A stretch of 18,594 nt of DNA, taken from NCBI GenBank assembly GCA_048940925.1, contig JBHLOC010000041.1, positions 23,965 to 42,558 of the forward strand. Reading direction: 5' to 3'. The notes under the pieces are model-generated. The model was not told the DNA's origin. It did not search any database and saw only the letters and a list, made by a program, of their open reading frames with translations. The DNA comes from Promethearchaeota archaeon (GTDB lineage Archaea; Asgardarchaeota; Lokiarchaeia; Sigyniarchaeales; SOKP01). The position numbers and the translations under genes are program-made. How positions within the stretch are numbered: position 1 is the first letter of the stretch; every line of letters begins with the position of its first letter. This document shows positions 1 to 18,594 of the stretch, in pieces.

Positions 1-990
1 GACAGATTCATACTCTGGACCATCAACTTCAATTTCCTTACCGTCTACTTCAATAATCGTAGCTTTTCCACATTGAATCGTGCATCCTGCACATCCGTAG
101 GTAAACATTGGATATTCTTCTTTTAATGTTTTGCTTGTTAATTTTTCAGCGAAAAATTCTGCTTCAGTAAAATAATATCCTGGGGCATCGCCATTAGCCA
201 TTCCAAGATCCAGATAAAAATTCGTACCATATAAGTTAAATAGCATGGTACCAACAGATGCCATAGGATTTTCCTCTCTTGCAGCTTCTTCTTGTTTTCG
301 TAATTCCTTACCGATTTTATTATCAGAAATTTTAATTCTTTTTGTTCCATGAATCGCAACAGCTTTTAGTTTTTTAGATCCCATAAGTGCTCCTAATCCA
401 CATCTCCCAATTGCTCTTCCCTCATCATTAATAATAGCTCCATATTTTACCAGATTTTCCCCTCCCTGACCAATACATGCCACTCTAAGATTTGGTTGAT
501 TTATCTCATTTTTTATTAATTTTTGAGACTCATAACAATCTTTTCCCCATATATTGGTGGCATCTTTAAATTCAATAGTTCCATTATTTATATACAAATA
601 AATCGGTTCGCTTGATTTACCATTAAAAACTAGTGCATCATAACCACTGTTCCGTAAAGATAAACAAAAATAACCCCCAGACGTTCCCTCACCCCATATT
701 CCGGTCAGCGGAGATATTCCTGCAACTGAGTATCTTCCTGAAGATGGTCTAATTGTTCCAGTTATAGGCCCCGTCGCAAAAATCAATGGATTGATTTCAG
801 CAAAAGGATTAGTTTTTAACAAGTTAAAATCCTTTTCTGAAAGTAAATCATAAATAATTTTTGCGCTTAATCCAGTTCCTCCAAGAAATTCTTTTGCTAC
901 TTTAGGATCTAAATCTTTAATATCAATACTCTTATCGCTTAAATTAATAAATGCAATTTTTCCATTATAACCATATAATTTATTTGTCAT
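1..990 (-). CDS. aor: Tungsten-containing aldehyde:ferredoxin oxidoreductase (AOR/WOR family), N-terminal 330 codons; runs off the window edge and is missing from the ORF track
   Basis: Manual translation from ATG 988-990: MTNKLYGYNGKIAFINLS...FLGGTGLSAKI...LIFATGPITGT...SPLTGIWGEGTSGG...CIGQGGENLV...GRCGLGALMGSKKLKAV...CAGCTIQCGK...DGPEYESV, all AFOR_N/AOR hallmarks. GGAGAGG RBS just upstream. Confidence 0.95.
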   Translation of the reverse strand, partial: MTNKLYGYNGKIAFINLSDKSIDIKDLDPKVAKEFLGGTGLSAKIIYDLLSEKDFNLLKTNPFAEINPLIFATGPITGTIRPSSGRYSVAGISPLTGIWGEGTSGGYFCLSLRNSGYDALVFNGKSSEPIYLYINNGTIEFKDATNIWGKDCYESQKLIKNEINQPNLRVACIGQGGENLVKYGAIINDEGRAIGRCGLGALMGSKKLKAVAIHGTKRIKISDNKIGKELRKQEEAAREENPMASVGTMLFNLYGTNFYLDLGMANGDAPGYYFTEAEFFAEKLTSKTLKEEYPMFTYGCAGCTIQCGKATIIEVDGKEIEVDGPEYESV

Positions 991-1008
991 TTTTTTAGAA
1001 TCCCTCTC

Positions 1009-2304
1009 CTAAAAATCAATATCTTTTCCATCCCAAGCATATTCAAAAATTTTCCTATATAGCTCTTTACTCATATAACGCGGTGCCAAAAGATCTACAG
1101 CATCAGTTTCAGCATAACGGATTAAAACATCCATTCTACTCATATACTCTTCTTTTGTTATAGTTGGCTTCTTTATCTCTTTTACACAAACAGCTCCATC
1201 TATAGAATGTATGAAATCTTTGATTGCTTGGAGTAATTCTGTTAGTAGAACTTTATTATCCTTATTTTTCGAATCAATTCCGAAAATCGGGCAAAGATCT
1301 TTCCATCTTTCCGATATTTTTGCTATGTATGCTATTGTGAAAGGAAGAAACAATCCTACACAATACCCATGATGTAGACGAAATACTTTTCCTAGACTGT
1401 GGCCTAAACCATGATCAAGTCCAACTCTAGAATTACTAAATCCAATTCCCGCCATGGACGTTGCAATTTGCATTTTTGCGCGAGCTTCTAAATCTTTTCC
1501 ACCATATTTATATGCTCGTGGTAAATATTTCAAAATTTCTTTTATGGCACCAAGATTAAGAGCATCTGTAAAAGGACTACCCCAAGAGGAAACATATGCT
1601 CCTGCTGCATGAGCAAAGGCGTCTAATCCTGTAGCCATGGTTAGAAATGGTGGCATCTCTTTTACAAAATCAGTATGTAAAATTGCAATATCTGGGATAA
1701 GTTCAGCATGTGCAAGTGCTAATTTCTTCGGAGGATCTCTCTCCACATCTGTAAGCATAGCAGCACTTGTAACTTCTGATCCTGTACCTGAAGTTGTAGG
1801 AATAGCTATTAAATATTTCACTTTTTTCCGTAATCCTAGAAAATCAAAAGGTAATATTCTGAAAAGGTTTGTCGAGGGTTTTTCATATTTAATCATTAGA
1901 GCCTTTGCAGAATCCATTACACTTCCTCCTCCAATCGCTATAAATACAATAGGTTTAAATTCGTTACACACCTCCACAGCAGCTTCAATAGTGTAGAGAG
2001 GTCCCTCGGGTTCTACTCCAGACCACACTTTCGATTCAGCATCTATGGGTTTTAATGCATCGAGAACTGGTTTAGCAAATTTCTCAGTGAAATCATCTGT
2101 AATTATTAATACTCTTCTTTCCTCTTTATCAAGCCTAGAACCTAAAAAACCACTGATCTGACTTAATGAATTAAAACCAAAAAAAACCTGTGAAGTTCTA
2201 AAACTCGCCATTATTCCAGCTGGTGCTCTTCCTAGTAAAGCACTTATCATATCTTTAACCATATCCGTTTCATAAAGAGCTACCTTATCTGGCACATTTT
2301 CCAT
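1009..2304 (-). CDS. Iron-containing (group III) alcohol dehydrogenase
   Basis: AIGGGSVMD and IPTTSGTGSEVT motifs; metal ligands in GLDAFAH, HGLGH and HHG. Stop codon lies 18 nt upstream of the aor start, so the two genes probably form an operon. Confidence 0.95.
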   Translation of the reverse strand: MENVPDKVALYETDMVKDMISALLGRAPAGIMASFRTSQVFFGFNSLSQISGFLGSRLDKEERRVLIITDDFTEKFAKPVLDALKPIDAESKVWSGVEPEGPLYTIEAAVEVCNEFKPIVFIAIGGGSVMDSAKALMIKYEKPSTNLFRILPFDFLGLRKKVKYLIAIPTTSGTGSEVTSAAMLTDVERDPPKKLALAHAELIPDIAILHTDFVKEMPPFLTMATGLDAFAHAAGAYVSSWGSPFTDALNLGAIKEILKYLPRAYKYGGKDLEARAKMQIATSMAGIGFSNSRVGLDHGLGHSLGKVFRLHHGYCVGLFLPFTIAYIAKISERWKDLCPIFGIDSKNKDNKVLLTELLQAIKDFIHSIDGAVCVKEIKKPTITKEEYMSRMDVLIRYAETDAVDLLAPRYMSKELYRKIFEYAWDGKDIDF

Positions 2305-2431
2305 TTTAAATTCGCCAAAAATATCTTTAATTTACTTTTCGATAAAATTTTATATTAAATTAACTTTTTTTAATAATTTTTTATTTCATCAAAAATTCTT
2401 TAAAAATATTAGGCTAAAATGTTTGGATAAA

Positions 2432-3103
2432 ATGGATATGAAAACTTTTATAACTCTTCAAAAAGAGAATGAAAGAGAAGTACCCAATAAATTTAAAAAG
2501 TATGATTTTAGAATGCCTGAAGCATTAATTCGCTACCTTTTTAATATGTATTCGAAAGATGGAGATAAAGTATTAGATATGTTCGCTGGATTAGGCACAA
2601 CCTTGATTGTGGCTGAAGAAATGAATCTTATTCCTTATGGGATTGAATTTAGATCAGATTTTTGTGATTATATCAGACAACTTTTAAAAAATAAAAAAAA
2701 TATCATTTATGGTGATGCTCGTAATTTAAAAGCATATAATCTTCCCACTTTTGATTTGTCTATTACATCTCCCCCTTACATGAATAAAAATGATAAAGCC
2801 TTCGCTCTTTCATCATATACAACTAAAGGAACATATATGGAGTATTTAAAAGGATTAAGAGAGATTTATACTCAACTCAAGATGATTTTAAAACCTGAGG
2901 GCTATATCATAATAGAAGTTGCTAATCTAAAAAGAAATGGAATCACTACTCTTGCATGGGATATTGGAATTGAAATTTCTAAAGTTTTTCATTTCATGGG
3001 AGAACTGATAGTTGGGTGGGAAAAAGATGAAGACTCAGGTGAAGAAGGAACCTATGGCTATGGCTATGACCATTCCTACTGTTTAATTTTTAAAAATACT
3101 TAG
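2432..3103 (+). CDS. Solitary SAM-dependent amino (N4-C/N6-A type) nucleic-acid methyltransferase
   Basis: VLDMFAGLGTT (motif I) followed by ITSPPY (motif IV). Start uncertain: TTG 2423, ATG 2432 or ATG 2438. Confidence 0.8.
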   Translation: MDMKTFITLQKENEREVPNKFKKYDFRMPEALIRYLFNMYSKDGDKVLDMFAGLGTTLIVAEEMNLIPYGIEFRSDFCDYIRQLLKNKKNIIYGDARNLKAYNLPTFDLSITSPPYMNKNDKAFALSSYTTKGTYMEYLKGLREIYTQLKMILKPEGYIIIEVANLKRNGITTLAWDIGIEISKVFHFMGELIVGWEKDEDSGEEGTYGYGYDHSYCLIFKNT

Positions 3104-3161
3104 ATTAAATGGAATCACTAAAAATTGGCACTCTAATAAATATACTATAGAAGATTTCCTT

Positions 3162-3935
3162 CTACATTTCTTTAGTTTTATCTACTTTTTCTTCCAATTC
3201 TCTTTTAATAAAAGCTATATTTTCTTTAAGAGTATCTGCTATTGGGTCATCACTTAGATTAAGATTATCCAATATCTCCATCGCTTCTTCAAAAAGTTTT
3301 AATGCTTCAGGATATTGAGAACGTTTGTAATATATCCCAGGTATGTTAAAAAATTTAAATGAAATGCATTGTAATGCTGTTATTAAAATCCAGATTACTA
3401 TAAGTATGGTTAATATCCATTCTACTAGTGGATTAAGTGTAATTAAAAGAATTATTAAAACAACCCCTATAGTAAAGCCATAATATGCAAGGTATTTTTT
3501 GAAAGTTGGTCCTTTATATAATTTTGACTTAGGGCCTTGGTACATTAGTATACTGTAAAGAACAATATATATACCTGATCCAGCAAAAGCTATCACAGCA
3601 ACAAAAGCATGAAATATAAGAAAAACATCTATATATGTCTCATCCGGAATTATACCAACCAAAGCAATACACACACATGTGAAAATTGAAATCCCTGTAG
3701 CTAGTCTTCTAATGTTATCTTCGATATTAACCAATTCTCTTTCGAGATATAGGTAAAAGGGGATTAATAATGACCCAACTACCACAAAACCTATGCTAAA
3801 CAATGATTTAAATTGGCCTTCCCCTAAAGAACTTACTGTATTTTTTAATGGATTAAATCCTGGGGTAAGACATGCAATAATAGGTAAAATAATAGTTACA
3901 AATAAAGTACCAAAAAAACCAAATAATACCTCCAT
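3162..3935 (-). CDS. DUF998-like multi-pass membrane protein with a C-terminal TPR-like helical tail
   Basis: About 6 hydrophobic segments; PGFNPLKNTVSSLG, ALVGIIP, HAFVAVIAF and LVEWI resemble DUF998. The tail GIYYKRSQYPEALKLFEEAMEI fits a TPR pattern. The true start may be slightly upstream (see findings). Confidence 0.65.
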   Translation of the reverse strand: MEVLFGFFGTLFVTIILPIIACLTPGFNPLKNTVSSLGEGQFKSLFSIGFVVVGSLLIPFYLYLERELVNIEDNIRRLATGISIFTCVCIALVGIIPDETYIDVFLIFHAFVAVIAFAGSGIYIVLYSILMYQGPKSKLYKGPTFKKYLAYYGFTIGVVLIILLITLNPLVEWILTILIVIWILITALQCISFKFFNIPGIYYKRSQYPEALKLFEEAMEILDNLNLSDDPIADTLKENIAFIKRELEEKVDKTKEM

Positions 3936-4255
3936 TCTGCTATCCTTTCTTTTTACGATTATATTTCAGCCTCCTTTAATATAGTATTTTTGAAATTCTA
4001 GCTTTTCATGTAATAAAATTATTATTTAACAAAAATATAAAGGTTTTACTAAGATTAAATAAATTATATATTTTTGGACAAAGTAAATATACAAAAAAAT
4101 AGCATTCTCTAGTAAATGTTTTAATAAATGTTTATTACTCATAAAACATAAAAAATTAAATAGAATAAATTCACAAAGTCTTAATTAAGTATAAAAAGCT
4201 AAATAAACTTCTTCAAGTTTTATTTAAAGTTCTAAAAATTACTATAACAATAATA

Positions 4256-4813
4256 TTGGCGAAAAAAATGGAGGAGGCATTAAAAGAAAAATTTACATTC
4301 AAGGTAACCGTCATTGGAGACGGTTTCGTCGGTAAAACCTCGCTAATTAACAAGTTCACCCAAGGGGGTTTTCAAGAAGATTATATCCAGACTATCGGTG
4401 CTCAATGGTCTAAATATGAAGAAAATCTCGAAGGAGATTTATGCAAATTGTTTTTCTGGGATATCGCAGGTCAAGATGCTTTCCATTTCTTGCGACCTGT
4501 TTTTTACAAATCAAGTTTAGCAGCCATTATTGTGTTTTCTATTGAAGATAATGATTTTGGTCAAGAAAGTTTTAAACATATATCGAATTGGCATGATGAA
4601 ATTAAAAAATTCTGTGGAGATATACCAGTAGTACTTTTTGGCAATAAAGTTGATTTAGTTGATGAGGAAAAGATAGATGAGGAGAAGATTCTAAAATTAG
4701 TTAACAAGAGGAACTTTATAGGGTTTTATCGAACGTCAGCAAAAACAGGACATAATGTTGAAAGCGCATTCAAAGCAATAATAAAAGAATTGCATGATAG
4801 ATATAAATCTTAA
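4256..4813 (+). CDS. Rab/Ras-superfamily small GTPase (Asgard-type eukaryotic signature protein)
   Basis: G1 GDGFVGKT, G2 YIQTIG, G3 WDIAGQ, G4 GNKVD, G5 TSAK; no C-terminal Cys prenylation motif. Confidence 0.95.
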   Translation: MAKKMEEALKEKFTFKVTVIGDGFVGKTSLINKFTQGGFQEDYIQTIGAQWSKYEENLEGDLCKLFFWDIAGQDAFHFLRPVFYKSSLAAIIVFSIEDNDFGQESFKHISNWHDEIKKFCGDIPVVLFGNKVDLVDEEKIDEEKILKLVNKRNFIGFYRTSAKTGHNVESAFKAIIKELHDRYKS

Positions 4814-4904
4814 AACTCAATTTCAATCTTAAAAATTTTTATTAGATAATACTCCGCTTATTTTTACCTAAATCCATTGAACTTTCATTCAATTTTGCTC
4901 AGTA

Positions 4905-5049
4905 ATGTCAAAAAGAAGTTACAAGATAAAAAAATTTTTACAAATAGCAAAAGAATTGATTAATGTGAATTTACAAGAGTGCAAAGAATGCGGTGAATTT
5001 TAGTAGAGATCTAAAAAAATGTAGTTTATGTGGTAAGAAAATTGAATAG
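4905..5049 (+). pseudogene. Small zinc-ribbon (CxxC...CxxC) gene split by a 1-nt frameshift
   Basis: ATG 4905 gives MSKRSYKIKKFLQIAKELINVNLQECKECGEF-stop (TAG 5001-5003). The +1 frame continues SRDLKKCSLCGKKIE-stop (5047-5049). Confidence 0.45.
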
Positions 5050-5217
5050 GACCATCTTAATTACTGAGCTTAAAAACCATCATTGAGTATTATCGAATAT
5101 TAAGAAAAACAGAAAAATAGTGTAAATTTTTTCAGAATAATATTTAATTCTATTTTATTAAAAAAAAAAGGTTAAGAATTACTTTCTTTCATTTTTCTTA
5201 AAATTTAGTTAAATAGA

Positions 5218-5661
5218 TCATTTAGTTAACATATCCTTGGCAGGGAATATTATACCAACGAGGAAAAGTATAGCTCCAATAGCGAACGTTATCATACTAA
5301 CTCCAATATATTCAATGTAAATTTTATAACCAATGAAAGTTCCCCATGCCGTGCCACCTGCTATTAGAAGTGCAAACCATGACCATTTTTCGCCCTTACG
5401 ATACGCAAATTCATTGATTAAAACTATCATAAGACCTATTACGAGTAACAAAATCCCGATTAATTTTTTTGTAATTATATAGATCTCTGCAAACTTAGGA
5501 TTAGTCGCTAAATATTCAGAATAAGTTTGACCTGTGTATGCGGCAAAATCACTCACAAACATTATATCGGTAACGAATGTCCAAAGAATTGCTATAACTA
5601 CCGTATACCATCCCAAAAAACGGATAACAATTGAACCAATCTTAATTTTTGATTTTTCCAA
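5218..5661 (-). CDS. Hypothetical 4-TM membrane protein
   Basis: 147-aa ORF with four hydrophobic helices; GGTGA RBS 6 nt before the TTG start. Confidence 0.8.
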   Translation of the reverse strand: MEKSKIKIGSIVIRFLGWYTVVIAILWTFVTDIMFVSDFAAYTGQTYSEYLATNPKFAEIYIITKKLIGILLLVIGLMIVLINEFAYRKGEKWSWFALLIAGGTAWGTFIGYKIYIEYIGVSMITFAIGAILFLVGIIFPAKDMLTK

Positions 5662-5992
5662 TATTTTTCACCAATATTTTTTTTATTGATTTAAATGTCA
5701 TAAAATAATATAAATATTTCTTAAAAAGATATACTTAACCAGAAATTGATCTATTGGACAGATAATTAAAAGGCATTTTGAATAATTTAATCAATTATCG
5801 TAATTATTCTCCGATCTTTCAATCTAGAATTCTTTTGATAATTGTTGGGATTTTGAATATTATTTTTCTAAGAAATTATTAGTGCCTTGAGAAGTCAAAG
5901 ATCGGGGATAACTATACCTTGAATTATAAATTAAAAAAGTGAATGATATAGTATAAAAATCCATTAAGCAGTTCATACTACTTGAAGATCAA

Positions 5993-6155
5993 TTATTGCA
6001 TCATTGTTCTTTTAGGTACTCTCTTTTTCCCTATTATTTCTAAATGATTACATAGACCAATAATAGAAGGATCATTATTATGGCTCTGAATATAATAATT
6101 CATATTCTTCAGCAACCTTGTCATGATAAATGGTAGATTTCGTTTTCTTTGCCAT
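5993..6155 (-). pseudogene. Internally deleted remnant of a class I SAM-dependent methyltransferase gene
   Basis: ATG 6153-6155 gives MAKKTKSTIYHDKVAEEYELLYSEP-stop, which resembles an MTase N-terminal helix. It abuts, in another frame, NDPSIIGLCNHLEIIGKKR, which resembles an MTase C-terminal strand. Confidence 0.45.
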
Positions 6156-6355
6156 ATTAACTCTACTTTATGATTTTGAAAAGATTTATAGTAATAATAG
6201 AATGACTTAATTTTAAAAATTATATAATGTTTCATTTCATTGGAAAGCAATTCTTTCCATTCTAAATATATATAGCTTGATAAATTTATTCTTTAGGATA
6301 ATTTTCAATTTAAAGAAATAATTAAGGATTCGAAGAATTTGTTGCAATTAGTATT

Positions 6356-6739
6356 TTACCTTTTATTTAATATTTTAAATAAGGCTTCGAATTCTTCCAA
6401 GTTAAAGGGCTTGCTTATAACACCATTGATATCATATTCGACCATTTTCTTCTTTGCTTTAGGTCTAGGAATTGCTGTCAAAAAGTAAATGAGAACCTCG
6501 TTGTATAGTGGATTAGATTTAACTGAATCGATTAATTTATACCCTTTTTGATTTGGTAATAAAATATCTAATAGTATAACTGACGGAACGATATTTTTTA
6601 GAATTTTTAGCCCTCTGTCTACATCTCTGGCAGATTCGCAGGTATATCCTTGAGATTCTAAATATTGTTTCAGAAAATAAATAGTATCATAGTCATCTTC
6701 AATAATTAAAAAATCTATTTTCTTGTAATTTGGATTCAT
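6356..6739 (-). CDS. CheY-like single-domain response regulator
   Basis: IIEDD acidic pocket, phospho-Asp in LLDILLP, FLTA and SKPF; starts 5 nt downstream of the kinase stop. Confidence 0.93.
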   Translation of the reverse strand: MNPNYKKIDFLIIEDDYDTIYFLKQYLESQGYTCESARDVDRGLKILKNIVPSVILLDILLPNQKGYKLIDSVKSNPLYNEVLIYFLTAIPRPKAKKKMVEYDINGVISKPFNLEEFEALFKILNKR

Positions 6740-6744
6740 AGTGT

Positions 6745-8859
6745 CTACCCCTCTTTATTTAAACGTATAATAAAACTGCTACCTTTATTTCTTCCTTCAG
6801 ATTCGACAAGTATTTTGCCTCCGTGTAATTCTACTATTTCTTTTGATATATAAAGTCCTAATCCAGCACCCTCAATGTCTACATCCAATTCTTGTCCGTA
6901 TCTTTCAATTTTACCAAATCTTTGAAATAATATCTGTCTTTCTTCTTTTGTGATTCCTACACCTGTATCCCTAACAATTATATCAACAAAATCATTAGTT
7001 TCATTTACATTTATGAATACATTCCCATGTGGAGGTGTATTCTTTATCGCATTTGATATAATATTTACCAATACTTGAGTAATTCTAATTTTATCTAAAT
7101 TTAAATAGATTTCATAAGATAGATCAGTAGCCAAGGTTAATTCTCTACTCTCTGCCAAATAATTTAATTCTTTTACACAATCCTTAATAATTGAATTTAA
7201 ATTTTCATTTGAACGTCGTATTTCATATTTATAGTTATCCAGCAACGATGCATCTAGTAAATTATCTACTAGTTCTTTAAGCCGTAGAGATCCACGATGT
7301 AAGATTTCTATATAGGGCCATATCTCTTCAATATAATCATCTATTTGTGATTTTAATAATATTTGGGTTGCACCATACATAGAAGTAAGAGGAGTCCTTA
7401 ACTCATGTGATATTCTCGTTATGAGTTCTTTTCTCAATTTATCAATTTTTTTTAATCTGTCCATTTCATTTTCGATGATTTTCCTTGCTTTTATACTCTC
7501 TGTAATATCCCTAATGAAAATTAAATTACCAGGTCTGGTTTGATAATGAATAGCTTTTAAAAAAAGTTCTAACCAGATAATTTCACCAGTCTTTTTAAAC
7601 AATCTAAATTGAAAACTTTCGATATCTTGAATTAAATCTTTAGTTTTATTATCAATAAGTTCTTTGATCCTATCTAAATCATCAGGGTGGAGAATCTTAA
7701 AAAAATCTGTAATCTTCCAGGCCAATAAATCATCAGAACTGTACCCTAGCATTTTAGCAAATTGAGGATTTACATATTTCAAATCAAAGTCTTGTTCTAT
7801 TACCGCACCAATAAATGATTGCTCAGTAATTGTTCTAAATTTTTCTTCAGATTCTTTTAATAATTGTTCTGCTTTTTTACGTTCTGTGATATCTCTAGAA
7901 ATTACAATTACTTTTGGATCTCCTTGAGTATCAACAAAAACTTTACTTATTAAGTCTAACCATATAAAGTGTCCGTCTTTATGTCTGAATCTTACTTCTT
8001 CTTTATACTCTCCTTCTTTTACTTCGATTTCTGATGTTGAAATTCCTCTTGAACTCACTATACGTTTTAAATCTTCAGGATGAACTATTTCCCACACACT
8101 ACTACCTATCAAATCTCCTTTAGAATAACCCAAAATATTTCCGTAGGCATATTCATTTATATATTCATGTTCATATTTATTGTTCAATAATGCAATTAAA
8201 TCATTTGCGTTTTCTGATATAAGTCGATATTTCTCTTCGGATTCTAGTGCTTTTTCTTGAGATTCAATCAGCTTTCCTTCTAAAAAGATAAAAATAGGAA
8301 AGACAAAATAACAAGTTCCAAATATAAACATTGCTACAAAACTAAATTCCCATACTCCAGGTAAATTAAAATAAGATAGTATAGTGGAAATTGCTGAAAG
8401 TAAAGCAGAAGCTTGGAAAATGACTAAAGAAGCATGTTTTGTGCTTCTTTTCACAAATAATAATTTTATAAACATACCCATACTAATTAAAAGCAATAGT
8501 GAAAATACAATCTGAATGCTCATTATAATACCTGTAATAGAGCTAAAAATTAGAATTATAGTGCTATTCTTAATACTGCTCCCAGTCCTTTTAGCGGTCT
8601 CATGAAGAGCTTTAAAGTATTCATAGTAGACTGCTGAAATGAATGCAATGATGCCTATCAAAAAGAATAAGTTACCTACTAATCGATAGATAGAATCAAA
8701 TACCTGTAGATAAATAAATAAATACCCAATAGGAAGGATAATATATGAAGGTAAATAAATAGTTAAATCTTTTCTCTTTAAATTTACTAAAGAAAAAACA
8801 ACTGTTCCCAATATTAATAATATCGTTATTTGAAAGTTTAAAATGGTCTCCTCAAGCAT
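6745..8859 (-). CDS. Membrane-anchored PAS-PAS sensor histidine kinase
   Basis: N-terminal multi-TM region; two PAS/PAC domains (VHPEDL...SRDITERK and LHPDDL...IRDITE); H-box SHELRTPLT; N-box NIISNAIK; G1 DTGVGI; G2 GAGLGL. Confidence 0.95.
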   Translation of the reverse strand: MLEETILNFQITILLILGTVVFSLVNLKRKDLTIYLPSYIILPIGYLFIYLQVFDSIYRLVGNLFFLIGIIAFISAVYYEYFKALHETAKRTGSSIKNSTIILIFSSITGIIMSIQIVFSLLLLISMGMFIKLLFVKRSTKHASLVIFQASALLSAISTILSYFNLPGVWEFSFVAMFIFGTCYFVFPIFIFLEGKLIESQEKALESEEKYRLISENANDLIALLNNKYEHEYINEYAYGNILGYSKGDLIGSSVWEIVHPEDLKRIVSSRGISTSEIEVKEGEYKEEVRFRHKDGHFIWLDLISKVFVDTQGDPKVIVISRDITERKKAEQLLKESEEKFRTITEQSFIGAVIEQDFDLKYVNPQFAKMLGYSSDDLLAWKITDFFKILHPDDLDRIKELIDNKTKDLIQDIESFQFRLFKKTGEIIWLELFLKAIHYQTRPGNLIFIRDITESIKARKIIENEMDRLKKIDKLRKELITRISHELRTPLTSMYGATQILLKSQIDDYIEEIWPYIEILHRGSLRLKELVDNLLDASLLDNYKYEIRRSNENLNSIIKDCVKELNYLAESRELTLATDLSYEIYLNLDKIRITQVLVNIISNAIKNTPPHGNVFINVNETNDFVDIIVRDTGVGITKEERQILFQRFGKIERYGQELDVDIEGAGLGLYISKEIVELHGGKILVESEGRNKGSSFIIRLNKEG

Positions 8860-9182
8860 ATTATCTCACTATATTTTAAAATATATAATTTATACCAATT
8901 CTAGAGTAATTTTATACTTTTAAACAATCTTTCTTAAAAAAGATCCAAATATCATATAGATATACTTAGTTTTAATCTTTCTTACTACACTTCCCAAAAA
9001 TACAATAGAAAATGAATATTTATTTATTAAAGTTAAATTTCAAGCTTTGCCCAGATTATGGTCTAAGCTTAATAGTAGATACGATAATTCGGATTCTTTT
9101 TCATTTGATGATGGACAACTATGTAAAAGAATTAATAAATAGTAAGCAATAAAATAAAAGAAAAGAATTAGAAATAAATTAA

Positions 9183-9805
9183 TTATTCACTTTCATATTC
9201 TTTAAGTATATCGCCAAAAAGACGTTTTACAGCATCAATACGAGTCTCTTCTCCAATTTGTTCAACGTTTTTCAAGCTTATGGCTTCTTTCGGGCAAACT
9301 AAGATACATTGGGGCTCTTTGATACCAGTTTCTTCATCAATAAATTCATCTTTCATATTTTCACAGAGATCACATACCAACGCTTTTTGGGAATCTAAAT
9401 GCAAGCTAATTACGCCAAAATCGCAGGCTCTCTTGCTAATGTATGCGATTTGCTAATGCATTTTATGCAGAACCCGCAACCGTTACACTTATCATCATCC
9501 ACGATAATTGATCCTGTTTCTGGGTCTTGTTCTAATGCTTTTTCAGGACAACTACGAATACATGGTGCATCTTCACATTTCTGACAAGCCAGAGCTATAT
9601 TAAACACTGGTTCAATTCGTATACGATGAATCCTTGCATTAATAGGGTTAAATTCACCATCATGTACAAAAGAGCATACGGATTCACATGTCTTACGCTT
9701 TTTGGGAAATCCAAATAGAGTTTCGCACCCCGTACACAGATTTGGATCAACAATAATGAATTGGTGGACTTTGCCACCTCGCTTTTTAGTTCCTATTTTT
9801 GACAT
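9183..9805 (-). CDS. 4x[4Fe-4S] electron-transfer subunit (DmsB/CooF/AorA-like) of the adjacent AOR; three exons 9805-9722, 9691-9464 and 9431-9183, giving 186 aa after splicing
   Basis: Joined product: MSKIGTKKRGGKVHQFIIVDPNLCTGCE|TCESVCSFVH...CQKCEDAPCIRSCP...CNGCGFCI|RACDFGVISLHLDSQKALVCDLC...PQCILVCPKEAI...YESE, with all 16 canonical Cys in four motifs. Merges track ORFs 9410-9805 and 9183-9404. GAGGTG RBS upstream of ATG 9805. Confidence 0.9.
9432..9463 (-). other. Candidate BHB-like intron 2, 32 nt, frameshifting
   Basis: mRNA: UUGCGGGUUC-UGCA-UA^A-AAUG...CAUU-AGCA-AG^A-GAGCCUGCGA. It has a 10-bp exon-exon stem (with G-U pairs), a central helix with 3 of 4 pairs, two 3-nt bulges and an intron stem AAUG/CAUU. 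Removal restores CNGCGFCIRACDFG and the frame. Confidence 0.8.
9692..9721 (-). other. Candidate BHB (tRNA-type) intron 1, 30 nt, in frame
   Basis: mRNA: G-UGCG-AA^A-CUCUAUUUGGAUUUCCCAAAAAG-CGUA-AG^A-C. It has a 4-bp central helix UGCG/CGUA, two 3-nt purine bulges and an intron hairpin UUUGG/CCAAA. Removal converts CTGCETLFGFPKKRKTCESVC to CTGCETCESVC. Confidence 0.75.
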
Positions 9806-9821
9806 TTTTTCACACCTCTAT

Positions 9822-11750
9822 TTATTTCTTCTTACCTCCTGCTGGTTTTAAGTTTCCAATTACAAAATCCATTCCAAGTTTCTTTAATGTTGCATCTGTT
9901 GGGATCCCTGTTTCTTTATCCCATCCTCTTGCTTCATAATATCCACTTAACAACTTCTGAAAACCATCTTCCTTTAACATTACTCCCTTTGCAGGACCTT
10001 TTGTATGTGCCGTAGTAAAAAATCTTTCAGGTGGATGATCATCAGCTCTCGTCCATCCTTCTCTGATATTGAAACATTTTGATAAAGTAACAATAGCGGC
10101 TCCTCGTAAAAGTATAGATTCTTCCGTATGCGGAATTCCAGTAACCAGTTCAAAAACTTTTGCCAATTCAGCATCGTTTTCATAAATACCTCGAGTAAAT
10201 TTACAGATAACATACGAATCTATAAGGGCATAGGGATCTTCAAGTGCGATAATTGCTTTTCCACGTTCTAATGGCTTATCATAACCAAATCTGTCAAAAT
10301 TTCCCTTAGCATCGAGCCCATATGAACCATTTCGTAAGTGACAAGCGCCTCTAATAGATACGCTTTCTCCTACTGCAAAGGTGCTCATTCCATGTAAATC
10401 AAATGCAGGCATTTCCAAGCCTTTAATGTGCATTGCATACTTACTTGCTCCTTTTCTTCCCATTTCTTCTAATTTTTCACCGGCAACTTTAGTTCCATGA
10501 CCAAATATTTCACCCGCAAAACCTTTCTCAAGAATCATTTCTTCTGTAAAACGTGCTAAATTTTTAGTGGAACCAAATGGGAGTTCATAACCAAGATCAT
10601 CTTTGGTTATCAGTCCGTCAGTAAACAAATCACATGCCATTGCAGCTGTAACTCCTCCGCTAATGGCATCAATTCCTAAGTCATCACATAAATGAATACA
10701 TTTAAATACAGTTGGCCAATCAGCATTACCACACCCTGTTCCAAATCCATATAATAATTCAATATCAACACTAGCTATGAGATTTGGCCAATCAGGATGC
10801 GTTTTAGGAATCCGAGCTAAATGATCACACCCTATAGAACATTGGGAACATGCAACTTTTTTAACAACCCAATCTTGGTTAAGGGTATCTCCTGTAAATT
10901 CTCCATTGGTGATTTTATCCCATGTACCTTCGCGATGATTAAAAGTAGGCATCATTCCAAGTTTATTATAACTAGTGAGCCCCGCAGGGGTTCCTAAATC
11001 ACGATATTTTGCTGTTGCAGGGCCATTAGCAACCTTTATTAATTTTTTAGCTAATTTATAGAATTCTTTTGGAGATGCCACCTTAATTCCTTTCGTTCCC
11101 CTAAAGCATATTGCCTTTAGATTTTTAGAGCCCATAACAGCACCCATACCAGTCCTTCCTGCTTGCCTATTTCTGTCGTTAGTAATACACGCCATATGAC
11201 TCATTCGTTCTCCTGCAGGTCCAATCGACAAAACAGCTAAACGTTGATCTTGGAAATCTTCTCTTATAATTTCTTCAGTTTCAAAAGTACCCTTACCCCA
11301 CACAGTTTTTTCACATGGAACTAAATAATAATCATCGTCATCAACAACCATGTAAACAGGTTCAGGTGATTTTTCTTTAAATACTAACATATTTACACCT
11401 GCACGACGAGCTTGGGCACCAACTGAACCAGAAGAAATTGCCATACCAAACATTCCAGTCAATGGAGATTTAGCAAAGACTCCGTATTTTGATGATGTTG
11501 GTAAGATTGTACCTGGAAAAGGACCTTGAGCATATACAAAAATATTTTCTGGACCTAGAGGATCAACACCTGGTTTTAATTCATCCCAAAGTACTTTTGC
11601 ACCAAATCCATACCCCCCAATCCAATCGCGGCAGAATTCATTGGACAATGTTGATTTTTCAATTTTCCCGTTTGCTAAATCGATATCCAGTCTTACTTGA
11701 CTAAAACCTTTTATTTCATCAGGAACAGGTATTTCTTTCGCTTTACTCAT
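9822..11750 (-). CDS. aor: Tungsten-containing aldehyde oxidoreductase (AOR/WOR family), catalytic subunit
   Basis: WIGGYGFG, KSPLTG, IGPAGE, GRTGMGAVMGSKNLKA, the CSQCSIGC...RGACH [4Fe-4S] ligands, DDLGIDAIS pterin-binding motif and YYEARGWD..TGIP C-terminus. Confidence 0.96.
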   Translation of the reverse strand: MSKAKEIPVPDEIKGFSQVRLDIDLANGKIEKSTLSNEFCRDWIGGYGFGAKVLWDELKPGVDPLGPENIFVYAQGPFPGTILPTSSKYGVFAKSPLTGMFGMAISSGSVGAQARRAGVNMLVFKEKSPEPVYMVVDDDDYYLVPCEKTVWGKGTFETEEIIREDFQDQRLAVLSIGPAGERMSHMACITNDRNRQAGRTGMGAVMGSKNLKAICFRGTKGIKVASPKEFYKLAKKLIKVANGPATAKYRDLGTPAGLTSYNKLGMMPTFNHREGTWDKITNGEFTGDTLNQDWVVKKVACSQCSIGCDHLARIPKTHPDWPNLIASVDIELLYGFGTGCGNADWPTVFKCIHLCDDLGIDAISGGVTAAMACDLFTDGLITKDDLGYELPFGSTKNLARFTEEMILEKGFAGEIFGHGTKVAGEKLEEMGRKGASKYAMHIKGLEMPAFDLHGMSTFAVGESVSIRGACHLRNGSYGLDAKGNFDRFGYDKPLERGKAIIALEDPYALIDSYVICKFTRGIYENDAELAKVFELVTGIPHTEESILLRGAAIVTLSKCFNIREGWTRADDHPPERFFTTAHTKGPAKGVMLKEDGFQKLLSGYYEARGWDKETGIPTDATLKKLGMDFVIGNLKPAGGKKK

Positions 11751-11890
11751 ACTTCACACTTAAAAATTATTAAAATATTTTGATTTGATTGTAGATACTA
11801 AAAATAAATTATCAAAATTTTAAAGGTTACTTGTTAATCCTAAAAACTCCATTGTTCAAAATTAGAAAAAAACTAAAGATAAGAAAGAAT

Positions 11891-11912
11891 AATTTGTTGA
11901 TCTTAACAAATT
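11891..11912. promoter_or_regulatory. Inverted repeat AATTTGTT-gatctt-AACAAATT between the hdrD fusion and aor (operator or terminator hairpin)
   Basis: Perfect 8-bp arms seen directly; function not determined. Confidence 0.3.
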
Positions 11913-11948
11913 CTACAAATCTGTATAAAAAAACCTTTTAAAAATAGT

Positions 11949-14711
11949 TTATGTTAAAAAGAGAAGCTTTCCAATAAAGCTAACAAGATCAATTATTGTT
12001 ATTTTATCCTTTAGCTCTTTATGTTCATTTAGATAGCAATTTAGATGAGCGATACACTTAGGGCATGCAGTAATTAAATATTCTGCCCCTGTGTCAATAG
12101 CTTGAGTAATTTTCTTTTCCTGTAAGAATTTTGAATCTTCACTGCAAGAAATATATGCTGAAACTCCACAACAATCTGCATCTTGTCTATTATCTTCCAT
12201 TTCAATTAATTCCACAGATGGTATTAATTTTAAAACCTCACGAGGAGCATCGAAAACATTGCTCATTCTTCCAAGTCTACAAGGATCATGATAAGTGACT
12301 TTAATTTTATCAAAACTGGGAAATGTTAATCCTTCAAATAGATTCTCTTTTAATATATATTCAGTAATGTGATATATTTTAAAATCAAACTCATTAGTAT
12401 CTTTAAAAAGTTTCTTATATTCATATTTCCAAGTATAATATCCCTCAGCACAGCTAAATACAATCGTATTGACTCCTGCTTCTTTAAAAAGATTAACATT
12501 ATATTTTGCTAGTTTCTCGAAATTTTCGGTGTCTCCTTGCCATAAAAGATCATGCCCACAACATTTTTCTTCACCTAAAACTACTGGGGTAATGTCACTT
12601 TGGTTCAATAATGCTATTACGCTTTTTGGTATCTCTAAATAATCTAAGGCATTAATCGAACTAAAATTTGGTTGTTCTCCATAATGACAAGTCATAATCC
12701 CTGAAGAATCAAGAGAATTATTGTAATCATCAAGAATTTGATCATAACTACAGCAGCAATTACAGTTCATGCATCTACTTGCTTCTGCGATTGCCTGCTC
12801 CTCTGTAAATCCAAGTTCTATTTCTTTAAAATTAGTAAGTCGTTCTTCGCTTGATACAAGATTGATTTTTTGTTGCAGTTCTTCATCAATCTGTTTTTTT
12901 GGAATAGGCGAACGCTTTAAATTTTCTCGTTTGATCCTACCTTTTCTTAAATCACGTCCTCTGAGATACCGATCAATTGATTCTGCAACCTCTTGGCCAT
13001 GTGCTATTGCAGTTATAGCAACCATTTTAGGATTTGGAACAATGTCTCCTCCCGCAAAAACACCAGGAATGCTTGTTTCAAAAGTGATGTCATCTATTAA
13101 GATCTTACCTCTTTCATGTTGGAGTTGATCTCCAGTAGCTGCTAAAATTGGCTCCAAATCAAGTCCTTGACCGATTGCAATAACAATTATATCAGATGTA
13201 ATTTTAAATTCTGAACCCTCCACTTTAATTAATGGTTTTCTCCCAGTATTAGGATCTGGTTCACCCCATTCAATTTTATAACAATTCAACGCTAATTTAT
13301 TTCCTGATTCTTTTGTTATCTTTGATGTTGAGGTTTTAAAATGATACTCTATTAACTCCCTCTCAGCATCATGGATATCTCTAAGTACAAGTTGAAGATC
13401 CTCTTCAGTTAATATATCTACTAAATCAACTTTCTTAGCTCCTAATCTCAGAGCAGTTTCAGCAACATCTACTGCCACAGCACCTCCACCTATGATTCCA
13501 AAAGTTTTTCCTTTATATTCATCTTTATTCTGAGGGAATTTATACTTTCGCTCAAGAAGGAAATCAATTGCAACCTGAACATTCGGTAAGTCTTCTCCCT
13601 CAAGGTGTAAAGTTTTAGGAACGTATAAACCTGTAGCTATAAATGTAGCTTTAAAACCTTCATTTTTAAGGTCTTCAAGAGTTAAACCTTGACCAAAAGG
13701 TTTATTTAATAAGATATCCACACCCATATTTTTTATAAATTCGATATCATGATCAAGGGCTTTATCAGATAATCGATATTGGGGTACACCATACCGCACC
13801 ATTCCTCCAATCTTATCTCCTTTCTCAAAAATCGTAGGTTTATATCCCTTTCTTGCGAGGAGATAGGCTGCTGATAACCCTGCTGGTCCAGCTCCTATGA
13901 TTGCCACTTTTTCTTTATCTTGTTTTACGGGCTTAATTTTGCTTAAATCAGGATTATTCATCTCCCAATCTGAAATAAAGCGCTTTAAAACTCTAATAGC
14001 AAGGGGATCATCAATATATTGACGATTGCAATTCAACGCACAGTATTCTGTACATATTCTCCCACATAAGAAAGGTAAAGGGTTGGCTTCCCTTATAAGA
14101 TCAATAGCTTCTTGAAACTTCCCTTCTGCTATTAGCGAGACATAACCTTGGACATCTACTCCAGCAGGGCAGGCACATGAACATGGAGCAATACCTGTCA
14201 TATATGGAGTACACCCCATAAAATAACCGATTTCTCCCTTATTAGCAACCTTTAAATCAGTACCTTCTAAAAAACCAAGCTTATTTGTAATTTTTATTTT
14301 TCCATTAGCCATTAAATAAGGTAAGCTAGAATATTCCCTATTATGATGACATATAAGCAATTCATCTTGCAATGGCTTATAATCAGAAGAGAGAGATCGG
14401 AGATCTTTTATAATTTGAGTAAAATTAACCCCGATATCTTCTTTAGTCATAGGACAATACTCTGAACAGAGCCCGCATGTTAAACATTTCCATATATTAT
14501 TATTCTTTAATGCTTCTTCAGGTGATAAAAATGTTAAATCTACAATTAAACTACGTGGATAAAATAGATCAAGAAATGCAGTAGGACACACCATATTGCA
14601 ACGATTACAATTATAACAATAATTAGCTGCAGCATTAACTTTCTTTATAACTTCTATTGATTCTTTACTCTCAAGTTTTTTAATTGGCTCTTTATCTTTA
14701 GAAACAGTCAT
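11949..14711 (-). CDS. HdrD-like FeS/CCG-domain oxidoreductase with an inserted GltD/NfnB/SudA-type FAD/NAD(P) module
   Basis: N-terminal CYNCNRCNMVCP and CLTCGLCSEYCP. The first CCG domain is split (GYFMGC ... EKCCG ... FSCAEG) and the second is intact (YHDPCRLGR...DCCG...TACPKC). The insert has APCSCACP, CGRICTEYC, GAGPAG, GGGAVAVDVA, FAGGD and EASRCMNC. Confidence 0.9.
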   Translation of the reverse strand: MTVSKDKEPIKKLESKESIEVIKKVNAAANYCYNCNRCNMVCPTAFLDLFYPRSLIVDLTFLSPEEALKNNNIWKCLTCGLCSEYCPMTKEDIGVNFTQIIKDLRSLSSDYKPLQDELLICHHNREYSSLPYLMANGKIKITNKLGFLEGTDLKVANKGEIGYFMGCTPYMTGIAPCSCACPAGVDVQGYVSLIAEGKFQEAIDLIREANPLPFLCGRICTEYCALNCNRQYIDDPLAIRVLKRFISDWEMNNPDLSKIKPVKQDKEKVAIIGAGPAGLSAAYLLARKGYKPTIFEKGDKIGGMVRYGVPQYRLSDKALDHDIEFIKNMGVDILLNKPFGQGLTLEDLKNEGFKATFIATGLYVPKTLHLEGEDLPNVQVAIDFLLERKYKFPQNKDEYKGKTFGIIGGGAVAVDVAETALRLGAKKVDLVDILTEEDLQLVLRDIHDAERELIEYHFKTSTSKITKESGNKLALNCYKIEWGEPDPNTGRKPLIKVEGSEFKITSDIIVIAIGQGLDLEPILAATGDQLQHERGKILIDDITFETSIPGVFAGGDIVPNPKMVAITAIAHGQEVAESIDRYLRGRDLRKGRIKRENLKRSPIPKKQIDEELQQKINLVSSEERLTNFKEIELGFTEEQAIAEASRCMNCNCCCSYDQILDDYNNSLDSSGIMTCHYGEQPNFSSINALDYLEIPKSVIALLNQSDITPVVLGEEKCCGHDLLWQGDTENFEKLAKYNVNLFKEAGVNTIVFSCAEGYYTWKYEYKKLFKDTNEFDFKIYHITEYILKENLFEGLTFPSFDKIKVTYHDPCRLGRMSNVFDAPREVLKLIPSVELIEMEDNRQDADCCGVSAYISCSEDSKFLQEKKITQAIDTGAEYLITACPKCIAHLNCYLNEHKELKDKITIIDLVSFIGKLLFLT

Positions 14712-14947
14712 CTCTATAAAAAAAACATGTATAATTTCTTAATTTACAGTTTTATTAAATTATAATTTGAATTTGAATATATCCTTTATAGAATAATTAT
14801 GAAAAATAAAAATGAGCTATTTTTTAGTAATCTTTACTCAAGTATTTTTTCCAACCCTTCTCTTCCCAAACCTTAATACTTTGCAAATTTAAAACCGATA
14901 ATCTAAAAATTTATAATTTCGTAGATTATACTAAAAGCTATATTTTA

Positions 14948-14999
14948 TGAAAATCAGACTCTGAATTTACCTTTCCTTTCCAATTTCAAAGGAAATTTG
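14948..14999 (+). repeat. Dispersed intergenic repeat, copy A (includes the TTTCCTTT/AAAGGAAA hairpin at 14972-14995)
   Basis: TCAGACTCTGAATTTACCTTTCC (14954-14976) matches 17706-17728 at 22 of 23 nt; a degenerate copy lies at 17223-17275. Confidence 0.6.
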
Positions 15000-15035
15000 A
15001 GGTTAAAGTAAACATAATTTGAAAATATCGAATCT

Positions 15036-15596
15036 TTAATATCTCAGCTTTTCATTACCTATTGTAGACTGACCACCATGCCCCGGATATATTTTAAACT
15101 CGTCTGAAATGTTCGGATAATATAAGATTTTTTTAATACTAGCGATCAAGTTATCATAATCTATAAGTTGCCTTGGAAGTCTGCCACGCATTAGTGTATC
15201 TCCAGTAAATATAAGCTTATTTTTATAATCTATCAGCATTATATCATTTCTAGTATGTCCTGGAGTTTCAATTACATAAAGATTTTCTGCTCCTATTTTG
15301 ATTACATCATTTTCCTTGATAAAATGTACATTTTCACCTTTTCTTATCCCAAAATTATTGATTAATAAAGGAATACTAAAATAATCCATGATCTCAAAAG
15401 CGCATTGAATATGGTCGTGGTGTGGATGTGTACCTATTAAATAAACCGGTTTATATCCTTCTCTATTAATGACGCTTATTACATCGTGAGAATCAATTCC
15501 AGGATCAATAATACCGATCTCTTTTGTAATTTCATCCCCAAAAAGATAACAATTAGTTCTGAATCTCCCACTCACTTCCAACCGATTTAAAATAAT
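15036..15596 (-). CDS. MBL-fold metallo-hydrolase (glyoxalase II-like)
   Basis: TNCY, IIDPG, THPHHDH, TPGHT, FTGDTL and YPGHG motifs. The ORF track starts at TTG 15581; RBS spacing favours ATT at 15594-15596. Confidence 0.9.
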   Translation of the reverse strand: MILNRLEVSGRFRTNCYLFGDEITKEIGIIDPGIDSHDVISVINREGYKPVYLIGTHPHHDHIQCAFEIMDYFSIPLLINNFGIRKGENVHFIKENDVIKIGAENLYVIETPGHTRNDIMLIDYKNKLIFTGDTLMRGRLPRQLIDYDNLIASIKKILYYPNISDEFKIYPGHGGQSTIGNEKLRY

Positions 15597-15877
15597 AATT
15601 ATTCACCGATTTATACGATATTTATAAGTTAAAGCAACTATAATTAAAACAAATAGTATTTTCAATATTAGAAATTATTCAAAATTATAGGAAATTCTAT
15701 TTCACTTTCTTTTCTGATATAATTATTACCATAATGCAGCTTATAATTTTTATACTATTAATTTTTTGTTATTATATTATTTTTAAATTTCACTAAAATT
15801 TCTTTAAAATTAGAACAAATTTCAAAAAAACTTGAAACTTGTGTCTTTATTTGTGTTTTAGGAATATCATAGACATC

Positions 15878-17092
15878 CTAACTATTTTGAGCAACTCTTA
15901 TATGTTTTTTCAAATGTATTTTTTCGAGCAAATAATGACTTGATAGATAGCAAAGAATCACTGTTAAAGGAAATACAATGGCTAGTTTTATAATAGGATT
16001 AAGTTCTAAGGATGCAAATCCAAGGGATACAGCTACAAGGATAAGTGGATGAATAAGGTACATATGATATGCGCTAGTGGATAAGTTTCGTAATATAGGT
16101 CCTTGCTTGTTGAATTTTGCGTAAAAAACCTTAATCAAGACAAAAATAACTCCCATACAAATAATATTGTCTACCAAGGCGAATAGAAAAGCATGTAAAT
16201 TGGCTCCTCCTGTAAAATCTATGAAATCTACATCCATAGCTATAGCTATAAAAAAATCGATATAAATTACTACAAGTGAAATTAAAATTGTAATGAACCA
16301 GATTTTAGCATGTTTTTTAGAAATTTTTTCAAACCAAAGATATCTAACAGAAATAACTCCAATGCTGAACATCATTAGATATTGAATGAGCTGGCCCCAT
16401 GGGATTTCCAATGGACGAACATCTATAGGTAAGAATATACGAATTATAAACGTAAGACCTCCTAAACCAATAGCTAAAAGGAGTAGGTAAGAATATCTTG
16501 GGATAGACATTTGTTCTGGGATTTTTCGCTGTACTGAGCCCAATTTTGTTATTTGACGCCAAAGAGTATAAATCACAGTGAAGATTAATAACATTCTGAG
16601 AAACCACATAGGTCCTGCAAACGATATAAAATCAATGAAGTTTTCCCATGATAGAAATCTGCTGAAATAAAAATCTATAAAAGACCCTTGCAACATTGGT
16701 AAAGTATTCCAGGGGGGAATCCTTATCTTGGCTAGGGTATAAATCATAATGGGATTAATCAAAATAATATATAAAAAAAGAGGGATGCCAAGACGAATTA
16801 ATCGTTCTTTCCAGAAACTCCAAACACCTTTTCGATCATAACTTTTTGGAGTAAAATAACCCCCTAATAAAAAGAATAATCCTAAGAATGAGCTTTGAAA
16901 TACACCTCCAATTGAACTTAAAAGTAGAAAGAATATCTCACTGAAAGGATCGACTGGATTAGACTCTTTATAGTACCACCACCCCACCTCAACATAAGTG
17001 ACCATGGTGTGCCAAAAAATCACTAGAATAGTAAAAAGTAGCTTTATATTATCAAGGAAGAGGTATCGCACGCTCTTAGATTCTGTATTCAT
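15878..17092 (-). CDS. Acyltransferase-3 family (OpgC/OafA-like) membrane O-acyltransferase
   Basis: RYLFLDNIK...VIFWH, FFLLGGYF, KERLIRLGIP, GPMWFL and AYHMYLIHP motifs; about 10 TM segments. Confidence 0.9.
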   Translation of the reverse strand: MNTESKSVRYLFLDNIKLLFTILVIFWHTMVTYVEVGWWYYKESNPVDPFSEIFFLLLSSIGGVFQSSFLGLFFLLGGYFTPKSYDRKGVWSFWKERLIRLGIPLFLYIILINPIMIYTLAKIRIPPWNTLPMLQGSFIDFYFSRFLSWENFIDFISFAGPMWFLRMLLIFTVIYTLWRQITKLGSVQRKIPEQMSIPRYSYLLLLAIGLGGLTFIIRIFLPIDVRPLEIPWGQLIQYLMMFSIGVISVRYLWFEKISKKHAKIWFITILISLVVIYIDFFIAIAMDVDFIDFTGGANLHAFLFALVDNIICMGVIFVLIKVFYAKFNKQGPILRNLSTSAYHMYLIHPLILVAVSLGFASLELNPIIKLAIVFPLTVILCYLSSHYLLEKIHLKKHIRVAQNS

Positions 17093-17222
17093 AATAGCGT
17101 TTCATCTTCTTTTTATTCAATATAAATGTGATAATTTCAGATATAAACTTAATCTTTTTTTAGAAGTCTTAGCTTTTCAATGTTTTATTCAATTTCATTA
17201 AAATCTTTTTAAGAAATCTTTA

Positions 17223-17275
17223 TTGAAATTAGACGCTAAATTTACCTTTTTATCCAATTTTCACAGAAAATTTAA
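17223..17275 (+). repeat. Dispersed intergenic repeat, degenerate copy C
   Basis: TTGAAATTAGACGCTAAATTTACCTTTTTATCCAATTTTCACAGAAAATTT aligns along the length of copy A. Confidence 0.45.
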
Positions 17276-17355
17276 TTGTCAAATTAGAATTAAATAATTT
17301 TTTTTTTGCCTTTTAAATTATTTTAAATAAAAAAAATAAAAAGTTGGTGAACAGA

Positions 17356-17538
17356 ATGGATATAAAAAGAGCCAAAGAACTAATAAATGAATTAATTAAA
17401 TTGGTAGACCAAATTGATAAAGAAGAAATAAGTAGAATACCTGAAGACTATAAAAATGAAATACAAGTTAAGGTTTTGGCAATTCTAAATGAATTAGATA
17501 TAAGACCAAGCAAAGTTATGGCAAATCACAGACTATGA
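17356..17538 (+). CDS. Small helical hypothetical protein (60 aa)
   Basis: GGTGA RBS at 17346-17350, 5 nt before ATG 17356; amphipathic K/E/I/L-rich composition typical of real proteins. Confidence 0.6.
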   Translation: MDIKRAKELINELIKLVDQIDKEEISRIPEDYKNEIQVKVLAILNELDIRPSKVMANHRL

Positions 17539-17697
17539 AATGTAAGTAGTGAATGGATTTTCTTAAAGAAAAATTCTATATTAAAAAACAGTATATTACA
17601 ACTAAATATCATCCTTTATAGTGAAAATTTATTTAAAAATCAATATAGGCTAAGTAATAAGTGCTCTATTTCTAATTCATTTTTTCAAAGGAATTTT

Positions 17698-17730
17698 CAT
17701 TGAATTCAGACTTTGAATTTACCTTTCCAA
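17698..17730 (+). repeat. Dispersed intergenic repeat, copy B
   Basis: TCAGACTTTGAATTTACCTTTCC at 17706-17728. Confidence 0.6.
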
Positions 17731-18172
17731 AAAATAAGAAAAAATAAAATCTCTGCTCAAAAACATACTCCATCCTTCCCATCTCAAATAGATCACACTT
17801 TACTTCTCCGAACACTCTAAAACCCGAATGCCCTAAGCCTGAACCTTGTACTTCCTCTTTCAAAACCATACACTCGTGCTTTTGAGAGTGAATGGCTAAA
17901 TAGGACCCCCAAAACCAAATTTTACTTTTATGTAGATTTATTTTAATATTTTTTACGAATTTTCTGGATTGATAATTATATAATAGTATGATATTAAAAT
18001 GGCAAACATTTAAACATTAAACTTATCATGTTATTAGTAATTAAAAAAAAAATTAATGTGAAAAAGGTTGAGAGAGGGATTAATCTTATTACGTGGATAT
18101 AATTTCACAATAGAAGATTCCTCCTATGGATTTTCATATTTTCAGAAATTTAATTGAAATGAGGGAAAATTT

Positions 18173-18594
18173 ATGGCACCAAATGATTATTCAGCTCTTA
18201 AGGATGAGGTATTAGGTCTTATTGCTAACAAAAAGCACGGAAATGTTGTGAAGAAGCTGTTAGGGGGGTTTAAAAAGCTTACACCAGATGATTATGATGC
18301 GATGGGTGAGATTTTCAAGGCAATTATCGAAGCAGATGTGGAGCAATTCAATGATAAAATATATAAAGGGTTTATGTTCATGGCTTCAGCGAGATATGGA
18401 CCAAAACTGGTTAATTTTGAAAAGCATTTCATTAAGAACTTTTGTAAGCTTCCAGGTGAGGAATTTAAGGTAATTACAGATGGATGGCTTCAAGACGGCA
18501 ATTCGGAAATCACTGGGATGCTTTACATATCGAATTTTAGGATTATTGCTTCAGGAAAGAAGGAAATTAAACAAGCGAGATTAAGTGGAATGGG
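18173..18594 (+). CDS. Hypothetical protein, 5' part only, possibly with a GRAM/PH-like domain; missing from the ORF track
   Basis: GAGGG RBS, then an open frame of 140 codons to the window edge: MAPNDYSALKDEVLGLIANKK...KLPGEEFKVITDGWLQDGNSEITGMLYISNFRIIASG... Confidence 0.8.
   Translation, partial: MAPNDYSALKDEVLGLIANKKHGNVVKKLLGGFKKLTPDDYDAMGEIFKAIIEADVEQFNDKIYKGFMFMASARYGPKLVNFEKHFIKNFCKLPGEEFKVITDGWLQDGNSEITGMLYISNFRIIASGKKEIKQARLSGM

What the first reader, a model, noticed from the sequence alone, without database searches (positions are those of the whole stretch)
9183..9805. Two candidate tRNA-type (bulge-helix-bulge) introns in an archaeal FeS protein mRNA
Seen: the FeS-subunit gene next to aor carries a 30-nt insert (9692-9721) and a 32-nt insert (9432-9463). 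Removing them yields an intact 186-aa protein with four complete Cys motifs, with no other lesions. Each junction folds as exon stem / 4-nt helix / two 3-nt bulges / intron hairpin. Cutting after the second nucleotide of each bulge gives exactly the protein-restoring junctions (TGC GAA^ACA TGT and TGC ATA^AGA GCC). Established: archaeal EndA cuts BHB motifs at that position and RtcB ligates the exons. The well-documented archaeal mRNA case is cbf5 in some Crenarchaeota. Inference: an apparent Asgard archaeon splices a multi-intron metabolic mRNA with the tRNA-splicing machinery. Such genes would be mis-annotated as frameshifted or split. I cannot check whether this was reported before.
Basis: partly seen in the sequence, partly recalled or inferred. 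Interest (0 to 1): 0.95.

Follow-up and report, generated by a model that had tools for sequence, protein, structure and literature searches.

The report
Two tRNA-type introns in Asgard gene
The iron-sulfur partner gene of an aldehyde oxidoreductase in a Loki-type Asgard archaeon is interrupted by two real genomic inserts of 30 and 32 bases. Both have the shape cut by the tRNA-splicing enzyme, so the protein can very probably be made only after the messenger RNA is cut and rejoined, a process published so far for essentially one archaeal coding gene (cbf5).

Summary
On the minus strand, gene 9805..9183 carries a 30-nt in-frame insert (9721..9692) inside the first Cys motif. It also carries a 32-nt frameshifting insert (9463..9432) inside the third. 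Removing both gives a 186-aa protein with 16 Cys, about 90% identical to intact 185-aa homologues.

- **Genomic:** assemblies of four sequencing runs from three studies carry both inserts.
- **Absent elsewhere:** over 100 related genes lack them exactly at these points.
- **Shared sites:** about 15 distinct relatives carry diverged inserts at the same two sites.
- **Fold:** those inserts keep a bulge-helix-bulge (BHB) fold, with compensatory changes even at synonymous exon positions. The cut sites the fold predicts give the conserved C-I/V-R-A-C and C-E-T-C joints.
- **Selection:** the exon downstream of the frameshift is under strong purifying selection in all 13 carrier genes examined.
- **Enzymes:** the genome encodes a catalytic and a structural EndA subunit and RtcB.

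No RNA data exist for this gene, so splicing is inferred. I put it at about 0.93 for intron 2 and 0.78 for intron 1, which is in frame and has a relaxed motif.

This scan has noted such mini-introns before, in this genome and in at least 41 others. I verified one here myself (purA). I found no published report for Asgard archaea.

The parts
9183..9805 (-). Whole split gene for the 4x[4Fe-4S] electron-transfer subunit (WOR5-S / AorA type). It sits 17 nt downstream of the AOR gene.
   Evidence: The spliced product is 186 aa. The nearest solved relatives are 6x6u_B and 8c0z_C.
9722..9805 (-). Exon 1 (84 nt), ending ...TGC GAA.
9692..9721 (-). Intron 1, 30 nt, in frame. Shifting the boundaries by +1 or +2 gives the same mRNA.
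   Evidence: Absent in 106 of 125 related genes. Present at the same site in L082, L111, L115 and L117.
9724..9727 (-). Intron 1 central helix, 5' strand (UGCG). It pairs with 9694-9697 (CGUA). The 5' bulge is 9723-9721.
   Evidence: this helix is paired in 95% of cells across five alleles.
9694..9697 (-). Intron 1 central helix, 3' strand. The 3' bulge is 9693-9691.
9729..9737 (-). Exon-exon helix closing intron 1. It pairs with 9674-9682 and is separated from the 3' cut by a 7-nt loop, which makes this a relaxed HBh' form.
   Evidence: 93% paired, with 3 pairs showing compensatory changes. Intron-less genes are 72% paired.
9464..9691 (-). Exon 2 (228 nt).
9432..9463 (-). Intron 2, 32 nt, 'type B' sequence family. 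A +1 shift of the boundaries gives the same mRNA. A -1 shift also restores the frame, giving Met instead of Ile.
   Evidence: Types A and B occupy the same site in relatives.
9466..9469 (-). Intron 2 central helix, 5' strand (UGCA). It pairs with 9434-9437 (AGCA) as 3 bp plus an A.A mismatch. The bulges are 9465-9463 and 9433-9431.
   Evidence: Sequence read. The energy of the BHB fold is -15.8 kcal/mol against an MFE of -20.8.
9470..9481 (-). Exon-exon stem of intron 2, 12 bp, pairing with 9419-9430.
9183..9431 (-). Exon 3 (82 codons plus stop), out of frame with exon 2 unless intron 2 is removed.
   Evidence: Intact in 13 carrier alleles, with pN 0.02-0.24 against pS 0.6-1.0.
9822..11750 (-). 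Aldehyde:ferredoxin oxidoreductase (tungsten/molybdopterin family), the catalytic partner.
   Evidence: AFOR_N and AFOR_C, E 6e-65 and 9e-94.

Best explanation
Both inserts are archaeal bulge-helix-bulge (BHB) introns in a protein-coding transcript.

Proposed mechanism: the aor-FeS mRNA is transcribed with both inserts. At each one, exon and intron sequence fold into a 4-bp helix flanked by two 3-nt bulges. The heterotetrameric splicing endonuclease (EndA alpha from contig 58, beta from contig 18) cuts between the 2nd and 3rd nucleotide of each bulge. RtcB (contig 40) joins the exons. The resulting mRNA encodes the 186-aa four-cluster subunit that carries electrons from the AOR.

Intron 2 is obligatory, because without its removal the protein ends after the third Cys of cluster motif 3. 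Intron 1 is a relaxed (HBh'-type) substrate.

Shown: the inserts are genomic, the sites are shared, the fold is conserved, the exons are under selection, and the enzymes are encoded. Inferred: that cutting and joining happen, and which enzymes do it.

The introns are polymorphic, present or absent with exact boundaries. Two unrelated sequence families occupy site 2.
For: 1. **Genomic.** Contigs from four runs in three studies cover both inserts with 0 differences. Contigs from relatives in the same samples join the exons directly at 9691/9692 and near 9465.

2. **Homologues.** Intact 185-aa proteins lack both inserts. Truncated or 10-aa-longer proteins mark carriers. Of 125 related genes, 106 have neither insert, and the carriers have 30 and/or 31-32 nt at exactly these sites.

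3. **Intron 2 fold.** Ten distinct type A alleles fit the structure h(8)-H(4)-B3-h'(10). Cells are 93.6% paired, against 35-60% when partners are slid. Five pairs show compensatory changes, and 0 of 500 shuffles reach the observed pairing. One compensatory pair links two synonymous exon positions (Cys TGC/TGT with Ala GCG/GCA). It is paired in 10 of 10 carriers but in 38% of intron-less genes. The exon stem is 94% paired in carriers and 71% in intron-less genes. Unconstrained MFE folds of L122 and L111 are canonical BHBs.

4. **Cut sites.** The cut rule gives UGY AU|A AGG in type A alleles and UGC AUA|AGA in the window. Both encode the conserved C-I-R-A-C.

5. **Intron 1 fold.** H is 95% paired, h' is 87% paired with 2 compensatory pairs, and the exon helix is 93% paired with 3 compensatory pairs, against 72% in intron-less genes. 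Its 'codons' change amino acids 5-7 times faster than the flanking exons (pN 0.37-0.50 against 0.06-0.07).

6. **Exon 3.** It is an intact ORF in 13 carrier alleles and is under strong purifying selection.

7. **Rarity of the motif.** The window's intron 2 motif occurs at 2 of 9.6 million genome positions.

8. **Machinery.** There are two EndA paralogues, one with the Tyr/His/Lys catalytic residues and one without, plus RtcB. Asgard EndA is reported as (alpha-beta)2 with the loop that confers broad specificity (PMC5829648).

9. **Second case in this genome.** purA carries a 31-nt insert with H GGGG/CCCC, and removing it restores WGDEGKGK.
Against: - No RNA evidence exists for this gene. No RNA run holds it, and no database protein equals the spliced product.
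- The window's own motifs are imperfect. Intron 2 has an A.A mismatch in the central helix, and its BHB fold lies 5 kcal/mol above the MFE. Intron 1 lacks a stem directly after the 3' bulge, and its local motif is common by chance (1.7e-3).
- Whole-region folds are not unusually stable (z = -1.4 to -1.6).
- Intron 1 is in frame and stop-free in all five alleles, so a translated insertion is not excluded.
- The alleles are related, so shuffle statistics overstate independence.
- My genome-wide count of canonical motifs shows no excess over a mirror-image decoy.
Confidence: 0.8

Rival explanations
1. Only intron 2 is spliced. The 30-nt insert is a translated 10-residue loop between the 2nd and 3rd Cys of cluster motif 1.
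For: - It is in frame and has no stop in all five alleles.
- It ends in a basic K/R-K/R-K tail in most alleles.
- Motif 4 of the same protein naturally has a 24-residue loop at the equivalent place.
- Its local BHB motif is not rare by chance.
Against: - The conserved 3' end is the strand that pairs with exon UGCG.
- Amino-acid change is 5-7 times faster than in the exons, and all 4 differences between L115 and L117 are non-synonymous.
- The exon helix is tighter in carriers than in intron-less genes (93% against 72%).
- Presence and absence are exact to 30 nt, with at least 5 changes on the gene tree.
- Four of the five distinct alleles examined at site 1 sit in genes that also carry intron 2.
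Confidence: 0.15
2. The gene is a decaying pseudogene or an assembly artefact, and the inserts are ordinary insertions.
For: As annotated, the gene is truncated: gene callers give 98-141-aa products.
Against: - Identical sequence appears in independent assemblies.
- There are no other lesions.
- Exon 3 stays open and under purifying selection in 13 alleles from several clades.
- The same two sites recur with diverged inserts of constant length.
Confidence: 0.02
3. The inserts are skipped at translation (ribosomal bypass or frameshift), or the gene is expressed as two polypeptides that assemble.
For: Type A alleles have a stop codon 1-3 codons into intron 2 and a hairpin, which superficially resembles the phage T4 gene 60 bypass.
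Against: - There are no matching take-off and landing codons, and the triplet before the landing site is UAA in L085 (sequence).
- Intron length varies between 31 and 32 nt.
- No start codon precedes exon 3, and a split would separate the 4th Cys of motif 3 from the other three.
Confidence: 0.02

Closest known systems
cbf5 pre-mRNA BHB intron of Crenarchaeota (Watanabe 2002; Yoshinari 2006; Yokobori 2009, PMC2738675)
   Same: - A short intron (16-44 nt there, 30-32 nt here) lies inside a coding sequence.
- The BHB motif is mostly relaxed.
- Cuts fall between the 2nd and 3rd bulge residues.
- The host has a hetero-oligomeric EndA.
- Relatives show patchy gain and loss.
   Different: - The phylum is Asgard/Promethearchaeota and the gene is metabolic.
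- One mRNA carries two introns.
- Two unrelated intron sequence families use the same site, offset by 1 nt.
- Splicing is not yet shown by cDNA, whereas for cbf5 it was.
Archaeal tRNA and rRNA BHB introns, including the heavily interrupted tRNA genes of Asgard archaea (bioRxiv 10.64898/2026.10.13.758758; PMC5829648)
   Same: - The motif and the presumed enzymes are the same.
[quoted passage not shown]
- ARAGORN finds only 34 tRNA genes in this genome and reports an intron in 22 of them, though many of those calls look unreliable.
   Different: The host RNA is an mRNA. The exon halves of the motif are therefore built from codons and are tuned through synonymous sites.
HAC1/XBP1 unconventional mRNA splicing in eukaryotes (IRE1 cut, RtcB or Trl1 ligation)
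   Same: - The mechanism is protein-only and needs no spliceosome.
- A short mRNA intron is excised and changes the reading frame.
- RtcB-type ligation joins the exons (from my own knowledge).
   Different: - The endonuclease is IRE1 and the stem-loop cut sites differ.
- The eukaryotic event is regulatory. Nothing here suggests regulation.

Membership tests
Archaeal BHB (EndA/RtcB-spliced) intron | A central 4-bp helix flanked by two 3-nt bulges on opposite strands, each bulge 3' of its helix strand. | tested here: met
   - Intron 1: UGCG/CGUA, 4 bp, with bulges AAA and AGA.
- Intron 2 in the window: 3 bp plus an A.A mismatch.
- Intron 2 in relatives (L085, L111, L121, L122, L169): 4 bp.
Archaeal BHB (EndA/RtcB-spliced) intron | Outer helices h (exon-exon) and h' (intron) flank the bulges, as in the canonical hBHBh' form. 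| tested here: inconclusive
   Intron 2 meets this, with h of 12 bp and h' of 4 bp. Intron 1 meets h' but not h: it has one pair, then a 7-nt loop, then 9 bp. That is the relaxed HBh' form, which the literature reports as cleavable only by (alpha-beta)2 or epsilon2 enzymes (PMC5829648).
Archaeal BHB (EndA/RtcB-spliced) intron | Cutting between bulge residues 2 and 3 yields a functional mature RNA. | tested here: met
   The predicted joints give CETC and CIRAC, complete CxxCxxCxxxC motifs and the frame of exon 3. The same holds in all relatives' alleles.
Archaeal BHB (EndA/RtcB-spliced) intron | The structure is conserved by covariation across homologous introns. | tested here: met
   5 compensatory pairs in each intron, 88-94% of cells paired, and slid controls at 14-60%. 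Caveat: the alleles are related.
Archaeal BHB (EndA/RtcB-spliced) intron | The host encodes the splicing endonuclease and an RNA 3'-P ligase. | tested here: met
   EndA alpha (C58, 198 aa, Tyr/His/Lys present), EndA beta (C18, 200 aa, lacking Tyr and His) and RtcB (C40).
Archaeal BHB (EndA/RtcB-spliced) intron | The intron is absent from the mature RNA, and a circular or linear excised intron is detectable. | not testable with these tools
   No RNA run holds this stretch, and the one run look-up allowed is used.
AOR-associated polyferredoxin subunit (WOR5-S / AorA) | About 170-190 aa with four [4Fe-4S] Cys motifs, encoded next to an AOR-family gene. | tested here: met
   - Four motifs and 16 Cys.
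- The intact homologue P0007 hits 6x6u_B (E 2e-24) and 8c0z_C (E 8e-21).
- The AOR gene ends 17 nt upstream.

The most novel reading that the evidence does not exclude
The two introns belong to a genome-wide population of ~30-nt BHB mini-introns that move between protein-coding genes in Loki-type Asgard archaea.

- Site 2 of this gene is occupied in different lineages by two unrelated intron families, offset by 1 nt.
- The window's family shares a 13-nt core with the purA intron, and these are the only two copies of that core in 4.8 Mb.
- Presence and absence flip at least 9 times (intron 2) and at least 5 times (intron 1) on the gene tree.

If true, the closest archaeal relatives of eukaryotes have mobile, protein-spliced mRNA introns that settle wherever codons can supply the exon half of the motif.
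Probability: 0.35. Interest if true: 0.9.

Novelty: new member of a known kind. Interest (0 to 1): 0.8.

Why it matters
In the papers I could search, endonuclease-dependent splicing of an archaeal coding sequence is documented only for cbf5 in Crenarchaeota. This gene would add three things.

- It extends the mechanism to Asgard archaea, the closest archaeal relatives of eukaryotes, and to an ordinary metabolic gene.
- One mRNA would need two such events.
- Selection for the splice motif reaches into synonymous codon positions of the exons.

There is also a practical consequence. Gene callers split or truncate such genes: the database holds 98-141-aa fragments of this one. Metabolic reconstructions of Asgard genomes therefore under-count functional genes.

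The exact presence/absence polymorphism, and the sharing of one site by two intron families, make intron gain and loss directly testable in this lineage.

Tried and rejected
- **RNA evidence:** no RNA holder was listed for 9100-9900. Only DNA contigs could be laid.
- **Spliced product in the protein database:** the best full-length match to exon 3 is 93% identical, so no cDNA-derived copy was found.
- **Genome-wide scan for canonical hBHBh' motifs plus ORF fusion:** real and mirror-image decoy motifs gave equal numbers (46,390 against 46,551 raw hits; 13 against 8 for L 26-36 with at least 60 codons on both sides). Pfam showed that at least three of the five top hits I tested are adjacent genes. 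The test is uninformative, because the background is too high and the known cases here are relaxed.
- **Calibrating the cut rule on this genome's tRNA introns:** ARAGORN's calls were too unreliable. I took the rule from PMC2738675 instead.
- **Metagenome pattern scan:** 103 matches, of which only 4 were true homologues and 2 were new alleles.
- **Intron 1 as a copy of exon 3:** there is a 12-nt identity at 9396-9380. It holds in the window and L082 but not in L115 or L117, so I dropped the idea.
- **Translational bypass and a split protein:** considered and rejected on sequence grounds (see the rival explanations).

Full report
**What is in the sequence**

The minus strand of 9805..9183 encodes a small iron-sulfur protein. 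It starts 17 nt after the stop of a 642-aa aldehyde:ferredoxin oxidoreductase gene at 11750..9822, which matches AFOR_N and AFOR_C.

Read straight through, the frame gives a 131-aa product. Its first Cys motif reads CTGCE, then ten extra residues, then TCESVC. It ends 17 codons after CNGCGFCI. A second frame, 9431..9183, continues with RACDFG... to the normal C-terminus.

Removing 9721..9692 (30 nt) and 9463..9432 (32 nt) joins three exons of 84, 228 and 249 nt. The result is a 186-aa protein with 16 Cys and four complete cluster motifs. It matches intact 185-aa homologues at 166-168 of 185 residues, with a single gap column.

The intact homologue P0007 matches the Fe-S subunits of the tungsten enzymes WOR5 (6x6u_B) and AOR of Aromatoleum (8c0z_C). 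The gene therefore encodes the electron-transfer partner of the neighbouring AOR.

**The inserts are real DNA**

Logan contigs from four runs in three studies cover both inserts with no differences. X1 and X10 cover both inserts in full. X9 spans intron 1 and X12 spans intron 2.

In the same samples, contigs from related organisms stop matching exactly at 9691/9692 and near 9465. They continue with the sequence of the adjoining exon, so they are intron-less versions (table 7).

**Relatives**

A protein search found many intact proteins of about 185 aa, several named as Promethearchaeota or Lokiarchaeota. It also found a minority that are either truncated right after the third Cys of motif 3 or carry a different 10-residue insert at the same place in motif 1.

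I measured the distance between conserved anchors on the fetched DNA. Every gene in the first set of loci had either the intron-less spacing or the same spacing plus 30 nt and/or 32 nt. Alleles fetched later added one 31-nt insert at site 2. In the tree set of 125 genes, 106 have neither insert.

Carriers came from two sources. Three further species genomes of the same genus carry them (G046 both, G056 and G126 only intron 2). Metagenome contigs reached through the truncated proteins carry them too, including contigs of the original Loki's Castle metagenome.

Among 161 species genomes of the class, intron 1 was found in 2 and intron 2 in 4, all in one genus.

**Intron 2**

At this site there are two unrelated insert sequences. 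Ten distinct type A alleles align without gaps. An eleventh type A allele, L121, has a 31-nt insert and was left out of the gap-free alignment.

The ten fit one structure: an 8-bp exon-exon stem, a 4-bp central helix (exon CUGY with intron RCRG), two 3-nt bulges and a 10-bp intron hairpin. Of the cells, 93.6% are paired, against 35-60% when partners are slid. Five pairs show changes on both sides, and none of 500 shuffles reaches the observed pairing.

Unconstrained folding of L122 and L111 returns this BHB as the minimum-energy structure.

Cutting between bulge residues 2 and 3 is the rule verified by cDNA for cbf5 (PMC2738675). Applied here, it gives UGY AU|A AGG GCN UGC, which encodes C-I-R-A-C as in the intact proteins.

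One compensatory pair joins two synonymous sites of the exons, Cys TGC/TGT and Ala GCG/GCA. It is paired in 10 of 10 carriers but in only 30 of 78 intron-less genes. The whole exon stem is 94% paired in carriers and 71% in intron-less genes. So selection for the RNA fold acts on the coding sequence only where the intron is present.

The window, L118-L120 and G126 carry type B. It has the same shape slid 1 nt towards the 3' end: a 12-bp exon stem, a central helix UGCR/AGCA whose fourth pair never forms, and a 4-7-bp intron stem. The predicted product is C-I/V-R-A-C.

A motif as good as the window's occurs at 2 of 9.6 million positions in this genome. A cut 1 nt upstream on both sides would also restore the frame and give Met. 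The structure and the conserved Ile/Val favour the boundaries given.

**Intron 1**

Five distinct alleles share a central helix of exon UGCG with intron CGYA or CACA. It is 95% paired, with one C.A mismatch in L082. They also share 3-nt bulges (AA|N and AR|A), a short intron stem with two compensatory pairs, and inner hairpins that differ in sequence but keep pairing, such as UUUGG/CCAAA against CCAGG/CCUGG.

The exon stem does not abut the 3' bulge. The 3' cut lies in an 11-nt loop closed by a 9-bp exon helix. That helix is 93% paired with three compensatory pairs, against 72% in intron-less genes.

This is the relaxed HBh' form. According to the literature, it is cut only by the hetero-tetrameric or epsilon2 enzymes (PMC5829648).

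The insert is in frame and stop-free in all five alleles, so translation through it cannot be excluded. Its 'codons', however, accumulate amino-acid changes 5-7 times faster than the flanking exons (pN 0.37-0.50 against 0.06-0.07). All four differences between L115 and L117 are non-synonymous.

**Selection on the downstream exon**

In 13 carrier alleles, exon 3 is open. In 11 of them it runs 80-81 codons to the normal stop; in L111 and L126 the contig ends first, at 61 and 63 codons. All Cys are kept in all 13. Synonymous sites are near saturation (pS 0.6-1.0), while pN is 0.02-0.24.

No start codon precedes exon 3, and in type A alleles a stop codon lies immediately before it. The exon must therefore be read in continuity with exon 2. 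That requires removing the 31-32 nt from the RNA.

**Machinery**

The genome has two EndA paralogues. The C58 protein keeps the Tyr, His and Lys of the active site. The C18 protein has Phe in place of the Tyr and lacks the His. These are the expected catalytic alpha and structural beta subunits. One RtcB is present.

ARAGORN finds only 34 tRNA genes and flags 22 of them as interrupted. This is in line with the report that Asgard tRNA genes are heavily interrupted (bioRxiv 10.64898/2026.10.13.758758).

**Evolution**

I built a tree of 125 alleles from about 500 nt of exon sequence, leaving the introns out. On it, carriers fall in at least seven places, each beside intron-less sisters. Examples are L229 with L024 (support 99) and L121 with L079 (support 91).

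The fewest changes needed are 9 for intron 2 and 5 for intron 1. The type B carriers form one clade with support 99. The tree is short and only moderately resolved, so these numbers are rough.

Type A introns from distant clades are alike in sequence. That fits an old intron lost precisely many times, or an intron that moves between alleles.

**Elsewhere in this genome**

Earlier notes of this scan list many candidate ~30-nt BHB introns in coding genes of this genome and of at least 41 others. Some are said to have RNA support. I treated these as leads only.

I checked one case myself. purA (G000 C41, minus strand, 44613..44583) has a 31-nt insert with a GGGG/CCCC central helix. Removing it restores the invariant WGDEGKGK.

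Its intron shares a 13-nt core with the window's intron 2, and these are the only two copies of that core in 4.8 Mb. This hints at a common origin.

My own motif-based census failed to show an excess over a decoy. I therefore cannot give a count.

**Literature**

Searches of the held library found mRNA BHB introns only for crenarchaeal cbf5, plus general reviews. Nothing was found for Asgard mRNAs. Subscription journals are largely missing from that library.

**Verdict**

Splicing itself, and the enzymes responsible, remain inferred.

My odds that each insert is removed from the mRNA at the stated bonds are about 0.93 for intron 2 and 0.78 for intron 1. I file the finding as a new member of the known kind 'BHB intron in an archaeal mRNA'. 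It is notable for the Asgard host, for two introns in one message, and for two intron families sharing one site.

Noticed in passing
G000 contig C41, 44583-44613, minus strand (outside the window): purA carries a 31-nt insert inside the WGDEGKGK motif, with a GGGG/CCCC central helix and a weak exon stem. Its intron shares a 13-nt core with window intron 2 (9454-9442). These are the only two copies of that core in the 4.8-Mb genome.
   Followed up: partly
window 9432-9463 compared with L085, L082, L111, L115, L122 and others: Two unrelated intron sequence families occupy the same site of the gene. Type A (hairpin AAGAGA...TCTCTT) and type B (the window's) have boundaries offset by 1 nt. This suggests either independent gains or replacement.
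   Followed up: partly
window 9380-9396 and 9694-9711: The 3' half of intron 1 resembles a stretch of exon 3, with 12 identical bases and weaker similarity beyond them. L082 shows a matching pair, but L115 and L117 do not. It is probably chance or an old duplication.
   Followed up: yes
whole genome G000: ARAGORN finds only 34 tRNA genes, and only 12 of them have no reported intron. The tRNA set therefore looks heavily interrupted or is missed by standard tools.
   Followed up: no
G000 contig C30, about 66094-66123, plus strand (L237): A 30-nt canonical BHB candidate lies between two long open frames. The downstream frame starts at position 43 of the AIRS N-terminal domain model, so this may be another coding-region intron. 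The upstream frame gave no Pfam hit.
   Followed up: partly
window 11949-14711, minus strand: A 920-aa fusion protein sits upstream of the AOR gene. It combines ferredoxin-like, pyridine-nucleotide-disulfide oxidoreductase (GltD/HdrA-like) and two CCG (HdrD-like) domains. It is possibly the electron-accepting module of the AOR complex.
   Followed up: no
window 6745-8859, minus strand: A 704-aa membrane-anchored PAS/histidine-kinase-like ORF lies downstream of the Fe-S gene.
   Followed up: no

What the first reader, a model, noticed from the sequence alone, without database searches (positions are those of the whole stretch)
9692..9721. Intron 1: canonical BHB geometry, in frame and therefore invisible to ORF callers
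Seen: 5' strand UGCG-AA^A and 3' strand CGUA-AG^A give a full 4-bp helix (one G-U) with two all-purine 3-nt bulges, closed on the intron side by CU/AG and UUUGG/CCAAA. The exon side is weaker: one G-C pair, then a bulge, then UGUACGGG/UCCGUAUG. Unspliced, it puts 10 extra residues between Cys2 and Cys3 of a CxxCxxCxxxC motif, which should prevent cluster binding. Inference: in-frame introns of this kind could be hidden in many apparently intact genes.
Basis: partly seen in the sequence, partly recalled or inferred. Interest (0 to 1): 0.8.

Follow-up and report, generated by a model that had tools for sequence, protein, structure and literature searches.

The report
In-frame tRNA-type intron in Asgard mRNA
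A 30-base insert that splits an iron-sulfur binding motif in a healthy metabolic gene of an Asgard (Loki-type) archaeon is very probably an intron cut out by the tRNA-splicing enzymes; it keeps the reading frame open, but such invisible introns look like the exception in this genome, not the rule.

Summary
Observation confirmed. Window 9692-9721 (minus) is a 30-nt, stop-free insert between Cys2 and Cys3 of the first CxxCxxCxxxC motif of the Fe-S subunit gene behind an aldehyde:ferredoxin oxidoreductase. Most orthologues lack exactly these 30 nt. Eleven other loci carry an insert at the same site (10 distinct sequences in all). [quoted passage not shown] Pairing is kept through compensatory changes while the peptide drifts (pN/pS 0.52 against 0.046 in exons). 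One genus carries a 34-nt frameshifting version with a perfect BHB. All exons are under purifying selection, and a heteromeric EndA and RtcB are present. A BHB mRNA intron of the cbf5 kind is the best reading (about 0.85); no spliced RNA was seen. This BHB is not the minimum-energy fold here. A motif-free census of 1.73 Mb found 10 comparable inserts, none stop-free and in frame, so 'many hidden' is unsupported. In-frame cbf5 introns are already published. The scan has noted such introns before, in this and other Asgard genomes.

The parts
9692..9721 (-). Intron 1: 30 nt, phase 0, in frame and stop-free, between Glu28 and Thr29 of the spliced protein
   Evidence: Absent from 17 of 17 orthologues and from 29 more loci; present at the same site in 11 other loci
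9724..9727 (-). 5' strand of the BHB central helix (UGCG, exon 1; Cys27 codon plus first base of Glu28)
9721..9723 (-). 5' bulge AA^A; predicted cut between 9722 and 9721
   Evidence: Only register shared by all carriers
9694..9697 (-). 3' strand of the central helix (CGUA, intron)
   Evidence: 97% of cells paired across 9 distinct 30-nt introns
9691..9693 (-). 3' bulge AG^A; predicted cut between 9692 and 9691
9701..9715 (-). Inner intron hairpin UUUGG/CCAAA; same register as CCAGG/CCUGG (G075, L195) and CGGG/CCCG (L189, L192)
   Evidence: 4 of 5 pairs with changes on both sides
9722..9805 (-). Exon 1 of the 4x[4Fe-4S] electron-transfer subunit gene
   Evidence: dN/dS 0.023 against G018
9464..9691 (-). 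Exon 2
   Evidence: dN/dS 0.031 against G018
9432..9463 (-). Intron 2: 32 nt, frameshifting, relaxed BHB (3 of 4 central pairs, 12-pair exon helix), in the third Cys motif
   Evidence: Shared with G018, L199, L200 at register 0; other lineages carry a perfect-BHB 32-nt intron 1 nt upstream
9183..9431 (-). Exon 3 and stop; removing both introns gives 186 aa, 166 of 186 identical to the intronless G012 orthologue
   Evidence: dN/dS 0.051 against G018
9822..11750 (-). Upstream aldehyde:ferredoxin oxidoreductase (AOR/WOR family) large subunit, intact, same operon
   Evidence: nearest paralogue in the genome 34% identical

Best explanation
The insert is a tRNA-type (BHB) intron in an mRNA. The aor-FeS transcript folds so that the Cys27-Glu28 codons pair with the intron's 3' end in a 4-bp helix between two 3-nt bulges. 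The (alpha-beta)2 splicing endonuclease EndA cuts after the second base of each bulge and RtcB ligates the exons, restoring CxxCxxCxxxC. Intron 2 is removed the same way, giving the 186-aa four-cluster subunit. Shown: the insert, its ends, conserved pairing, relaxed protein-level constraint, selection on all exons, presence of the enzymes. Inferred: cutting and ligation in vivo. Being in frame and stop-free is most likely an accident of length (30 nt is the modal size here) and phase: the BHB end fixes the last two codons, and shuffled inserts of these sequences are stop-free 47-73% of the time. The site has gained or lost an intron at least 6 times in the family.
For: Exact 30-nt gap in orthologues. 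Twelve loci with an insert at the same site, 10 distinct sequences, only 7-28 of 30 bases shared between the 30-nt ones. The intersection of alignment-equivalent registers over all carriers is register 0, the BHB cut. Central helix 4 of 4 in 9 of 10 distinct inserts. Structure 83.7% paired with 12 two-sided changes, 0 of 500 shuffles as high, slid controls 28-54%. L188 against L191: 3 changes, all non-synonymous, two forming a compensatory C-G to U-A pair. Insert pN/pS 0.52 against exon 0.046, Fisher P 1.3e-4. G061 (another genus) has a 34-nt insert with stops and a frameshift at the same site, with a perfect BHB as its MFE and an otherwise intact gene. Exon dN/dS 0.02-0.05, including exon 3 beyond the frameshift; no close paralogue. 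EndA alpha with the Tyr-His-Lys triad and the crenarchaeal-type loop lysine, EndA beta and RtcB are all present. Asgard EndA of this type is reported to carry the loop that allows relaxed motifs (PMC5829648). Ten further 29-31-nt BHB-like inserts lie in conserved genes of this genome.
Against: No spliced RNA and no cleavage assay. The BHB is 3-6 kcal/mol above the MFE in this genome and is also suboptimal in G075, L189 and L192, all stop-free carriers; G075 has a C-A mismatch in the central helix. The canonical first exon-side pair holds only in this genome; the conserved exon helix needs a looped-out base. The DNA pattern search required TGCGAR, so the 5' helix strand was fixed for five carriers, and the protein search could only find stop-free ones. 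Carriers are related, so shuffle counts overstate significance.
Confidence: 0.85

Rival explanations
1. Exonised or leaky intron: the insert arose as a BHB intron but, being in frame and stop-free, is often or always retained and translated as a 10-residue loop, giving a 196-aa isoform that tolerates or loses cluster 1.
For: All 9 distinct 30-nt inserts at this site (3-4 lineages) are stop-free, against 0 of 7 elsewhere in the genome. The BHB is suboptimal in several of them. Removing only intron 2 gives an open 196-aa frame.
Against: The peptide is unconstrained (pN/pS about 0.9 in the three close pairs, 0.52 pooled) while pairing is conserved. Four stop-free lineages are expected by chance with P about 0.1-0.2. 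No homologue has a non-BHB insertion in this motif: spacing is 2 or 12, never in between. G061 must splice at this site.
Confidence: 0.07
2. Removal by a route other than EndA/RtcB on the RNA: DNA-level excision of a tiny mobile hairpin in part of the population, or ribosomal bypass of the hairpin.
For: Patchy distribution with at least 6 gains or losses, and one clade rejected (p-AU 7e-92), fits a mobile sequence.
Against: No target-site duplication or terminal repeats; the ends follow BHB geometry including exon-intron pairing; no second copy in the genome. No contig joined across intron 1 in the four runs laid (contigs drop rare variants). Bypass would not need cuts at the second bulge base.
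Confidence: 0.05
3. Inert insertions in a decaying gene, or an assembly artefact.
For: The gene has two lesions, and the insert matches a stretch of its own exon 3 at 20 of 22 bases, as a local duplication would.
Against: Present unchanged in contigs of other samples; same site in 11 other loci; exon dN/dS 0.02-0.05 on both sides of the frameshift; no further lesion; it is the only close partner of an intact AOR. The self-match is seen in no other carrier.
Confidence: 0.03

Closest known systems
cbf5 pre-mRNA BHB intron of Crenarchaeota (Desulfurococcales, Sulfolobales; Watanabe 2002; Yoshinari 2006; Yokobori 2009, PMC2738675)
   Same: Short intron (16-44 nt there, 30-34 nt here) inside a coding sequence; BHB or relaxed BHB with cuts between bulge bases 2 and 3; interrupts an essential motif; variable interior with conserved borders; heteromeric EndA. 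In-frame cases are already described there (33, 36 and 39 nt).
   Different: Asgard (Promethearchaeota/Lokiarchaeia) host; a metabolic Fe-S gene; two introns in one gene; at least 10 more such inserts in the same genome; scattered presence needing 6 or more changes, against one gain and two losses for cbf5; splicing is shown for cbf5 and not here.
HVO_1309 5'-UTR BHB intron of Haloferax volcanii (PMC7714728)
   Same: mRNA substrate of the splicing endonuclease
   Different: That intron lies in the 5' UTR, not in coding sequence, and was confirmed in vivo and in vitro.
Asgard tRNA introns (bioRxiv 10.64898/2026.10.13.758758)
   Same: Repeated gains at BHB-compatible sites in Asgard genomes, missed by standard annotation, route of arrival unknown
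   Different: That study covers tRNA genes only; 'mRNA' does not occur in its main text.
Fe-S small subunit of tungsten aldehyde oxidoreductases (PDB 6x6u_B, 6x1o_B, 8c0z_C)
   Same: Host protein family: four-cluster electron-transfer subunit next to an AOR (E 1e-23 to 4e-21)
   Different: Concerns the host gene, not the intron.
Ultra-short 3n introns of ciliates (PMC5014332)
   Same: Short introns of length divisible by three are enriched for in-frame stops; here 7 of 7 census introns of 30 nt have one
   Different: Those are spliceosomal and policed by nonsense-mediated decay; no such pathway is established in archaea (own knowledge), and the signal here is weak (P about 0.045, n = 7).

Membership tests
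Archaeal BHB (EndA/RtcB) mRNA intron, cbf5 type | Insert absent from orthologues; precise removal restores the conserved protein | tested here: met
   (186 aa, 166 identical to G012)
Archaeal BHB (EndA/RtcB) mRNA intron, cbf5 type | 4-bp central helix between two 3-nt bulges, intron ends at base 2/3 of each bulge | tested here: met
   4 of 4 pairs at register 0; only register common to all 12 carriers
Archaeal BHB (EndA/RtcB) mRNA intron, cbf5 type | Flanking helices on the intron and exon sides | tested here: met
   Intron side 2 pairs plus inner stem with covariation; exon side relaxed (1 pair, or 5 of 6 with a looped-out base)
Archaeal BHB (EndA/RtcB) mRNA intron, cbf5 type | BHB is the favoured fold of the precursor | tested here: inconclusive
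   3-6 kcal/mol above MFE here; equals MFE in G061, L188, L191
Archaeal BHB (EndA/RtcB) mRNA intron, cbf5 type | Pairing conserved, not peptide | tested here: met
Archaeal BHB (EndA/RtcB) mRNA intron, cbf5 type | Host encodes heteromeric EndA with catalytic triad and specificity loop, and RtcB | tested here: met
Archaeal BHB (EndA/RtcB) mRNA intron, cbf5 type | Spliced mRNA or EndA cleavage demonstrated | not testable with these tools
   No RNA holder listed; only DNA contigs were laid
Group I / group II self-splicing introns | Ribozyme core of 150 nt or more with conserved domains | tested here: not met
   30 nt; no Rfam match in 9000-12000 at E up to 1
Spliceosomal intron | GU...AG ends | tested here: not met
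   Ends are AC...AG, CU...GA or UC...AC in the three registers; other carriers end in AA or AU
Homing-endonuclease-carrying archaeal rRNA-type intron | Intron-encoded or adjacent homing endonuclease | tested here: inconclusive
   Too short to encode one. None recognised among neighbours listed, but no family scan was run and two ORFs next to L192 are unidentified.
Insertion sequence / MITE | Terminal inverted repeats, target duplication, multiple copies | tested here: not met
   Single copy; best other genomic matches are 13-14 nt

The most novel reading that the evidence does not exclude
This Asgard lineage splices roughly 25-30 protein-coding genes with the tRNA machinery (10 found in about a third of the coding sequence, in genes such as aIF2-gamma, an EF-2 family gene and RNA polymerase subunit N), and its introns are under a eukaryote-like 'spell-check': 30-nt introns keep an in-frame stop so that unspliced messages abort. 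This stop-free intron would then persist mainly because the frameshifting intron 2 downstream guards it (10 of 11 stop-free carriers have intron 2; 4 of 45 sampled non-carriers do), with introns moving between lineages into the same site.
Probability: 0.25. Interest if true: 0.85.

Novelty: new variant of a known kind. Interest (0 to 1): 0.66.

Why it matters
Published coding-region splicing in archaea rests on one gene, cbf5; I found no paper on mRNA BHB introns in Asgard archaea in five searches of an open-access library (also 90). If these inserts are spliced, the closest prokaryotic relatives of eukaryotes routinely process mRNA with the ancestor of TSEN/RtcB, the chemistry behind eukaryotic tRNA and XBP1-type splicing (own knowledge). 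This site is an unusually good test case: in-frame, frameshifting and intron-free alleles exist at one position, so splicing efficiency, the fate of retained introns and the route of gain can be compared directly. For annotation, public databases hold the unspliced products as proteins, but the census says most such introns betray themselves by a stop or frameshift and only a few per genome are fully hidden.

Tried and rejected
RNA evidence: no RNA holder listed; this is no evidence either way, and only DNA contigs could be laid. Motif-only scan for hidden in-frame introns: counts at 30 nt (897 and 583) were no higher than at frame-breaking lengths (826-930 and 520-573), but the background is too high to exclude a few dozen. 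A strict energy filter gave 36 candidates, with no 30-nt peak and 16 in regions where the comparator shows no gap; it passes only 2 of 10 census introns, so it is uninformative. Structure: a single-sequence model of the unspliced L188 protein was unusable (pLDDT 37). With a 70-row alignment pLDDT was 62, below 50 over the insert and residues 44-74, with no spliced control, so inconclusive. Origin by copying from the same gene: the 20-of-22 match to exon 3 is significant here (0 of 1000 shuffles) but absent in the 7 other carriers tested and in all 10 census introns; left unexplained. Co-conversion tracts: divergence near site 2 was about 20% in intron+/intron- pairs against about 10% elsewhere, but one intron-free pair shows 24% too, so not established. 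The first tree mixed non-homologous upstream DNA and was replaced. Promoter/terminator scan at chance level. No intron family within the genome: intron 1 resembles none of the census introns. (in part) and 87 were slips and were rerun or dropped.

Full report
Context. The window comes from a 4.8-Mb, 90-contig genome. Close orthologues are named Promethearchaeota or Lokiarchaeota in public records, so the host is a Loki-type Asgard archaeon. The finding lies in a minus-strand gene at 9805-9183, 16 nt behind an intact 642-aa aldehyde:ferredoxin oxidoreductase. The intronless orthologue matches the Fe-S small subunits of tungsten aldehyde oxidoreductases (6x6u_B, 8c0z_C). The nearest paralogues in the genome are 31-34% identical.

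Observation. The 30 nt at 9692-9721 add ten residues between Cys2 and Cys3 of the first CxxCxxCxxxC motif, with no stop. The pairing is as described. Shuffling the insert gives a full central helix in 2.2% of cases and helix plus two intron pairs in 0.3%. Contigs from run X8, and from X5 (possibly the source sample), span it without a difference.

Orthologues. Seventeen of 17 orthologues lack exactly these 30 nt, as do 29 more loci. A protein search of 135 family genomes matched 106. Judged from match spans, and from DNA where a match was split, only this genome, G075 and G061 carry an insert at the site. A DNA pattern found five metagenome contigs, and protein searches four more. That gives 12 loci and 10 distinct inserts, nine of 30 nt and one of 34 nt. 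Each allows two to five equivalent registers; only register 0 is common to all, and it is the BHB cut. The central helix is complete in nine of ten.

Structure, not peptide. On a gap-free alignment of the nine 30-nt inserts the structure is 83.7% paired with 12 two-sided changes; none of 500 shuffles reached that, and slid controls gave 28-54% (related sequences inflate this). The first two intron pairs switch between C-G/U-A and U-A/C-G, and the inner stem reads UUUGG/CCAAA here, CCAGG/CCUGG in G075 and CGGG/CCCG in L189 in one register. L188 and L191 differ by three changes, all non-synonymous, two of them one compensatory pair. Pooled over four disjoint pairs, pN/pS is 0.52 in the insert and 0.046 in flanking exons (Fisher P 1.3e-4). 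The strongest single argument is G061, from another genus: its insert at the same site is 34 nt, has stops, shifts the frame, folds into a perfect BHB as its MFE, and sits in an otherwise intact gene.

The gene is alive. A second insert (9432-9463, 32 nt) shifts the frame in the third Cys motif. Removing both gives 186 aa, 166 identical to G012. Against G018, dN/dS is 0.023, 0.031 and 0.051 for exons 1-3. The genome encodes two EndA subunits and RtcB. The alpha subunit best matches solved structures that I recall as crenarchaeal (3p1z, 3ajv, 2cv8) and keeps the Tyr-His-Lys triad and the loop lysine. Asgard EndA is reported to be of this (alpha-beta)2 type with the loop that permits relaxed motifs (PMC5829648).

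Are in-frame introns hidden in many genes? I aligned 2.4 Mb of tiles from two relatives (G006, G023; under half of each) to this genome without using the motif. About 1.73 Mb of this genome was covered, flanks included. Ten inserts of 29-31 nt with BHB-like hairpins appeared inside conserved coding motifs. Three shift the frame, seven are 30 nt with an in-frame stop, and none is stop-free. The stop-free in-frame gaps that did appear lack a BHB and are mostly low-complexity or poorly aligned. Shuffles predict 2.5 stop-free among the seven (P about 0.045). Extrapolation (inference) gives roughly 25-30 such introns per genome, of which a few would be hidden; 0 of 10 bounds the share at about 26%. 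Introns shared with both comparators are missed. Motif-only scans showed no excess at 30 nt but lack power. In this genome the gene is visibly broken by intron 2, and the 131-aa unspliced stub is a public protein entry. L188, from a public marine-sediment contig, is the fully hidden case: a clean 195-aa ORF.

Evolution. On a tree of exon sequences, intron 1 needs 8 changes, at least 6 forced by supported branches; one clade is rejected (p-AU 7e-92 on the 50-row tree). Carriers sit beside intron-free sisters (this genome/G018, G075/G012, L189/G022). Inserts of this genome, G075, L195/196 and L189/192 look homologous (15-24 of 30 bases between lineages, same stem register), so either the intron moved between lineages or it was lost precisely many times; I could not separate these. 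Ten of 11 stop-free carriers also have intron 2, against 4 of 45 non-carriers. Joint inheritance, intron-rich lineages or a guarding role would each explain that.

Mechanism. Most likely (0.85) EndA cuts after base 2 of each bulge and RtcB joins the exons. The insert, its ends, its covariation, selection on the exons and the enzymes are shown; splicing itself is inferred. No RNA holder was listed. Rivals are partial or full retention as a translated loop (0.07), removal by another route (0.05), and decay or artefact (0.03). The claim that retention blocks cluster binding follows from the invariant spacing but was not shown; the fold prediction was inconclusive.

Comparison and novelty. It works like, and meets every feature testable here but one (the favoured fold, inconclusive) of, the cbf5 pre-mRNA intron. 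In-frame cbf5 introns of 33, 36 and 39 nt are already described (PMC2738675), so frame preservation is not new. The only other archaeal mRNA substrate I found is a 5'-UTR intron in Haloferax (PMC7714728), and the 2026 Asgard intron preprint treats tRNAs only. What is new against the papers I could search is the Asgard host, a metabolic gene, two introns per gene, many genes per genome and repeated turnover at one site. Earlier notes of this scan report the same kind of intron in this genome and others, including in-frame cases and this gene family; I used them as leads and recovered several independently. Verdict: real, very probably a BHB mRNA intron, a new variant of a known kind; interest 0.66.

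Noticed in passing
window 9380-9400 (minus) against 9694-9715: Intron 1 matches a stretch of the gene's own exon 3 at 20 of 22 bases (0 of 1000 shuffles as high). No other carrier tested and no census intron shows such a self-match; chance, recent gene conversion or templated repair are all open.
   Followed up: partly
window 9432-9463; L002, L199, L200 against L004, L180, L189, L191, L192, L195-L198: Intron 2 of this lineage forms its BHB at register 0, whereas all other lineages form it 1 nt upstream, with the same 32-nt length: a 1-nt intron slide or a second gain next to the first.
   Followed up: partly
L188 6657-7241 (minus), contig LAZR01001364.1: Full-length 195-aa ORF that hides a perfect 30-nt BHB insert with no second intron: the truly invisible case.
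   Followed up: yes
L181 679-712 (G061): 34-nt frameshifting, stop-containing perfect BHB intron at the same site in another genus.
   Followed up: yes
G000 contigs C70 ~60065(-), C32 ~27924(-), C71 ~54628(+), C54 ~3387(-), C43 ~76097(-), C17 ~5105(+), C64 ~13206(-), C26 ~36792(+), C68 ~45887(-), C58 ~85081(+): Ten 29-31-nt BHB-like inserts in conserved coding motifs. By the flanking peptides (my recognition, not searched): EF-2 family (C32), methylmalonyl-CoA mutase (C71), metal hydrolase (C54), GH38 mannosidase (C43), AMP/thymidine phosphorylase (C64), RNA polymerase subunit N (C26), aIF2-gamma (C68).
   Followed up: partly
G000 contig C62 ~7984 (minus): 65-nt frameshifting insert in the zinc-binding region of the largest RNA polymerase subunit (by flanking peptide). 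It contains a good 30-nt BHB at its 5' end, so possibly two tandem or nested introns (30 + 35 nt).
   Followed up: partly
G006 tiles, orthologous to G000 C4 ~3133 and C85 ~11204: G006 has its own perfect BHB inserts (28 nt in a uL11-like gene, 32 nt in another) but far fewer than this genome over the regions compared: intron load differs between lineages of one genus.
   Followed up: no
genome-wide: ARAGORN finds an incomplete, oddly called tRNA set with many introns, suggesting non-canonical or multiple tRNA introns in this genome too.
   Followed up: no
window 11949-14711 (minus): 920-aa fusion of an HdrC/D-like Fe-S and CCG region with a GltD-like flavoprotein, upstream of aor; no insert against G018 (0 gaps over 2754 nt).
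   Followed up: partly
window 4256-4813 (minus): Rab-like small GTPase gene (by sequence motifs), a typical Asgard eukaryotic-signature gene; intact.
   Followed up: no
L180 against L003 and L196, between the two intron sites: G075 exon 2 is 23-25% divergent from close relatives against 8-10% upstream, suggesting local recombination within this gene.
   Followed up: partly

What the first reader, a model, noticed from the sequence alone, without database searches (positions are those of the whole stretch)
9432..9463. Intron 2: frameshifting, relaxed BHB with a strong exon-exon stem, so splicing is required for full-length protein
Seen: 32 nt is not a multiple of 3, so unspliced mRNA stops at 9410-9412 and loses the last ligand of the third Cys motif and the whole fourth motif. 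The flanking exons pair over 10 bp (UUGCGGGUUC/GAGCCUGCGA). The central helix UGCA/AGCA has one A-A mismatch, making it bulge-helix-loop-like. Established: relaxed BHL motifs are cut only by broad-specificity EndA types (for example (alpha-beta)2 and epsilon2), not by strict alpha4 enzymes. Inference: the host needs a relaxed-specificity endonuclease, and splicing could gate production of the AOR electron-transfer subunit.
Basis: partly seen in the sequence, partly recalled or inferred. Interest (0 to 1): 0.8.

Follow-up and report, generated by a model that had tools for sequence, protein, structure and literature searches.

The report
tRNA-type mini-intron in Asgard iron-sulfur gene
A healthy iron-sulfur protein gene of a Loki-type Asgard archaeon is broken by a 32-base hairpin shaped like a tRNA intron, so its mRNA almost certainly has to be cut and rejoined by the tRNA-splicing enzymes, which the papers I could search show for the coding part of only one other archaeal gene (cbf5).

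Summary
Confirmed. The 32-nt insert (9432-9463, minus strand) splits the third CxxCxxCxxxC motif of the 4x[4Fe-4S] partner gene of aor in a Promethearchaeota (Loki) genome. It is missing from 36 of 40 complete same-genus orthologues. Removing it and a 30-nt in-frame intron restores all 16 invariant cysteines. Downstream codons stay under purifying selection between carriers (dN/dS 0.03-0.05 at dS about 1). The same intron sits in three sister lineages. A second 32-nt type lies one base upstream in eight scattered lineages and shows compensatory pairs. The host has an (alpha-beta)2 EndA with the K-P-R specificity loop, RtcB, non-canonical tRNA introns and at least nine more 30-31-nt motif-bearing coding inserts.

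Regulation of the AOR subunit is unsupported: most relatives lack the intron, and housekeeping genes carry the same class.

Verdict: real EndA/RtcB-type mRNA intron (about 0.9), probably tolerated rather than regulatory. The scan has noted this class before on other DNA, including this gene in other genomes.

The parts
9432..9463 (-). Intron 2 (type A), 32 nt, phase 0 between the Ile104 and Arg105 codons; frameshifting; relaxed BHB
   Evidence: absent in 36 of 40 complete genus orthologues; homologous insert in G018, L289-L292, L296-L298
9470..9479 (-). 5' arm of the exon-exon helix (10 bp, three G-U)
   Evidence: no synonymous change in 11 stem codons between G000 and G018, against 47 of 139 elsewhere
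9466..9469 (-). 5' strand of the central helix (UGCA; the Cys103 codon gives three bases); 5' bulge 9465-9463, predicted cut between 9464 and 9463
   Evidence: Sequence; (three invariant pairs, fourth unpaired in all type A carriers: A-A or G-A)
9434..9437 (-). 3' strand of the central helix (AGCA); 3' bulge 9433-9431, predicted cut between 9432 and 9431
   Evidence: Sequence
9421..9430 (-). 3' arm of the exon-exon helix (Arg-Ala-Cys-Asp codons)
9410..9412 (-). Stop codon reached if intron 2 is not removed
9692..9721 (-). Intron 1, 30 nt, in frame, inside the first Cys motif; 4/4 central pairs, weak exon helix
   Evidence: inserts at the same site in G063, L175, L273 (34 nt), L293, L295, L299, L305; central helix paired in 96% of cells
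9722..9805 (-). Exon 1 of the 4x[4Fe-4S] subunit gene
9464..9691 (-). Exon 2
9183..9431 (-). Exon 3 (82 codons plus stop; last Cys of motif 3 and all of motif 4)
   Evidence: dN/dS 0.026-0.046 between type A carriers
9822..11750 (-). aor, AOR-family aldehyde:ferredoxin oxidoreductase, 16 nt upstream on the same strand; no insert
   Evidence: Pfam AFOR_N/AFOR_C; PDB 8C0Z_A, 1AOR, 9MQX_D at E below 1e-89
11949..14711 (-). HdrD-like (CCG) / GltD-like flavoprotein fusion upstream of aor, co-oriented

Best explanation
Intron 2 is a real archaeal endonuclease-type (BHB family) mRNA intron. In the aor-FeS transcript the flanking exons zip into a 10-12 bp helix. This holds the 3' splice site in a 3-nt bulge and the 5' site in a bulge widened by one purine-purine mismatch. 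The (alpha-beta)2 EndA with its K-P-R loop cuts after the second base of each bulge, and RtcB joins the exons. With intron 1 also removed, the mRNA encodes the 186-aa four-cluster electron-transfer partner of AOR. The intron is most likely a tolerated, near-neutral insertion, one of an estimated few dozen in this genome. It persists because only exact removal of the DNA is viable inside a Cys motif, and its stems are kept by selection for splicing. Shown: insert, frame restoration, motif, selection on exon 3 and on the stems, presence of the enzyme genes. Inferred: actual cleavage and ligation, cut positions, constitutive rather than regulated splicing, partnership with AOR.
For: Exact 32-nt surplus over about 100 uninterrupted family orthologues. 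Independent assemblies carry the same intron (G018, L289-L298), so it is not an assembly error. Exon 3 dN/dS 0.026-0.046 at dS about 1, equal to exons 1-2. The nine codons between the splice site and the next possible start are kept as R-A-C-D-F-G-V-x-x in all 12 carriers, and only one type A carrier has a start codon there. All changes among type A introns are structure-neutral: one bulge base, one mismatch repaired to U-A, one U-A to U-G, one exon C-G to U-G. Type B introns one base upstream: 92.8% of cells paired and 7 double-sided changes, 0 of 500 shuffles as high, against 34-58% paired when slid. EndA alpha with catalytic Tyr/His/Lys and K-P-R aligned to A. pernix 3P1Z, a non-catalytic beta subunit, and RtcB (PMC12397907). 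tRNA introns of 28-31 nt at about positions 20, 26, 28, 31, 44 (heuristic). Census against 1.2 Mb of a relative: 9 well-anchored inserts of 30-31 nt pass the motif test, two with the same purine-purine mismatch; 3 of 54 poorly anchored indels pass.
Against: The motif is a minor predicted conformer in this genome. Type A alone shows no double-sided compensatory change (3 distinct sequences). The exon stem is partly pre-formed by the coding sequence. Unpaired positions of the type A intron are more conserved than neutral drift predicts (1 of 11 changed at dS about 1; p 0.002-0.03 depending on the neutral rate assumed), which the 'tolerated only' reading does not fully explain. Related sequences are not independent, so the shuffle counts overstate significance.
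Confidence: 0.75

Rival explanations
1. Real intron that also acts as a regulatory gate. The weak motif makes splicing rate-limiting or condition-dependent, and so tunes the supply of the Fe-S subunit relative to AOR.
For: Frameshifting position makes unspliced mRNA useless; the competing hairpin in this genome puts the cleavable fold 3.4 kcal/mol above the minimum; loop and bulge bases of type A are conserved; a negative-regulator role was proposed for the cbf5 intron (PMC2738675).
Against: 36 of 40 complete genus orthologues lack it. Near-identical sister alleles differ in presence (G022/L305, G014/G016, G032/L299). Six of eight type B carrier lineages have a perfect central helix. The competing hairpin depends on one base that other type A carriers lack. 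Same-class inserts sit in EF-2, a Rab-like GTPase, a mutase and a glycosidase, with no shared regulon.
Confidence: 0.12
2. The insert is not spliced and the gene is decaying or split: a 131-aa fragment plus a re-initiated 73-aa fragment from the TTG at 9404.
For: A TTG lies 6 nt past the stop; gene callers annotate it this way; the genome has several distant Fe-S paralogues.
Against: dN/dS 0.03-0.05 and no other lesion in any of 12 carriers; Cys107 would be in neither fragment, yet its codon is invariant; other type A carriers have CTA in place of the TTG; paralogues are only 27-34% identical; neither decay nor splitting predicts a conserved BHB.
Confidence: 0.04
3. Translational recoding: the ribosome hops or frameshifts over the hairpin, with no RNA cleavage.
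For: A stable exon-exon stem could bring take-off and landing sites together; cbf5 was once confused with frameshifting (PMC2738675).
Against: A simple frameshift would leave 10-11 extra residues inside a CxxCxxCxxxC motif. A hop needs matching take-off and landing codons, which are absent. The 4-bp/3-nt geometry and its covariation match EndA, and the same size class occurs in tRNAs, which are not translated.
Confidence: 0.03
4. Spliced by EndA, but at a shifted register (cuts one base upstream, as in type B, giving Met-Arg; or one to two bases downstream).
For: The predicted minimum-energy fold places the 3' bulge one base upstream; four registers restore the frame; type B uses the -1 register.
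Against: In the -1 register only one of four central pairs forms; the +2 register loses the conserved Arg; the +1 register gives the same mRNA sequence but a poor helix.
Confidence: 0.06

Closest known systems
cbf5 pre-mRNA intron of Crenarchaeota (Watanabe 2002; Yoshinari 2006; Yokobori 2009, PMC2738675)
   Same: Short (cbf5 16-44 nt) BHB-type intron in a coding sequence, often with a relaxed motif, at an essential residue, patchily distributed, in hosts with (alpha-beta)2 EndA.
   Different: Asgard host; energy-metabolism gene; two introns in one 186-codon gene; two unrelated-looking intron types at adjacent positions; one of many in the genome, not a single gene. Splicing was shown for cbf5 and not here.
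Non-canonical tRNA introns of Asgard archaea (PMC11291895; bioRxiv 10.64898/2026.10.13.758758)
   Same: Same motif and size range, repeated gains, same enzyme; this genome's own tRNAs carry 28-31-nt examples.
   Different: Those papers treat tRNA genes only; in the passages searched they report no coding-sequence introns. No copy of this intron was found elsewhere in the genome.
HVO_1309 5' UTR BHB intron of Haloferax volcanii (PMC7714728)
   Same: An mRNA cut by the splicing endonuclease.
   Different: Untranslated region, so no reading frame depends on it; different enzyme type (alpha2, own knowledge).
Fe-S subunits of tungsten aldehyde oxidoreductases (PDB 9MQX_E, 6X6U_B/6X1O_B, 8C0Z_C)
   Same: An intron-free orthologue matches them at E 1e-21 to 1e-25 over the first three Cys groups, and the partner gene matches their catalytic chains.
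   Different: About 35-40% identity by eye from the alignments; no NCBIfam cut-off reached; the complex is inferred from gene order only.
IRE1/RtcB splicing of XBP1/HAC1 mRNA in eukaryotes (own knowledge)
   Same: A short frameshifting mRNA intron removed without a spliceosome; XBP1 is ligated by RtcB.
   Different: Different nuclease and motif (two stem-loops), and regulated by stress; no regulation is shown here. Analogy only.

Membership tests
Archaeal EndA-spliced (BHB-family) intron | Intervening sequence whose exact removal restores the conserved product | tested here: met
Archaeal EndA-spliced (BHB-family) intron | Boundaries fall after the second base of two 3-nt bulges on opposite strands of a central helix | tested here: met
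   the register fixed by the motif is also the one that keeps Ile/Val-Arg
Canonical hBHBh' motif | Four paired bases in the central helix | tested here: not met
   Three pairs plus A-A (G-A in other type A carriers); so a relaxed form
Archaeal EndA-spliced (BHB-family) intron | At least one outer helix (exon side or intron side) | tested here: met
   Exon helix 10 bp, probability above 0.9; intron helix 4 bp by sequence but probability about 0.05 in this genome, 7 bp in G018
Archaeal EndA-spliced (BHB-family) intron | Structure kept across homologues through compensatory changes | tested here: inconclusive
   Type A: only one-sided, pair-keeping changes in 3 sequences. Type B, one base upstream: met, but its homology to type A is not shown
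Archaeal EndA-spliced (BHB-family) intron | Host encodes splicing endonuclease and RtcB ligase | tested here: met
Archaeal EndA-spliced (BHB-family) intron | Spliced RNA or cleavage demonstrated | not testable with these tools
Broad-specificity (alpha-beta)2 EndA | One catalytic subunit (Tyr, His, Lys) and one separate structural paralogue | tested here: met
   L031:1453-2049 aligns to 3P1Z_B with the triad (E 4e-33); L032:1210-1812 has Phe for Tyr and no His
Broad-specificity (alpha-beta)2 EndA | CSL/L1 loop with Lys-Pro-Arg/Lys | tested here: met
   K-P-R aligned to the A. pernix loop; role from PMC12397907 and PMC5829648
Broad-specificity (alpha-beta)2 EndA | Cleaves relaxed motifs outside a tRNA body | not testable with these tools
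   Shown for S. solfataricus and P. aerophilum enzymes (PMC2724299); not assayed for this enzyme
Self-splicing group I/II intron or other known RNA family | Catalytic RNA core or Rfam match | tested here: not met
   32 nt; no Rfam hit in the window
Mobile homing intron | Encodes, or lies beside, a homing endonuclease or reverse transcriptase | tested here: not met
   Too short to code; no such gene among the neighbours scanned; no PF00078 match in the genome

The most novel reading that the evidence does not exclude
Loki-type Asgard archaea splice many ordinary mRNAs with the tRNA machinery, and these mini-introns are still being gained, lost and passed between species at sites where Cys-motif codons already form a hairpin. 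This gene records the process: two introns, two types one base apart, scattered over the genus tree. In the most novel version the conserved, weakly folding type A intron also tunes production of the Fe-S subunit, an archaeal counterpart of regulated non-spliceosomal mRNA splicing. The probability given is for the full version with regulation; widespread splicing with active turnover but no regulation is about 0.7.
Probability: 0.12. Interest if true: 0.9.

Novelty: new variant of a known kind. Interest (0 to 1): 0.7.

Why it matters
Published archaeal coding-sequence splicing rests on one gene, cbf5. If this holds, the closest prokaryotic relatives of eukaryotes splice ordinary metabolic mRNAs, here twice in a 186-codon gene. 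That bears on how common and how tolerable intron gain was before the spliceosome. The site is also a tractable model for intron origin: near-identical alleles with and without the intron, two types one base apart, and a hairpin already present in intron-free relatives. In practice, databases list these genes as 98-132-aa fragments, and the in-frame intron is invisible to gene callers, so Asgard metabolic reconstructions can misread intact genes as broken.

Tried and rejected
An exact pattern search for the intron in metagenome contigs found nothing. The protein search found many unspliced carriers but no product identical to the joined type A form. Assembly artefact rejected: independent assemblies carry the insert with substitutions. 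A copy from a tRNA intron or elsewhere in the genome was not found (best outside match 14 nt). A single origin of all type B alleles as one clade is rejected (AU p 9e-5, at least 7 changes); many gains, one gain with many exact losses, and lateral transfer are not separated. Sliding from type B to type A is not shown: it needs a two-base loss and a two-base gain, and equal length is uninformative because 30-32 nt is the class mode. The first census script missed frameshifting inserts and was replaced. Two tRNA scripts failed, one timed out; the working one allows only one intron per gene, so its calls are heuristic. The metagenome locus search keeps the best 80 hits and so under-samples split genes. 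Promoter/terminator scan: nothing above chance. Paper searches for archaeal mRNA splicing or Promethearchaeum introns found nothing beyond cbf5 and HVO_1309; the library lacks most subscription journals. No structure or complex was predicted, because the joined protein has no reference and the question does not depend on it.

Full report
Setting. The window lies in a 4.8-Mb, 29.6% GC genome. Its closest orthologues come from MAGs titled Promethearchaeota, that is Loki-type Asgard archaea. On the minus strand run an HdrD/GltD-like fusion (11949-14711), aor (9822-11750) and, 16 nt further, a ferredoxin-type gene in two frames, 9805-9410 and 9404-9183. An intron-free orthologue matches the Fe-S subunits of tungsten aldehyde oxidoreductases in the PDB, and aor matches their catalytic chains. 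'Electron-transfer partner of AOR' is therefore a sound inference from homology and gene order, not a tested fact.

Observation. The unspliced frame stops at 9410-9412. Removing 9432-9463 restores C-x2-C-x2-C-x3-C and an open frame to 9183. Removing 9692-9721 too gives 186 residues with 16 cysteines, invariant in 47 orthologues. Unspliced, five cysteines are lost. By the usual ligand pattern of this four-cluster family (own knowledge) that spoils three of the four clusters. The exon arms pair over 10 bases, three of them G-U, with probability above 0.9. The central helix has three pairs and an A-A beside the 5' bulge. Shuffled inserts fit this well in 0.07% of trials, or 0.27% over four registers. 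Two cautions apply. The cleavable fold is 3.4 kcal/mol above the predicted minimum here, with the intron-side helix at about 5%, whereas in G018 that helix is part of the minimum fold. And the exon stem is partly given by the Cys and Ala codons: one of 35 intron-free orthologues has a 9-bp run in this register and five have 8-9 bp one base upstream, although carriers pair best.

Comparison with relatives. Of 40 complete orthologues in the genus, 36 are uninterrupted and 4 are split at this site; no further split gene appeared in about 65 more orthologues from the family. The protein collection gave more carriers. They fall into two types, both 32 nt. Type A, this one, lies between codons 104 and 105 in G000, G018, L289 and L296, which form a clade (100/98). 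All have the purine-A mismatch and the 10-bp exon stem, and every change among them is structure-neutral. Type B lies one base upstream in eight lineages. Six have a perfect central helix and two have a mismatch at the same position beside the 5' bulge. It shows 92.8% pairing and seven double-sided changes, against 34-58% pairing for slid controls. Type B carriers are scattered, often beside a near-identical intron-free allele, and are rejected as one clade (AU p 9e-5, at least 7 changes). Intron 1 is likewise scattered and occurs in six of the twelve intron-2 carriers. Whether this reflects repeated gain at a ready-made hairpin, one old gain with many exact losses, or lateral conversion is open. 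The flanks of G016 match distant type B carriers better than its nearer ones, which hints at some lateral transfer (inference).

Selection. Between type A carriers, exon 3 has dN/dS 0.026-0.046 at dS about 1, the same as exons 1-2; type B pairs give 0.06-0.11. No carrier has a second lesion. The codons between the splice site and the next possible start, including Cys107, are conserved although no unspliced frame reads them, and the TTG at 9404 is CTA in the other type A carriers. The eleven stem codons show no synonymous change between G000 and G018, against 34% elsewhere; none of 585 diverged intron-free pairs shows zero.

Machinery. The genome has two EndA-family genes. One aligns best to the A. 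pernix catalytic subunit, with Tyr, His and Lys and the loop motif K-P-R, the residues tied to relaxed cleavage in PMC12397907. The other lacks Tyr and His. RtcB is intact. [quoted passage not shown] The loop is reported across TACK and Asgard (PMC5829648), so it is a background permission. A heuristic search finds tRNA introns of 28-31 nt near positions 20, 26, 28, 31 and 44, some with three of four central pairs.

Genome context. Aligning about 950 proteins, nearly all from 1.2 Mb of relative G006, to this genome gave well-anchored inserts concentrated at 30-31 nt. Nine pass a motif test: EF-2, a Rab-like GTPase, a small CxxC protein, an amidohydrolase-family protein, a GH38, a nucleotide phosphorylase-family protein, a metallo-beta-lactamase-fold protein, methylmalonyl-CoA mutase and a PAC2 protein. 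Seven have four central pairs and two have the same purine-purine mismatch as intron 2. Only 3 of 54 poorly anchored indels pass. That is about 1% of genes, or a few dozen genome-wide by extrapolation. The reverse comparison found one 28-nt motif-bearing insert in G006 in 831 comparisons, so intron load differs between genomes.

Mechanism and rivals. Best reading: constitutive EndA cleavage and RtcB ligation of a tolerated intron (0.75), with a shifted-register variant at 0.06 and regulation at 0.12; together about 0.9 for splicing. Regulation is weak because most relatives do without the intron, sister alleles differ, the competing hairpin rests on one base private to this genome, and the class hits unrelated genes. 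One loose end favours caution: unpaired bases of the type A intron are more conserved than drift predicts. Decay, a split gene or ribosomal hopping are unlikely (0.07 together).

What is missing. Cleavage, ligation and cut sites are inferred.

Known and new. The papers I could search document one archaeal coding-sequence intron, cbf5, and one 5' UTR case (PMC2738675, PMC7714728). The Asgard intron papers deal with tRNAs. This works like the cbf5 intron and meets every testable feature of the BHB family except the fourth central pair. It differs in host, gene class, number and turnover: a new variant of a known kind. Earlier notes of this scan describe the same class in this and many other genomes, and this gene in others. 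I used them as leads only; my census independently recovered the EF-2 and CxxC-protein inserts.

Noticed in passing
window 9692-9721 (-): Intron 1: in frame, so invisible to gene callers; different sequences at the same site in seven other lineages, one of 34 nt, with a kept central helix and covarying inner stem.
   Followed up: yes
window 9433-9458 (-): Intron 2 holds a 9-nt direct repeat with period 17, and the 4-mer GCAU of the upstream Cys/Ile codons recurs twice inside it; this may record an origin by local duplication.
   Followed up: no
G075, G006, G013, G004, G035, G064 orthologues: Intron-free alleles already form 8-9-bp exon stems in exactly the register a BHB intron would need: either relics of exact loss or ready-made landing sites.
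   Followed up: partly
G000:C62:7990 (-), RNA polymerase subunit A' gene: A well-anchored 65-nt frameshifting insert that fails my simple motif test (three central pairs, no outer helix); perhaps a nested or double intron.
   Followed up: no
G000 C32:27924, C73:29874, C41:53183, C35:37909, C43:76097, C64:13206, C54:3387, C71:54629, C22:37283: Nine more 30-31-nt BHB-type inserts in coding genes; six are in frame. The C54 site has the same upstream hexamer and the same mismatch position as intron 2.
   Followed up: partly
L041 (G006), orthologue of a 165-aa protein on G000:C4: A 28-nt insert with a perfect central helix and 6-bp inner stem in G006, absent from G000.
   Followed up: no
P0001-P0003, P0010, P0015, P0024, P0054, P0080, P0081: Public collections list carrier genes as 98-141-aa truncated or hypothetical proteins; P0024 ends differently and may be another insert type.
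   Followed up: partly
window 70-948 (-) and genome-wide: A second aor-like stretch at the left end of the window; the genome holds at least a dozen AOR-family paralogues at 25-34% identity.
   Followed up: no
window 4256-4813 (+): Rab-like small GTPase by sequence motifs, typical of Asgard archaea; not scanned against a library.
   Followed up: no
G000:C3:50049-50141: tRNA-Sec called by ARAGORN.
   Followed up: no
L310:400-440: An intron-free orthologue breaks into unrelated sequence three codons after this site; an insertion, rearrangement or chimeric contig.
   Followed up: partly
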